Below are positions 1 through 64,000 of a stretch of DNA of 64,000 nucleotides, one piece after another. A model generated the notes under the pieces. That model made no database searches and had not been told where the DNA came from. It saw nothing but the letters and a program-made list of their open reading frames with translations. Both the position numbers and the translations under genes were made by a program. Position 1 is the first letter of the stretch, and each line of letters starts with the position of its first letter. Origin of the DNA: an uncultured Spirochaetota bacterium (GTDB taxonomy: Bacteria > Spirochaetota > Brevinematia > Brevinematales > JAOACQ01); contig CAVYGN010000002.1 of NCBI GenBank assembly GCA_963768055.1, positions 1,088,001 to 1,152,000 on the forward strand, read 5' to 3'.

Positions 1-1421
1 AAACATTCGAGGAAATCTCCGGGATAGCGGCAGAGAAGGATAACAGCAATTTAAATATATACGCCGTCAATAATTTTACTCCAATACTTTATCAATGGAG
101 CTCAAGGTCGAATTCCTGGTCTGTCATCGATCACTTTCAAAAGGATTTCGATATGATGGAAAGCATGGTCAAGAAAGGCAGGTATATTTACTTTGTGAAC
201 CGGATGGGGATCATGCGTTATAATTTGGATACTAAAGCACTTGAACTGGACGGCGCAAACGAGATAAAAAATACTCTGGAATTAAAAACGGAGCAAAGTG
301 TCTCGGCGATCGGAGGCTATGACGAAAACGGCGAAGAATTCCATTTTTCGGAACTCTGGCTTCCTTCCCTTCCCCCGATGAAGAATTATTACTCTCAGTC
401 ATCCCAGAAACGAGGGCTTTATGTACAGGCGACCGCACTTAAGGATAAAAAAAGGCTTGATAAACTGATCGATTTCATGAAACAAAATTCGCTGAATATG
501 ATCACTGTTGATATGAAGGACGATTCGGGATATCTCAGATTCAAGCCCGTATCTAACCTGACCGCGAGTATAGCCAGGGTTGTCAATCCTATCGATCTGG
601 ATGCTTTTATACCGGTCATGAAGGAAAATAATATCTACCTGACGGCCCGTCTGGTTGTTTTTAAGGATAATGTTTTATACAGTTACAGTAATTATACATA
701 TGCCGTGAAATCCAGAAGCGTTCCCGGCCATCCATGGCAGGGGACCAAGATAGGCAGGGACGGCGCCTTAAAAAATATAAGGGAATACTGGGTTGACCCG
801 TACTCGGAAAAAGTGTGGGAATACAATATGGCTATAGCCAGAGAACTTACCGAGAGGGGATTTGACGAGATTCAATTCGATTATGTGAGGTTTCCCACTG
901 ACGGTTTAAATCTGGATGACGCGAATTTCAGCTTCAGGGAAAAAGGGATGGATAAGGAAAGTGCGATACTTTCATTCTTATCTTACGCAAGGCAAAATTT
1001 AAATGTTCCGATATCGATAGATATTTACGGGGCAAACGGGTATTACAGGACCGATGCAAGGACCGGCCAGGATGTCGAAACATTAAGAAAATATGTAGAT
1101 GTCATCTGCCCCATGTTTTATCCCTCCCATTTTTCAGAAGATTTTCAGTATTGCGAACCCATTGAAAACAGGCCCTACAGGATTTATTATTTCGGGACTC
1201 TCAGGAATTATTTTATCGGTAAAAAAGAGCTTGTGATCAGGCCGTATGTACAGGCTTTCAAATTGTTCGGGCAATTCGACAGGAAATATTACGGCCCACG
1301 GTATATAGCCGATGAGATTTCAGGAGTACAAAATTCAATCGACCTCGGCTATACTTTCTGGAATATGGGTATGAAATATTCCATGCTGCCCGACGCTTAT
1401 AGTAATATAACCATAAAATGA
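1..1421 (+). CDS. Putative glycoside hydrolase (DUF4015-like TIM barrel), 5' end outside the window
   Basis: Frame of ORF 153..1421 is open back to the window start; motifs VDMKDDSG, ARLVVFKD, WVDPYS, GFDEIQFDYVRFP, PMFYPSH. Confidence 0.8.
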   Translation, partial: TFEEISGIAAEKDNSNLNIYAVNNFTPILYQWSSRSNSWSVIDHFQKDFDMMESMVKKGRYIYFVNRMGIMRYNLDTKALELDGANEIKNTLELKTEQSVSAIGGYDENGEEFHFSELWLPSLPPMKNYYSQSSQKRGLYVQATALKDKKRLDKLIDFMKQNSLNMITVDMKDDSGYLRFKPVSNLTASIARVVNPIDLDAFIPVMKENNIYLTARLVVFKDNVLYSYSNYTYAVKSRSVPGHPWQGTKIGRDGALKNIREYWVDPYSEKVWEYNMAIARELTERGFDEIQFDYVRFPTDGLNLDDANFSFREKGMDKESAILSFLSYARQNLNVPISIDIYGANGYYRTDARTGQDVETLRKYVDVICPMFYPSHFSEDFQYCEPIENRPYRIYYFGTLRNYFIGKKELVIRPYVQAFKLFGQFDRKYYGPRYIADEISGVQNSIDLGYTFWNMGMKYSMLPDAYSNITIK

Positions 1422-1469
1422 CAAAATCCGGCTTATGATTTATAATATTTAACAGAGGCGGAACTGCTT

Positions 1470-2102
1470 ATGACCTTGATTGATTATTTCATTCAAGGCG
1501 GGCCTGTAATGTATTTGATTTTACTCTCGTCCGTGTTAGGGCTTGCCGTTTTTATTGAAAGATTCATCTATTTAAGGAATTTTTTAATTTGCGGCAGTAC
1601 TATCATGGGGAAGATCAGGGAAAGGGCGAATAATTATCAAATTGACGAGGCGAAGGCTGAGTGCGATAATAACCCGGGGCCGGCTTCTAATATAATAAAG
1701 GCCGGTATTGAGGTTTCCGGCAGTCCCGTTGAAGTTATAGAAGTTTCGATGGAATCGGCGGCGAAACTCGAAATTTCAGGCATAAACCGTTTTGTCCCTA
1801 TCCTTGCGACAGTCTCGAGCGTATCGACGCTCCTGGGACTGCTGGGATCCGTGCTGGGGATGATCAATTCGGGAACGGCATTAACGGGGTTGACTGAGGG
1901 CGCGGCGGGGCCTTCTAGGCTGATCGGGGGTATAGCACGGTCCCTGATTGCGACCGCGTTCGGATTATGCGTTGCCATTCCGGCTGTTGCGGGCTATAAT
2001 TATATAACCGCGAAAATAAACGCTGTGTTATCGGAAATAGAAAGCTGGACAGCCGATTTTATTAAAATAGCCGGCAAACGGCCTGAAAGATCAAAATGGT
2101 GA
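1470..2102 (+). CDS. MotA/TolQ/ExbB proton channel family protein
   Basis: GGPVMY..., LLGLLGSVLGMI, GIARSLIATAFGLCVAIPA. Confidence 0.9.
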   Translation: MTLIDYFIQGGPVMYLILLSSVLGLAVFIERFIYLRNFLICGSTIMGKIRERANNYQIDEAKAECDNNPGPASNIIKAGIEVSGSPVEVIEVSMESAAKLEISGINRFVPILATVSSVSTLLGLLGSVLGMINSGTALTGLTEGAAGPSRLIGGIARSLIATAFGLCVAIPAVAGYNYITAKINAVLSEIESWTADFIKIAGKRPERSKW

Positions 2103-2116
2103 ACTAAGGAGAAAAT

Positions 2117-3577
2117 ATGACTAAGAAAGGAAAAGAATTATGGACGATGTTCAAAAGAGGTTTTGTCCTGTTTTTTATTCTCCTCGTAATTGGAAGTTTT
2201 GTGGTAAGCCTTGCGTATTCCCCATGGAGCTCGCATCAGGATCTCACCGGCTACAGGGTAGCCAAGGTAAAGGATGAGGTATATTCATATCAGCCAAATA
2301 CTCCATACTATTATTTATATTCGGAAGTTAAGAAAAATTTAGCCGATTCGCTCAAGAGCCAGCTTGATCCGGCCATGTTTAACCAGTATGTAATTTCAAA
2401 AAGCGTCGACTATCTGGTCAGATCGGCCACAGTTTACCAGTTTGCCAGGGATATCGGCGTAGCCCCGTCCCAGGATTCCCTCAGGAGGATTATTGAAATT
2501 ACGACGAGGAGCCCGCTTTACAGGGCGCCGGACCAGGGTATGCTGGATTTTGCGGCTATGCAGTACGACTTAAACGCCATGGAGGGCGATAACGGCGATA
2601 TACTTAATGTTTCAGGACTTCCCACTTACGCCGAACTTTATTCATTTTACGAAATGGAGAATTTTACTCATTCGGCAGAATTTTTATACCTCGATGTGAC
2701 AAATTTTATCGTTAACAGGCTTACAACCGATGATATTAAAGGTTTTTACGATGATAATTTCGGCAGGTATGTCAAAGAACTTTCAATCGATGAATTAAGC
2801 ACAGGCTCAAAATTAATGGCTTTCAACATATGCAGGGATGTTCAAACCGACGGCTGGGAAAAAACTATCGATAAATATAAAGGGAAAGCTAATTACCTTA
2901 AATCCGAGAAAATTAGCGATGCACATGGTACAACGACCCGTTTCGCAGCCGCATTAAAGCTTAAGAAAGGCGCTGTTTCTCAAAAGCCGGTCTTTGAGAA
3001 CAGGGAATATCATGTCATCATGCTCGGTTCTTACCCGGCCTATAACGATCTGAATCCCGAAAATCGCAAAACCGTCGAGATAGAGTTTATTAACCTGAAG
3101 TATAATGAGTTAAGATCAAAATACGACGGTGACATAAAAAAGGCTGTTGAAAATGCGGAAGCATCCCTGAAAATTTCACCCGATTTCAAAAAAGCGGCAT
3201 CGGTTTCAGGTTTTATATATCTGAATTCCGACAAGGTAAATCCTCTTAGCCCGGTATTGGCCGATGAGAAAGGGAACCAGGCTACCCTGCCTATACTTGA
3301 AAATAAGGACCTGGCCGACTTTATATTTACAAGTAAGCCGCTATCGGTAAGCAAAACTTATTATACTGACGGGTATATAGTTATTGCAAAAGTTTTAAAA
3401 GGATCGACGCTTACAAATATCGATTATAAGAACCTTGTAAAAGTATTTCCTTCTGTCAGGAGATACAAGAGCATTGTAACTCTTGGCGATTGGTCTAAAT
3501 CGCTTGAAAAGAGATATCCGCATACCATCTATGAGGATGATTTAAAGAACCTCCAGCAGGTCCTGAAGGGCCAATAA
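2117..3577 (+). CDS. Membrane-anchored periplasmic chaperone, SurA/PpiD-like (tentative)
   Basis: N-terminal TM helix followed by VAKVKDE and a long periplasmic region with a PpiD-like layout. Confidence 0.5.
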   Translation: MTKKGKELWTMFKRGFVLFFILLVIGSFVVSLAYSPWSSHQDLTGYRVAKVKDEVYSYQPNTPYYYLYSEVKKNLADSLKSQLDPAMFNQYVISKSVDYLVRSATVYQFARDIGVAPSQDSLRRIIEITTRSPLYRAPDQGMLDFAAMQYDLNAMEGDNGDILNVSGLPTYAELYSFYEMENFTHSAEFLYLDVTNFIVNRLTTDDIKGFYDDNFGRYVKELSIDELSTGSKLMAFNICRDVQTDGWEKTIDKYKGKANYLKSEKISDAHGTTTRFAAALKLKKGAVSQKPVFENREYHVIMLGSYPAYNDLNPENRKTVEIEFINLKYNELRSKYDGDIKKAVENAEASLKISPDFKKAASVSGFIYLNSDKVNPLSPVLADEKGNQATLPILENKDLADFIFTSKPLSVSKTYYTDGYIVIAKVLKGSTLTNIDYKNLVKVFPSVRRYKSIVTLGDWSKSLEKRYPHTIYEDDLKNLQQVLKGQ

Positions 3578-3630
3578 GTCTGGTCCTGTAAGGGCCAATG
3601 AGTCCGGTCCTGTAAGGAGCAATAGTCAGG
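3559..3630. repeat. Three tandem copies of a 23-24 bp unit (GGTCCTG(T)AAGG..CAAT..GTC)
   Basis: ggtcctgaagggccaataagtct / ggtcctgtaagggccaatgagtcc / ggtcctgtaaggagcaatagtca, spanning the upstream stop codon. Confidence 0.85.
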
Positions 3631-3631
3631 A

Positions 3632-4111
3632 TCAATGGGAGTAACTTTTCAAAAACCTGTCCAGATAAGCATCCTGTCTCTCGAGCATTGTCATCTCATC
3701 TTCCGCCGATCTTTCATGATCGAATCCCAGCAGATGCAGCAGGCCATGTATTGCAAGCCGGGCCAGTTCTTCTTCCTCGGTAACGCCATACTCCCGCGCC
3801 TGTTTTTTTACCTGTTCTGTCGATATTATTATATCTCCGAGTATTTCAGGCTCGGTATATCCGTCAGGTTCCTGCGAGTTGAAAAAGTCTTCCTCCTCTT
3901 CCTGCATGGAAAACGAAAGAACATCGGTAGCCGAATCGATCTTTCTGTATTTTCTGTTCATAGAACGGATGTATTGATCGGAACATAAAACCAGATTAAC
4001 CTCGAAGTTTTCCTTTTTAAAATCTAAAAGAATCGTCGACAGAAATTGGGTAAGGCAATCCATTAGAACTGTTTCAAAGCCTTGATGCTCATTAATAATT
4101 ACATGGATCAT
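3632..4111 (-). CDS. ybeY: rRNA maturation endoribonuclease YbeY
   Basis: NRKYRKIDSATDVLSF, LGDIIIS, HGLLHLLGFDH. Confidence 0.95.
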   Translation of the reverse strand: MIHVIINEHQGFETVLMDCLTQFLSTILLDFKKENFEVNLVLCSDQYIRSMNRKYRKIDSATDVLSFSMQEEEEDFFNSQEPDGYTEPEILGDIIISTEQVKKQAREYGVTEEEELARLAIHGLLHLLGFDHERSAEDEMTMLERQDAYLDRFLKSYSH

Positions 4112-4138
4112 AATATAGCTGGTCTTTCTTGACAGATT

Positions 4139-4696
4139 TTATTTTCCACCGCTTCCCGGGGTTTTCCCTATAAATTCTCCGCCAGACAGCCTGAAAAGTT
4201 CATTATCCCCCGGATCGTCCGGATCTATGCCGGAAACAGCGTCAGCAGGGGTCAGAACAGCATTGGAACGCGCTATGGCTACAAATATTCCGCTGTTTTC
4301 AAGAATTCCTATCTCCGCGTAATACGGACGATTCGTTTCAGGCACCTGTATATACCAGTTTTTAACCCCATTTTTAACTTCAGTATCGAAATATTTGTCA
4401 GTATCTGCGTAGTACATCCTGATAAATAGGCTTTTATTGGATATCTTTTCCAGCATCATCTTTGTGTCCGGGTTGAATTCCCAGAATGCGAAGATCCAGT
4501 AAGGGTTCTGGACAAGAAGAGTAATTTTAGTATTTCCGTAATCTTCCGGCAGTTCATATTCCTTTTCATTGTAAAAATTCGTGCTTTTTTCGCTGTCGAT
4601 CCCGAATTTTCTTTTTTCCCCATCCAGTATTTCATTTGCGTCCATGGCAGGGCCGTTTTGTTCCATATTTTCATTTCCATTCGATCCGTTAATCAT
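4139..4696 (-). CDS. DUF4912 domain protein
   Basis: ELPEDYG, LLVQNPYWIFAFWE, NWYI, YYAEIG, IARSNAVLTP. Confidence 0.85.
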   Translation of the reverse strand: MINGSNGNENMEQNGPAMDANEILDGEKRKFGIDSEKSTNFYNEKEYELPEDYGNTKITLLVQNPYWIFAFWEFNPDTKMMLEKISNKSLFIRMYYADTDKYFDTEVKNGVKNWYIQVPETNRPYYAEIGILENSGIFVAIARSNAVLTPADAVSGIDPDDPGDNELFRLSGGEFIGKTPGSGGK

Positions 4697-4918
4697 AAAA
4701 CCCTCCTCGCCTAAGGTGATTAATTTTAATTGCTAAAAATCAAAAGTCAAGAAATAAGCCAGACAGCATTCTAAAGTGGGCTGTTCAAACAACATTCTAA
4801 AACTGGATATTGTTTCGAATTCAGCATGAAAGGGACTGGGAATTGCTGATCGGCGTTTTTCGCCCAACGGTTCTCCTTCGGCCCTTCGGGCGTAAGAGCT
4901 CTTCGTAAGGACGCTTGT

Positions 4919-5755
4919 TTATTCCTGAATAGAAAAGCCAATATCGATGATCTCGAATTCCTCGCGCTTCAACTGGAAAAGGATTGTTAATATATCTTCC
5001 GGCGTTTTAACCATATCGAAATTCATCGGACGGCTGGCAACAATTGCCCTTATCATTTCCATCGATTCGCTTTTACCTTCGGGAAGGCTTGCGTCGAAAT
5101 GGATGCCCTTTTTTATGTCCGCATTAGAAGGAAAACTATATTTTCCGGCATTGATAAAGTTTGAACCGTTATGCGAATTCGGAAAGAGTAATGCTGCCGA
5201 ATCCATGTAAATGTTAAAAAAGTAAATCCATGCGTTGGTTTGTATTGAATATTCCAGCATGATCCTTTCGCCGGGACGAAGGCGGCGCTCCTTCATATCT
5301 GCACTAAACCCGAAATCCGGCTTATTGCCCTGCAATACATGGTAGTGTAATTTATAATATGCAGTTAGTTTATTCGCAGACGGCTCTTCTTTAAGGAGTT
5401 CGACCTTCTCGATAAAGCCCAGGGTTGAAAGGCTGGCAGAATCAAAATAACTAAGGTTGCCTCCGGAATCATCACCGCTGTTTTTTATAATCACTTTTGA
5501 ACTGGTATATTCCCCTCCCTTGTACTCCGAAACCATTTGAAAGGCTTTTTGTTTCAGACGCTCCCGTGTGTTTGCCATCGTATCGTTCTCACCCATATTG
5601 TAAAACGCTTTTACATAAAAAAAGCCGTTATGTTCCTCAATGACCTGGGCCTGCCTGCTACTCTTCAAGCTTTCTAAAATACCCGAATCATCCATGGAAT
5701 ACGCACTAACCGCAAAAAACAGTAAAATAAAGGTTAATATATAAATGTTTTTCAT
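4919..5755 (-). CDS. Exported protein with C-terminal DUF4384-like domain
   Basis: Signal peptide; LRPGERI..., WIYFFNI, LLFPN, E..RAIVAS; directly downstream of the caspase genes. Confidence 0.65.
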   Translation of the reverse strand: MKNIYILTFILLFFAVSAYSMDDSGILESLKSSRQAQVIEEHNGFFYVKAFYNMGENDTMANTRERLKQKAFQMVSEYKGGEYTSSKVIIKNSGDDSGGNLSYFDSASLSTLGFIEKVELLKEEPSANKLTAYYKLHYHVLQGNKPDFGFSADMKERRLRPGERIMLEYSIQTNAWIYFFNIYMDSAALLFPNSHNGSNFINAGKYSFPSNADIKKGIHFDASLPEGKSESMEMIRAIVASRPMNFDMVKTPEDILTILFQLKREEFEIIDIGFSIQE

Positions 5756-5764
5756 AATATACTC

Positions 5765-7234
5765 CTACTTCAGCCTGACAAGCACCTCGTTTTCATCCCC
5801 GATTACCTGCGGCGTCTGTTCGAAAGCCCTGATTATATTCGCGCGTTCCGGGACCGTCTTATCCAGGTATTCCCTCATCTCGGCCAGGGTGATATATTTA
5901 TCCCCCTTCTTATCCGCTCCTCCGGAAAGGCCCTTCAGGAAATAGTAGGTGAAAAGCCCGTGCCCCATCTGGGGATACCACACCGAGTAGTCGGAGCCCG
6001 AAGTCGCCGCGTAGATCGATCCTATGTTTTCAGAGATCAGGGGATTATCCACCACCATATTGACCGGGGAAATATTTTCCACAAGCCTTCCGCCCCCCGA
6101 TTCGCCGCTGAAGCAGGATTCGAGGATCACGACCACATGTTTAACTCCGATCCCCTTGAGTCTGGCGATATTGGCGTATAAGAGCCTCAGGGGATATGCG
6201 GTTTGTTCCACATAATCCTTATTCATATCCACCGGAGCTATATATCCCTTGTGGTCCTTCAACCCGGGTATCCCGTGCCCGCTGTAATAAATATAGACCT
6301 TTGACGGCTTGTAAAGCTGGACGTTCCTGTAAATTATCGACCTTGACGGCTCGTTTTCAGTTCCAAAAAGCCCCAGCATATCGGCAAGGGTTATATTTTC
6401 TTTCATAACGATCTGCTCCGCGGGGATCCTGAAGGTGTTCTCGAAATAGAGTTTCATCACTCTCGCGTCCTGGAGGGCGTAATCAACAGCCGGAATGCCG
6501 TTCCTGTAGTCGCGGTTGCCTACCACCACGGCTATCGCATTATTCTGATCAGAATACCCTTTCGGTATCTTTGTGTCCACATCCACGCTGAGATTGGTTT
6601 CTTTTACGATATTTGTTCCGTCCTTTACTGAAAAGTTATCGGTTGTATTTAAATTTTTCTTTTCGCTTTCATTCTGGATCTGTTGCGCGTTCATAAATAA
6701 ATTTTGTATCTCCGGGTTTTTTCCTATAACAGCATAAGTTAAAGCCGTACTACCGGTATTATCCTTTATGTTGACATCGGCTTTAGCATTTATCAATGCT
6801 AAAGTTGTGGCCAGGTCCCCATTTTTAACAGCTAAAATCAAAGCCGTCTTGCCTTCATCATTCATCGCGTTGATTTCTGCCCCTGCCTTGATCAAAACCA
6901 ATACTGTCTTTAAATACCCATTGTCAGCCGCGTGCATCAATGCAGTCCAGCCTTTTCTATCCACTGCATTGACATCGGCCCCGGCTTCGATCAATGCTAT
7001 AATCGCTTCTGAGTTGTCTGTTTCTGATTCCGCTGCCGCTTCTATCAAAGCCGTAAAGCGGTTAGATCCATAATGCTTGTTAACATCACCCTTGTAATTT
7101 TTAATAAATTTTATATCGTCCCTTACTGCCGCATACCCTAAAGGATCTCTGGTTAACATTCTAACAAGACCGCATGAAGTAATAAGGGTGAAAGCCGGTA
7201 TTGCGAGCAGGATAAAAATCGACAGCTTTTTCAT
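5765..7234 (-). CDS. Lipoprotein: ankyrin repeats + peptidase C14 (caspase-like) domain, copy 3
   Basis: Lipobox-like LITSC; GWTALMHAA/GKTALILA ankyrin repeats; YYSGHG and LESCFSG catalytic dyad; HGLFTYYFLKGL; QTPQ. Confidence 0.9.
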   Translation of the reverse strand: MKKLSIFILLAIPAFTLITSCGLVRMLTRDPLGYAAVRDDIKFIKNYKGDVNKHYGSNRFTALIEAAAESETDNSEAIIALIEAGADVNAVDRKGWTALMHAADNGYLKTVLVLIKAGAEINAMNDEGKTALILAVKNGDLATTLALINAKADVNIKDNTGSTALTYAVIGKNPEIQNLFMNAQQIQNESEKKNLNTTDNFSVKDGTNIVKETNLSVDVDTKIPKGYSDQNNAIAVVVGNRDYRNGIPAVDYALQDARVMKLYFENTFRIPAEQIVMKENITLADMLGLFGTENEPSRSIIYRNVQLYKPSKVYIYYSGHGIPGLKDHKGYIAPVDMNKDYVEQTAYPLRLLYANIARLKGIGVKHVVVILESCFSGESGGGRLVENISPVNMVVDNPLISENIGSIYAATSGSDYSVWYPQMGHGLFTYYFLKGLSGGADKKGDKYITLAEMREYLDKTVPERANIIRAFEQTPQVIGDENEVLVRLK

Positions 7235-7275
7235 ATGACGATCCTCCTTTTTGAAAACGTTTGAGGATTTGATAT

Positions 7276-8931
7276 TTATCTCAGCCTTGCCAGGACCTCG
7301 TTTTCATCTCCGATAACCTGCGGGGTCTGTTCGAAAGCCCTGATAATATTCGCGCGTTCCGGGACCGTCTTGTCCAGGTATTCCCTCATCTCGGCCAGGG
7401 TGATATATTTATCACCCTTTTTATCCGCATATCCGCTCAGACCTTTCAGGAAATAGTAGGTAAACAGCCCATGCCCCATCTGGGGGTACCATACGGAGTA
7501 GTCGGAACCCGAAGTCGCCGCGTAGATCGATCCTATATTTTCCGAGATCAGGGGATTATCCACCACCATATTGACCGGAGAGATATTCTCCACCAGCCTG
7601 CCGCCGCCTGATTCGCCGCTGAAACAGGATTCGAGGATCACTACTATATGCTTAACTCCAATATTTTTGAGTCTGGCGATATTGGCGTATAACAGCCTCA
7701 GGGGATATGCCGTTTGTTCCACGTAATCCCTGTTCACATCTACAGGTGCTATATATCCCCTGTGGTCTTTAAGCCCCGGTATTCCGTGCCCGCTGTAGTA
7801 AATATAGACCTTTGACGGCTTGTAAAGCTGGACGTTCCTGTAAATTGTCGACCTTGACGGCTCGTTTTCAGTCCCGAAAAGCCCCAGCATATCGGCGAGG
7901 GTCATATTTTCTTTCATAAGGATCTGCTCCGCAGGGATCCTGAAAGTATTCTCAAAATAGAGTTTCATAACCCTTGCGTCCTGGAGGGCGTAATCAACAA
8001 CCGGAATGCCGTTCCTGTAGTCCCGGTTGCCTATAACAACGGCTATCGCGTTTTTCTGAACCGAATACCCCTTCGGTATTTTCGTGTCTACATCAGAGCT
8101 GAGATTGGTTTCTTTTACGATATTTGTTCCGTCCTTTACTGAAGAGTTGTTGGCTTTATTTAAATTTTTCTTTTTGCTCTCATTCTGGATCTGTTGTGCG
8201 TTTATTAATAAAAATACTATCTTGGCATTATTATTTTGAGTGGCGTATATTAAAGCCGTACTACCGGAATTATCCTTTATATTGACGTCAGCCCCTGCCA
8301 GTATCAATGAACTAACTTCTTCCGTTTGTTCTTTATTCTTAGCCGCATATATTAAAGCCGTACTACCGGAATTATCCTTTATATTGACATCAGCCCCTGC
8401 CAGTATCAATGAACTAACTTCTTCCGTTTGTTCTTTATTCTTAGCCGCATATATTAAAGCCGTACTGCCGGAATTATCCTTTATATTGACGTCAGCTATA
8501 TCGATTAATGCTAAAGTTACACTCGATTCCCCATTTTCAGCAGCTATCATCAAAGCCGTCTTGCCTTCATTATTCACCACGTTGATTTTGGCCCCCGCAA
8601 CAATTAAAATTGATACTGTGTTTATGTACCCTTTTTCAGAAGCGTGCATTAATGCTGTCCAGCCGTTTTTATCCACAGCATTGACATCGGCACCGGCCTC
8701 GATCAAAGCCTTAATCCCTTTCGTGCTTTCAGTGCCATCTGCAGCCTCTATCAAAGCTGTATAATCCTCAGGTCCATAATGCTTGTTGATATCACCCTTA
8801 TAAATTTTAATATACTCGATATTGCCCCTTACTGCTGCAAACCCTAAAGGAATTCTTGTCAACATACTACAAGAAGTAATTAACAGGAAAGGCTGGATTA
8901 CAAGCAGTATAAAAATAAGCAGCTTTTTCAC
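7276..8931 (-). CDS. Lipoprotein: ankyrin repeats + caspase-like domain, copy 2 (GTG start, extra ankyrin repeats)
   Basis: Same motifs as the neighbours; internal duplication of a 34-aa ankyrin unit. Confidence 0.9.
   Translation of the reverse strand: MKKLLIFILLVIQPFLLITSCSMLTRIPLGFAAVRGNIEYIKIYKGDINKHYGPEDYTALIEAADGTESTKGIKALIEAGADVNAVDKNGWTALMHASEKGYINTVSILIVAGAKINVVNNEGKTALMIAAENGESSVTLALIDIADVNIKDNSGSTALIYAAKNKEQTEEVSSLILAGADVNIKDNSGSTALIYAAKNKEQTEEVSSLILAGADVNIKDNSGSTALIYATQNNNAKIVFLLINAQQIQNESKKKNLNKANNSSVKDGTNIVKETNLSSDVDTKIPKGYSVQKNAIAVVIGNRDYRNGIPVVDYALQDARVMKLYFENTFRIPAEQILMKENMTLADMLGLFGTENEPSRSTIYRNVQLYKPSKVYIYYSGHGIPGLKDHRGYIAPVDVNRDYVEQTAYPLRLLYANIARLKNIGVKHIVVILESCFSGESGGGRLVENISPVNMVVDNPLISENIGSIYAATSGSDYSVWYPQMGHGLFTYYFLKGLSGYADKKGDKYITLAEMREYLDKTVPERANIIRAFEQTPQVIGDENEVLARLR
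8246..8496. repeat. Near-perfect 102-bp tandem repeat (~2.5 units) encoding ankyrin repeats
   Basis: tatattaaagccgtact recurs at 8246, 8348 and 8450. Confidence 0.9.
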
Positions 8932-8972
8932 ATGATAATCCTCCTTTTTGAATACTTTTGAGGATTTGATAT

Positions 8973-10424
8973 TTATCTCAGCCTGACCAGTACTTCGTTT
9001 TCATCTCCGATTATCTGCGGCGTCTGTTCGAATGCCCGGATTATATTCGCGCGTTCGGGGACCGTCTTATCCAGGTATTCCCTCATCTCGGCCAGGGTGA
9101 TATTTTTATCCCCCCTTTTATCAGCATATCCGCTTAAGCCCTTCAGGAAATAGTAGGTGAAAAGCCCATGGCCCATCTGGGGATACCATACCGAGTAATC
9201 GGAACCAGAAGTCGCAGCGTAGATCGATCCTATGTTTTCCGAGATCAGGGGATTATCCACTACCATATTGACCGGTGAAATATTCTCCACCAGCCTGCCG
9301 CCGCCCGATTCGCCGCTGAAGCAGGATTCCAGGATCACGACTGCATGTTTAACTCCGATATCCTTGAGTCTTGCGATATTGGCGTATAAGAGCCTAAGGG
9401 GATATGCGGTTTGTTCCACATAATCCTTATTCATATCCACCGGAGCTATATATCCCTTGTGGTCCTTCAGCCCGGGTATCCCATGGCCGCTGTAGTAAAT
9501 ATAGACCCTGGTGGGTTTGTAAAGCTGGACGGTCCTGTAAATTGTAGCACTTGACGGCTCATTTTCAGTTCCGAAAAGCCCGAACGTATCGGCAAGGGTT
9601 ATATTTTCCTTGATAACAATATGCTCTGCGGGGATCCTGAAAGTAGTCTCAAAATAAAGTTTCATCACTCTCGCGTCCTGGAGCGCGTAATCCACTGCCG
9701 GAATGCCGTTCCTGTAGTCGCGGTTTCCTACCACCACGGCAATAGCGTTATTTTGGTCCGAATACCCTTTCGGTATCTTTGTGTCCACATCCACGCTGAG
9801 ATTGGGTTTGTTTACCATTTTCGTATCGTTGTGTAATGTGGAGTTGTCGCTTGTATTTTTGTTCTCATCCTGGATCTGTTGCGCATTCATTAATAAATTT
9901 TGTATCCCCGGATTTTTACCTATGACAGCATAAGTTAAAGCCGTACTGCCCGTATAATCCTTTATGTTGACATCGGCCTTAGCATTTATCAATGCTAAAG
10001 TTATGGCCAGGTCCCCATTTTTAACAGCTAAAATCAAAGCAGTCTGGCCTTCATGATCTATCGTGTTGATTTCGGCCCCAGCCTTGATCAAAACCAATAC
10101 TGGGTTTATGTACCCTTTGTCGGCTGCATGCATCAAAGCCGTCCAGACGTTTTTATCCACTGCATTAATATCGGCACCGTTATCGATCAATGCTTTAATC
10201 CCTTCTGTTTTGTCCGAGCTATCTGCAGCCTCTATCAAAGCTGTATAATCCTCAGGTCCATAATGCTTGTTGATATCACCCTTATAATTTTTAATATACT
10301 CGATATTGCCTCTGACTGCTGCATATCCTAAAGAATCTCTAGTCAACATATTATAAAGGCCGCATGAGGTACTTAGCGTGAGAGCCGGGATTGCTAGCAG
10401 GATAAAAATAAATAGTTTTTTCAT
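8973..10424 (-). CDS. Lipoprotein: ankyrin repeats + caspase-like domain, copy 1
   Basis: Start re-placed to MKKLFIF (SD AAGGAGG, matches the paralogues); LSTSC; YYSGHG / ESCFSG. Confidence 0.9.
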   Translation of the reverse strand: MKKLFIFILLAIPALTLSTSCGLYNMLTRDSLGYAAVRGNIEYIKNYKGDINKHYGPEDYTALIEAADSSDKTEGIKALIDNGADINAVDKNVWTALMHAADKGYINPVLVLIKAGAEINTIDHEGQTALILAVKNGDLAITLALINAKADVNIKDYTGSTALTYAVIGKNPGIQNLLMNAQQIQDENKNTSDNSTLHNDTKMVNKPNLSVDVDTKIPKGYSDQNNAIAVVVGNRDYRNGIPAVDYALQDARVMKLYFETTFRIPAEHIVIKENITLADTFGLFGTENEPSSATIYRTVQLYKPTRVYIYYSGHGIPGLKDHKGYIAPVDMNKDYVEQTAYPLRLLYANIARLKDIGVKHAVVILESCFSGESGGGRLVENISPVNMVVDNPLISENIGSIYAATSGSDYSVWYPQMGHGLFTYYFLKGLSGYADKRGDKNITLAEMREYLDKTVPERANIIRAFEQTPQIIGDENEVLVRLR

Positions 10425-10600
10425 AAGACAATCCTCCTTTTTGAAAAAAGATTGAGGACATAATCTAATAAGTTTATCACGTTTCCGGATAACTTTCAAA
10501 TCGATTTTGCAGTACCAGCCGAACGGAATAAAAAATTGTCTTTTTTTTATCCTGCACTTTAGAATATGATCGGTTTAAAATCATATGAAAGGGTAGAATA

Positions 10601-11908
10601 ATGATCGAACGCATGAAATTCGAGGGCACGGCCGAACTAAGGATAGGTGACAGCACATACAACATCCCTGTTTACGAGGGGCCGAAAAAGGAAAAGACTC
10701 TGGTCATTACAGACCTCAGGAAAGAGTCGGGTTATATCTCTTACGATCCCGGCCTCGGCAATACGGGCATAACTACGAGCGATATTACTTTTGTCGACGG
10801 CGAGAAGGGAAAGCTCAGCCACAGGGGATACCCTATAGAGGAACTTGCTGAAAACTGCTCCTTTCTCGAGGTGGCGTATCTCCTGATATTCGGCAAGCTT
10901 CCCAATATCGAGGAAAGGAAGCATTTTTCACAGCTGATGAACCTGCACTCTCTTATTCATGAGGATATGCAGAGGTTTTTTCAGAATTATCCCGAAAGGG
11001 CCCATCCGATGGCCGTTCTTTCGGCAATGGTCGTTTCTCTTTCGACGTTTTATCCCGAGCTTGAAAAGGAAAACGATGGGGAAGCGATCGACATAACCGT
11101 AACCAGGCTTTTGTCTAAAATGAGGACTATCGCCGCGTTTTCATACAAGAAATCGATCGGCGAACCCTTTGTCAATCCGAGTTATAAATACAGCTACTGT
11201 GAAAATTTCCTGAATATGATGTTTTCGTCCCCTGTCAAGGCTTATAAACTCGACGAAGTCACGGAGCATGTGCTGAATATGTTCCTGATCCTGCATGCCG
11301 ATCATGAACAGAACTGTTCGACAACGGTTGTCCGGACAGTAGGCAGTTCGGGCGCCAACCTATACGCGTCTATCGCAGCCGGTATTTGCGCCCTCTGGGG
11401 TCCTCTCCATGGGGGGGCCAACCAGGAAGTGATCGAAATGCTTGAAAATATTTACAAGGGCGGGCTAAAACCCGATCAGGTGATAGAACAGGCCAAGCGT
11501 CGCGATTCGAAGGTAAGGCTCATGGGTTTCGGGCACAGGATCTATAAAACTTACGATCCGCGGGCTAAAATAGCGAAAGCGGCCTGCCGGAAATACCTTG
11601 ATTATTTGGGCATGAAGCATGACCCGCTGCTTGAAATAGCTATGGAGCTTGAAGAAAAAGCCCTTAACGACTCGTATTTCCAGGAAAAGTATTTATATCC
11701 TAATGTCGACTATTACACGGGCATTGTATACAGGGCGATGGGCATTCCGATCAATATGTTTACAGTTATGTTCGCCATCGGACGCCTTCCCGGATGGATT
11801 GCACACTGGCTTGAGATGAAAGCAGATCCCGAACAGAAACTGATGCGCCCGCGCCAGATTTATACCGGCGAAGACGACAGGCCGTTTGTTACTGTAAAGG
11901 AAAGATGA
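10601..11908 (+). CDS. gltA: Citrate synthase
   Basis: LHADHEQNCST, LWGPLHGGANQ, LMGFGHRIYK, YPNVDYY. Confidence 0.97.
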   Translation: MIERMKFEGTAELRIGDSTYNIPVYEGPKKEKTLVITDLRKESGYISYDPGLGNTGITTSDITFVDGEKGKLSHRGYPIEELAENCSFLEVAYLLIFGKLPNIEERKHFSQLMNLHSLIHEDMQRFFQNYPERAHPMAVLSAMVVSLSTFYPELEKENDGEAIDITVTRLLSKMRTIAAFSYKKSIGEPFVNPSYKYSYCENFLNMMFSSPVKAYKLDEVTEHVLNMFLILHADHEQNCSTTVVRTVGSSGANLYASIAAGICALWGPLHGGANQEVIEMLENIYKGGLKPDQVIEQAKRRDSKVRLMGFGHRIYKTYDPRAKIAKAACRKYLDYLGMKHDPLLEIAMELEEKALNDSYFQEKYLYPNVDYYTGIVYRAMGIPINMFTVMFAIGRLPGWIAHWLEMKADPEQKLMRPRQIYTGEDDRPFVTVKER

Positions 11909-11909
11909 A

Positions 11910-13670
11910 CTAATTCAGCCCTAATGAGTTAAGGAATGATCCCTTTAACTTTTCATGGGCGGCGTTTACACGTTCCATCAGGCCGCTGACATTTTCATTT
12001 CCCGATGATATCTTTCCAAAGGTGGTAAAATAAAATTTTATTTTCGGTTCCGTCCCTGAAGGCCGGCTGACGACCTTTGCGTTATCCGACAGCTTTAAAA
12101 TAACGACATCGGATTTCGGGAGCTCCCATTTCGGAATGGATTTTCCCGACTTTATGTTCATGGCCGTTCCGTTCAGAAGATCTATCATTTCAAGCACTTC
12201 ATAAGCCCCTATTTTTTTCGGTGATTCGCTCCTGAGTTTTTCCATCAGCGAATTTATCTGCCGGGCCCCGTCCTGCCCCTTGAGCGTAACGGATTTCTGG
12301 GATTCCCGGTAAAAACCGAACCTGGCGTAGATATCTTCAAGCACCTGGTAAGCGGAGATCCCTTTCGAATAATAATAAGCGACGAGTTCGGCAAAGAGGG
12401 ACCCGGAAATAACGGCGTCCTTGTCCCTGACGAATGTACCGGCGGAATACCCATGACTTTCCTCGCCTCCGAAAACATAGTTATAGCCGCTCTTTTCATA
12501 TTCCTTTAATTTGGCGCCTATCCATTTAAACCCCGTGAGGACCTCGTCTGTTTCTACGCCGTAAGCCCCGGCAATAGCCGATAGGGTGTCAGTAGTGACG
12601 ATGGTTTTGATAATCCTGGGGTTGGACGGCATTTTACCCGTCTCTTCGAGCTGGGAAATGATATAAAAAGCCAGGAGCGTGGCGATCTGATTTCCGTTTA
12701 GCAGCACATAATCATGCCCGCCTTTCTTCAGCATGGCGCCCAGGCGGTCGGCGTCCGGGTCGGTAGCTATGAAAACATCGGCCCCAGACGATTGGGCGTA
12801 TTTCATCCCTACTTCCATTGCAGCCGGTTCTTCAGGATTTGGGTAGGGAGCGGTAGGAAAAGTGCCGTCCGGTTTAGCCTGTTCTTCCACTATTTGAATG
12901 TTTGTAAATCCGAAATTTTTAAGGCTTTCAGGGACCAGCCTGTAGCCCGTACCGTAAAGTGGTGAGTAACATATTTTGACATTACAGGAAGAAATGATTT
13001 CAGGGTGGATGGAAAGGGATTTTATCTTTTCCAGATAGAAACTGTCCACAAGGCCGTCAGCCTTTGTAAAAAGAGCGCTTTTCCGGACATCTTCAACAGG
13101 CATAGTCTTGACCTGTTTAAGGGATGTAATTCTACGTACTTCCGATATTATTTCCGAATCATAAGGCGGGGTTATCTGGGCGCCGTCTTCCCAGACAACC
13201 TTGTAGCCGTTGTACTCCTTCGGATTATGCGAAGCGGTGATCATGACCCCTGAAATAGCGTTTAAATGACGGACCCCGAAAGAAACGGAAGGAGTAGGGT
13301 GAATGTCTTCAAAATAATATACCTTGATACCGTTAGCTATTAAAACCGATGCGGTCTCCAGGGCGAAAGAATCCGACATTAACCTCGAATCCCTTCCTAT
13401 CAGGACGCCGCGGTTTCCCGATCCTTTTTTAAGAATGTAATTGGAAAGCCCTTGCGTAGCTTTTCTGACTACGTATATATTCATCCGGTTTGAGCCTGCC
13501 CCGAGCGTCCCGCGGAGCCCGGCGGTCCCGAATTCAAGCTCGGTATAAAACCTGTCTGTCAGTTCTTTTTCGTCATTTTTATCGACGAGGCTGGAAATTT
13601 CCCTGCGGGTCTGTTCATCGTAATCCGGGCCTGTCCATTCGTTTATCCGCTGAGTAATAATTGCATCCAT
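11910..13670 (-). CDS. pgm: Phosphoglucomutase/phosphomannomutase
   Basis: FGTAGLRG, TASHNP, TDPDADR, GEESHG, RPSGTEPKIK. Confidence 0.93.
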   Translation of the reverse strand: MDAIITQRINEWTGPDYDEQTRREISSLVDKNDEKELTDRFYTELEFGTAGLRGTLGAGSNRMNIYVVRKATQGLSNYILKKGSGNRGVLIGRDSRLMSDSFALETASVLIANGIKVYYFEDIHPTPSVSFGVRHLNAISGVMITASHNPKEYNGYKVVWEDGAQITPPYDSEIISEVRRITSLKQVKTMPVEDVRKSALFTKADGLVDSFYLEKIKSLSIHPEIISSCNVKICYSPLYGTGYRLVPESLKNFGFTNIQIVEEQAKPDGTFPTAPYPNPEEPAAMEVGMKYAQSSGADVFIATDPDADRLGAMLKKGGHDYVLLNGNQIATLLAFYIISQLEETGKMPSNPRIIKTIVTTDTLSAIAGAYGVETDEVLTGFKWIGAKLKEYEKSGYNYVFGGEESHGYSAGTFVRDKDAVISGSLFAELVAYYYSKGISAYQVLEDIYARFGFYRESQKSVTLKGQDGARQINSLMEKLRSESPKKIGAYEVLEMIDLLNGTAMNIKSGKSIPKWELPKSDVVILKLSDNAKVVSRPSGTEPKIKFYFTTFGKISSGNENVSGLMERVNAAHEKLKGSFLNSLGLN

Positions 13671-13691
13671 GATACCCTCCTTAGGATTGTT

Positions 13692-14993
13692 TTACCTGAT
13701 AATAACCGTTAATTCCGCATTAGTATTCGTGCTCCCTGAAATTTCGAAAGATCCCGACATACCTCCCGATTGGATCTTATACGAACCTAAAAAGCCCCTG
13801 AAAACTGCATGTCCCTTAATATCGGTAGTTTCTTTAAGGGGTCCGGTCCGCCATTCCTCCCTGATCATTTTTCTAAGGACATTATAAGCGGGTTTGGGTG
13901 TCATATCTTTACGTAAAAGCCCTGACGGGGCCCCCATCCATACCCCTGTGCCGGAATTATAATAATCCGATAAATCCCACCAGGTAATAGCCTCGACAGA
14001 GGGAAGGGAAAAGAGGAGCCTGTATATTCTTTCAACCTGCTCGGCCTGGTATTTTTCTCCCTCGGGAGTGCTGTCCCATCCGGGGTGATAGCTGAACCAA
14101 TCGTCATCGGTTTTAAGATGTCCGGAAAGGATCGTCATCTCTGTAAAATGGATGGGAATGTTATATCGGCTTAATCTATCGACTATATCAAGGATCTGGC
14201 TGTCCGGCCATGCACCTTTATGCATATGGGATTGTATGCCTATCGCGTCGGGAGGGAAGCCCAATTCTTTAAGCACATTGATTTCCGCTGCGTACACCTG
14301 AGTAGTATTATAATCGTTAATAAGCAGCATAGCCCCGGGATTGGCATCGCGGGCCCATGAAAAGGCCCTTCGGGCGGCTTCGACCGGGCCGATCTCCTTT
14401 TCCCATCTGCCTACGCAGTTTTCCTGTTTGGGACCGTCCAGGCTTTCGTTTATAACATCGAAACTATCGATAAGGCCTTTATATTTTCCGACAATATCGG
14501 CGACCCGCTTTTCCAGGATAGAATCCGTTTGCGTAATGTCATAATCGGCCCATACCGGCAGAACATAATGCCAGATCAGGGGGTGTCCCTTCGTGCGGAT
14601 TCCATTTGTGCGGCACCAGAGGGCGATATTAGAAATCATGGCGTCGTCTTTTCTATCCTTTACATATTCATAACTTCCCCAGTAAAAAGGGAGGGTCGCG
14701 TAATTAAAAAGACCCGCAAAATAATCCCTGTATAACTTTTGCTTTTCCGGATTGTCCGGCAGTGATCCCCAGAGAAAGATATTGCATCCGAATAGAAATT
14801 TCTGGCTTGTCTGTTCAATCATAACTTCCGCTGAGGAAATTGCAGTGCCGTCTTCATCTTTAACTGTCAGGGTTACAACTTGTGTCCTGTATTTGAGGAT
14901 CCTCCGGTCAATTTCCTCTTTCGAGTCAGGGAAGATTATATTGAAGGATGTAAAAAAGACAAGAACAGATAGAATCGAGTGAAATTTAAGCAT
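13692..14993 (-). CDS. GH10 family glycoside hydrolase (endo-1,4-beta-xylanase-like), exported
   Basis: KGHPLIWH, DVINE (acid/base), IGIQSH, HFTE (nucleophile), PKPAY; start re-placed at MLKF with SD GGAGGA. Confidence 0.88.
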   Translation of the reverse strand: MLKFHSILSVLVFFTSFNIIFPDSKEEIDRRILKYRTQVVTLTVKDEDGTAISSAEVMIEQTSQKFLFGCNIFLWGSLPDNPEKQKLYRDYFAGLFNYATLPFYWGSYEYVKDRKDDAMISNIALWCRTNGIRTKGHPLIWHYVLPVWADYDITQTDSILEKRVADIVGKYKGLIDSFDVINESLDGPKQENCVGRWEKEIGPVEAARRAFSWARDANPGAMLLINDYNTTQVYAAEINVLKELGFPPDAIGIQSHMHKGAWPDSQILDIVDRLSRYNIPIHFTEMTILSGHLKTDDDWFSYHPGWDSTPEGEKYQAEQVERIYRLLFSLPSVEAITWWDLSDYYNSGTGVWMGAPSGLLRKDMTPKPAYNVLRKMIREEWRTGPLKETTDIKGHAVFRGFLGSYKIQSGGMSGSFEISGSTNTNAELTVIIR

Positions 14994-15018
14994 ATAATCC
15001 TCCGGATTATCATGACTT

Positions 15019-16239
15019 TCATTCCTTCCTGACAAGCAGCGCCAGCATTTCCGCATGCTGGGTTTGAGGGAACATATCTACGAGGTGCATTTCTTTTATT
15101 GAATAAATTTCTGTAAATTCTTTTATATCCCGGGCCATAGTAGAAGGCCTGCATGAAGAATAAATGATCTTACGCGGCCTCATTCTTTTCAGTACCGAGA
15201 CTGTCTCCGGGTCAAGCCCCTTTCTCGGGGGATCTATGATCATCACGTCGGCGTAACCTAATTCGGGGAGTTTTTCTTCTACTCCAGCCTTGATGAATTT
15301 AACATTGGATTTTATATCGTTCAAACTGCGATTGTATTCGGCGTCCTGCACTGAGCTTTTGGCGATCTCTATTCCGATCGTTTCACCGGCAAAAAAACTA
15401 ACGAAAAGTGTTATAAGACCTATTCCGCTGTAAAGGTCGTAGATTTTTTCATGACCGCCGGGATCAAGGAAGGATACGATCTTTTCGAGCCACAAAGGTA
15501 TTATAGAATTGTTTACCTGGAAAAAACTGTCCTTCGATATTTTAAAGGTAATGTCCATGCCGGCGGCGCTGACCGTCTCAAAAACTTCCCTATCCTGGTA
15601 ATTTTCCGTCTTTACCCAATGAACGGAAATATCCCCTTTTCCAGTCGCCCTGACCTTGAAATTGTGAGGAGGGAAAAACCTGCCGGATCTGATATCGGAA
15701 AGGGCCTTATTAATACCCGGCATAGCCAGCATGCATTCTTTTATGTCAACGATAAATTTGGTATCCTTCCTGAAAAATCCGATCAGATTTTTTCTTGGGT
15801 TGACCTTGAAAGTTTCAGTATTCCTATAAAAAAAGGGATTGGGGCTTTTTATTATACCGGTCAATTCGGTTATGGGAAGCCCACCTATCCGCCGGAAAAC
15901 CTCAAGGGATAAAAGCCGTTTAACTTCAACCTGTTTTTCATAATCCAGCATCTGGTAATCGCAGCCGCCGCAAAGCCCGAAATAGGGGCAGGGGGCGTTT
16001 ATTCTATCCGGGGAGGGCGATAAAATCTCGAGCGGTTCTGCAACGGCATAGTCCGAAGTTTCCTTATAAATATTTGCGCGGACTTTTTCACCCGGGATCG
16101 AATACCTGACAAAGATTACTTTTCCATTGTCATAACCGATCGAACTGCCCTCTGAAGCGTATTTATCAATTACAAGTTCGACTTCCCGTTTTACAGGTTT
16201 TATTTTTCTAGGTTTGAAGGAAGTAATTTCAGCTTGCAT
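15019..16239 (-). CDS. rlmD: TRAM-domain 23S rRNA (uracil-5)-methyltransferase RlmD-like
   Basis: TRAM N-terminus, CPYFGLCGGC Fe-S motif, SFFQVN, DPPRKG, DMFPQT. Confidence 0.88.
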   Translation of the reverse strand: MQAEITSFKPRKIKPVKREVELVIDKYASEGSSIGYDNGKVIFVRYSIPGEKVRANIYKETSDYAVAEPLEILSPSPDRINAPCPYFGLCGGCDYQMLDYEKQVEVKRLLSLEVFRRIGGLPITELTGIIKSPNPFFYRNTETFKVNPRKNLIGFFRKDTKFIVDIKECMLAMPGINKALSDIRSGRFFPPHNFKVRATGKGDISVHWVKTENYQDREVFETVSAAGMDITFKISKDSFFQVNNSIIPLWLEKIVSFLDPGGHEKIYDLYSGIGLITLFVSFFAGETIGIEIAKSSVQDAEYNRSLNDIKSNVKFIKAGVEEKLPELGYADVMIIDPPRKGLDPETVSVLKRMRPRKIIYSSCRPSTMARDIKEFTEIYSIKEMHLVDMFPQTQHAEMLALLVRKE

Positions 16240-17479
16240 TTTTATACCTTATCCTTTTTTTATCTTTTTTTGTCCTGGGATAAATCCTTATCTGTTTGAT
16301 TCTTACACTTGTGGCTGAGAATACTTCGAAAACAAACTTTCCAACATCCAGGCTATCACCCGTGATCGGTATCTTTTCAAGCTCATGCAGCATAAACCCT
16401 GCCGCCGTTTCAAAATCTATTTTTTTGATTTTCAGATTAAGCAATTCATTAATGTCATCTATATTTACCATTCCGTTAATGATATACGAGTCCCCTTCTT
16501 TTTTTATCCAATCACCTTTAATCTCGACGAATTCACCGATAATTTCAGTTATAATGTCCCTGTTGGATATAGCCCCTATAACTCCGCCGTATTCGTCCAC
16601 AACGAAAACTATCTGTGCTTTAGCGTTCTGCATTCCGACAAGGACCCTGTTTATAGGGGCGCTCTCCGGCACGATAATCCCTTCCCTGACATAGCTTCCG
16701 ACCCTGTCATGCTTGCCGGCGGAAAGGAGATCCTTGTTCTCAATATAACCCAGCATATTATCTACACGAATCCTGAAAACGGGCAGACGGGTATGCCCTG
16801 TCGAGAGCATAAGAGCGGAAGCTATTTCAACGGTATCGTTCTCTTCGACACAGGTCATGCGGATGAGGGGCACCATTATTTCTCTTGCTTTTATATTCCT
16901 GAATTTCATTATACTTTCAATGATTTCCTTTTCGCTTTGCTTGAGGATTCCCTTTTCTGTAGTCATATCGATTAGAATGCCGAACTCGTCCTTTGAAAAC
17001 ATTGTTTTTTTCTTTTTAAGGCCAAGTATTGAAAGAAGGAATTTAATTGTTCTGACAAATATTATCTGGAAAGGGTAAAGTATTATATAAACAGCCAGAT
17101 AAAAATAAGACAGCCCGAACATTATCTCGTCGGCGAATTCCCTGAAAAGGATTTTCGGTAAAAGGGTGGCAAATACGGCTATCAGGGGAGTAAGGATCAA
17201 AGTCGAATAAAGCGGGACGAGGGGCCCGAAACCGATGGCTTTTCCGAGGTAATCGTTAAAAATCAATACGACAGCGACATCGCTTATGTTTACACCGATC
17301 AAAAATCCGCCGATTACGCTTTCAGAGTTTTTAATCAGGCTTGTGAGGATTTTAGCGCTATTCAAGCCGTTTTCCAGGCGCGAATGCAGTTTGATCTTGT
17401 TTATTGAAATAAAAGCCGTTTCGCTGCCGTTAAAAAAAGCGGATAAAAGTAGAAATCCGATTGCAGTAAAAAGTTCCAT
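16229..17479 (-). CDS. CNNM/CBS/CorC hemolysin-family transporter
   Basis: SAFFNGSETA, CBS pair, VDEYGG, FETAAG. Confidence 0.9.
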   Translation of the reverse strand: MELFTAIGFLLLSAFFNGSETAFISINKIKLHSRLENGLNSAKILTSLIKNSESVIGGFLIGVNISDVAVVLIFNDYLGKAIGFGPLVPLYSTLILTPLIAVFATLLPKILFREFADEIMFGLSYFYLAVYIILYPFQIIFVRTIKFLLSILGLKKKKTMFSKDEFGILIDMTTEKGILKQSEKEIIESIMKFRNIKAREIMVPLIRMTCVEENDTVEIASALMLSTGHTRLPVFRIRVDNMLGYIENKDLLSAGKHDRVGSYVREGIIVPESAPINRVLVGMQNAKAQIVFVVDEYGGVIGAISNRDIITEIIGEFVEIKGDWIKKEGDSYIINGMVNIDDINELLNLKIKKIDFETAAGFMLHELEKIPITGDSLDVGKFVFEVFSATSVRIKQIRIYPRTKKDKKRIRYKNAS

Positions 17480-17488
17480 TTCTTTTCC

Positions 17489-18721
17489 TTACTTTTTTTC
17501 TACCATTAAGAGTTCCAGGGTCTTTTCACTCTTTTCTCTAACGCTGATCACATAACCGTCGGTTTCCATAGAATAGCCGGTGCCTGGAATATCTCCGGCT
17601 GTTTCTATTATGTATCCGGCAAGAGTTTCGTAGTCCATGCTTTTCAAATCAGTCTGGAAATAATCATTGAAATCAGCCAGGCTCAATTCTCCGCTGACAA
17701 GATACCGGTCCTTTGACAACCGGATAATTTTTTTATCAACCGTGAAACTTTCATCCATAAGTTCACCGACGATCTCTCCGAGCACGTCGGCTATGGTTAC
17801 GATCCCGAGGGAACTACCGTATTCGTCGATAACTGCCGCTATCCTTATTTTCTTCTTTCTAAAATCGTCGAGCATATCGGAAAGTTTTTTTGTTTCAGGA
17901 ACAAAATAAATACCTTCCATTATATCTTCCGCTTTTTTTTCTTCGATTTTTTCGGGATAGAGAAAGTAATGAAATATTTCTTTCATATAGATCATGCCTA
18001 CAAGATTATCGTCAGTCCGGTCATAAACGGGGATCTTTGACATTTTCATTCTCTTAGCCTGGCGGATCACATCCTTCAGCAAAGCATTTTTTTCGACGGA
18101 AAATACCTTGGTCCGGGGCGTCATTATATTCCATACTTCCCTTTCCGTAAAATGGACTATATTTTCAATTAATACCTTTTCGTCCTTATTAAAAATATCC
18201 TCGCGGGATACTATAGAAAGTATAGCTGTTAACCTTTCTTTACCCGGTTCCCTGCTGTCTTTTTGGTGGACCTTTTTCAAATAATTAACAAAATTCTCGG
18301 TCATAATGTTGATTAAACTCGAAACCGGTTTGAAAAGAATATAAAGGGGGTATAAAAGCTTTGAATTGAAAGCCGCCGTACGTTCTTCCCGTATAATTGC
18401 TATTGTTTTCGGGCTTATATCGCCGATAAAAAGAATTATAAGGGTCACCGCGATTGTTGAATAAATGATGTTTCCGATGGATAATTGCCGTTCGAGGAGA
18501 GCCGCGGCAGCCGCGTTGACGGCAGTATTGCCTGCCAGAATGGTAATAAGCAGTATTGAGGTGTTCTCGAGAAGGATTTTTATCCTTCTCCTGTCCTTTT
18601 TAAGACGAATATTTTTTAATTTCATTTCATCCAGCGAGAAAAGCGCTGTTTCAGATGATGAAAAGAAAGCTGAAAACAAAAGAAGAATGATAATAATAAT
18701 AAAGTACAGCCAATTGGCCAT
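17489..18721 (-). CDS. CNNM/CBS/CorC hemolysin-family transporter
   Basis: SAFFSSSETALFSL, IMTPR, IDEYG, YETLAG. Confidence 0.9.
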   Translation of the reverse strand: MANWLYFIIIIILLLFSAFFSSSETALFSLDEMKLKNIRLKKDRRRIKILLENTSILLITILAGNTAVNAAAAALLERQLSIGNIIYSTIAVTLIILFIGDISPKTIAIIREERTAAFNSKLLYPLYILFKPVSSLINIMTENFVNYLKKVHQKDSREPGKERLTAILSIVSREDIFNKDEKVLIENIVHFTEREVWNIMTPRTKVFSVEKNALLKDVIRQAKRMKMSKIPVYDRTDDNLVGMIYMKEIFHYFLYPEKIEEKKAEDIMEGIYFVPETKKLSDMLDDFRKKKIRIAAVIDEYGSSLGIVTIADVLGEIVGELMDESFTVDKKIIRLSKDRYLVSGELSLADFNDYFQTDLKSMDYETLAGYIIETAGDIPGTGYSMETDGYVISVREKSEKTLELLMVEKK

Positions 18722-19819
18722 TTATCGAGCCGCAGCCTTAATTGTATCGCTTATTAAAATCTGATCCTGCAGGGTCAGGTACGGATGCATAGGCAGGCTG
18801 AAAATTTCACCGGCTACCCTTTCTGAAACCGGGAAATCCCCCATTTTATAGCCAAGATATCTGTAAGCTTCCTGGAGGTGGATCGGTATAGGGTAGTGTA
18901 TAGCCGTTGGTATGCCCCTTGCTTTCAACTTTTCAATTACTTCCTGTCTGTTTTTAACCCTGATGGAATATTGGGCGAAAACATGCCTGCCTGTATACTT
19001 TTCAATAAAAGGGGTTATCGCGGGGCTGTCTTTAAGGAGTTCTGAATATTTTTTTCCGATCTCGAACCGTTTTCCGGCCTCGAATTCGAATCGGACGAAC
19101 TTTGCAAGGAGTACTGCGGCCTGAATTGTGTCGAGCCTGAAATTGAAACCTATGTATTTATGGGCGTATCTTTCGCCCTGGCCATGATCGGCCAGGCTTC
19201 TGATTTTTGCCGCAAGCTCCGGATCACCGGTGAAAACCATTCCCCCGTCTCCATAACATCCAAGGGGTTTCGAAGGATAAAATGACGTAGCTGCCGCATA
19301 GGATAAGGAACATGATTTCCGGCCCTTATATATGGCCCCGAATGATTGGGCGGCGTCCTCTATTACCAGAAGGCCATGCTTTTCAGCAATACGGTTGATT
19401 TCATCCATATCGGGGACCTGGCCGTAAAGCGATACGGGTATTATAGCCCTTGTCCTGCCGGTAATCAGGTTTTCTATCCGGCCGATGTCTATGTTATAAT
19501 TTCTTTCGTTAATATCGGCGAAAACCGGTTTCGCTCCGATGAAGGAAACAACTTCAGCGGATGCAATAAATGTAAAAGGGGTCGTTATCACTTCGTCACC
19601 CGGTTTGATGCCGCAGGCCAGCAGAGGCAGAAGAAGTGCGTCTGTCCCTGAGCCGCAGCCGACGGCATGTGAAGCGCCTGTGTAAGACGACAATTTTTCT
19701 TCGAGTTCTCTTATTTCCGCTCCATGGATGAAGATAGATTTTTTAAAAATTTCAGATAATCTTCTGTCGATGTCGTCCCTGATTTCACTGTACTGGCTTT
19801 TCAGGTCTATAAAATCCAT
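18722..19819 (-). CDS. DegT/DnrJ/EryC1/StrS nucleotide-sugar aminotransferase
   Basis: MDFIDLKSQY start, SGTDAL, IEDAAQS, SFYPSKPLGCYGDGG. Confidence 0.93.
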   Translation of the reverse strand: MDFIDLKSQYSEIRDDIDRRLSEIFKKSIFIHGAEIRELEEKLSSYTGASHAVGCGSGTDALLLPLLACGIKPGDEVITTPFTFIASAEVVSFIGAKPVFADINERNYNIDIGRIENLITGRTRAIIPVSLYGQVPDMDEINRIAEKHGLLVIEDAAQSFGAIYKGRKSCSLSYAAATSFYPSKPLGCYGDGGMVFTGDPELAAKIRSLADHGQGERYAHKYIGFNFRLDTIQAAVLLAKFVRFEFEAGKRFEIGKKYSELLKDSPAITPFIEKYTGRHVFAQYSIRVKNRQEVIEKLKARGIPTAIHYPIPIHLQEAYRYLGYKMGDFPVSERVAGEIFSLPMHPYLTLQDQILISDTIKAAAR

Positions 19820-19865
19820 ATTTTTACTCCGATATAAGTATATACTGCTGACGTACAATTTTCAA

Positions 19866-21809
19866 TCATTCGATCCTGATATCCGGCTTGTTGAAAGTCC
19901 CAGCGGTCCTGACTTTGAAATAAACCTTGCCCTCTTCTTCATGTCCGGCGTTTAGTACCTTCTTAACAATTTCGGGATCCGGAAGATTCTCCAGGTAGCT
20001 ATCCAGGATTGTAATATTGCCGTCGATGTCCATCGTATTATTACTAAAGGATACAGTCCCCCTGGCAGAGGCGGTTATATCTTTACTGTCGAAACTTGTT
20101 TCATCCAGGTTAAGTTTAAGGGCTTCCAGTCTTCCCCTGGCTTTTATCATGTCGAAAAAGATGTCGTTCAAAGGCATATCGTAAAGTGTCTGGGCAATCT
20201 TTTCCTGAAGGAAAAAATCCTTTACTTCTCCATTAATTATGCTTGTTTCAAATGTGAAAGAGAAGAGACTTATATCCTTAAGCGGAATATCGAATACTCC
20301 CTTAAAGGAAATACTGCCGTAGAGCCTCTTTCCCCCTTCCAGGAACAGGTTTGAAAATTCTTTGAGCCTGCCGTTGTTAAATACAGCTTCTCCTGTTATG
20401 GAATCCCGTGAAATTTTGAAACTTGAAATCAAATTACCGCGGAATAATAATGCCTTTAATTCTTTTACAATTATTAGATCAGGACCGGCTTCACCCAGGA
20501 TATGTACAAGAGAGAAGGATAGTTTCTTATATACAATATTTTTTACACTCAAATCAAGGCTGACGGGAAATATTTTGAAGATAGAGCTTCCCCCTTGCTC
20601 CGGGATGGTCCGGTTTGTATTAACAACTGTAAACCCTTCCAGAATCTTTTCGATGTCTATTTCATCGCTTTGGGTCTGGACAGACAGACCCCGGGAAAAT
20701 ATATCGCCGCTTTCTATATGGACTGAGGCGCTGCCGGCAGGTGTTAAAGCGATCATATCCGCATTAAAGGTATTGTTTACAAGTTTTAAAATCCCGCCGG
20801 AAATTTTGATAAAGAGATATTTAAAATCGGAAAGAGTAAGATTAGCGCTTAAGGCCAATCCGTTTTGAGAAATTAATGAGAAATCCCCGCTTAAATGCCC
20901 TTTAACCCCGTTTATGAAATCACCGATCTCTATACTCGAAGACCGGGCGGAGATAACGAGTTTGTGATCGGGGATCGAGTAGGAAAGATTTGAAATATCG
21001 GCGTAACTATCGGCTATATTTACAGATATACCGTTTAAAGCTATTGTCAGTGCCTTAAGATCAAAATATAGTTTGAACTCATTGCCTGATTTGAAAAATA
21101 AGTTGTTATAATATATCTTCAGGTCCCTGCAATTGCATGAGAAGTAATTGTTTTTATCCCTGACTAATGAAGTTTCCAGGTTTTCGATTTTAAGGGAAGT
21201 AACTGTATTAAAAATCGCGCCAATATCGGCCCGGGTTATTTTGAGATTGCCCTTGCTTGTATTACCCCAGTATTTCAGGCTGCCGGCAGGAGATTTGATA
21301 GTTAAGCTTACAGGTATATAATTGACGGGCCTATCGGGCGAAAGGCTAATGAAAACATGACAGGGAATATTGTTGTAAATTATAGTTGAATCGGATATCT
21401 CTATCCTATGAATGATTATGCTTAAATTACCCGCACCTGCTGAGGTTTTTGAAAATTTTTCGTATAGTTTTCTTATCATTTCAACGGAAGTATCAAGCCC
21501 GTTTAATTTAATATCGATGATCTCCAATTTTTTGTAGAAAAGAGCGAAAGGATTATATAAAAGACTGCCCTTGCGGAAATGAATAGAACCGGATGAACTT
21601 TCCAGTGTGACGCCGTAGAGCTCTATCCCGCTAAGAAGGTTAAAACCTACATTATCGGCTTTAATATTAAGCGAATATGATTCCTGCAATTTATTGGAGA
21701 CAGCATCCAGAATAATTTTAGGATTTGAAGTATAATACCAGAAAAGGAATCCGACGGCTATTAAAATAAAGATAAATACCGACGCCAGTATCCATTTAAA
21801 AACTTTCAT
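19866..21809 (-). CDS. AsmA-like protein
   Basis: N-terminal TM anchor, long beta-rich body, C-terminal AsmA-like GTFNKP. Confidence 0.6.
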   Translation of the reverse strand: MKVFKWILASVFIFILIAVGFLFWYYTSNPKIILDAVSNKLQESYSLNIKADNVGFNLLSGIELYGVTLESSSGSIHFRKGSLLYNPFALFYKKLEIIDIKLNGLDTSVEMIRKLYEKFSKTSAGAGNLSIIIHRIEISDSTIIYNNIPCHVFISLSPDRPVNYIPVSLTIKSPAGSLKYWGNTSKGNLKITRADIGAIFNTVTSLKIENLETSLVRDKNNYFSCNCRDLKIYYNNLFFKSGNEFKLYFDLKALTIALNGISVNIADSYADISNLSYSIPDHKLVISARSSSIEIGDFINGVKGHLSGDFSLISQNGLALSANLTLSDFKYLFIKISGGILKLVNNTFNADMIALTPAGSASVHIESGDIFSRGLSVQTQSDEIDIEKILEGFTVVNTNRTIPEQGGSSIFKIFPVSLDLSVKNIVYKKLSFSLVHILGEAGPDLIIVKELKALLFRGNLISSFKISRDSITGEAVFNNGRLKEFSNLFLEGGKRLYGSISFKGVFDIPLKDISLFSFTFETSIINGEVKDFFLQEKIAQTLYDMPLNDIFFDMIKARGRLEALKLNLDETSFDSKDITASARGTVSFSNNTMDIDGNITILDSYLENLPDPEIVKKVLNAGHEEEGKVYFKVRTAGTFNKPDIRIE

Positions 21810-21826
21810 TCAGTGAGCCGGTTCTC

Positions 21827-22012
21827 TCATATATTTTTCAAATAACGTCGTATATTGAATTTGAACCATGTATCATAATACCTGGTTATCCATTCTACGG
21901 ATGCCCTGTGCAGGCCGATGTCCCTCCCTTCTTTTTCGCTTTCAAGCCACTTGTACTCCAGAATCTCATGTACTACATCATGAACTTCTGCTCTAAGATC
22001 AAAATATTGCAT
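21827..22012 (-). CDS. Small protein, DUF4032-like
   Basis: EILEYKWLESEKEGRDIG...W motif; SD GGAGG upstream. Confidence 0.65.
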   Translation of the reverse strand: MQYFDLRAEVHDVVHEILEYKWLESEKEGRDIGLHRASVEWITRYYDTWFKFNIRRYLKNI

Positions 22013-22122
22013 GAAAAGTATAAAAACCTCCCAAGGTTATTAAAAGCGCCCTAATTATTTTATCATAAATTTTAATAAAATCAAGACCTACGCATTTTGC
22101 CTGAAGCCGGCCTATTGCCTGT

Positions 22123-22881
22123 TTATTTTTGAAATTTCACTATCCTGGAAAAAGAGTCGGCTTTAAGGCTGGCTCCGCCTACTAGCGCCCCGTCGATGTT
22201 CTCTTTCGCCATCAGGGAATCTATATTTTCGGCTTTGACCGATCCGCCGTACTGGATTCTCATCCTGCCTGAGAATTCTATTTCATAAAGTCCTGTTAAA
22301 ACTTTCCTTATATAAGCATGAACTTTATCTGCGTCCTCAGGAGTGGCTGTTTTCCCGGTTCCTATGGCCCAAACCGGCTCGTAAGCGATAGTTACTTTCA
22401 GTGCCGTTTCTTTATCGATGTTTTTAAAGCCTTCCAAGACTTGTGTTTTAACTACTTCCTCTGTTTTCCCTTTTTCCCTTTCTTCAAGCAGTTCGCCGAC
22501 GCATAATATGGGTAATAGTCCGGTGGAAAGAGCCGATATCATTTTTTTATTGATAAGTTCGTCTTTTTCGCCGAATACATGACGGCGTTCCGAATGCCCG
22601 AGTATTACATATAAAGCTCCCGAGTCAACAAGCTGGAGTGGCGATATCTCTCCTGTAAAAGCTCCCTCTTTTTCAAAATACATGTTCTGAGCCCCGATTT
22701 TTATATTGGTTTCCTTTAAAGCCTGAGAAAGAGGCCGGATTAAAGTGAAGGGAGGGCATATTAGAATGTCCCTATCCTCCACACAGGATACCATCTTCCT
22801 GAAATCGTCAGAAAATTTAAGTGCCTCATCGATTGCCTTATACATTTTCCAGTTTCCGGCGATAAACGGTTTTCGCGACAT
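22123..22881 (-). CDS. tpiA: Triosephosphate isomerase
   Basis: AGNWKM, GHSERR, AYEPVWAIGTG, YGGSV, LVGGASL. Confidence 0.98.
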   Translation of the reverse strand: MSRKPFIAGNWKMYKAIDEALKFSDDFRKMVSCVEDRDILICPPFTLIRPLSQALKETNIKIGAQNMYFEKEGAFTGEISPLQLVDSGALYVILGHSERRHVFGEKDELINKKMISALSTGLLPILCVGELLEEREKGKTEEVVKTQVLEGFKNIDKETALKVTIAYEPVWAIGTGKTATPEDADKVHAYIRKVLTGLYEIEFSGRMRIQYGGSVKAENIDSLMAKENIDGALVGGASLKADSFSRIVKFQK

Positions 22882-22907
22882 TTTTATCTCCTTTAAAAAT
22901 TAGTAGA

Positions 22908-24176
22908 TTATTTATCGAGTAACGCTGCAACTCCAGGCAGCACCTTGCCCTCTACAAGTTCAAGCGAAGCCCCGCCGCCTGTAGATATATGGGACATTTT
23001 ATCGGCGACACCCGCTTTATTGACGGCGGATACGGAATCTCCTCCGCCAATTACGGTTACACAATCCGGTAATTTTGAGAGAGTTTCCGCTATCGACATA
23101 GTTCCTTTTGAAAATTTTGGAAATTCAAAAACGCCGAGAGGGCCGTTCCAGAAAACGGTTTTGGCCCCTTTAAGCGCCCCCTGGAATTTTTCGATAGTCA
23201 GAGGGCCTATGTCCATACCCATCCAGCCTTCATCTATATTACCCCTGGCTACATGTTTGAATTCTGCTTCAGGGGAAAATTCCTTTGTTACTATATGATC
23301 GATAGGGAGGTATATATATACATGCGTTTCGTAGGCTTTTTGAAGAATATCCCGGGCCTTTTCAATCATATCTTCTTCTATAAGGGATGTCCCGACCGAC
23401 AGCCCTTTGGCCTTTAAAAAAGTATAAGCCATTCCCCCGCCCACAATAAGTTTATCGACCTTTTCTAAAAGGCTTTCGAGGACGCTTATTTTCGAAGAAA
23501 CCTTCGCGCCGCCTATAATGGCTATAAAAGGTTTGGCAGGGTTCTTTACTACTTTCTCATCAAGATATTCAAGCTCTTTTTCCATTAAAAATCCGGCTAC
23601 CGCGGGCAGAAAATGCGCTATAGTTTCAGTCGAAGCATGGGCCCTGTGGGCAGTTCCAAACGCGTCGTTTACGAAAATATCGCCGTAACGGGCAAGCTCT
23701 TTCGCCATTTTTTCCCTTTCGGCCTCGTCCTTAGATGTCTCCTCCTTATGAAAACGGGTATTTTCAAGCATCAGTACTTCGCCCTGAGAAAGTGAGTCCG
23801 CTAATACTTTTGTCTGGTCGCCTATAGCGTCCGGGGCAAATTTCACCTCTTTCCCCAGGAGTTTGGCGAAATGGTCGGAGACAGGCTTCATCATATGTTT
23901 GCCGGCAAGGTACTTTTTCTCATCGAACTGTTTGCCGTCCTTTAAAGCCTTTTCCCTGGCTTTTTCCATGTCTTTCTTGGGATCTCCAAGGTGCGACATT
24001 ATTACCAGGCTTTTTACGTCTTGAGATAGAATATATTTTATAGTAGGCAGGGCGGCTTTTATGCGGGTATCGTCCTGGACTATTCCGTCTTTCATCGGAA
24101 CGTTAAAATCAACTCTCATAATAATCCGCTTGCCTTTTAGATCGATATCCTTCACTGTCTTTTTCGATATGCCCAT
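22908..24176 (-). CDS. pgk: Phosphoglycerate kinase
   Basis: RVDFNVP, DAFGTAHR, GGAKVS, HISTGGGASLE; start re-placed at MGISKK. Confidence 0.98.
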   Translation of the reverse strand: MGISKKTVKDIDLKGKRIIMRVDFNVPMKDGIVQDDTRIKAALPTIKYILSQDVKSLVIMSHLGDPKKDMEKAREKALKDGKQFDEKKYLAGKHMMKPVSDHFAKLLGKEVKFAPDAIGDQTKVLADSLSQGEVLMLENTRFHKEETSKDEAEREKMAKELARYGDIFVNDAFGTAHRAHASTETIAHFLPAVAGFLMEKELEYLDEKVVKNPAKPFIAIIGGAKVSSKISVLESLLEKVDKLIVGGGMAYTFLKAKGLSVGTSLIEEDMIEKARDILQKAYETHVYIYLPIDHIVTKEFSPEAEFKHVARGNIDEGWMGMDIGPLTIEKFQGALKGAKTVFWNGPLGVFEFPKFSKGTMSIAETLSKLPDCVTVIGGGDSVSAVNKAGVADKMSHISTGGGASLELVEGKVLPGVAALLDK

Positions 24177-24200
24177 TAGAAGCCTCCTTTTTTCGATAAT

Positions 24201-24235
24201 AAAAACAAAAGGGAACGGGGACATACCCCGTTCCC
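24201..24235 (-). terminator. Intrinsic terminator-like hairpin between gap and pgk
   Basis: Perfect 10-bp stem GGGAACGGGG/CCCCGTTCCC, 5-nt loop, followed by TTTTGTTTTT on the minus strand. Confidence 0.75.
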
Positions 24236-24243
24236 GGTTAAGT

Positions 24244-25323
<1,080 letters not shown>

Positions 25324-25366
25324 TTATTATATTCACTTATTATTTTAATGGATATTTTGCATAATA

Positions 25367-26755
25367 TCAAATCCGTCCATAATTATCCTCAAGTCTTTCA
25401 ATATCATCTTCGCCTACATAATCCCCGCTCTGAACTTCGATTATTTCAAGCAGGATATCTCCCGGATTCGACAGCCTGTGGAGAGTGTAGATCGGGACAA
25501 ACGCGCTTTCATTTTCTTTAATAATATAATCCCTGTCGGCTATCCTGACGCCGGCCGAACCTTTTACTACGATCCAGTGTTCGCTTCTATGTTTATGGCG
25601 CTGGAGGGAGAGGCTTGCACCCTTTTGAACGGAGATCCTTTTAATCTTATAGTGTTCAGCTTCTTCAAGGACCGTATAACTTCCCCAGGGCCGGTAAGTC
25701 GTAACATGTTCGTTCACCTCTTTCCTGCATAAACCCTTCAGGCGCGCAACCATATCTTTTACAAGCTGGGTCTTGCTTCTGTCGCTGACAAGTATAGCAT
25801 CGGGAGTTTCAATGACTGCAAGGTTTGATACGCCTATAAGGGCAGTCAGTTTATTATCGCTTAATACAAGGCTGTTCTTTACATCTATAAGTTCGACATC
25901 CCCTTCCACTGCGTTATTGTCTCTGTCTTTAGGAAGGACCTCGTAAACCGAGTTCCAGGAGCCGATATCGTTCCACTCAACCGGCATTCGGGAGCAGAAA
26001 ATGTCCGACGATTTTTCCATAACCGCGTAGTCAATGGAAATCGATTCAATATCTTTATAATTCTTCATCATGCTTTCCATACTGATATCCTTTATACAGC
26101 GGTAAAGTCCCGGAGCATACCTTTCAAATGATCTAAGCATGACCCCTATTGAAAACATGAACATACCCGAATTCCAGAGATAATTTCCCGATGAGAGATA
26201 TCTTTTCGCGGTTTCTTCATCAGGTTTTTCAACGAAACTTCCCACCCTGCTGATTCCATTGCCGGAGTCGGCTCCCAGTTCGATATATCCGTAGCCGCAT
26301 TCCGGACTTGTAGGCGTGATTCCGAAAACGACTATATAGTCGGAGGCAAACCGGGCGGCATTTTTCACGGTTTCAGAGAAATCCTTTTCGGGCCGGATTA
26401 TATGATCTGAGGGGGAAAAAAAGAGTATTTCGTTTTCATTGCAGCCTTTAATTTCAATAAAGTATTTAATGCAAAGTGCAATTGCGGGTGCGGTATTTCT
26501 TCCGGCGGGCTCTATAATGAGGTTTTCGAAGCCCGGGCCGAATACTTCCAATAGCTGGCCCTTTACTGTAAGTTTATATTCATCCCCGGCAACAGCGTAT
26601 ATGTCATCAGGATTTCCTACTGAAAGCAGGCGCCTGGCTGTAGACTGAAGGAAACTGTCCCCATGAAAAATGGACAGGAACTGCTTGGGATGGTTTTTCC
26701 TGGAAAGAGGCCAGAGCCTTGTTCCTGAACCCCCCGCCATAATTATTGATTTCAT
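25367..26755 (-). CDS. manC: Mannose-1-phosphate guanylyltransferase / mannose-6-phosphate isomerase
   Basis: AGGSGTRLWPLSR, EPAGRNTAPA, SIDYAVME, C-terminal cupin RPWG...SLQRH. Confidence 0.95.
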   Translation of the reverse strand: MKSIIMAGGSGTRLWPLSRKNHPKQFLSIFHGDSFLQSTARRLLSVGNPDDIYAVAGDEYKLTVKGQLLEVFGPGFENLIIEPAGRNTAPAIALCIKYFIEIKGCNENEILFFSPSDHIIRPEKDFSETVKNAARFASDYIVVFGITPTSPECGYGYIELGADSGNGISRVGSFVEKPDEETAKRYLSSGNYLWNSGMFMFSIGVMLRSFERYAPGLYRCIKDISMESMMKNYKDIESISIDYAVMEKSSDIFCSRMPVEWNDIGSWNSVYEVLPKDRDNNAVEGDVELIDVKNSLVLSDNKLTALIGVSNLAVIETPDAILVSDRSKTQLVKDMVARLKGLCRKEVNEHVTTYRPWGSYTVLEEAEHYKIKRISVQKGASLSLQRHKHRSEHWIVVKGSAGVRIADRDYIIKENESAFVPIYTLHRLSNPGDILLEIIEVQSGDYVGEDDIERLEDNYGRI

Positions 26756-26820
26756 TTAAACCTCTTATGTTTTGAATTAAACATTATATCGCAATATATT
26801 AACAAAAATAGTGGATTTTA

Positions 26821-28515
26821 TCAATTAAGGGCCCTGCTTAAAATCAGTTTACCCGGCCTGTCTATCATTTCCAGATTAGATGATCCCGGACTTACCATTG
26901 GAAGAGCGTAAGTATTCTCTGAAACAGGAACATTTATAAAGATTGGAAAAGGGGATTCCAGGGCAGCAGCTAATATTTTCATTGGATTTCCTGCTGCGTA
27001 CAGGTCTATGCTTTTTATACCGAAGCCCTCTCCTATAGCAATAAAGTCAGGATTTTTCACAAATTTTGAAGCAATAAAGTGTTTTTCATAAAAAAGGTCC
27101 TGCTGCTGCCTGACAAGCCCGAGGTTCCCGTTATTCAACAGTATTATAGTAATATTAAGGCCGCATTCCGATAATGTCGCGAGTTCCTGTATGTTCATCA
27201 ATATTGAACCGTCACCGGTAAAACAAACTACTTTTTTATCGGGATTTGACAAAGCTGCGCCGATAGCTGCCGGCAGTCCGAAACCCATTGTCCCCAATCC
27301 GCCGGATGTGAGAAAGGTCCGCGGTCTTTTAAATGGGTACCACTGTGCAACCCACATCTGGTGCTGGCCGACATCTGTAGTTATTATTGCAGTATCGGGG
27401 ACTAAGGATCCTGTTTCTCTGATAATATTCTCGGGATGAAATATGTCGTTTTCATGATGCCCCCTATCAGGATATTCCTGCTTTAAGAAAATTAATTCCT
27501 CGTTCCAGACGGTCCTGTCATCGGCAGGAACAAGGGGTAAAATCCCGGACAGTATAGATTTTATATCTCCGTTGATCGTGCAATCGGCTTTTTTATTTTT
27601 ATCGATTTCAGAATCATCTATATCGATATGAATAATTTCTGCCCGGCGGCAGAACTGTGAAACTTTACCTGTGGCACGGTCATTAAACCTTGTTCCGCAT
27701 GCTATAATTAGATCGGCCCTCTCTGTAGAGTTGTTCGCGGTTTTAGAGCCATGCATGCCTATCATGCCTATGAATAATTCATCGCCGCCGGGGTATGCCC
27801 CCAATCCCATCAATGTTGTCACAATTGGTATGGAGTTCTTATGTGCCAGTTCTTTTAATAATCCTCCTGCCCCGGAGTGGATAACACCGCCCCCAATAAG
27901 GAATAGCGGCCTTTCAGATTTTCTGATCATTAAGGCGGCTTTTTCAATTGAGTTTTTATCAAATTTAAGATCGGGTATTTGCGGTGTTTCGGTTATTTTG
28001 TCATCCCATTCAACCTCTTCAGTCTGTATGTCTTTGGGAACGTCTATCAGGACGGGCCCAGGCCTTCCGGATGAAGCGATCCTGAATGCTTCGACTATGA
28101 CCTCAGGAAGGTCTTTTGCCGACCTTACAAGGAAATTGTGTTTTGTAATAGGGGTCGATAGCCCGTATGCATCGACCTCCTGAAAAGCGTCAGTTCCAAT
28201 TAAATTCAAAGGGACTTGCCCCGTAATCGCGATAAGGGGAACAGAATCCATTTTGGCGTCGGCGATCGCGGTAAGAAGATTCGTAACCCCGGGGCCGGAT
28301 GTGGCAAAGCATACGGCTGTTTTCCCGGTTGAGCGGGCCATCCCATGAGCGATAAAACCGGCGGCCTGTTCATGTCTGGCAAGGATATGTCTTATACTGC
28401 TCCTGTATAAAGCATCATACAATGGCAGATTCGAACCTCCGGGAATACCGGAAATAATCCGGATCCCGAGCTTTTCGAGGATCCTGATAATAATGTCAGC
28501 GCCTCTTGATTTCAT
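26821..28515 (-). CDS. ilvB: Acetolactate synthase large subunit
   Basis: RHEQAA, TSGPG, TDAFQE, DVGQHQMW, SGGLGTMGFG, GDGS. Confidence 0.95.
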   Translation of the reverse strand: MKSRGADIIIRILEKLGIRIISGIPGGSNLPLYDALYRSSIRHILARHEQAAGFIAHGMARSTGKTAVCFATSGPGVTNLLTAIADAKMDSVPLIAITGQVPLNLIGTDAFQEVDAYGLSTPITKHNFLVRSAKDLPEVIVEAFRIASSGRPGPVLIDVPKDIQTEEVEWDDKITETPQIPDLKFDKNSIEKAALMIRKSERPLFLIGGGVIHSGAGGLLKELAHKNSIPIVTTLMGLGAYPGGDELFIGMIGMHGSKTANNSTERADLIIACGTRFNDRATGKVSQFCRRAEIIHIDIDDSEIDKNKKADCTINGDIKSILSGILPLVPADDRTVWNEELIFLKQEYPDRGHHENDIFHPENIIRETGSLVPDTAIITTDVGQHQMWVAQWYPFKRPRTFLTSGGLGTMGFGLPAAIGAALSNPDKKVVCFTGDGSILMNIQELATLSECGLNITIILLNNGNLGLVRQQQDLFYEKHFIASKFVKNPDFIAIGEGFGIKSIDLYAAGNPMKILAAALESPFPIFINVPVSENTYALPMVSPGSSNLEMIDRPGKLILSRALN

Positions 28516-28536
28516 ATTGGTCTCCTTTTAACGGTT

Positions 28537-28576
28537 AAAAATAAAAACCCCCTCCGTTGACCGGCCGGAGGGGGTT
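28537..28576 (-). terminator. Second (ilvB-proximal) terminator hairpin
   Basis: AACCCCCTCCG-loop-CGGAGGGGGTT followed by TTTATTTTT. Confidence 0.8.
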
Positions 28577-28615
28577 AAAAATAAAAAACCCCTGCCGGCT
28601 TACAGCCGGCAGGGG
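28577..28615 (-). terminator. Attenuator terminator hairpin
   Basis: CCCCTGCCGGCT-GTA-AGCCGGCAGGGG followed by TTTTTTATTTTT. Confidence 0.85.
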
Positions 28616-28634
28616 CATTATAAATTAATACATG

Positions 28635-28721
28635 TCAGCCCCGCGGACAAAGCCTATCGACAGAATTAAGCAATACTACTACAGCAAGAAGAAGATTGGA
28701 GAATAAAATCCCGGGTTTCAT
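28635..28721 (-). promoter_or_regulatory. ilv leader peptide MKPGILFSNLLLAVVVLLNSVDRLCPRG (branched-chain amino acid attenuator)
   Basis: SD GGGAGG; run of Leu/Val codons; GGGGC at its 3' end can pair with GCCCC of the terminator stem. Confidence 0.85.
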
Positions 28722-29006
28722 AGGTCCTCCCTGATAATCATTTATGGGCCCTTCTAATAACCGCCTTTTCACGCCAAGCAAGTCGGCACAAGGGCGGCAA
28801 GGTAGCCCCCTTACGGGGACAAGTGCGCCATAGGGCGGTTTCATTACGATTTAAACATTATTTATTAATAACATAGTTAGTTATTGGAACCGCCCTTATA
28901 TTAATTCAAAATAATATTATTGTCAAAAAACATTAAAGTTTATAAGTAAAACGCCGGCGGCATCCTGATCGTAGAGTACGCCGCTGTTAATTCTGATTTC
29001 ATTTCT

Positions 29007-30896
29007 TTAGACTGTGAAATTATTTACGGTTGAAATCAGATCGTTGGCCTTTTCAATAGTGTCCTCCAGATGCCGGGATATTCCCTCGATTGAAGCCGCA
29101 AATCCGTTAATTTTGTCTATCTCATCCTGCATGCAGAGATTAATATCTACCGATATTTTGCCGAGGTCCTGTATGAACCCGCTCGAATCAAGCGCCTTTA
29201 CGGATTCCTTCTGGATTTCCTCATTAAGGACGGCGATCCCGCTTTGATAGGCGAGGGCTTTTGTCCTGATCTCGTTGTTGGCCGAACTTTCCTTCTTCAG
29301 AGTTATATCAATTTGTTCATAAAAATCCTGGATACCCGTAAAGTTTTTCAAGACTGCTTCCAGATCCTTTGTAGCGTTCAATGCGTTTTCATTGCTTTTT
29401 TCAGTCGTTATCTTCAAGTTCTTCAAGAGATCGTTTGTGTTCCTGACATTATCCCTGGTTGTTTCCGATAATTTTTTTATTTCCCTGGCGACTACAGCAA
29501 AACCCTTGCCGTACTGGCCCGCATGGCTGGCTTCGATGGACGCGTTCATCGCGAGTATATTTATCTGGTTTGCCGTGCCTTCTATCATATAAGATATATT
29601 GTAAATCTGGTTCGATCCTTCCAGGATCCTGTCAACCTCTTCCATAATTGAGTTTGCCTTTGACTTGGATTCTTCAATAGACTTTTCGAGCGATTTTATA
29701 ATCTCAAGGAAATCGCTCGATTTTTTGTTAAGGTTCTTTATGTTTACATTACTGGAATCGATCTGCGTCAGGAGTTCGTTTATATTGTTCCTGAAATCGC
29801 TTGATTTGCTTGAGATCTTCTTTATTTGTGTGGAAATGCCTGTCATTGTTTCCACGGCCTTGAGGGCGTATGAGTTCTGATTGTCGCTCTTGTTTTTTAC
29901 ATCCAGGGAAGACTTGCTCCTTTCAATTATACTTTCCTGAGCGCTGCCGATCAAGCCCCTCACAGTATCCATACTTTGAATGGTGACCACTGCGTTGTCC
30001 TTTACTTTCATTATGATCCGCCTGATGTTTTTATTGGATTCGTTTATGAGGTGGCTTAGATAGGCGAATTCGTCAGAAAGGTCCGTAGGTATGATCTGTG
30101 TAAGGTCTCCGGAATGAGAAGAGAGCATTACAAGGGACGATTCAAGCTCGCTCATCGGTTTTTTTGTCGTATAGTATATTAAATATATACCGGCGAATAG
30201 GGTAAGGGTATTGACGGTTAATGCGCCGATGAATTTCGGGAGAAGGTCTTTATAACTGGTGTTATTAAATGAGGCGTCAAAAAGCGTAAACAAAAGAGAA
30301 AAGCTTGTAAACAGGATCGGAAGAATAATGAACATGAGAACTTTTCTGGAGTATCCGATACCGAAATATTTCTTTTCTTTTATTATAGATTTATCGATGT
30401 TTTCAGAGGCTACTATATCCTGGGCAAGGGTTTTTATAAGATTTTGAATGATGATGTAGGCTATGATCCCGGCAATATAGGCGCCGTAAAATGAAAGGAA
30501 AAGACAGATAAGGCACTGGATTATATGCATGTTTGCAAATATATAAAGATAAATTGCGGCTATTACCGCTCCGCAAGACACGCGGGTAAAGATCAACATT
30601 CCATGCCGGTATGGCAGTTTTACAAGGCTGTAAAAGAATTGGGTGTTTTCCTCCCTGCTCAATCCTTTCATTCCGATCCATTTTCTTATCTTCCTGACAA
30701 GGAAAAAATTAGTCGGAAGGGCAATCAGGATTACTACCACAAATGTAAGTAATGCAATGAACTGAATTACCCCGGATAGTTTTTCCTGCGGAAACGAAGC
30801 AAGCAGTATTGCATATGCGGTTGCGACAGGTACGCCTATGGCGAATCCTGCCAATTCCGATGAAAAAAAACGGATGAGAAAATGTTTCCTATCCAT
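29007..30896 (-). CDS. Methyl-accepting chemotaxis protein with multi-TM sensor
   Basis: QINILAMNASIEASHAGQYGKGFAVVAREIKKLS; HAMP-like segment GDLT...DE. Confidence 0.92.
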   Translation of the reverse strand: MDRKHFLIRFFSSELAGFAIGVPVATAYAILLASFPQEKLSGVIQFIALLTFVVVILIALPTNFFLVRKIRKWIGMKGLSREENTQFFYSLVKLPYRHGMLIFTRVSCGAVIAAIYLYIFANMHIIQCLICLFLSFYGAYIAGIIAYIIIQNLIKTLAQDIVASENIDKSIIKEKKYFGIGYSRKVLMFIILPILFTSFSLLFTLFDASFNNTSYKDLLPKFIGALTVNTLTLFAGIYLIYYTTKKPMSELESSLVMLSSHSGDLTQIIPTDLSDEFAYLSHLINESNKNIRRIIMKVKDNAVVTIQSMDTVRGLIGSAQESIIERSKSSLDVKNKSDNQNSYALKAVETMTGISTQIKKISSKSSDFRNNINELLTQIDSSNVNIKNLNKKSSDFLEIIKSLEKSIEESKSKANSIMEEVDRILEGSNQIYNISYMIEGTANQINILAMNASIEASHAGQYGKGFAVVAREIKKLSETTRDNVRNTNDLLKNLKITTEKSNENALNATKDLEAVLKNFTGIQDFYEQIDITLKKESSANNEIRTKALAYQSGIAVLNEEIQKESVKALDSSGFIQDLGKISVDINLCMQDEIDKINGFAASIEGISRHLEDTIEKANDLISTVNNFTV

Positions 30897-31025
30897 TATA
30901 AGCCCCCCGATCATACCCCGGATGAAAAAATACTCGAATTATACAGGGTTTATTATAAAAATCACCGGCGGTTAATTCCAGTATAAAGCAAAATATTTTT
31001 TGATAGGGGGGCTAAGAGGCGCCCT

Positions 31026-31853
31026 TTAAAATACCCTGAGTGTATAACCAACCTGCGCAATTAAACACAATTTACCCTCATAATTAGGATCTTCCAGATA
31101 AGTCCCGACGATCAGCACAGCATAAAAATCGCTGAATGGTTTAAGCTCAGGTTCAAAAATAAATACTGCCGATAATCTCTGGGATACATGTTTGGTGCTT
31201 GGAACATTCAGGTTGTAGTAATTTATACCGGCCGTGAAGGGTTTTACGATTTGATAGAGCAGGTATCCGTCGTTTATCCAGTAATAATCATTCGCATTTA
31301 GTATCGCGTCTGCATGCGGTTCATAATAATATCCGCTATAGTTGAGTTTGTACATATAGTTATAACTGTAAGTATCGGCGGCGATAAAATTCCCTAATTG
31401 CATCTTCAGCCTCGGGGCTGCGATTATCCACCACCCGGCCTGATTTAAGGTTTGAGCGTTCGCCTGGGCGGCGGGGCTGTAATCGGAGTTTGCATTGGAT
31501 TCAGTGAGAAATCCGTAACCCAGGGAGTTAAATGTATACTGGTAAGTCCCAATGAAAGTAAAATCAAAAAAAGCGATGGGCTCTATGAATCCGGTAACGC
31601 CTACAGCTTCATCCGAGGGTGTCAGCCAGTTTATAACTCCTGCGTCGATTTTTGAGGTTTTAAAGAGGATGTCGTCGCTTTTTATAAGGGGAAATTCATA
31701 GTAAAACTTTGTGTCGAGAAGGGCCCCCAACGGATTATACTCGCCTGCGAGGGACTGGTCGAGATACCATCCGCTTTGAGCAGCCTCTTGAGAGTAAACC
31801 ATCCCGGCGAGGAAAAGAATTAATACAAGAACGTATAAATTTACCTTCTTCAT
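31026..31853 (-). CDS. Exported protein, possible outer-membrane beta-barrel
   Basis: Signal peptide, aromatic amphipathic strands, C-terminal YTLRVF. Confidence 0.55.
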   Translation of the reverse strand: MKKVNLYVLVLILFLAGMVYSQEAAQSGWYLDQSLAGEYNPLGALLDTKFYYEFPLIKSDDILFKTSKIDAGVINWLTPSDEAVGVTGFIEPIAFFDFTFIGTYQYTFNSLGYGFLTESNANSDYSPAAQANAQTLNQAGWWIIAAPRLKMQLGNFIAADTYSYNYMYKLNYSGYYYEPHADAILNANDYYWINDGYLLYQIVKPFTAGINYYNLNVPSTKHVSQRLSAVFIFEPELKPFSDFYAVLIVGTYLEDPNYEGKLCLIAQVGYTLRVF

Positions 31854-32028
31854 GATAAAACCTCCAAAAATTTATATGAATATTGAAAATATCGGAAATT
31901 TTCATTTAAGATTGAAAAAATTTAAAAATAATCAATTTTATTGCATTAATATTGACAGTACAATTCTCCACAATATAATATTAAAAAACACAGTGCTATC
32001 ATGGAAACCGGAATCAAGGATTTTAAAA

Positions 32029-32964
32029 ATGAAGCATATTATTATCCTTATTCACATTGTTACATTATCGGTGGGTTTCGGTGCAATGTTGCTGTTTTTC
32101 ATAATTTATATTAAGAACAAAACGGAACTGCTCAGGCGTTATATGGTTTTCCTGCTCCTGTTCACAATTTACCTTATTATTAATTTTTTCAATGTTTACA
32201 ATTTAACCGTCATCAATAATCCGGGCCCGGGAATTTATATAATTACAAATACCTTCTATTTTATCTGGTTCGTGTTTTTTATATATCAAATCCCCCTTTT
32301 TATTCATGAACTCATAGGCGTCAGGATGAGTAAGCCGGAGAATTATTTGTTTCTCGGCATGTCGGTGCTTACTATTATATTGCTTGTTCTGCCTTTTGCA
32401 GTAAAGGCCGGGGGCCGTGAGATTCTGGACATGATGAGGTTCGAACTCAAGTTTGTATGCTATGCAATGTTTCTTATCGCTTTTCTCAACACAATCCTGC
32501 TAATCTGGGTTTACAGGCGGAGGATACAGCATGAAATCAACAGGAAGATCCTGAAAACGATTTTACTGATTTGCCTTATCTTTTTACCCGCATTTATAGC
32601 CGACCTTTTCGTCGAGAAATTCAGGATGACGCTTCAGGTCCTTAACTACGGCATCGATTTCGAAATAATTTTTTATCTTGTCTGGAATGTAATCAGCATA
32701 GTCTATATAATACAGTATTTAATAACAAAGATAACGGTTGTTCCCAGCGTCAGGCTATCGGAGGATTTTGTCAGGAAATATTCAATATCCGCAAAAGAAA
32801 AAGAGATTATTTCACTTATAGTTAAGGGTTATAACAATAAGCTGATAGCCGACTGTCTTTTTATAAGTTCCCAGACTGTAAAGAACCATATTTATAATAT
32901 ATACCAGAAAGCATCTGTTAACAGCCGTGCGGAACTTGTCAGCCTCCTGAATCAATATTTTTAA
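32029..32964 (+). CDS. Membrane-anchored (about 7 TM) LuxR-family transcriptional regulator
   Basis: Hydrophobic N-terminal region; C-terminal HTH ISAKEKEIISLIVKGYNNKLIADCLFISSQTVKNHIYNIYQK; start re-placed at ATG 32029. Confidence 0.9.
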   Translation: MKHIIILIHIVTLSVGFGAMLLFFIIYIKNKTELLRRYMVFLLLFTIYLIINFFNVYNLTVINNPGPGIYIITNTFYFIWFVFFIYQIPLFIHELIGVRMSKPENYLFLGMSVLTIILLVLPFAVKAGGREILDMMRFELKFVCYAMFLIAFLNTILLIWVYRRRIQHEINRKILKTILLICLIFLPAFIADLFVEKFRMTLQVLNYGIDFEIIFYLVWNVISIVYIIQYLITKITVVPSVRLSEDFVRKYSISAKEKEIISLIVKGYNNKLIADCLFISSQTVKNHIYNIYQKASVNSRAELVSLLNQYF

Positions 32965-33128
32965 GGACACTTTTAAAAACCTCTTTAAGGTAATGCCCAT
33001 CGGGCGATCATTAGAAAATTAGAATTCTAATTGTTAATCACATGGATAGTTTTTTTAGAACCGCCCATAATACGATTCCCTCCAAAAACTCTAATTAACA
33101 CTTTATTGTCACAAAAAACCTAAAAAAG

Positions 33129-33193
33129 TACCGGAGTACTATCAAAATGTTACCGGAGTACTATTGACCCCCGGGGACGGCAGGCGTGATAAT
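33129..33193 (+). promoter_or_regulatory. Two perfect 14-bp direct repeats abutting a sigma70-like promoter
   Basis: TACCGGAGTACTAT at 33129 and 33151 (22-bp period); TTGACC 33164-33169, GATAAT 33188-33193. Confidence 0.7.
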
Positions 33194-33225
33194 TTTGACG
33201 GTTAAAATATTTTGGGAGGAATGCC

Positions 33226-33381
33226 ATGGAAAAGCGGTATGATTCGGAAAGGTTCATTAAAGTCCCGGTGCGTGAGCTCCTGAAAAGTTTCAGGCCTATA
33301 AACCTTGGTGAATTGAAAGGCCCTATGTTCCAATGTTTAAATATCGGAATTTTTACAGGGCTTGGAACTGTCAAAGCTTAG
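33226..33381 (+). CDS. Unannotated 51-aa peptide MEKRYDSERFIKVPVRELLKSFRPINLGELKGPMFQCLNIGIFTGLGTVKA
   Basis: SD GGGAGGA 5 nt upstream; open frame ending in TAG 19 nt before the next gene's ATG. Confidence 0.7.
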   Translation: MEKRYDSERFIKVPVRELLKSFRPINLGELKGPMFQCLNIGIFTGLGTVKA

Positions 33382-33400
33382 CGGTATCCGGAGCGGGCCG

Positions 33401-34540
33401 ATGAGACCTTCTTTGTTTGTTTTAAGCCTCTGGATAGAAATTTTCGGGATTTTTTGCTATCTCAGAGCTTTATTAAAAAAAAAACTGAGAGTGAAGATTC
33501 CGGGAGCAGAGGGCGGAGAGCGGCCGGAACCGATTGAGCTAAAGGATATGCTCCGGACGATCAGGGTTATGAAGGGTACTATGGCGGGAGAGGACGAGAG
33601 TCTTGGAGCTCTAAAAAAAATGGTGCAGAAACAGCTGTATCTTTCAACTGTTGAGTTCTCCGTATATTTTTTTGCTCTCCGTCATCCCCGTCTTTTTTTG
33701 ATTTATGTTTCAAAGCTGCTCTTTAAAAAATATGAGGATCTTTTCAGAAATAGCTGGAAAGAGGGCGGGAGATTATTTTTCGTACATAATTTTATTGGAG
33801 GCAAGACGGCGATACTAAGCCTTATTTCGGGGTTTATTAATAAAGGGATCAAGTCGATTGTTTTCGTAGATGAAGCGGTCTTCCTGCTTATGAAAAAAAT
33901 GTACGGTGTTATCCTGAAAAGCATTGGGATTGAAGAAAAAGATCATCCCCTTCCGGAAATGGAAATATTCTCTATAAAGGGAAAATTTTTCATGGAATAT
34001 TTCGGGCCTGCCAGCTCCCAAAGCGAAATAATTTTCCTGAACAGCAGGAAAAAAGAAAACCTTAAGAGGGCGCTGGATTATATTAATAAAAATAGTTACA
34101 ACCTTGTAATGATCCCTGAAACTGCCGCTGGCGGAAAAAAAAAGATGCTCGTTAAGTTTTTAGGCAAGGATCTTTTAATTCCCGGGAGTATAGAACCCCT
34201 GTTGAAGGAGGCTGCTTTTTTAATCTCCATCATCCCCGATGCTTCCGAAAACCTGATGCAGCCGGAATTTAAAATTAAGGAATACGAGACCGGGCCGGGA
34301 ACTGAGGCATCTGTTTTGATGCAGTCCGTGCTGAAAAGGTGCGAGAATCTTGCTTTCGTTAGGCCGGAATTATACCTTCCATTTAATTTTCCCTCGATGT
34401 GGAACAATCTTTTCCCTTATGAGAAAGAGGAAAATACGTCAATAATCGATGTCCTTCCCTGGAGGGAAAAATGCCTGATCCTGCTTTCCGACGGGCAATT
34501 CCTGATAGGAAGCAGGGGTAAGCTCAAGGAAATTATTTGA
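33401..34540 (+). CDS. Divergent LpxL/LPLAT-fold acyltransferase-like protein
   Basis: LFFVHNF, NLVMIPE, VKFLGK...PG and ENLAFVRPELY correspond in order to the lipid A acyltransferase blocks; start re-placed at ATG 33401 (GGAG). Confidence 0.5.
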   Translation: MRPSLFVLSLWIEIFGIFCYLRALLKKKLRVKIPGAEGGERPEPIELKDMLRTIRVMKGTMAGEDESLGALKKMVQKQLYLSTVEFSVYFFALRHPRLFLIYVSKLLFKKYEDLFRNSWKEGGRLFFVHNFIGGKTAILSLISGFINKGIKSIVFVDEAVFLLMKKMYGVILKSIGIEEKDHPLPEMEIFSIKGKFFMEYFGPASSQSEIIFLNSRKKENLKRALDYINKNSYNLVMIPETAAGGKKKMLVKFLGKDLLIPGSIEPLLKEAAFLISIIPDASENLMQPEFKIKEYETGPGTEASVLMQSVLKRCENLAFVRPELYLPFNFPSMWNNLFPYEKEENTSIIDVLPWREKCLILLSDGQFLIGSRGKLKEII

Positions 34541-34644
34541 ATATGGATGAATAATCTATACTTTTCAAGCGCGCGGATTGCCGATAACCCCAATCCCCAA
34601 AAACCCCATCCGGCAATCCGTGCTCCTTTTTATTATGAAAAGGT

Positions 34645-34735
34645 TGTCATTTCGAGCATAGCGTTTATCCCGCCTTGGCGGGGAGAAATCTTCCCCAGGG
34701 CAAGATTTCTCGTCGCTGCACTCCTCGAAATGACA
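34645..34735. repeat. REP/MITE-like palindromic element with a nested mini-hairpin
   Basis: TGTCATTTCGAG...CTCGAAATGACA termini, inner GAGAAATCTT/AAGATTTCTC, internal CCCGCC-TT-GGCGGG. Confidence 0.8.
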
Positions 34736-34801
34736 TAACCGGAGAAAATCATAAAGAAGCTGGTATTTGCTTGAAAGGCCTTGGTATATTTTAAGGATGA
34801 G

Positions 34802-35986
34802 TTATTTTGAATATTGAATAACTTTAACGACTTCGATGACTTTTGTATCCGAATATCCCAGGGATATCATTTTTTTTGCGAGTTCCCTGGCGTCTCCAAG
34901 GTCCTTGATCCCTCTGATCTCGGCAATGTACATATCATTTCTATAAAAAACCCCGAGGGGAATATTCTGGCCGCTTTTAACTATGTCGGCGGCTGCGAGG
35001 TTTGCGACGCTAAGGTCCTTGAATTCCCCTATTCTGACTACATATTCCTGAAAGTCCGATCTGATCAGGTTGTCGTTAGCTCCTTCCGATTCCTCCGAGA
35101 TATTCTCGGCATGCTTTTCAAGTTTATCAAGGACCGTCAAAGTCTGGTTCTGGTAAGGAATGTCAACCGGTGTTGTAAAAGCGTCTGCGATCCATCGGAC
35201 CTCATCGGTTTTATTTATATTATTCTTAATAAAATAGTCAAAATATACTCCGGACATTGAAGCCTCGGGAGAAAGGGGAAATGTTGTTTTCAACATTGAA
35301 AATATATAAAGTGATTTTTCAAAATGGCCTGCGATGTCATTTCTATAAAAATAAGATTTACCGGCATAGTAAAGCGCCCTTGCACCATTGTCGAAAGCCC
35401 ATTTCTTAAGCTTCAGGGCCTGTTCTATAAGTCCCTGGGCTTCGGTATATTTTTCTTCGTCAAGGAGACACTTAATCAGAATGATAAATCCCTTATAAGC
35501 CAGTGCGCTGTCTTTGGTCTGTTGAAGGAGCTTATTTGCATATCCCTTGGCCTTGTCCCTGAAGCCGTTTGAAGAATAAATAAGAGAGAGCATATAATAA
35601 GACCTGTCGGATGAGATTTTCATATACTCATTAATGGCCGCGGTCTGATTGTCCATTATATAAAAAATGTCGGCAAGCTTTTCCACGGCGTTGGTCCAGT
35701 ACTGGAAATCCGGGTATTTTTCTTTGATAATGCTGAGGTAATCTATTATCTTGATATAGTCCGTTTCGATAAAAGAAAGCATGTAAACGGAATAGGGTAC
35801 GTATTTTGAAGACGGGAATTCGTTGATAAGCTGGAGATAGCTATTGCGGGCTTCTTCATAATTCTTGAATTTGTACAGATCATTGGCTTCTTTATATACA
35901 ATGTAAGCCTGTACGTCATTTGTCGCTTCCGAATAAACAAGCCCGGATAAAACGATAAGCAGAACTGTAAGGAGGTATTTTTTCAT
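34802..35986 (-). CDS. Exported TPR protein with C-terminal SPOR-like domain
   Basis: Signal peptide, TPR-like YEEARNSYLQLINEFPSS, C-terminal YVVRIGEFKD. Confidence 0.65.
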   Translation of the reverse strand: MKKYLLTVLLIVLSGLVYSEATNDVQAYIVYKEANDLYKFKNYEEARNSYLQLINEFPSSKYVPYSVYMLSFIETDYIKIIDYLSIIKEKYPDFQYWTNAVEKLADIFYIMDNQTAAINEYMKISSDRSYYMLSLIYSSNGFRDKAKGYANKLLQQTKDSALAYKGFIILIKCLLDEEKYTEAQGLIEQALKLKKWAFDNGARALYYAGKSYFYRNDIAGHFEKSLYIFSMLKTTFPLSPEASMSGVYFDYFIKNNINKTDEVRWIADAFTTPVDIPYQNQTLTVLDKLEKHAENISEESEGANDNLIRSDFQEYVVRIGEFKDLSVANLAAADIVKSGQNIPLGVFYRNDMYIAEIRGIKDLGDARELAKKMISLGYSDTKVIEVVKVIQYSK

Positions 35987-36056
35987 GAAGAGGCCTCATA
36001 AAATAAGATCGATCGATAGATATATCGGAACAAAATCCCCTTTTATTAATGAGGCC

Positions 36057-36485
36057 CTACAGGCTGTAAAGATCCTTAGCTTCGATGAAATTAATTTCCT
36101 TATTTTTTAATTTTTCCAGTACAAGTTTATTATTATCGAATCGGAAGATCATGATCGCCTTATCAGGCAGTTTACCGAGGAAAGCATACATGTATTCGAT
36201 ATTGATATGATTTTCATCGAAGATGCCGAGGATTTTCGCAAGCCCCCCGGGCCTGTCGTCAACCTCGATCGCGAGTACGTCGGTAGCCGAGACCGTATAA
36301 TTTTCTTTCTTCAGGATATCAATAGCCCTGTCCGGGTCATTGATTATGAGCCTGAGAATTCCGAAATCCGAAGTATCGGCTATCGACAGCGCCCTTATGT
36401 TCAGGCTGTTCTTTGCCAGCAGGCGACTTACCTCGTAGAGCCTGCCCGCGCGGTTTTCTAAAAAAATAGAAACCTGTTTAACCAT
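36057..36485 (-). CDS. ACT-domain protein (PaaK-associated)
   Basis: KQVSIFLENRAGRL, NIRALSIADTSDFGILR, DRPGGL, INIEYMYAF. Confidence 0.9.
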   Translation of the reverse strand: MVKQVSIFLENRAGRLYEVSRLLAKNSLNIRALSIADTSDFGILRLIINDPDRAIDILKKENYTVSATDVLAIEVDDRPGGLAKILGIFDENHINIEYMYAFLGKLPDKAIMIFRFDNNKLVLEKLKNKEINFIEAKDLYSL

Positions 36486-36526
36486 TTTAGCCTCCTTTTA
36501 AATTAATAAGGCGCTAATTTAATCAA

Positions 36527-37843
36527 TCATATCCGCCTTTTGTCTACGATCCTTTTCGCTTTACCCTCGCTCCGTTCCACTGTGAGGGGTTCCACGAGTT
36601 TAACCCTTACGGAAATGCCAAGCACATTCTCTATCTCATCCCTGATCTTTTTCTCGCTTTGCTCGAGGCCCTTGATCTCGTCTGAAAACACTTTCTGGTT
36701 CACTTCTACCATGACAGTCAATATGTCGAGATTATGTTCCCTCTCTACGATAAGCTGATAGTGTGGAGACACTTCCTCTATTTTAACGAGAACTTCCTCA
36801 ATCTGAGACGGGAAGACATTTATTCCGCGAATGATAAGCATATCGTCGGACCTGCCCATTATCCTGTCTATGCGGGGGTGTGTCCTTCCGCAGGGGCATT
36901 CTCCGGGGATAAAGCTTGTCAGGTCCCTTGTCCTGTACCTTATAAGGGGGATGCCTTTTTTAGTGAGAGTGGTTATTACAAGTTCGCCCTTCTGGCCCAG
37001 TTTTGCCGGTAATCCGGTTTGAGGGTCGATAATTTCAGGATAAAAATGATCATCGAATATATGCAAACCGTTCTGCTCGAGGCATTCGTTCGCAACGCCG
37101 GGGCCGATTATTTCAGAAAGACCGTAAATGTTGAGGGCTTTTATAGGCAGGCGTTTTTCGATTTCTTTGCGCATGGCCTGCGACCACGGCTCCGCTCCGA
37201 AGACGCCGAACCTGAGCTTCAGTTTTTTCTTATCGATTCCCTTTTTCTCGATTTCTTCAGCAAGATAAAGGGAATACGAAGGGGTGCAGGTAATTATATC
37301 TGTGCCGAAGTCTTCAAGAATGAGTATCTGCCTGGCCGTGTTTCCCCCGGAAATGGGAATTACACTTGCGCCGATTTTTTCAACACCATAATGTATCCCG
37401 AGTCCTCCGGTGAAAAGCCCATATCCGTAAGCATTTTGAACGATCGAATGCTTTGTAACACCGGATGCGGTAAGTGACCGCGCCATGACCTCCGACCATA
37501 TATCGATATCTTCTTTTGTATAGCCTACAACTGTCGGTTTTCCTGTTGTGCCGCTCGAAGCATGAATCCTTACAATCTTTTCCAGAGGTACGCTGAATAA
37601 ACCGTAAGGGTAATTATCCCTGAGATCGGCTTTTGTGGTGAAAGGCAGGTTTTGAATATCCTCGATTTTCCTGATATCGCCGGGCTTGATCTTCATCTCG
37701 TTAATTTTCCTGGTGTAGAAAGGAACGTTTTCATAAACATAAGAAATCAGTTCTTTAAGACGGTAAAGCTGAAGAGAAATCCTGGTATCAGGATCCATCG
37801 TTTCCATTTCAGTATTCCAAATAGGGTAGGGGAATTTCTGCAT
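36527..37843 (-). CDS. paaK: Phenylacetate-CoA ligase family protein
   Basis: [43 protein letters not shown]. Confidence 0.92.
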
Positions 37844-37886
37844 AAAAACCTCCTTACAGGACATTCTTTATTATTAGCGCCATTCA

Positions 37887-38771
37887 TTAATTACGAAGGG
37901 CATTATATATTTTTATTGTCGCCTGAGATTTGTTCAACGTGTAAAAATGAAGACCCCTGACTTTATTAGAGAGAAGATTGCTGCATTGTTCGATTGCAAA
38001 TTCAACTCCGATATTTTCTACTTCGTAAGGTTTATCCTTATATTTTTCCATTTTTGAAGCTATATCTGCAGGCAGGACAGCATTGCACATGATGAAAAAA
38101 CGTTGAATCTGGCTGAAGTTTGTTACCGGCATGATCCCCGGAATGATCGGGATATTTATTCCCCGTTTAAAACACCGTTCGGCGAAATCATAATAGTCGT
38201 TGTTATTAAAAAAGAGCTGGGTAATACCGAATTCCATCCCCGCATCTACTTTTATTTCAAGATTTGACATTTCTTCTTCCCAATTTTTAGATTCGGGATG
38301 CCTGCCCGTATAAACAGCGCCTCCAATTGAAAAATAATCGTTGAAGTTTTCTTTGATAAGCAGCATCAGGTCGGATGCGTGAGGGATCTCGTCATTATCC
38401 GGATCGGTAGTATTTCCGAAAGGCCTGTCCCCCCTGAGAGCCATAATATTATCGATCCCTGCATCCACATATACTTTCAGAATATCAAGGAGCTCTTTTT
38501 TGGTGTGGGCGACCGAGGTCAGGTGAGCCATAACATTCAGCCTTTCCTCGCGGGCAATGGCGGTTAATACCTTTATCGTGGAATCGCGGCTGCTGCCGCC
38601 GGCCCCGTAAGTTACGGATATGAATGAAGGTTTAAGCTCTTCGAGCCTTTTCAGGTTTGAAAACAGCTCGATTTCCCCTCCATGGGTCTTGGGCGGAAAA
38701 AACTCGAAAGAGGTAGTAAAATTACTTTTCAGTATTTCGCTTATTTTCACCAGAAAATCTCCATTTTCCAT
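37887..38771 (-). CDS. metF: 5,10-methylenetetrahydrofolate reductase
   Basis: SFEFFPPK, SVTYGAGG, ALRGD, ITQLFF, HFYTLN. Confidence 0.96.
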   Translation of the reverse strand: MENGDFLVKISEILKSNFTTSFEFFPPKTHGGEIELFSNLKRLEELKPSFISVTYGAGGSSRDSTIKVLTAIAREERLNVMAHLTSVAHTKKELLDILKVYVDAGIDNIMALRGDRPFGNTTDPDNDEIPHASDLMLLIKENFNDYFSIGGAVYTGRHPESKNWEEEMSNLEIKVDAGMEFGITQLFFNNNDYYDFAERCFKRGINIPIIPGIMPVTNFSQIQRFFIMCNAVLPADIASKMEKYKDKPYEVENIGVEFAIEQCSNLLSNKVRGLHFYTLNKSQATIKIYNALRN

Positions 38772-39329
38772 TCAGGCCTTTTTTATAGAAATTTTAATAG
38801 AATCATCCCCGGAATTTATTCGATAATTGCCCGGTCCGATTCCCTTAAATTCGATCTCATCTTTATCAGACTTTTTAGAAAACAGGGGAAGACGGTCTCC
38901 CATTCTTTTTATCTCCGTTGGCTGATTTTTGAGGCCCGGCGACTTAATGCTAATCCGGCATTTGCCGCTGTCTCCAGCCTGGACTCCGATTTCAATGTTT
39001 ATTGTCCCGGCAGAACAAATGGCCTTATATACAGCGGGTTTCCCGCTTCTGGTATTTGCGAGAGGCATAAGGCGGGTTTCAACCGAGGGAGAGAATGCGC
39101 TTTCGACCGATCCGTTACGAATTTTAACAATCAGCGAAAGTTCCCGTCTGGCCTTTACAGCGGTGTAAGCGTCGATCCTGGCGTTCAAGCGGTTCAACTC
39201 TGTAATTTCCCCGATGCAATCGCCGCATTTACTGAGATGATCTTCTATAATTTCAAACCTGGATGACTTCCCGTCAAGATAGAGGAGCATTTCATTTTCG
39301 GAAAAATTCCCGCATCCGAAAGCCATCAT
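38772..39329 (-). CDS. Zinc-finger (zf-HC2) anti-sigma-like protein
   Basis: HLSKCGDC; overlaps the stop of the upstream sigma-like gene; soluble beta-rich C-terminus. Confidence 0.7.
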   Translation of the reverse strand: MMAFGCGNFSENEMLLYLDGKSSRFEIIEDHLSKCGDCIGEITELNRLNARIDAYTAVKARRELSLIVKIRNGSVESAFSPSVETRLMPLANTRSGKPAVYKAICSAGTINIEIGVQAGDSGKCRISIKSPGLKNQPTEIKRMGDRLPLFSKKSDKDEIEFKGIGPGNYRINSGDDSIKISIKKA

Positions 39330-40192
39330 AACCTCCTTCCACGGGTATTCATTTTATACATTATGACCATTTTAAGCTTTTTCTTTGACTCCGCGAGGTG
39401 TCTTTTAGCCCTTACGATATTTTCGAAAAGCGGGGCGAAAACGGTAAACAGGTTTTTGTCCGGGGATTCCATATCCCTTATTTTCCTTGTTTTAGCTGCT
39501 TCATACCGCGCGATCCTCCATAATAGGCGGCTACGCTGCTCTCCTGAATTATTCCTGTAAAGCCTGTATTTCAGGTCCCTCAGGATAGAATTTATATAAG
39601 TTATTTTGGAGGCCGACAGCCGGGCTCTCTCGGTTTCATCGGAGCGGGCTTTAATCAGGTTAGCCTGAACAGCAAGAATTTCCCTGATTGTCAGATGAAA
39701 AACTTTCGAAGAGGCCAGGATTTCATCCGAAGTTATAGAAAGAGGCATATAAAAGAACTTAAGCGACAGCCTCTCGATCTCCCGGAGGTTCTGCAAGCAT
39801 TCATGCAGGAATGAATAATCCCTCCCCTCGGTTTCAAACACCTCCGCGGCTGTTTCGTTTTCATGATCCTCAATTCTCAGGTCATGTATGGCCTGCTTCT
39901 TTTGAAAGCGCATGAAATGTGAAAACTGATTCCTGAGGACATAGTTGAACCAGGTTTTAAAAAGAAGGTCCTCTTCCAGCGGGAAATTTTTTATAACACC
40001 TTCAAGCCTTTCAATCATATATATGTAAAATTCGGAGCATGTATCCATGTCTTTCCTGTAAGCCGCGCGGGGGAAATTATATATGTACATATCAGTAAGT
40101 TTTTTAAATTCGGTCATGCTGCGTGAAGAAGCTTCTCCGCCGCCTAAGTAATCGGAGATAGCGCTTTTTATCTTTATGTCGTTCAGGTCCAT
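39326..40192 (-). CDS. Atypical sigma-70/ECF-like factor
   Basis: Region-2-like FKTWFNYVLRN; region-4-like LQNLREIERLSLKFFY; paired with a zf-HC2 gene. Confidence 0.65.
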   Translation of the reverse strand: MDLNDIKIKSAISDYLGGGEASSRSMTEFKKLTDMYIYNFPRAAYRKDMDTCSEFYIYMIERLEGVIKNFPLEEDLLFKTWFNYVLRNQFSHFMRFQKKQAIHDLRIEDHENETAAEVFETEGRDYSFLHECLQNLREIERLSLKFFYMPLSITSDEILASSKVFHLTIREILAVQANLIKARSDETERARLSASKITYINSILRDLKYRLYRNNSGEQRSRLLWRIARYEAAKTRKIRDMESPDKNLFTVFAPLFENIVRAKRHLAESKKKLKMVIMYKMNTRGRRL

Positions 40193-40257
40193 GGAACCCT
40201 CCATTAACGGCGACATTATTTTAGGCAAAAGGATAGGAAAATGCAAGTAAGATTTTA

Positions 40258-40286
40258 TTGAAATCCGGGTTCTTTTTTATTATAAT
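40258..40286 (+). promoter_or_regulatory. sigma70 promoter
   Basis: TTGAAA-17 bp-TATAAT. Confidence 0.75.
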
Positions 40287-40293
40287 AACCTCT

Positions 40294-40968
40294 ATGAAAG
40301 ACAGTCCTTTTCAGCGTTTCCTCAACGGCTTCATATTTATATTCACAAATTATACATGGAGTTTTGTCATAATTATCAGCCTGACGATAATAAGCAGCGC
40401 TTTTTCAATCCATTACCTCAATATGCTGGAAAGCGAGTTCGACCAGATTTTTCAATACGATATTGCCGGAAGGACCAATATCAAGGACGCTTATTCCATG
40501 ATTTTGAAAATAGACAGTGCGCTTAAAGATCTAAGGATAAACAAAGATGATCCGGACAGGGAACAAACCCTTGACATTATAACCTCGAATACGATTATCG
40601 TAACTAATTTGGTCGAGAAAACCGGGTGGAGGTTTGAAAAACAGACTGAAAGAAAAATTTATATTACGGCAAAACAGGACCTGTCGGATTTTATCGAGAT
40701 AATTAATTCAAAGGTCATCGAACTAAAGAATAATAATGAAATCGACGATGAATTTTTATACCGTCTCAGATCGGTGGAAGACAGGCTGCTTTCGGATTTT
40801 AATTCCCTTGTTTCTATAAAAAGGAATTCCATCGGAAGGGTTTTCGGAAATATCAAGCTTCAGCTTGAAACCTCCCTTATTTTAACCTCCCTGTTGCTGA
40901 TCCTTACCATACTAATACGCGCTATTATGTATTTTAACGGCAGAAAAAAGAAAAATGACTGCAAATGA
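40294..40968 (+). CDS. Two-TM protein with four-helix-bundle (MCP-like) sensor domain and no output domain
   Basis: TM-helical periplasmic region-TM, then a short basic tail. Confidence 0.6.
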   Translation: MKDSPFQRFLNGFIFIFTNYTWSFVIIISLTIISSAFSIHYLNMLESEFDQIFQYDIAGRTNIKDAYSMILKIDSALKDLRINKDDPDREQTLDIITSNTIIVTNLVEKTGWRFEKQTERKIYITAKQDLSDFIEIINSKVIELKNNNEIDDEFLYRLRSVEDRLLSDFNSLVSIKRNSIGRVFGNIKLQLETSLILTSLLLILTILIRAIMYFNGRKKKNDCK

Positions 40969-41031
40969 ACATATTGATTTAAATATGGCAACAATATAAA
41001 ATATCATGAAGCTTCCCGGAGGAGGTCCCTG

Positions 41032-41535
41032 ATGACGCAGAAAAGATACCTGAGCATGACCCTTGTCATGTGCCTTTTAATGATCTCGATCGGCGGTTTC
41101 ATAATTCATACGACGAGTCATCCCGTTTCGGATAATCAGGCTTATTTAGTACCTTTCATAGCCGGTATTGTCAGCGTGCTGGTTCTTCCGATTATGTTCC
41201 TGAACAAACGTCTTATAGCTTACGCTTATCTGGCAAACGGCATGCTTGTAATTATAGGAACAATAACGATGCTGCATTTTACTTTTGTCAGCCTGCCCAG
41301 AAGATTCTCCCTCAATTACCTGATAATGAAAACCAATCTCCCTGAAATTCTCATACTCTGGGGGATTTTCGCGGTCGGAAAATTGATTTACGACCTCGAA
41401 TCAACGACCGTCAACAACCTTGACGCACAGAAACCCAAGGGCAAATTCATACGATTCCCGAACATGGGCTACTGGCTTATACACCTGGGGACTCTTTCCA
41501 TAGTGTATTACCTTGGCCATGTCCTGTGGAGATGA
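41032..41535 (+). CDS. Hypothetical membrane protein
   Basis: SD GGAGG, about 5 hydrophobic segments, several His residues. Confidence 0.7.
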   Translation: MTQKRYLSMTLVMCLLMISIGGFIIHTTSHPVSDNQAYLVPFIAGIVSVLVLPIMFLNKRLIAYAYLANGMLVIIGTITMLHFTFVSLPRRFSLNYLIMKTNLPEILILWGIFAVGKLIYDLESTTVNNLDAQKPKGKFIRFPNMGYWLIHLGTLSIVYYLGHVLWR

Positions 41536-41542
41536 TCTTTTT

Positions 41543-41571
41543 TTGATTTAACTAAAAGAAAGTCTTATAAT
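41543..41571 (+). promoter_or_regulatory. sigma70 promoter for the tRNA
   Basis: TTGATT-17 bp-TATAAT. Confidence 0.7.
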
Positions 41572-41585
41572 AACCGGCTTTTTTT

Positions 41586-41670
41586 GGAGAGATGTCCGAG
41601 TGGTTTAAGGAGCGCGCTTGGAAGGCGCGTGTACAGCAATGTACCGGGGGTTCGAATCCCCCTCTCTCCG
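41586..41670 (+). tRNA. tRNA-Ser(GGA), CCA not encoded
   Basis: Acceptor stem GGAGAGA/TCTCTCC + G; anticodon arm CGCGC-TTGGAAG-GCGCG; long variable arm; GGTTCGAATCC. Confidence 0.95.
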
Positions 41671-41820
41671 ATTCCTTCTCATACCTCATTTCATTGCAAT
41701 TAAAGCACTTACACCTCGACTGGTTCCCTAAACGGGAGCCTATCACTAAATTAGCTACAAAGTTCATTTATTGCTTTGGGGGTGTTTTCTATGCTACAAT
41801 TAATCATTGAGGTGCTAAAT

Positions 41821-43308
41821 ATGGCTTTATCTCCAGAAGAAAAAATTAAACTCCTGAAAATTATTCTTTCGGAATATGACTCAATTTCCTATGAAATTCA
41901 AGGTTTATATGATGACCCGATAACTTTTGCTGACAATAAAAACCTTATACTAAGAAGTATTGCTGACCCAGAATCAAAAAACCAGCGGAAATTATTTAAG
42001 TTTTTAGATGATTATTCTGAATTGAACAAACCCTTTATCGATGAATCAATAAGTAAAGAACAGCTTCAATCAGTTTTAAAAAACAAAGTCGGCAAGTTTT
42101 TTATGCAATTGCACGACAATGAATCGAAAAATATTTCCAATATAGTAAAAAAATCTAACGGTGTTTATTATTATAAACGGATGATAGACGGTAATAATAT
42201 TGAATTTTCATTACACACAAAGAACTATATCGAAGCTAATCAAAAGGCTATTGATTATAATAAAAAGCTTGAAGCTAAAATGTTTGATGAGAAATTCCTG
42301 GGCATAAACAATGATAAGAAAGAGCTCTCTCGAGTGCCTAAAAATACCGGTGCTATATCAATCCCAACAAAAAGAGAAGAAACAGATCCAAAAAGAACTT
42401 CTATGCCACATTTATTTGATATGTGGTTAGAAAAAGAAAAAGCATTAGGCAAGGCAAAAACATCTCTCGGGATAAAAAGAAATGTTTGCAATCACGTGAT
42501 TGATAAAATGAAAATATTTTCAATCAACAATATTGACCAGACTTTTATTAACAATTACATTAAATTCCTTTCAAAGTATGAAGTTAATTCCCGGAATAAA
42601 TTTCTTACTCAATTAAAAGCATTTCTCAACTTTCTGATTAAGAACGGCTTGTTTGATAGAAATAAATTGGATGTTTTAGATATTCCAGTTCCCAAGAATA
42701 CTGTGAAAGATACTTACATAGCAGAAGAAGATTTTGAAACAATAAAAAATTATATTAGAGAAAAAGACCCTGATTTTTATCTTTATATTATGACTCTATT
42801 TTATACTCTTTCAAGACCTTCCGAGGCTTTATACCTTAGAAAGCAAGACATAATTTATTCTGAGTCTATAATCAATATTACCATTTCTAAAACTGCCAGG
42901 TCAGGGAAGGACCACAAAACCATACCGATTTTAAATGAATATAAACCTTTGTTATTGGGTTATATTGAGAGTAATCATATTGAAGGATATATATTTAAGG
43001 GAGCTATGAAAGATGGTTTACCAGTTGATATTTCAAGACAAGACTTGATTAAATATATGCAAAATAATTCTTGTGAATATTATTCAAAGAAATTCAGGGA
43101 TGTCAGGGAAAAATTGAAATTGAATCCAGAATATAATTTGAGGGAATTTAGGAAAACATCTGAAATGCTGTTATCAAGAAGCGGAATACCTATTGAATTA
43201 TATACATTATTAGCTGGTAATAGTCCTAAAGTGGCATTAGAAAATTATACTCAATACAGAAAACAACATGATCTCCAAAAATTAAAAACAGTTGAAATAA
43301 AGTATTGA
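41821..43308 (+). CDS. Tyrosine recombinase/integrase with atypical catalytic motifs
   Basis: Arm-binding-like GVYYYKR...SLHTKN; SRPSE (R), SKTAR (K), LREFRKT, LAGNS, ENY (Y); SD GAGGTG. Confidence 0.85.
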   Translation: MALSPEEKIKLLKIILSEYDSISYEIQGLYDDPITFADNKNLILRSIADPESKNQRKLFKFLDDYSELNKPFIDESISKEQLQSVLKNKVGKFFMQLHDNESKNISNIVKKSNGVYYYKRMIDGNNIEFSLHTKNYIEANQKAIDYNKKLEAKMFDEKFLGINNDKKELSRVPKNTGAISIPTKREETDPKRTSMPHLFDMWLEKEKALGKAKTSLGIKRNVCNHVIDKMKIFSINNIDQTFINNYIKFLSKYEVNSRNKFLTQLKAFLNFLIKNGLFDRNKLDVLDIPVPKNTVKDTYIAEEDFETIKNYIREKDPDFYLYIMTLFYTLSRPSEALYLRKQDIIYSESIINITISKTARSGKDHKTIPILNEYKPLLLGYIESNHIEGYIFKGAMKDGLPVDISRQDLIKYMQNNSCEYYSKKFRDVREKLKLNPEYNLREFRKTSEMLLSRSGIPIELYTLLAGNSPKVALENYTQYRKQHDLQKLKTVEIKY

Positions 43309-43621
43309 TTTTGAGTCTAAATAAATCCCTTCCCTAAAATATTGAGTTTTACCACAGGTTGGCAATCTGACGCTCAACTGGAATGTAAAAAATTTAGGTA
43401 ATACAGGTAAAATTTTCCCTTAACTGAATATTTTGTTTTTAAATTAAATTTCAATAATTTTATATTTATTGGGGTACTTATCCCCTGTAAGCTACATTTT
43501 TACATTAGTTTTGTATCGCCCTGTATTTACAAGGGATTAAGAGTATATTTTGTACCATTATTTTTACATTATAGGAATAATTGTTGATAAGGCTTGCTTT
43601 GATAGTTGTTTTATAAAACAT

Positions 43622-43644
43622 AAAAAAAGGGGGGCTTTCCCCCC
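43622..43644 (-). terminator. Intrinsic terminator ending the recombination operon
   Basis: GGGGGG-AAAG-CCCCCC-TTTTTTT on the minus strand. Confidence 0.8.
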
Positions 43645-43658
43645 TACATTGAGAATGG

Positions 43659-43841
43659 TCAGTCCATCGGCTCTTGGGTGTTCTTTCCAGATAAACCAGC
43701 GATTATAATTCCTGCCAATATGCCTATTGCTCCACTTATATAGGGAATCGGCGTCTTTAGATTCGAAATTACCATATCACTCGCCTGTTGAAGCCCTTCA
43801 AGGACTGTCTGCCCGATATCGGTGATTACATCAAAGCTCAT
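43659..43841 (-). CDS. 60-aa membrane microprotein
   Basis: ATGA overlap with the upstream ORF; C-terminal Gly-rich TM segment. Confidence 0.6.
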   Translation of the reverse strand: MSFDVITDIGQTVLEGLQQASDMVISNLKTPIPYISGAIGILAGIIIAGLSGKNTQEPMD

Positions 43842-43972
43842 GATACCCTCCAAGATCTCTTCAGCAAGACTGATATGACGGCGACAACCGCACTGATACC
43901 GATACTTTTAAGGACTTCCACTAAAAGGTTTTCAGTATTCCTGGGTTCTTCGACAATCTTTTCTTTTGCCAT
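43838..43972 (-). CDS. Unannotated 44-aa membrane microprotein MAKEKIVEEPRNTENLLVEVLKSIGISAVVAVISVLLKRSWRVS
   Basis: SD AAGGAGGT; single TM segment; translationally coupled to the next ORF. Confidence 0.65.
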   Translation of the reverse strand: MAKEKIVEEPRNTENLLVEVLKSIGISAVVAVISVLLKRSWRVS

Positions 43973-43988
43973 ATTTCAATACCTCCTT

Positions 43989-44483
43989 TTACCGTATTTG
44001 AATGAAATTGCTCTTGCGAAGTTGTGCCCCAGGGATTTTGTTTCCCTTTTTCATATCATCCTTAATGTTTGACTTGCTCACTTTGATCTCGACCGTCTTA
44101 TACTTTGACGGTACAAGCTGTTCATTGGTGATTTCAACTGATTCGCTGTTGCGGAGTGAAACCTTGTATGTCCCGGCAGCCAGTTTATCCAGTTTCTTGA
44201 GAATCATGTAATCCTTGAGCCCGTTTTTGATTCTGGAAATGAGATTTTCTGCAGACGATTTCCTTTGTTCAATTCGGGCAATTTCCTTCTTGCAAGTTTC
44301 GGCGAAGCCTTCGGTATGGGTGATAAACTTGAGCATGTTGTTCACCTTATCGATAGAGGCTGTCTGACGAACAATCAGTTCCTTAACTAAATTGTTCCTG
44401 TCCTCATCTGTCAGATCCTCTTTGTCCCAGTTCCTGGTCAGCCAGTTGTCCAGCTCAATTTCGTTATAAAGTGTTAAGTTCAT
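43989..44483 (-). CDS. Siphovirus Gp157 family protein
   Basis: Coiled coil, VSLRNSESVEI, VPSKY, KSNIKDDMKKG..IPGAQL. Confidence 0.85.
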   Translation of the reverse strand: MNLTLYNEIELDNWLTRNWDKEDLTDEDRNNLVKELIVRQTASIDKVNNMLKFITHTEGFAETCKKEIARIEQRKSSAENLISRIKNGLKDYMILKKLDKLAAGTYKVSLRNSESVEITNEQLVPSKYKTVEIKVSKSNIKDDMKKGNKIPGAQLRKSNFIQIR

Positions 44484-45256
44484 GCGTGTACCTCCTCTTT
44501 TTTCTGTTCCCTCAAATAATTCAGGATTTTGAAAGCCTGGGGAAGAGTGAGTTGCATGAAGTTTCCTAAACCTTCCTGCATCACAAGGTCGTTGACATAT
44601 CCTTTATTGTTTCCGCAGAGTTCAAGCACCTGGTCGTAAAGGTGTTTGAGGTTCTTGGCTTCAGTTTCATGATTAATTTCCTCTTTAGTTTTAGCGGTTC
44701 GTTTACCAGGTGTCTTTTCTTCAACTTTAGGCGGATTTAATTTCACTGCACCTGTTCCCGTACCTTCATTTTCCACCAGTTCTTCAGCAAGAAATGGAAG
44801 GCTGGAAATTTCATTGGGGAAGGCAAGTCGAAAGCCTTGAGCTATGCAGACCTTGCGAAGCATAAAATCCTGCATCGATTTCCAGTTCCCTGTGCCCTTG
44901 TCGAAATCTGCCCTTTTGATTGACCATTCGATGGGGTGCTGAAAGTCTTTCCTGTAAATAGTGATTGTCGCGGTTTCACCGTCCGATTCAACTTTCCAGC
45001 CATCGAGCTTCCCAGATGCTTCAGCTCGCTTGATGTAAACGGTATACCCAGTAACCAATTTAAAAGAATTGCCATAGGTTATCGGGTAAATTTCACGGAA
45101 AAAAGGGTTCAAACTGTTCAACACTGCAACTTGAATGAACATTTTCTTCTGCTGGTCTGTGAGATAAAGGTTGGATGCTTTAAGATAATCCAGAATAACC
45201 TTTTCTGTGACTGCCACTTGAGCGCCTTTCAAAATACTCTTTGTTTGTTCGTCCAT
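44480..45256 (-). CDS. RecT/Red-beta single-strand annealing protein
   Basis: LNPFFREIY, MLRKVCIAQGFRLAFP. Confidence 0.85.
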   Translation of the reverse strand: MDEQTKSILKGAQVAVTEKVILDYLKASNLYLTDQQKKMFIQVAVLNSLNPFFREIYPITYGNSFKLVTGYTVYIKRAEASGKLDGWKVESDGETATITIYRKDFQHPIEWSIKRADFDKGTGNWKSMQDFMLRKVCIAQGFRLAFPNEISSLPFLAEELVENEGTGTGAVKLNPPKVEEKTPGKRTAKTKEEINHETEAKNLKHLYDQVLELCGNNKGYVNDLVMQEGLGNFMQLTLPQAFKILNYLREQKKEEVHA

Positions 45257-45304
45257 AAATATTACCTCCTTTTATGGAATGTGTCTTGATATTTTTCTTT
45301 TGAA

Positions 45305-46339
45305 TTATCTTTGAATAAGATCCATGGCAAGACTTTCAAGACCAATGGCTTTGTCCTGATTCTTTTCAGATTTTGAAAGAAGGCTGATTACATTTGCCAT
45401 TCTCCAGATTGATTTTCCCGATGGAAGAAGCTTGATGTCATTGTCTGAATCAAAGAGCACCTGAGCCTTTATCTTTTCATCCTTGCTCAGTTCTTTTATC
45501 GATTCAAGAAAGGCTTTTGTGTCCCTTATTTCCCTGTTCTGTGAATCTTTGATTTTGTCAGTTATAAGCTTGACTGTATTATCATTTCTGATAATATCTT
45601 TGATTTTGGATTGGAAGGACTTGTTTTCAAGCAGTAGTGTTTTATCGCTATAAATTGAATAATCTTCATCATCAAGCTCTGTTCTTCGCCCTATGTGTTT
45701 TCTCCTCATTACGTCCATCCCGATAAGCCCGTTCTGGCAGATTAAACGGATAACAAAAACTTCTATAGCAAAACTTCTTGCCCCATAATCTGAGGTTGAA
45801 ATCGAGAAACCTATAAGGATTTCATCACTGCCGATAGTAAGGATGTCAGGGCTTAAAAACCTGACCTGATATTGGCTGTCGGTGTTGAATGCTTTGTAGG
45901 GGAAATAACCGTTTTTCAGCATAGCCTCAATGAATGTTTCAAACATGGGCGAAGCATCCATCCTTTTGTATTGGGCGCTCAGAATCCCTTTAGCTGTGTC
46001 TCCCACTTCCCTTATGAGAATTGAATCCTGCAGGGTGTGTATCATCACCCTTAGGTTGGTTAAAGCAAGCTGATTCTGATTTGCTTTAAGCATTGAAGCA
46101 TAATAATTAGCCGGTAAACTTGCCTTATTGAGCATCTGCCCGAGACTCCAATCTGTGAGGGAAAGTTTTCTGCCGGCGACATAAAGCTTCAGCTTGTTTT
46201 CATCTTCAAATGAGAAGGCAATCTTGTCTGACTTGGCTAAAATGTCCTGCCTCAGTTTAAACTCTGCCATAATGTCAACCATTGTCTTGTTGACTTGTGC
46301 CTGACCATTGTTGATAATGGTTTGTAATGCTTTATTCAT
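45305..46339 (-). CDS. DUF932-like protein
   Basis: RLICQNG motif, ILSAQY, SDYG. Confidence 0.7.
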   Translation of the reverse strand: MNKALQTIINNGQAQVNKTMVDIMAEFKLRQDILAKSDKIAFSFEDENKLKLYVAGRKLSLTDWSLGQMLNKASLPANYYASMLKANQNQLALTNLRVMIHTLQDSILIREVGDTAKGILSAQYKRMDASPMFETFIEAMLKNGYFPYKAFNTDSQYQVRFLSPDILTIGSDEILIGFSISTSDYGARSFAIEVFVIRLICQNGLIGMDVMRRKHIGRRTELDDEDYSIYSDKTLLLENKSFQSKIKDIIRNDNTVKLITDKIKDSQNREIRDTKAFLESIKELSKDEKIKAQVLFDSDNDIKLLPSGKSIWRMANVISLLSKSEKNQDKAIGLESLAMDLIQR

Positions 46340-46743
46340 ATCGAACCTCCTTCTTCTTTAAAATATCCTTCTGATTCAAGTTCTTTCAGCCACAATGCCA
46401 TAAAGTCATTAAGCTGGCAATGGATCTGAAAATGAGAAAAGTTTGTAGGTGCATCACGGTTTATTTTTTCCATAAAGCTCAATACTTCCACCATATGCAC
46501 CCCTGGATAGAGTTTTACAGTCATTTCCAGAATTTTACCGTTTCCTCCTTGTAAAAGTGAAAGCTCAGTATTGCTGATTTTTTTAATGGTAAGCTTTGCA
46601 TCCGTGCCATTGTCAAAGCCGATAATCCGCTTTTCACTTGCCATAAAACTTTCAATGCCTCCTTCATTTTTCAGCAGTAGATCCAGTGCCTCATAAATTA
46701 TCTGGATAGTCATTTTACTCATTGGCTTAATCCTCCTTTTCAT
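46336..46743 (-). CDS. Hypothetical protein, DUF1249/DUF6908-like
   Basis: MVEVLSF and QLNDFMALWLKELESEGY. Confidence 0.5.
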   Translation of the reverse strand: MKRRIKPMSKMTIQIIYEALDLLLKNEGGIESFMASEKRIIGFDNGTDAKLTIKKISNTELSLLQGGNGKILEMTVKLYPGVHMVEVLSFMEKINRDAPTNFSHFQIHCQLNDFMALWLKELESEGYFKEEGGSI

Positions 46744-47911
46744 TTTTCTTAACCTCCTTTATCCAGTTTTCAATGATATTGCCCTTGGGGATTTTCATTT
46801 CTTTGAATTCATTCAGCAATTCCCAATATTCCTCAGAAAAGCCACAATACTGGAAGTATTCAGCTTTTGTTGGCTCATTGGTGCGATATTCATTGACAGC
46901 GAATGCTTTTGCATTGAGATAGTTTTGAACGATACTTTTTGCGACTTTTAGAAAGATCTTTAGATATTTTGGATGAGAAGCTATTTTTGTTGAAGGTAAT
47001 ATTATTTCAAAGCCATAACCCGTATCATCATATAATGTTTCCCTATCTCCCTTGATAACATCTTTACTGATGAAATAATCCAGAATATTAAGCAGTTCAT
47101 CATCAGGCTCATATTGAAAGCCCAGGAAAAACTGAATATGAATAGAATATGCTTCATTTATAGCCAGTCCACAATGAAGGGTATTATGACAGAACTGGAA
47201 TAAACATCTTAATCTCTCAATCAAAGTTTCCACATCTTCTGATGGTTCCGGTCTAAATACCAGGTGTTCAAAGTTATTATTAAGTCCGATTTCAAGATAA
47301 TTTGCAGTATAGGGGTAATCTTTGAACATTGCCTCCAGATATTCATCATAATCATCTTTTCCATGGACAGGGATTTCCTTCAGATGCTCTTGAAGCAAAG
47401 AATAAGGATTAATGATTTTTCCTGCAGAATTCATACAATCGAATTCAATGTTTGCCCCTATCTGGACACTGATTTCCTCTAGCTTTCTGTCTGGAATATG
47501 CTCAATGATCCTTTTGAGTAATTCTTGCCCCTCATTACTTTCAATAAGATTGGCTGTGTAAAGGGTGCTGGAATTGGGGAAATAAATTGCCACGGTCCCA
47601 TATCTGCATTTGTTATAGGCAAGATAAGCAAAGTAAGGTTTTTCCGTATGATGAATTAATCTGGGCTTCCATTTCTTAATAGTGGAATATAGTCCCCTTG
47701 AAATGTTCTTTGGTAGGGCAATGTTATTGAGAATCTTGCCCTCAATCTCTTCTATTGTATCAATGATGATGGAATTATCGAGGTTTTCAGCAACATCAAT
47801 TGCCAGAACTTTCACTATCCCCTTCTGCCTCAATAGAACGAAATTTTCACTGCAGAACTGGTCAAGGAGCCTCTTGTTATTGTTAGGTATGCTGTTAATT
47901 TGATAGAGCAT
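46727..47911 (-). CDS. Hypothetical protein with degenerate phage-type COOH-NH2 ligase (amidoligase)-like domain
   Basis: IGANIEF, FRPEPS, SIHIQF and YGFEIILPS echo GADPEF / ELRPxP / GGHIHF / GFEYRTLPS. Confidence 0.45.
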   Translation of the reverse strand: MLYQINSIPNNNKRLLDQFCSENFVLLRQKGIVKVLAIDVAENLDNSIIIDTIEEIEGKILNNIALPKNISRGLYSTIKKWKPRLIHHTEKPYFAYLAYNKCRYGTVAIYFPNSSTLYTANLIESNEGQELLKRIIEHIPDRKLEEISVQIGANIEFDCMNSAGKIINPYSLLQEHLKEIPVHGKDDYDEYLEAMFKDYPYTANYLEIGLNNNFEHLVFRPEPSEDVETLIERLRCLFQFCHNTLHCGLAINEAYSIHIQFFLGFQYEPDDELLNILDYFISKDVIKGDRETLYDDTGYGFEIILPSTKIASHPKYLKIFLKVAKSIVQNYLNAKAFAVNEYRTNEPTKAEYFQYCGFSEEYWELLNEFKEMKIPKGNIIENWIKEVKKNEKED

Positions 47912-48014
47912 ATAGATATCCTCCGTTTTTTTGTTTGGAGGATGATACTGGATTGGGGGGAGGGATACGAAAAAGAGATGGACAAAGGAAGAGAGGAGTG
48001 ATATAATTAAATGT

Positions 48015-48686
48015 GTGATTAATCTAAGTAGATATAATAATATGATTACAAAAGAATTAGATTATAATTGGTTATTTTCAACCATTTCCCAATCATTTGC
48101 GGCAATAGTTGGATTAATTGGTGCTTTTATAATTTCAAAAATAATAACAAATCAAACTGAATATAAAAATAAAATATCAAAGTTAGAAAATAATTTAATT
48201 AAGTCAAGTGCATTATTAGAAATCTTAGTTCATTATCCAAATAAAAATTCAGAATTAGAAGCAAAATCTATTGTGGCTTCCAATTGCTCATTGTTCTATT
48301 GTATAAAAAATGAAACGGAATATTCTAAATTTTTAAAATTTTCAATTATCATTGTCATCATTATTTTTATATTAGGGGTTTTTGTTCCTTTATTATATAT
48401 TCCGACAAATGAGTCATTAATTATTAAAATAAATCCAGCCAAATTAATAATCCTTTTAGTATCAATAGCTACAATAGTGTTTTTTTCCAATTTTATTATT
48501 GAAACAAACAAATTAAAATATAACACAAAAATGAATAAACCAATAATTACAATGTTATCAAAGTTATTAAAAAATGAAATATTTTTACTTAGAAATGATG
48601 AAGGTATTTCTAACGGAAATAATGATATTAAAAGAACTGCGTTAATTAAAGAAATCAATACTACTTTAGAAAATTGGAAAAAGTGA
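48015..48686 (+). CDS. Hypothetical membrane protein
   Basis: Three hydrophobic segments, very AT-rich. Confidence 0.6.
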   Translation: MINLSRYNNMITKELDYNWLFSTISQSFAAIVGLIGAFIISKIITNQTEYKNKISKLENNLIKSSALLEILVHYPNKNSELEAKSIVASNCSLFYCIKNETEYSKFLKFSIIIVIIIFILGVFVPLLYIPTNESLIIKINPAKLIILLVSIATIVFFSNFIIETNKLKYNTKMNKPIITMLSKLLKNEIFLLRNDEGISNGNNDIKRTALIKEINTTLENWKK

Positions 48687-48798
48687 AGATATTTTATTTT
48701 TTATAAATTGAAGGACTTTGTAAAATAAATATAAGTAAAAATTTTTTTTGTAATTTGATAATCTCAAATCCCTGGAAGGTAAAAACTGGGGAATGTGA

Positions 48799-48903
48799 TG
48801 GACCTAATATACTGGGGAACGGCTCTGAACTATTTTGCCCCGCATTTTGGGGATTAGGTAATGTTTGATTAAAACCAATTTACACAGAATTTCTGACACA
48901 CCC
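48799..48903 (+). mobile_element. IS256-family remnant (transposase C-terminus + right terminal repeat)
   Basis: Translates to WGTALNYFAPHFGD*, then TTTACACAGAATTTCTGACACACCC. Confidence 0.65.
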
Positions 48904-48927
48904 CCGACAATAAATTTGTTAATTCGA

Positions 48928-51252
48928 TTAATTCGATTTAGTAAACAAATTATCAATTGCATTTTCTTCATTGATAAAATCCATTGCTTCATCATAGTAA
49001 TAATCATGATCTTGTCTCATAGCCTCTTGTATCTTATCCTCGTTTATTTCTTCTTGAATCAAATTATCTTTAATTTTTTCCTCCCAATAAAATTGGTCCA
49101 TAGAAATTCCGAAATTATAATCAAATGAACTATTTGGGAATAGCTTATTCTTCAATTCACTTTCTAATTCTTCTAAATCTTCATAAAGTTTAATAACCTC
49201 ATCTATATTAGTTATCTTACTATTTTCATCTTTCAAATTTATCTCATTTCCTTTGAGGACTTCTTCAATAACCTCAATAAGTTTATTACATCCATGTGTT
49301 GATACAGTATACTCATCATAATCATACCCAAATTTCTCAAATAGAATTGGTATGTTTTTTGCATCGTCTTCCTCGAAAATAGAAATCATGATATTTTCAA
49401 TTATTATAATAAAGTTATTTTTTATATAGTCAAAAGTTTGCGGTGCATCACCTAAATTCAATAAAACATATTCAATTTTCTCAAATATATCTATCCAGCT
49501 TTTTGAATAGTCCAACTTTATAAAATGTTCTAAAAGCTTTGAATCAATATTTACTTGATTACAATAAATACATAATGTCTCTAATATTAAAGCATGATTT
49601 CTATTGTTATCATCATCAATTTTTGTTATAAAATTTGAAATCCTATCCCTTATTATTATTTGTAATTCTTTTTCTAAAGGGATTAAAGAATACTTAGGAT
49701 TAAATCTCTTCAATTGTTCTACAAATAACACACTTGAAACAATGCTTTTCCTCTCTGGATAGGAATCAGAAACATATCCAATTAAAAAATCATTCAAAGA
49801 AGGATTAATAAAATCGAACAATCTTTCAGGCGGAGAGACATCAAGAAGTAAAGAAGTAATAAAACCGTTTAATAGAATTTTAATTGATTCATTAAATTGA
49901 TTTGTGTTTATTATTTGGTTATGAACAATTTTTTCATAATTTAGTCTATTTTCGAATGCTAAAAATAATGAACTTTCATTTGGTCTATAAGGAAAAGTAA
50001 ATAATGTCAGAAGTAAACATCGATCTAAATAACTAATTTGGTTATTATAAGAATAATTCCATATTTCCTTTGGATTATTAAGATTATTTAAAATAAATTG
50101 ATGATAATCATCAGAATTAAACTTTTCAATCCTTGAATTATCAGTAATAAATTCAATTATCCGTGGAGTATAATTTTTATGCTCAATTATTGCTTTGTAA
50201 AACTTTTCATTAAGAATGCTATTAAATAATTCTGGTCCAATTCCTTTAAAGTATAAATGATTATATAAAATCAAAGCTTTTTCAAATTTACTATAATCAC
50301 TAAGTTTGATTTCAAATTGCCTCGAATCTAATTTAGATTGGTTGATTTTCTCATATTTTTCTACCGCATGGTTAAGGATGACAGTCCGTGTTGTTAAGAT
50401 TAAATATTTGTTTGGAGTATTCTTTATCCTTTCGAAAAATGAAGTTAGCTGTGTTTCTGTCTTTTGAGCATTAACTATTTCAAAATAATTTGCCCCTAAA
50501 AAATCATCAAAATAAAACAGTTGTTTTTCTTCAATATGAGGGGATATAACATCTTCTGCTTCTTTAATGTTTTCAACTTTGTAAATTTTATAACCATTTT
50601 TAGCTCTATCAAAAAGAATTATTTCTGCTAAAGTTGTTTTACCTATACCTGGTTGTCCAGTAATTAATAAAAGTTTTTCCTTTTGCAAAATTGTATTTGC
50701 ATCATCTAATTTTTTTGTAATAACATAAAATGGTATTTTCTCGTTAATTCTTTCTAATAAATATTTTGTTCTACCTTCTATCGCATTATGAATAATAGAA
50801 TTGAAAACATTTATACTTGAAAACCAAAGTTTAAAGTGCCTTTTTTCAATTTCGCAAAATTCTGATAAGAATCCATTTAAATCTTCTTGTCCAATTATAT
50901 CATTTGATGTTAGAACATATGGAGATAAAATATTCTTTAATTCATCTTTTTGAATTGCAGAAAGTGGAAGAGAAGTCACCACAATATATCGGTCAGGTTT
51001 TAATAATTTTATTTTATTTAATTCTTCATTTAAAAGCTTATTTTTGAGTTGGGGGAAACCTGAACGTATATAATGCTTTGCTTGAACTACTATGGAATTA
51101 TTATTTTCTTGGGTTGAATACCTTAAATCAATTCCTTCATCTTTCCCTGTTTTGAAATTTTGAAGATTAAGATTGAATTTCGCATTAAGTAAGTCTTTAG
51201 TTATCTCTTCAAAATCTTTGTCATTCAGTGTGGAAAAATTATAATTGTTTAT
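48928..51252 (-). CDS. Mrr-like restriction endonuclease fused to nSTAND-type NTPase (defence); in-frame start is ATA (mutated or non-canonical)
   Basis: Frame open 90 codons upstream of the called GTG: DFEE...GKDEGIDL...VVQAKHY; Walker A GQPGIGKT, FYFDDFLG; SD GGAGGG 5 nt before ATA. Confidence 0.8.
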   Translation of the reverse strand: MNNYNFSTLNDKDFEEITKDLLNAKFNLNLQNFKTGKDEGIDLRYSTQENNNSIVVQAKHYIRSGFPQLKNKLLNEELNKIKLLKPDRYIVVTSLPLSAIQKDELKNILSPYVLTSNDIIGQEDLNGFLSEFCEIEKRHFKLWFSSINVFNSIIHNAIEGRTKYLLERINEKIPFYVITKKLDDANTILQKEKLLLITGQPGIGKTTLAEIILFDRAKNGYKIYKVENIKEAEDVISPHIEEKQLFYFDDFLGANYFEIVNAQKTETQLTSFFERIKNTPNKYLILTTRTVILNHAVEKYEKINQSKLDSRQFEIKLSDYSKFEKALILYNHLYFKGIGPELFNSILNEKFYKAIIEHKNYTPRIIEFITDNSRIEKFNSDDYHQFILNNLNNPKEIWNYSYNNQISYLDRCLLLTLFTFPYRPNESSLFLAFENRLNYEKIVHNQIINTNQFNESIKILLNGFITSLLLDVSPPERLFDFINPSLNDFLIGYVSDSYPERKSIVSSVLFVEQLKRFNPKYSLIPLEKELQIIIRDRISNFITKIDDDNNRNHALILETLCIYCNQVNIDSKLLEHFIKLDYSKSWIDIFEKIEYVLLNLGDAPQTFDYIKNNFIIIIENIMISIFEEDDAKNIPILFEKFGYDYDEYTVSTHGCNKLIEVIEEVLKGNEINLKDENSKITNIDEVIKLYEDLEELESELKNKLFPNSSFDYNFGISMDQFYWEEKIKDNLIQEEINEDKIQEAMRQDHDYYYDEAMDFINEENAIDNLFTKSN

Positions 51253-51322
51253 TTTTTCCCTCCATAATCCGCTTCAACAACTCTTCTGCAGGATCATCAT
51301 TCGGGTCTTGTTCAATAAGTCT
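51239..51322 (-). pseudogene. Relic of a Type I R-M specificity subunit (HsdS) C-terminus
   Basis: RLIEQDPNDDPAEELLKRIMEGK resembles the LVPQDPNDEPASELLxRI motif. Confidence 0.6.
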
Positions 51323-51331
51323 ACTTAATCT

Positions 51332-54300
51332 TTAAAATTTAACTACCTTATCAATCTCTTTCATAATCCTATCTGTTTCAGTCAAAGCTACAATGATCTT
51401 CTGATAATGTAATATATCGTCAAAAGAAAGTTCTTTATCTTTACGATCTTTTAGCCATTTCTGGGCCGGTTGATAACCCCCAATATAAAACTCCCAGGCT
51501 ATATCTGGGACTTTATCAAAATATTGGATATCATTTATATATACTTTCACATTTTCATAATAAACTTTTTCAACTCGATTATTCCCTTTAATTGGATAAG
51601 AAGTTATCAATTGATTAACAACAGGGCTTTCTAAAAGGTGGATCTGGCGTAGATCACCGCCGAGTTTTACCAGCTTGCGGAAGGTGTCGATATTTTCCGG
51701 ATATGGTACACGAGGAAAATCAATTTTCAGGAATTCATTGTATTTTTCACGGTAAGTAGGAGAGTGCAGGATAGCATAAATATAGTCGATAATATCAATC
51801 GGTGCGAAAGTTTTATTAACATTTTCTTTTTCAGGTGTGAATATCAGGTTCAATTTAGTAGTAATCTGTACAACAATTTCTGGATTTAAATTTGGTTCTC
51901 TATTGGTTTTTAATGCGCCATCTTCTGCGTAAAGATAAGTGGGAGCCAAATAACTAATCCCAGCGCCAGCACTTTTATTACCAGCAGAACATTGATCTGT
52001 AATGTATTTTGAAATAAAAATACTAAACTCATAATTTGAACTCATTGGTCGAATCCAATTCAAACCCAAATTTTCACCCTTTAGAAAGTGCTGCATAACT
52101 TTTTCTCTTGTTCTTTCAACAAGATTTGTATCATAATAAACATATTTGCTATCAAAAGGGCGATATGAAATTTTTTTTATTAAATTATTATCAGATTTTA
52201 TCTTGTAATAATCTTCAATGTTATTTCTTAAATCTTCTTTTTTGTCATTAATTAAAATAGAATCGTTGCCTGATACTATTCCTACACTATTAATTGAAAA
52301 CAATTCAACAACAGAAAACCCTTTGTAATATAATTTCTGATTATCAAAATCTTTCCGAACGAAAAAGAAATTCGGTGAAATATTTTCAAGAACTTGGTAT
52401 GATACATTTTTAATATTATTAACTAATAAATAATTGTATTTATGTTCTCGTTGCCCAAACAAATCAAAATGATAAACCTTACCCAGATCATTTATTTTTT
52501 TCTTACCTGTTTTAATAAAGAGATTAATACTTACACCTTGCATAATATCGAAAACATTTTGATCTATCGAACCATCCTCAGCAGTTTCTTTTTTCTTAGT
52601 ATTTCCATGTAAATCAATTGTAAATATTTTATCATAAGTTTTTAAGAGATTCCACCGCATTCCACGGAATGTTGGATTGTCCAGAAAACCATGGGGATTG
52701 ATAAAACCAAGAATCCCTTCACCATTCTTCTCAATAAAGTATTGACCAAACCGGATGAATTTCACATAATCGTCATTAATCCATTTTGGATTTTTTTCAT
52801 CTAATTTATCAATACCACCAGGCTCTTTTTTATAATCTTCCATCAATTTCATAATCCATTCACCCTTATTAGAACTTTCACCGCTATAAGGGGGATTACC
52901 AATAATCACCATTACTGGTGTATCCCGTTTTACATAATTTGCTTCAGTAGCTTCTCTTGCAAGCCAGCTTGCAAATAATGTTCCAGTTTCAGGATGGTAT
53001 TCTTCAAGACTATTAGTTAAAAACACCCTGAGTCTTTTTTGTTTGTTTTCCTCTCTTGGTTTATAACCTGTATCTCGTAGAAGAATTTCAAGTTTTAAAT
53101 GACACATAGTATAAGGAGCCATTAGTATTTCAAAACCGTTTAAACGCGGAATTAAATGTTCTTCGACATAAGTATTCCAGAGCCCTTCTTGACCATTGAA
53201 CTTCTTGTAGATCTGCCTAACTACCTCAGTTAAAAATGTTCCAGTTCCGGCAGCCGGATCAAGAATCTGGACTTTATGAACTTCGATTTCTTTCATTGGA
53301 GTTGATTTCATATTCTTATGTGGAATAATTTCATGATCTTCAACTCTTATTTTTACTTTTGAATTATCTGCAAGTCCGGTTGGTAGACCAAATTCTTCTT
53401 TAAGAATATCATCCACGGCGCGGACAATGAAATTGACTACAGGCTGAGGTGTATAATAAACCCCCCTGGATTTACGAAGAGCCGGATCATATTCCGCAAG
53501 AAAGGTTTCGTAGAAATGAATAAAAGGGTCTTCTTGCCCGGTTGATTTACCAAAGTCAGATAAAAGAGCTTTAAGGTCTGTTGCCCTGAATATATCAGCA
53601 AGGTCATTGACAATCCAGATAACTCGGTCGTCTAAATCAGCACCGGATACATAATCAAATAAACTTCTCAAAAACGGGTTTGATCTTGGTATAAGGTCCC
53701 GCGCTTTCTGCCTGGTAAAATCATTTAAAGTAGTATCATGAAGCCGGGCTGCAAATAGACCATATGCTATTGTCTGAGCATATATATCTGCAAATGTCTT
53801 TTCAGTAAGATCATGAATAAGAATTTGCCGGAATGCTTTAAGCTGATCTTTTAAAGTATTGTTTTCATCATCTTCTTTAACTGAATTATATAGAACTTCT
53901 TCCATCATCCTTGCTTTTTGAGCCATTAATTCTGCAAGTTTCTCTGCAGATTTAATCGTCTGCCCTGTGAATTCACAAAAATTCTGGATATAAGTAGTAA
54001 AGGAATCAAAGTTTTCTGGATGTGTAATAACTGTTCCATCATCTATAGATGCAATTTTAATTTCTTTTACCTTCTGCCCAAATTTAAAAAAATGGAATTC
54101 CAGGTAATCAGTTAAAATTAAATTATCCAGGCTTTTTAAATATCGAGTCATTTGGTCAGAATTTTCTTCTTTCGATAAGACAATGCCTATATCCTTTGCT
54201 TCAATATATCCTATAGGAACTTCTTTCCTCTGTATAATATAATCAGGAGCTCCGCATTTCTGTCTTTTAGGTTCATTGGTTATAGTAATACCTTTGACCA

Positions 54301-54403
54301 ATTCACTAATCAAACCCTGTAAATCCGATCGATAACTATGCTCAGTTGAAATTCCATCAGAATATCTTTTTTTAACCTGTTTCAAATATTCATTAATAGG
54401 CAT
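51332..54403 (-). CDS. Fused restriction-modification enzyme (Type IIG-like: PD-(D/E)XK nuclease + N6-adenine MTase + Type ISP-like C-terminal specificity domain)
   Basis: APDY...YIEAK, GVYYTP, DPAAGTG, GNPPY, YRPFD, IGGYQPAQKWLKDRK; no helicase motifs seen. Confidence 0.88.
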   Translation of the reverse strand: MPINEYLKQVKKRYSDGISTEHSYRSDLQGLISELVKGITITNEPKRQKCGAPDYIIQRKEVPIGYIEAKDIGIVLSKEENSDQMTRYLKSLDNLILTDYLEFHFFKFGQKVKEIKIASIDDGTVITHPENFDSFTTYIQNFCEFTGQTIKSAEKLAELMAQKARMMEEVLYNSVKEDDENNTLKDQLKAFRQILIHDLTEKTFADIYAQTIAYGLFAARLHDTTLNDFTRQKARDLIPRSNPFLRSLFDYVSGADLDDRVIWIVNDLADIFRATDLKALLSDFGKSTGQEDPFIHFYETFLAEYDPALRKSRGVYYTPQPVVNFIVRAVDDILKEEFGLPTGLADNSKVKIRVEDHEIIPHKNMKSTPMKEIEVHKVQILDPAAGTGTFLTEVVRQIYKKFNGQEGLWNTYVEEHLIPRLNGFEILMAPYTMCHLKLEILLRDTGYKPREENKQKRLRVFLTNSLEEYHPETGTLFASWLAREATEANYVKRDTPVMVIIGNPPYSGESSNKGEWIMKLMEDYKKEPGGIDKLDEKNPKWINDDYVKFIRFGQYFIEKNGEGILGFINPHGFLDNPTFRGMRWNLLKTYDKIFTIDLHGNTKKKETAEDGSIDQNVFDIMQGVSINLFIKTGKKKINDLGKVYHFDLFGQREHKYNYLLVNNIKNVSYQVLENISPNFFFVRKDFDNQKLYYKGFSVVELFSINSVGIVSGNDSILINDKKEDLRNNIEDYYKIKSDNNLIKKISYRPFDSKYVYYDTNLVERTREKVMQHFLKGENLGLNWIRPMSSNYEFSIFISKYITDQCSAGNKSAGAGISYLAPTYLYAEDGALKTNREPNLNPEIVVQITTKLNLIFTPEKENVNKTFAPIDIIDYIYAILHSPTYREKYNEFLKIDFPRVPYPENIDTFRKLVKLGGDLRQIHLLESPVVNQLITSYPIKGNNRVEKVYYENVKVYINDIQYFDKVPDIAWEFYIGGYQPAQKWLKDRKDKELSFDDILHYQKIIVALTETDRIMKEIDKVVKF

Positions 54404-54524
54404 TATAACCCCTTTTTTATCCCGGAACATTTAATAAATGATTATACACCCACTACATATTTCAGGCAAAAGAATAGGATTGTCTGGCTTTCCCAGCATA
54501 TTACTTTTTCCAACTTTTCATTGT

Positions 54525-54932
54525 TTATATGATACCTTTACTTTTAAAATATTCAGTATATTTTTTATCTTCTTTTTGCATATGATCAGAGAACCATTCT
54601 TTCAGATAATTCAGGACTTCTATGCTGATAAGCGTATCACCTTTTTCATAGCTTCCGAACATTTCTCCCACCTTTTCCTCAAATTCCCTGTGTAAATTTG
54701 AATGCTCCATTAATTCGGGAAAACCGAACTTTTTCATCAATTCTTCCTCTTCAGAGAAATGCTCTTTTGCATAATCAATAAGCCCGCTGAAAACATAATT
54801 CAGGGTCTCCCTTCCCATCCCAATTTTCATAGCCTCAAAAAGATTATTTATGATCTCAATGAGTTTCTTATGTTGATCATCCATTTCGTTTACACCCACA
54901 CTCAATGTTTTATCCCGAATGATTAAAGCCAT
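54525..54932 (-). CDS. Bacteriohemerythrin
   Basis: SVGVNEMDDQH, HFSEEE, H..LH, HMQKED. Confidence 0.92.
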   Translation of the reverse strand: MALIIRDKTLSVGVNEMDDQHKKLIEIINNLFEAMKIGMGRETLNYVFSGLIDYAKEHFSEEEELMKKFGFPELMEHSNLHREFEEKVGEMFGSYEKGDTLISIEVLNYLKEWFSDHMQKEDKKYTEYFKSKGII

Positions 54933-55077
54933 ATTACCCTCTTAAAAACTAACAATTCAATTATAACCCTGCTTAAGAAAAGAAGCAAAGTACAATGGGT
55001 TTTTCTGGCCGTGCCAGGATATAATCTCTCCCTTATTCAATTTTAAATTTATCCGATATTTTCACAAGGAGGGCAGT

Positions 55078-55284
55078 ATGCAGGCACATTATATTGAATT
55101 TAATGGAAAATTATTTTGGATACAGACAAAGCAATTTGATGAAACATTTATAACCGAAATACTTGATAATGGTCAAAATATCGCTTCCCTTACTTTAGAG
55201 GAACCGGCATCTGATGAATTAATCAAGGAAACCCTTATTTCTAAGCTCCAGGGGGAGAAGGTGCTGGAATTGGTAGAAGATTAA
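55078..55284 (+). CDS. Small hypothetical protein
   Basis: SD AGGAGGG, 68-aa ORF. Confidence 0.55.
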   Translation: MQAHYIEFNGKLFWIQTKQFDETFITEILDNGQNIASLTLEEPASDELIKETLISKLQGEKVLELVED

Positions 55285-55325
55285 TTAATGCTAAAGAAAT
55301 ACAAATAACTTTTTTTAAAATCAGC

Positions 55326-56192
55326 TTAAAATTCGGCATTTAAAAGAATATCAATAATTTTCACTTCATTTTTTAGTGTATTATTATTTCTATCTTTAAC
55401 TTTAAATCTGATAATGGATCTTGTTTTACTTACAATTTCACAAGAATATGAATCATTATTAAATTTAATAATTAATTCAGGTGGAATTCTCATAGGAACA
55501 ACAAATACTATTTTGTAAATCCCTTCATTATTAGGAGAGTAAATAATCATATCGTTAATATTATTTATTTTTTGATGGAATGAGATTAAAGCACTATCTT
55601 TATCCAGCATTTGCTTTTCTGATAAACCAATTTTGGGAGTAATATAAATAAACTTTTCTCTTAGTTCTGTTTTAATTTTTATTAATGGTTTTGATATTTG
55701 AATAATAAAACTAAATAGATTTTTATATCGTATTGCAAAATAAGGAGAATCAAATTGATGATTCCATGGTGCAACGATGAATGTGAATTGATATGGAATT
55801 TTTGAATTATCTATAGTAATAATATTATCTTCTTTTGATAACTTATTATCACATGTATCAAATTTATCAATTTGAGGGATAATAACTTCTGCTATTATAT
55901 TAAGTTTAGTAATATTGCATATCGGTTCAAAATAATTTAAGACATTATTTATATTATGATATCTAACACATCCACTAGCATGATATGAAATTTTTTTCCG
56001 TTTTTCTCTACCCTTGTTTAATTGATATTTTAATATTTCATCATTATTTGAATCCATCTGGATAAATTCACTATTAACACCCTTTCTTTGTATAGTAATG
56101 TAAAATGAGCCATCAGAATCTTCTAATTTATAATTAATAAAATTATAAATAATATTATTTGAAGAAATTAAAATATTTCTACTATTATTCAT
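55326..56192 (-). CDS. Hypothetical protein
   Basis: 288-aa AT-rich ORF; KISYHASG motif. Confidence 0.65.
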   Translation of the reverse strand: MNNSRNILISSNNIIYNFINYKLEDSDGSFYITIQRKGVNSEFIQMDSNNDEILKYQLNKGREKRKKISYHASGCVRYHNINNVLNYFEPICNITKLNIIAEVIIPQIDKFDTCDNKLSKEDNIITIDNSKIPYQFTFIVAPWNHQFDSPYFAIRYKNLFSFIIQISKPLIKIKTELREKFIYITPKIGLSEKQMLDKDSALISFHQKINNINDMIIYSPNNEGIYKIVFVVPMRIPPELIIKFNNDSYSCEIVSKTRSIIRFKVKDRNNNTLKNEVKIIDILLNAEF

Positions 56193-56318
56193 TTTTTCAC
56201 TATCACTTTTAAAAAAGATTCTTCATTCTATCACATCCTCTTCCAAAAAACAAGTCCTTTATCATTTACATTTTGTCAAAATCGCTATACAATAATGGAA
56301 AATCAATAAGGAGCCCTT

Positions 56319-56891
56319 ATGCCTATCAACTTACCTGATTATTCTGATAGCGATGAAGAAAGAAAACTTGAAGCACAATACAAAGTATTACGAAAAATAT
56401 TCATCAAAGACTATGAACCTCTTACTCTGGATAAGCTGATTATGAAAAAAGTAATTCCAGTATTCAAAGCGGTAGTTAAGGAAAATGCTTCAAAAATGGG
56501 GAAGAATATCACCACTGAAAAGATTGATTTCAGCACTTTCACAATTTCAAAATCGACTCATGTCAGATACTTCGAGGTTCAGAAAAAGTATATAGAGAAG
56601 TATTTTGCTGGAAAAGCTCGCTATTTTAACGAGTTCATTATTGTGAATGGATGCGACAGCCTGCTTAAAATGAAGGGAAAACTGACAGGTAAGCCGATCA
56701 AGGGTAAGATCCATCTCAAACTTTGGTTCTATGAATTTATCAATGATAAGCTGAAAGAAGCCCGAGACAAAATTATAGATGGAAATGTATTACCGAAGAC
56801 AGCCAGGATAAATGAGAAGAAGATTATGTTCAATGACCTCTTGATAAATGCTGGACTGGACTGTGTGGAAGAGATGGGGAAGAAAGGATAG
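56319..56891 (+). CDS. Hypothetical protein
   Basis: SD AAGGAG, 190-aa ORF upstream of tcmP. Confidence 0.65.
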   Translation: MPINLPDYSDSDEERKLEAQYKVLRKIFIKDYEPLTLDKLIMKKVIPVFKAVVKENASKMGKNITTEKIDFSTFTISKSTHVRYFEVQKKYIEKYFAGKARYFNEFIIVNGCDSLLKMKGKLTGKPIKGKIHLKLWFYEFINDKLKEARDKIIDGNVLPKTARINEKKIMFNDLLINAGLDCVEEMGKKG

Positions 56892-56913
56892 TAAAAAAAT
56901 ATAGGTAGATATT

Positions 56914-58026
56914 ATGGCGGGAAAGAATAAAAAAATACACTTAAACGGTTTTGATTTCTATTTCTGGGACTACGAAGAACAGACAAAAATAAAGCATTTT
57001 GTTTTATCAGAATATTTTGATAAATGGGTTAAAATACTTGGAAAATGGAATAAACTAAACTATATCGATTGTTTTGCTGGAAGTGGTGCATACTTAGATG
57101 AAAAAGGAGAAATATATTATGGTTCACCGGTTCTTGCAGCTGAAGTTATTGAGTCTAATGGTAAAGAATTAAATCGCTCTGTAAATTTAGTTTTGATTGA
57201 ACATGATAATGATAATTTAGATAATATTACCAAGATTTTCAAATACAAAAAATTTGGGATCGAACCAATAATAATTAATGGTGATTTTGATAAATCAGTT
57301 AATGAAATTCTGGATAATACTAAAGGAAATATGAATCCTACCTTCTTTTTTATTGATCCATTCGGTTTTTCCATAAAATATGAAACATTAAAAAGAATTA
57401 TGAATATTCCAAAGTCTGAAATATTTCTAAATTTTATGTTTACTCAAATAAATCGATTTTTGATCACTGATTTGGAAGAAACATTAAATGAGTTATTTGG
57501 CTGTGAAGATTGGAAAGCATGTTCCGAGCATAGCGGTGCTGAACGCGAAGAATCTATTATTAATTTGTTTAGGTTGCAACTTAAAAATTTCTGTAAATTT
57601 GTTTGTCATTATAGGATGTCATTTGAACATAAAGATAGAACATATTATTACTTATTCCACTTAACTAATAGTGTTTTAGGCTGTTCAATTATGAAATCAT
57701 GTTTTGCAAAATTTAATAATGGAAAAGTAGAATATAGAGGACCAAAAAAATACGAAACATCCTTGTTCGATGATAAAAGTGTTATAATACATGATGTGCA
57801 AGATTTTCTTGAAAAAAACTTTAATGGGCAATCTTGTTCATTCAAAGAAATACTTTATGCAGTAATAGATGAAGTTCCCTATCTTGAAACTCATTTTTGA
57901 AGTGCAATTAAAGAAATGGAAAAAAAGAGAATAATCAAAATTAAACGGATACCTGAATTAACTTCAACTGGAAGAATAAGGAAAAGTATTGACCTGAATG
58001 ATATAGTTATATTTAACAAAGGATAA
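56914..58026 (+). pseudogene. tcmP: Three-Cys-motif partner protein TcmP with internal TGA at 57898
   Basis: TKIKH..L..Y, YIDCFAGSG, GSP, FFFIDPFG, SEIFLNF; frame continues 41 codons past the TGA to a TAA 3 nt before the next ATG. Confidence 0.8.
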
Positions 58027-58029
58027 GGA

Positions 58030-58791
58030 ATGGATAAAATTATTAGAAAATCATTGCTATATAAAACCGGTGTAGAATATGGTGATTACACTATAAATCA
58101 TATTGAAGGATGTTCTCATGGATGTCTTTATCCATGTTATGCTATGATTATGGCGAAAAGATTTGGTAGAATAAAAACTTATGATGATTGGTTAAAACCA
58201 AAAATCGTTGCTAATGCTATTGATTTACTTAAAACCGAGATACCCAAATTTCGAGATAAAATAAAATTTGTTCATCTCTGTTTTAGTACTGATCCGTTTA
58301 TGTATGGTCATAATGAAATCAGTGATTTAAGTCTAAAAATAATCAAATTGTTGAATAAGGATGGAATTCGATGTACAGCCTTAACAAAAGGATTGCTCCC
58401 TAAAGAATTGGTTGATACAGATATTCACAATGAATTCGGAATCACTATTATTTCATTGAGTGAATCCTTTAGGCTTAAGTTTGAACCCAAATCTGCGACT
58501 TATGAAGAACGGATAAGTAGCCTTTATTATTTGCATAAAAATAATATAAAAACTTGGGTAAGTATTGAACCATATCCAACTCCAAATATAATATCCTAAA
58601 ATTTTGATGAAATTTTAAATTCTATATCTTTTGTAGATAAAATCATATTCGGGAAGTTAAATTATAATTCCTTTGTCAAAAAGTATTCGAAGAACATCGA
58701 GTTTTATAATAATCTGAGCGATAGAGTGATAGAATTTTGTGAAGCAAATAACAAAGAATACCATATTAAGACAGGTACTATTATTATATAA
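58030..58791 (+). pseudogene. Radical SAM protein (SPL-like) with internal TAA at 58597
   Basis: GCSHGCLYPCYA, TDPF, LTKG, WVSIEP; frame continues 63 codons (NFDEILNSISFVDKIIFGKLNY...). Confidence 0.8.
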
Positions 58792-58994
58792 TTTGTTGTT
58801 GCCATCCGGTAAGGTAAGGAACCCACTCTTAAAAGCGGAAAATAATATCGGTGTTTTTAGGAAAGTAAAACCAGTGAAAGTGGGGAATTATGTGGTCCTG
58901 AAGGAAAGTTATTTTCACATATATCTTCTTTATTAGAGAACAATTAAATAATTTATAGTCTAACACTATATTTGATCTTTTCATACTGATATTT

Positions 58995-59065
58995 GGTGGC
59001 ATGTTTCACCCGGAATACCTGGCATATTTTATCCGGATTGGGTGGCAGGTTTGAACCGGATTACA
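58995..59065 (-). mobile_element. IS21-family-like terminal remnant
   Basis: Minus strand begins TG and has three tandem 23-bp units (A/T)TCCGG...AAA..TGCCA. Confidence 0.6.
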
Positions 59066-59089
59066 TGGAAGTTTTCATTCGGATTTCTC

Positions 59090-59113
59090 ACTTTGTTCCA
59101 ATTGGAACAAAGT
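59090..59113. repeat. Perfect 24-bp palindrome ACTTTGTTCCAATTGGAACAAAGT
   Basis: Identical to its own reverse complement. Confidence 0.9.
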
Positions 59114-59139
59114 CATGGTAATAAGAGAGTATTTGCTCA

Positions 59140-59448
59140 CTATTTAAAATTTTCTTCCTTCGATAATGCTTCACCTATTTTATGGCTACATTCAAGGCTG
59201 CAAGCTATTATGGAACCATCTTTACCTTCTTTTAAAGCCGCTGAATTTTTGCCAGCAAGAAACACAACAAATTTCTTATTTAAAGGTTTTAATGTCATTT
59301 CAAATGCCATTCCCTCATATCCTTTAAATGCATCTTTTATGCGGGATTTAAAAGGAACAGAGTAAAATCCTTTGCTTTTTGTTTTTCCTCCGCACCATGA
59401 GCATTTTTTCATAGCTTCCATAGGGTCATCGACAAAATAATCAGGCAT
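59140..59448 (-). CDS. Small putative zinc-binding protein
   Basis: CSWC ... CSLEC. Confidence 0.6.
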   Translation of the reverse strand: MPDYFVDDPMEAMKKCSWCGGKTKSKGFYSVPFKSRIKDAFKGYEGMAFEMTLKPLNKKFVVFLAGKNSAALKEGKDGSIIACSLECSHKIGEALSKEENFK

Positions 59449-60174
59449 TTAATTATATCCTTTTTTCCCAATACCATTTTTATTTATTTCAATAAACAAC
59501 TTTCGAGCAATACTGGATGTCGCTGGATGTGATTTACCTATTTGTATCAGAAGAAAATAACATAAGAGAGCTTGATCAATCATTTTTGCATATAGATAAT
59601 ACTCACATACTATTGCATAAAAGGCGATTACCTCGCTGGTATGAAATACTTTTTTGGATTCTGGAAAATGCTGATAGATTTCTAATTTGTTATCTAATGC
59701 TTCGGGTATTTTATCCATTTCGTTATTATGAATATAATATTCAGCCAATGACATTTTACCAAACAGGTAGTTGGTGAATTTTACTCTTATTTCTTTTATA
59801 ACTTCCAATTGCTTCTCTCTCATACTGAGCATATTGTAGACATTGCATAGATAATTGTATATGACAGGGACTTTAGGATACATATTTTTTAAATTTTTCA
59901 ATTGAATTATTGTCTTATTATTTATGGAATCCATATTTTTATAAATATTGGTCAGTTCTTTTTTTATCGAATCTGGTAATTTTGAAAAATTCTCTTCAAC
60001 AATGGGTTCATTAGTAATAGTGATATCTTTGTCGAAGGGGATAACTCCTTTCTTTTTTTCTATTTTTTCAATTAAATCTTCTGGCTTGTAATGGGATAAA
60101 TATTTGTGAAAATCAATGTCATCTTGATCGGCTATTAAATCCTTCATAATATCAGTTGTTTTATAATTCGGCAT
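59449..60174 (-). CDS. Hypothetical TPR-like protein
   Basis: YPKVPVIYNYLCNVY, YLFGKMSLAEYY helical repeats. Confidence 0.6.
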   Translation of the reverse strand: MPNYKTTDIMKDLIADQDDIDFHKYLSHYKPEDLIEKIEKKKGVIPFDKDITITNEPIVEENFSKLPDSIKKELTNIYKNMDSINNKTIIQLKNLKNMYPKVPVIYNYLCNVYNMLSMREKQLEVIKEIRVKFTNYLFGKMSLAEYYIHNNEMDKIPEALDNKLEIYQHFPESKKVFHTSEVIAFYAIVCEYYLYAKMIDQALLCYFLLIQIGKSHPATSSIARKLFIEINKNGIGKKGYN

Positions 60175-60176
60175 AT

Positions 60177-60497
60177 CTATTCCTTCCCTCTCACTCCCTC
60201 TTTCATTTCCCTTCCAGGCTTGAAGTATGCAATTTTCCGTGGCGAGACTTTTACCACTGCTCCAGTCTTCGGGTTTCTTGCTATCCTGGCTTTTCTTTGC
60301 TTAACGCCAAAGGTGCCTAAACCCCTTAGCTCAATTCTGTCTTTTGCATCCAGTTTCTCAATAGAGCCCTTAAGTTTCTCTATGAATTTGGAAATGATGG
60401 TTGAGACTTCTTTCCTGGATAATCCAACTTTTTTGACCTCAGAATCTTCAAGAACTAACTCAACAAGTTCAAGTTTTGTGAAAGCACTTTTAGGCAT
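60177..60497 (-). CDS. HU/IHF family DNA-binding protein
   Basis: IELRGLGTF, RIARNPKTG, FKPGREMK. Confidence 0.92.
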   Translation of the reverse strand: MPKSAFTKLELVELVLEDSEVKKVGLSRKEVSTIISKFIEKLKGSIEKLDAKDRIELRGLGTFGVKQRKARIARNPKTGAVVKVSPRKIAYFKPGREMKEGVRGKE

Positions 60498-60506
60498 AAA
60501 ATTACC

Positions 60507-60692
60507 TTATTTCCGCTCAGATAAAAGAACACCGCCTACACCTATACTTTCGACATCATACTCATTAATCAGTACAGTAAATGCCTGGGCGGGGATATTG
60601 GTTATTTCAACCATTGTTTTTGTCAGCTTCTCGATTATCTCTTTCTTCTTTTCTTTTGTTTGATGGGTCATTTCAACTTTTATTACTGGCAT
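60507..60692 (-). CDS. 4-oxalocrotonate tautomerase family protein
   Basis: N-terminal MP, KEKKKEII, IGVGG, 61 aa. Confidence 0.88.
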   Translation of the reverse strand: MPVIKVEMTHQTKEKKKEIIEKLTKTMVEITNIPAQAFTVLINEYDVESIGVGGVLLSERK

Positions 60693-60824
60693 TTGTAGCT
60701 CCTTGTTTTGATAGGGTATTATATAATAAAGGGCGAAGGGGGTAAAGAAAAGATAGTAATAGGTTTAAAATGAAAATTTTAAATGAACCTGTTAAGGGGA
60801 TAAGGTTGTATATAGATAATACCA

Positions 60825-61415
60825 TTATTTTACTATTCTTATTTTTTGAGACAATAATGCTGTTGATATTGGTTCGGATTGCTTCGGATCACTTTTCTTT
60901 CCATACCATATTTTAACAATAATATCATATTTGCCTTCTTCAGCATTAATTGGAAAAGTAAAAGATCTTTTTAAAACAGTAATTGCTACAGGTAGAACTA
61001 TAACAACTATATCTTCTTGAACATTCCAGTATTCATGTCCTTTTATATCAGCAGATACACCGACCCATAAGGGACATTCATAAGAAGTAGCATTTTTAAT
61101 AGTAATTTCAATTTCACAAGTTTTCCCTTGCTGTAATAACTCTTTATTACAATTAACTTGCTTAATACTAATACCATTTTTAATTGTTGTTAGATATTCA
61201 ATAAAACTTTTTAATTCATTTCGACTTGATTGTGTATAACCTTGATATTGTCCAATTTGGAAGGCAAGTATTATTATCGTTAATGATCCAGAAATATAAC
61301 CGATAATAATCCAAAAGTTCCTTTTCCAAATTCTATTTTTTAAGACTATTTCTTTTTCTCGTAATAATTTAGAATCTTTTGAGTTTTTATTAAAATCAAG
61401 ATTATTTTTCCCCAT
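60825..61415 (-). CDS. Hypothetical single-TM protein with Ig-like C-terminal domain
   Basis: One TM segment, beta-rich tail GKYDIIVKIW. Confidence 0.6.
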   Translation of the reverse strand: MGKNNLDFNKNSKDSKLLREKEIVLKNRIWKRNFWIIIGYISGSLTIIILAFQIGQYQGYTQSSRNELKSFIEYLTTIKNGISIKQVNCNKELLQQGKTCEIEITIKNATSYECPLWVGVSADIKGHEYWNVQEDIVVIVLPVAITVLKRSFTFPINAEEGKYDIIVKIWYGKKSDPKQSEPISTALLSQKIRIVK

Positions 61416-61419
61416 ATAT

Positions 61420-62211
61420 TTATTTACCTCTTAAATATTTAATCATTCTATCAACAATTTTGAATTCAAATATATTCTTATTATAAAAGAAATTATCTTT
61501 AAGAAATTCAGTGTTTATTTTAAATAGTCCAATAGCAATTGATATATATAAATCAAAATTCATTATTAAATTTTCAGAACATTCATCATAGAGTTCAGTG
61601 TGAAACGTTGGTTCATGATCTAAATAAAAGGGACATATATTTTTTTCCCAATATCTGAATGGATGAGCCCATGAATTCAATTTTTTCCATAACTTTTTTA
61701 AATATTTTTTTTCATTGGAATTTAAATATTGAATTGAATCAATTTTATCCCCCATACTATCATTATTGTTAACTATCCAATTAATTAATAACTCAAATAT
61801 GCTACGTAATAGAATATTTGCACTTAAATAAGATGCTGATAATATACTTATTATTATCCAGTTTAATTCTCTGTTTACATAAAATATAATTTCTTTCTTT
61901 AATACTGCCTCATCAATAAATTTATCAAACACATTATCTTTTATATCATTATCTAAATAGCCCTGACCCATCTTTAATAATTTGTCTTTCCCATAAATAT
62001 TAATATTATTAGCAATAACACTATCATTGATAACTTCATTACTTTTAAGGATATTTTCTTTTAATAAATTTAAAATTACTAACAATGAGGGCAACTTAAT
62101 ATTTCTAATAGGATCTTTTATTATGAGTTCTTTTATTGGATCATTTACATTCTTTGCGATATAATCCATTGTAAAATCATAGATTTTTTTTGATTTTGAA
62201 TCCATATACAA
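61420..62211 (-). CDS. Hypothetical protein, possibly HEPN-like
   Basis: ILLRSIFE and LWKKLNSWAHP. Confidence 0.55.
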   Translation of the reverse strand: MYMDSKSKKIYDFTMDYIAKNVNDPIKELIIKDPIRNIKLPSLLVILNLLKENILKSNEVINDSVIANNINIYGKDKLLKMGQGYLDNDIKDNVFDKFIDEAVLKKEIIFYVNRELNWIIISILSASYLSANILLRSIFELLINWIVNNNDSMGDKIDSIQYLNSNEKKYLKKLWKKLNSWAHPFRYWEKNICPFYLDHEPTFHTELYDECSENLIMNFDLYISIAIGLFKINTEFLKDNFFYNKNIFEFKIVDRMIKYLRGK

Positions 62212-62254
62212 AAATCCTTCAATTATTTAGATTATTTATGTTTAAAATTAATAT

Positions 62255-63424
62255 TTAAATTAATAAATCATACTTATGTCTAATTGAATTTAAAAAATCA
62301 TCATAAAATATAATTTGAACATTTTTTAATGAACTTGATAATATTTTAAAACAATCAATCATTTTTGTGTTTGTTAATTCTTCCCTTTTACCAATAAGAA
62401 CAAATCCTTTCGGTCTTACAATCTTTAGATCATATCCTTTATCATGAAACATTTTAATTACAGTATTAGCATTATTTTCAATTTCATAAATATATTTTTC
62501 AACCTGGGCTATTGCTTTAATTGAGTTTTCTGACCAATAATAGTTATCATGACTTCTATCATGTTTAAGGCAACTAAAATCAGGGCGTTTTATTTCAAAA
62601 ATATCAATACATTGAAACTGGTCAACCAATAAAAAATCTGGTATAGATAAGGTTATTGAAATATTCGTTTTATCAAGCAATAAGATATAAGATGAATTAA
62701 AAAATAAAAGATTTTTCTTGAAAAATATTTGCCATTCATTTTCATTCTGTTTAGTTTTCTTTAAAAGTTTTTCATATTCATTTATTATTGATGAAAGTTT
62801 AATACTATTAACCTTTTTTCCAATATCAACAAAAAGCAACTTGTCTAAAACCGACTTTTTTAGGACAACCGATTTTTCCATTAATGATGGGATAATTCGG
62901 GCAATACTACTCATATCTTCAACAGATAATTTATCAGTTATATTATCAACATCCAATGTTTTACTTATTGTATTTTTTTTATATTCAATTTTATTTTCTA
63001 CTTTGAAAGATTTTGGAAACAATTTGTTTAATTGATAATTATTAATTTCTCTTAATCTAATTGAATTTTCCATATAAATTTCATTACAGATAGAAACAAT
63101 TGATTCATAATCATCTTTATTAAAAACTATCTTTATATTTTTTAGATGACCACTAATTTTTGATTCAGAAAAGGTGTCAACAACTATAGAATCTACAACC
63201 TGAAAAGTATCTTTAATTATATAGAAAAAATATTTTAATGCCCTTGAAAATCCAAATCCATTTCTATTAAGACAAGAAGGTTTTTTTGTATATCCTTTAA
63301 ATAATAGAGTTTTGATAACTTTATATTGGTCTCCTTCTGAAATGAAAAAATATTCATAAGTCTTATTAATTTTATCTATTTTCCATACAACATTTCCTTT
63401 TTGTCCCTTTATTTCTTGTATCAT
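62255..63424 (-). CDS. sduA: Shedu anti-phage nuclease (DUF4263)
   Basis: ENEWQIFF, PDFL, IFEIKRP, AIAQVEKY, LIGK, YDD; start re-placed at ATG 63424 (SD AAGGAG). Confidence 0.85.
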   Translation of the reverse strand: MIQEIKGQKGNVVWKIDKINKTYEYFFISEGDQYKVIKTLLFKGYTKKPSCLNRNGFGFSRALKYFFYIIKDTFQVVDSIVVDTFSESKISGHLKNIKIVFNKDDYESIVSICNEIYMENSIRLREINNYQLNKLFPKSFKVENKIEYKKNTISKTLDVDNITDKLSVEDMSSIARIIPSLMEKSVVLKKSVLDKLLFVDIGKKVNSIKLSSIINEYEKLLKKTKQNENEWQIFFKKNLLFFNSSYILLLDKTNISITLSIPDFLLVDQFQCIDIFEIKRPDFSCLKHDRSHDNYYWSENSIKAIAQVEKYIYEIENNANTVIKMFHDKGYDLKIVRPKGFVLIGKREELTNTKMIDCFKILSSSLKNVQIIFYDDFLNSIRHKYDLLI

Positions 63425-63739
63425 GTTTTCTCCTTCGATTTTGTAATAAAAAAATCGGGAAAAACCCAAATAATTTGGAATAATATACAAAAATAAAGCA
63501 AAATATTCTGTTAATTATAATATTATTTTAAAATTATGCAATAAGTTAACAAATATTTTGTGTAATATTAAGGTACTACCAGATATGAAACCTTTGTCCA
63601 GAATTTAGACAAAGTGAATTATTACCAGGATAAGAAAACAGGCTAACACTACCAGTCAGCCTTCTTATTAAATTTCCTTATTCCACCTTCTGTGTCTGCT
63701 CAGCTTCCCCTTCCGCTTTCTTCACTTTAAACTTTTCTT

Positions 63740-63985
63740 CTACTTCCTCGATCCCCTCTTTTTCGGTGTCATCATCATCTTTAATTCAGCTTTCAAATTA
63801 TCAAGGGTCATTCCCTCAAAATTGTTTTCAAATGCTTCTCTTACAAATGCGCCGATTTTTGGGTCAATCTTAAGCCATTTCTTATCTGCTTTTTTAGCTT
63901 CTAATGCCTGTTTTTGTTTTAGTGCTTTAATTTTCTCATTGTAAATTTTAATCATTTCCTCGGGTGTTCTTCTTTTGCCTGGCAT
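63740..63985 (-). CDS. Small basic hypothetical protein
   Basis: SD AAGGAG, 81-aa Lys-rich ORF. Confidence 0.6.
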   Translation of the reverse strand: MPGKRRTPEEMIKIYNEKIKALKQKQALEAKKADKKWLKIDPKIGAFVREAFENNFEGMTLDNLKAELKMMMTPKKRGSRK

Positions 63986-64000
63986 ATCCCATCTCCTTAA

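Follow-up and report, generated by a model that had tools for sequence, protein, structure and literature searches.

A possible lipopeptide signalling cassette with a divergent acyltransferase-fold enzyme in an uncultured spirochaete

Introduction

The ComQXPA precursor of Bacillus, 52–73 amino acids long, has a hypervariable C-terminus in which a single fixed residue is lipidated (PMC4008528). Other ribosomal peptides are acylated rather than prenylated. The selidamides, lipolanthines, goadvionins and lipoavitides are described as products of GNAT-type enzymes that acylate either the N-terminus or a Lys or Orn side chain of cores that carry further modifications (PMC13647313). Double-glycine leaders are cut by C39/PCAT transporters, for which the recognition residues reported are −4, −7 and −12 (PMC6363468). 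Among the enzymes of the LPLAT fold, PatA uses His126 together with Glu200 for catalysis (PMC4792965), and VexE is reported to be active although it lacks the D/E of the HX4D/E motif, its pair being H466/D532 (PMC9597891). A search of the open-access literature found no RiPP enzyme of the LPLAT fold in print.

Here we describe a three-gene cassette in a window of 64,000 nucleotides, the whole stretch that was analysed, from an uncultured Spirochaetota bacterium (assembly GCA_963768055.1, contig CAVYGN010000002.1, positions 1,088,001 to 1,152,000). The cassette resembles ComQXPA, as described in PMC4008528, in that its adjacent genes, all on one strand, encode a predicted lipid-transferring enzyme, a sensor with several membrane helices, an output domain of the LuxR/GerE type and a short precursor (49–59 amino acids here) in which one modifiable residue is fixed while the C-terminus varies strongly; for ComQXPA, too, that account knows no dedicated exporter. 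The two differ in the enzyme and its target, since ComQ prenylates a Trp, whereas here a protein of predicted LPLAT fold is paired with a Cys and the window peptide contains no Trp. They also differ in the sensor: ComQXPA has a histidine kinase and a response regulator, and here the seven-helix sensor and the helix-turn-helix (HTH) are fused and there is no histidine kinase.

Results and Discussion

The luxR, peptide and enzyme genes all lie on the + strand of the window, each where the first-pass annotation had placed it. That annotation called the enzyme gene divergent; because the enzyme gene is on the same strand as the peptide gene, this can refer only to its sequence. A predicted sigma-70-type promoter consensus (31952..31979, + strand; TTGACA-16-TATAAT, a 12/12 match) precedes luxR (32029..32964, + strand). 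The product of luxR is a one-component regulator of 311 amino acids, with a seven-helix membrane domain (residues 1 to about 236) and a LuxR/GerE HTH (PF00196, E = 3.4e-16), and its seven hydrophobic segments agree with the multi-TM LuxR gene reported upstream of the peptide. Longer reading frames starting at 31852 for luxR and at 33362 for the enzyme gene were rejected because the homologues begin at the positions used here, 32029 and 33401. A divergent gene for a secreted protein (31026–31853) was not counted as part of the cassette because its adjacency recurs in only one other locus. No leader peptidase or exporter is encoded in the window's cassette (G000), as had been noted before for adjacent proteases and exporters; a short S8 subtilase gene was found upstream of the cassette in G004 only.

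The AF2 model of the regulator (pLDDT 77) contains a GPCR-like helix bundle (Z 16.3, rmsd 3.7 over 223 aa). Foldseek with this model returned no match at E ≤ 0.001, and the ESM Atlas search with the sensor domain gave only leads below 0.9. The eight cassette regulators form one clade (support 98/98) with a single outsider, and none of 16 non-cassette regulator relatives has a peptide of the cassette type within 1.5 kb downstream. Beyond luxR, a direct repeat forms a putative operator (33122..33164, + strand). It consists of two 21-nt copies at 33122 and 33144, offset by 22 nt; the 14 nt from 33129 recur exactly at 33151, and the last base of this core is also the first base of the TTGAC −35 box at 33164. 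The direct repeat recognised in the first reading is real, and it abuts the −35 box. Adjoining the operator is TTGACC-18-GATAAT (33164..33193, + strand), a promoter consensus for the peptide and enzyme genes, and ATTGAC is kept after the repeat in five loci. Exact four-letter repeats of at least 14 nt at 18–26 nt spacing occur only seven times in the 3.69-Mb genome. A repeat abutting the −35 box recurs in 5/6 LuxR-type loci, none being recognised in G001, and it is likely to be the LuxR binding site. No further operator sites stood out; the operator was found once per genome, and no downstream output regulon is therefore visible. In G008 (L182), a related non-cassette 7TM-LuxR with a similar repeat behind it drives an unrelated gene, so the operator does not in itself imply peptide sensing.

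The peptide gene (33226–33381) encodes 51 amino acids and has a Shine-Dalgarno sequence, GGGAGG (33214..33219, + strand), 6 nt 5′ of its ATG. The proposal that this small open reading frame is a gene finds support: it is a called gene in a public protein collection, and comparison of its sequence with the G003 orthologue indicates that it is under coding selection, with 18, 17 and 32 mismatches at the first, second and third codon positions and different synonymous codons for 9 of 21 identical residues. The leader part, residues 1–36 (33226..33333, + strand), was delimited by alignment and leader similarity and is identical to that of G003 at 18/36 positions. The predicted core, residues 37–51, runs with the stop codon from 33334 to 33381 (+ strand) and starts at Cys37, a Cys found in 8/8 peptides. 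The first-pass annotation had ended the leader after LKG in FRPINLGELKG; the conserved stretch, however, continues to Cys37, because all six aligned peptides keep the Pro of PMFQ. The boundary between leader and core likely falls at Cys37, as judged from the alignment. Similarity between leaders reached Z ≥ 3 in 16/28 peptide pairs, and cores were similar in 1/28; apart from the Cys, the core offers no conserved residue for modification. The core is 15 amino acids long in 4/6 LuxR-type loci. A hydrophobic tail had been described for the window peptide, and hydrophobic cores are present in G000 and G004, but this is not a family-wide feature, since core GRAVY ranges from −0.13 to 2.06 and several cores are polar.

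Relative to the Cys, the aligned leaders have hydrophobic residues at −15, −12, −10 and −7 and a Pro at −4. Conservation of −4 (Pro), −7 and −12, seen in 5/6 LuxR-type peptides, is reminiscent of the double-glycine leaders as described in PMC6363468. Unlike these, the present leaders have no GG motif, and a C39 domain was found in 0/5 cassette genomes, on which ground a C39 route was rejected; an AgrB route of the agr thiolactone type was rejected likewise (PF04647 in 0/5 cassette genomes). The invariant internal Cys, which would become the first residue of a lipidated ribosomal product, follows the pattern of DAG-RiPPs (PMC13056109), and the Cys could accordingly be lipidated by the host lipoprotein pathway (Lgt/Lsp/Lnt) with the cassette enzyme in a side role. 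In the DAG-RiPP precursors described there, however, the Cys follows a signal peptide that has a lipobox and a hydrophobic stretch. The leaders studied here have no hydrophobic region; they are charged, their GRAVY, a measure of hydropathy only, is negative in 7/7, and the best 7-residue hydropathy in the window's peptide is only 0.91. A dedicated enzyme is also encoded, and we consider host lipidation highly improbable.

A peptide gene of 40–59 amino acids lies directly 5′ of the enzyme gene in all 7/7 enzyme loci with readable upstream DNA, and a seven-helix LuxR is also present, in the same gene order, in 6/7. Homologues thus keep the upstream small gene and, in most cases, the regulator, a recurrence that the first-pass annotation had singled out as telling. 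The LuxR-type sample is small, six loci, and all of them come from kin. Each of the seven loci has the make-up of a RiPP cassette, a short precursor with a conserved leader and a variable core beside a putative maturase. In a distant homologue locus, G065, the peptide and enzyme are accompanied by a RiPP maturase of the radical SAM/SPASM type (TIGR04463, E = 1.7e-41, a score under the curated cut-off), and no LuxR was found when looked for in this cassette. G065 shares with the other cassettes only the enzyme as partner of the peptide, and its leader resembles the LuxR-type leaders (Z 6.0 with L080 and 4.2 with G004), which together point to recognition of the leader by the enzyme. No second precursor gene was found in the window's genome. 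Searches for further enzyme relatives gave 0/262 real pattern matches in the genome contigs and, in a viral scan, one match that was not a homologue; a genome pattern scan gave 18 matches, two of them real and not counted as extra loci, and among the at least 119 metagenome matches listed, only L080 and L085 were real homologues.

The enzyme gene (33401..34540, + strand) encodes a protein of 379 amino acids. Foldseek with its AF2 model (pLDDT 84.8) retrieved PatA (E = 9e-6) and LpxM (E = 1e-5), both at probability 1.0, and VIA ranked PatA (Z 16.4, rmsd 3.4, 229 aa) and LpxM (Z 15.6, rmsd 3.8, 255 aa) well above the next row (6.9), at a sequence identity of 8–13% to these structures. The nearest feature-space clusters in the ESM Atlas were LpxL/LpxP acyltransferases (0.92–0.93). 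These matches are in keeping with the LpxL/LPLAT fold that had been assigned by eye, and the enzyme is predicted to have the LPLAT superfamily fold, within the PatA/LpxM clade. Sequence searches of Pfam, NCBIfam and PDB with the window enzyme gave no match; PF03279 was not matched above its curated cut-off, and 2/15 homologues match it weakly (best E = 0.023). A housekeeping LpxL with an intact HX4D is encoded elsewhere in the same genome, and that identity was rejected for the cassette enzyme. Of the refuting results listed in the first-pass annotation, none turned up in the checks made on the upstream peptide, the fold and the identity as a plain lipid A acyltransferase. While its predicted fold is that of LpxM/LpxL, PatA and VexE (LPLAT; PF03279), the enzyme differs from them in having no HX4D/E, in an extra C-terminal tail and in its neighbour, which is a peptide gene and not glycolipid genes. 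In the model, the tail (approximately 34442–34534, + strand) has three strands (348–370) and one helix (372–378), with pLDDT 62–81. An RRE (PqqD-like) consists of a three-stranded sheet followed by three helices. The suggestion that the tail is RRE-like found no clear support: with three strands, a single helix and no PqqD/RRE match in Pfam among 15 homologues, it is probably not a full RRE, nor did an RRE appear among the whole-enzyme structure matches.

Since all the top-listed solved structures act on lipids or sugars, the enzyme might instead acylate lipids or glycolipids in a specialised role controlled by the LuxR, and the small gene might be a passenger or code for a regulatory leader peptide. 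At several loci the sequence between the two genes can be folded into hairpins, by folding with no shuffle control, as such a regulatory role would have it, but hairpins are also frequent after RiPP precursor genes. This reading is very unlikely given that the spaced leader motif and the one Cys are kept across loci whose enzymes are only 27–58% identical, and that the same peptide-enzyme pairing stands beside a radical SAM peptide maturase. The arrangement of a leader-core precursor next to an acyltransferase or acyltransferase-fold gene is shared with selidamides, lipolanthines, goadvionins and lipoavitides (PMC13647313); compared with the enzymes and products described there, the fold is LPLAT and not GNAT, the Cys is fixed, and the LuxR-type cassettes contain no other maturase.

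Two landmarks were considered for the active site, His129 (33785, + strand) and Ile-Pro-Glu240 (ending at 34120, + strand), the latter replacing the DQ/ER motif. The enzyme alignments omit the fragments P0008 and P0012, and P0005 was replaced by the translation of its locus. The canonical HX4D/E is absent in 15/15 homologues, the position five residues after His129 being G, A or S. His129 is kept in 10/15 and Glu240 in 12/15; the G003 orthologue, 58% identical, has Asn in place of His129, and in P0013 the column of the catalytic His is occupied by a Cys. When the lineage's LpxL was aligned by profile, at low confidence (probability 1.7% global, 22% local), the catalytic His matched Phe131 and the Asp of DQ matched Pro239, with His129 and Glu240 off-register by one to two residues. 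By analogy, His129 and Glu240 could be a catalytic pair like that of PatA. The C-terminal E..P..W pattern and a V.FLG...P segment also align to the lineage's own LpxL. Because the canonical catalytic motif is missing, acyl transfer is read here from fold and context only. The peptide may undergo other chemistry, such as acylation of a different residue or a cleavage or thioester step at the Cys, or the protein may be a catalytically dead partner that binds the leader and displays the peptide at the membrane. The lost motif, the variable His129 and the Cys in P0013 are consistent with this, as is the fixation of a basic residue at 135 (15/15) and of Glu85, Pro322, Phe328, Trp334 and Gly365 among the homologues; as the cassette has no protease, a single enzyme may also do more than transfer an acyl group. 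On the other hand, the whole PatA/LpxM domain is kept over 229–255 aligned residues, the nearest feature-space clusters are acyltransferases, the core has no second conserved residue to modify, and activity is possible in divergent LPLATs whose motifs are altered, as the account of VexE indicates (PMC9597891). We regard other chemistry as somewhat unlikely.

We favour, tentatively and at less than even confidence, the reading that the cassette makes an acyl-cysteine lipopeptide autoinducer and is laid out like ComQXPA; it draws on sequence, on structural models and on analogy. A LuxR dimer would bind the 22-nt-spaced repeat and activate transcription of the peptide and enzyme genes. The enzyme, associated with the membrane, would bind the conserved leader, take an acyl chain from acyl-ACP or acyl-CoA and move it onto the Cys37 thiol. 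As a nucleophile, a Cys thiol should depend less on activation by a base than the hydroxyl of a sugar does, and the canonical His motif could have been lost for this reason. A protease encoded outside the cassette would then cut off the leader before the Cys, and the amine freed in this way could take over the acyl group. The short lipopeptide would leave the cell or partition into the membrane and bind the seven-helix domain, and, once sensed, would activate the promoter of the peptide and enzyme genes, closing an autoinduction loop. The variable tails would be lineage-specific signals. A broader proposal, possible but doubtful, is that this spirochaete lineage has a new form of peptide quorum sensing, in which a fatty acyl group is placed on the first Cys by an enzyme that combines the lipid A acyltransferase fold with a rebuilt active site, a GPCR-like seven-helix-LuxR reads the lipopeptide in the membrane, the tails serve as private signals, and the enzyme family also serves radical SAM peptide clusters.

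If the proposed acylation and sensing are correct, ribosomal lipopeptide biosynthesis would be extended by a new enzyme fold and by Cys as a new acceptor; the two-gene form, whose enzyme apparently tolerates unrelated cores, would be useful for site-specific peptide lipidation; and an orphan family of seven-helix LuxR regulators, common in the lineage, would have a candidate ligand within a minimal circuit for one-component signalling by a peptide. With only three short genes in all, the system can be tested in E. coli, and six natural variants exist.

Alternatively, the acylated peptide could be an antimicrobial or other effector, with the membrane regulator answering an outside cue and not the peptide. 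The cores differ completely between lineages, as do those of bacteriocins, and the hydrophobic cores of G000 and G004 would suit an effector; related seven-helix regulators control unrelated genes, and the G065 cassette has no LuxR. A gene of 128–143 amino acids after the enzyme gene in G004, L080 and L085 could encode an immunity or partner protein, but this fourth gene was found in just 1/43 class genomes, and the G000 cassette has neither an exporter nor a candidate immunity gene. With several cores polar and the regulator clade remaining tied to the cassette, we think an effector role unlikely. As for the autoinducer proposal, receptor and core do not clearly co-vary at the sequence level: the membrane domains of G004 and L080 are 68% identical and their cores are unrelated. 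In favour of the proposal, comparison of two close relatives shows stronger conservation in the core, with 2/15 changes, than in the leader, with 8/34.

Organization and distribution of the cassette

The three genes of the cassette were found where the first-pass annotation had placed them, all on the + strand: a regulator gene coding for a 311-aa membrane LuxR (32029-32964), a 51-aa peptide ORF (33226-33381) with GGGAGG 6 nt 5' of its ATG, and a 379-aa enzyme ORF (33401-34540). The peptide ORF is present as a called gene in a public protein collection. Comparison with its orthologue in genome G003 gave mismatches by codon position of 18/17/32, a coding signature, and of the 21 residues that are identical, 9 have different synonymous codons in the two. 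A direct repeat with 22-nt spacing lies between the regulator and peptide genes, and its second copy extends as far as the -35 element of a promoter of sigma-70 type. Exact four-letter repeats of at least 14 nt at 18-26 nt spacing occur seven times in the 3.69-Mb genome, this operator repeat among them. The enzyme and TPR genes converge, and an inverted repeat between them (34678-34716; arms of 19 nt, 84% complementary) is possibly a terminator or a mobile repeat.

The enzyme family is rare. A word-based search returned two relatives and a full HMMER scan 12 matches at E<=0.001. The enzyme is present in 5 of 61 relatives (the window's genome, G000, included), in 5/43 genomes of the class, in 6/401 genomes sampled from the phylum and in one of eight genomes in the class of the distant match G065; loci L080 and L085 were added from among the matches listed in a metagenome pattern scan. 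Upstream DNA was readable at seven loci (G000, G001, G003, G004, G006, L080 and G065). The sequence of L085 stops 115 nt 5' of the enzyme, which places it outside the upstream counts; these also leave out seven homologues (P0006, P0007, P0009-P0011, P0013 and P0014), and records L140 and L147, which carry the enzyme, were left out of the locus count. An ORF of 40-59 aa stands immediately 5' of the enzyme gene at all seven readable loci, and a 311-aa membrane LuxR gene stands 5' of the peptide gene at six, duplicated in G004 and L080; the association proposed from the window alone is kept beside the enzyme's homologues. The operator followed directly by ATTGAC is kept in five of the six loci with a LuxR gene and was not recognised in G001, the remaining one. 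Its pattern has one match per genome in G003, G004 and G006.

A fourth gene of 128-143 aa was seen 3' of the enzyme at L006, the G004 locus (8105-8563, - strand), L080 (5278-5664, +) and L085 (1291-1527, +). Its products have no Pfam match, are 40% identical between G004 and L080, and could be immunity, carrier or output proteins; a search of 43 class genomes found the gene in one, and it was not found in the window's. On the other side of the cassette, transcribed away from luxR, is a gene for a secreted 275-aa protein of no Pfam family, whose C-terminal Phe is like that of a beta-barrel protein (31026-31853, - strand). A homologue adjoins the cassette in G003 and sits elsewhere in G001, G004 and G006; none was found in G002, a genome also without the cassette.

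At the distant locus (G065, L013:212-3008, - strand), the gene order is a 40-aa peptide, the LPLAT-fold enzyme homologue (E=5.6e-36) and a radical SAM/SPASM protein, with no LuxR near the homologue. The radical SAM/SPASM protein matches RiPP maturases best (TIGR04463, E=1.7e-41, short of the curated cut-off). The peptide ends in Cys-Cys-Trp, and its leader is similar to those of L080, G004 and G000 (Z 6.0, 4.2 and 3.3) and not to those of G003, G006 and G001 (Z 1.2-1.8). The enzyme homologue has neither His129 nor Glu240. No partner but the enzyme is common to both cassette types, which makes this one locus the best evidence that the enzyme acts on the peptide. We consider it very probable that peptide and enzyme are partners.

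Leader and core of the peptide

Eight peptides were compared, from the seven loci and one further family member, P0022, and in every one a Cys follows a spaced motif. Hydrophobic residues at -15, -12, -10 and -7 and a Pro at -4 from this Cys are found in five of the six LuxR-type loci; in G006 the motif is displaced by one residue. In shuffle tests on 28 pairs, 16 had similar leaders over the last 22 residues (Z>=3) and one had similar tails after the Cys, although the peptides include kin and the pairs are not independent. Counted from the Cys, the tail is 15 aa long in 4/6 LuxR-type loci; its character varies from hydrophobic to polar. G001 and P0022, the only two with similar cores, differ at 8 of 34 positions in the leader and at only 2 of 15 in the core, which argues for conservation of the core inside a lineage and its replacement from one lineage to the next. 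From this pattern the leader/core boundary is likely at Cys37, four residues beyond the split drawn in the first-pass annotation.

Fold and active site of the enzyme

The AlphaFold2 model of the enzyme is confident (pLDDT 84.8). PatA and LpxM held the top ranks in Foldseek (E about 1e-5) and reached Z of 16.4 and 15.6 in VIA-align, where the next row was at 6.9; the nearest ESM Atlas clusters are LpxL/LpxP acyltransferases (0.92-0.93). All three back the predicted LpxL/LPLAT fold, which had been called by eye. Such neighbours would also suit an ordinary lipid enzyme, a reading that we hold to be very improbable; its housekeeping form, a lipid A acyltransferase, was ruled out by a canonical PF03279 gene with intact HX4D elsewhere in the genome. 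A canonical PF03279 gene is present in 39/41 genomes searched.

Judged from the alignments, the active site is remodelled. D/E at His+5 is absent from all 15 homologues, and all 15 have a basic residue at position 135. His129 is found in 10, with Asn in its place in the G003 protein (58% identical), and Ile-Pro-Glu240 in 12. A low-confidence profile alignment to LpxL matches Phe131 with the catalytic His and Pro239 with the Asp of the DQ motif. Of the points against acylation, this remodelling weighs most; it would fit an enzyme that is dead or has other chemistry, which we regard as rather unlikely. The weakness is not fatal: PatA catalysis uses His126 and Glu200, not the HX4D aspartate (PMC4792965), and VexE has activity although Tyr occupies its D/E position (PMC9597891). 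The His is required by both PatA (PMC4792965) and VexE (PMC9597891). A thiol acceptor could, we infer, dispense with it, and fatty acylation of the peptide is modestly favoured.

Past the LPLAT domain, the model has a C-terminal tail of three strands and one helix. This tail may bind the leader, but with that composition and no PqqD match it appears to fall short of a full RRE as usually defined.

Regulator, operator and proposed working

The regulator has seven hydrophobic segments and a LuxR HTH. In the structure alignment of its model (pLDDT 77), 50 of 50 listed rows were GPCRs or a designed GPCR-like protein, the best at Z 16.3 and rmsd 3.7 over 223 residues. The alignment tool itself puts the chance level for helical bundles at Z 13-14 and Foldseek gave nothing at E<=0.001, so the likeness speaks for a shared arrangement and does not establish descent. 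Seven-helix LuxR regulators are common in the family, and a tree of 28 groups eight cassette members with one long-branched outsider (support 98/98). The outsider, L190 of G006, is a solo gene with no peptide or enzyme adjacent; it may be a relic, or a receptor that only listens.

Among 16 non-cassette relatives, none has a cassette-like peptide within 1.5 kb downstream. A non-cassette relative, L182, has a similar 22-nt repeat 3' of its seven-helix LuxR gene (about 2450-2530 in luxR orientation), then a TTGAC -35 box and an unrelated gene; at L184, a half-site downstream of luxR is likewise followed by a TTGAC box and an unrelated gene. The L182 repeat supports the repeat as the regulator family's putative binding site and, standing before an unrelated gene, shows that the regulator-operator module can do without peptide sensing. 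Between G004 and L080 the membrane domains share 68% identity, yet the cores are unrelated; this does not suit tight receptor-core matching, except where the receptor reads few residues or chiefly the acyl-Cys. The unrelated gene at L182 would suit a non-signal lipopeptide, a reading that we find improbable.

In the working that we propose, the regulator likely switches on the peptide-enzyme promoter, and leader binding and acylation of Cys37 are likely the work of the enzyme. A protease from outside the cassette would then free a short lipopeptide, which the seven-helix domain would sense. The full loop of activation, acylation, release and sensing is put forward tentatively.

Processing routes and comparison with known systems

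The -4/-7/-12 spacing of the cassette leaders resembles that known from double-glycine leaders (PMC6363468), but the cassette leaders have no GG. Neither a C39 domain nor AgrB was found in the five cassette genomes. A lipoprotein route, as in DAG-RiPPs (PMC13056109), would be another way to a lipidated peptide; the cassette leaders have no hydrophobic signal region, which counts against this route and leaves it extremely improbable. In G004 only, a short S8 subtilase gene (L006:12577-13248, - strand) lies 5' of both luxR genes and is a possible leader peptidase there. Its G000 homologue belongs to a separate RiPP-like cluster outside the window (G000:C2:1646535-1651836, partly covered by record L203), with the S8 peptidase, a 634-aa protein, a Cys-rich 79-aa peptide and two radical-SAM-like genes.

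ComQXPA is parallel in layout, with a precursor whose variable C-terminus carries one fixed residue, a membrane sensor and GerE-type output; its precursor is described as 52-73 aa long, the fixed residue being lipidated, and its export as unknown (PMC4008528). The introduction of PMC13647313 attributes fatty-acylated RiPPs to GNAT-type enzymes and names no LPLAT. The open-access literature, supplements aside, yielded no paper pairing an LpxL or lysophospholipid acyltransferase with a RiPP precursor, and that on the regulator and lineage nothing describing the cassette by title or abstract start. What sets the cassette apart is a minimal make-up of peptide and enzyme, one Cys that stays fixed while the tails are unrelated, and the link to a one-component regulator, the seven-helix LuxR, whose operator is conserved. 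The cassette is real and conserved.

Other features of the window

An ORF pair at 38772-40246 (- strand), by eye a sigma-factor-like protein and a zinc-finger anti-sigma protein, has no significant Pfam match and is kept nearby in G003. Further along, an integrase-like ORF (41776-43308) comes after a tRNA-like sequence near 41590-41680, and from there GC falls to 22-38% over most of what remains of the window. These features suggest an integrated island at about 41550-64000.
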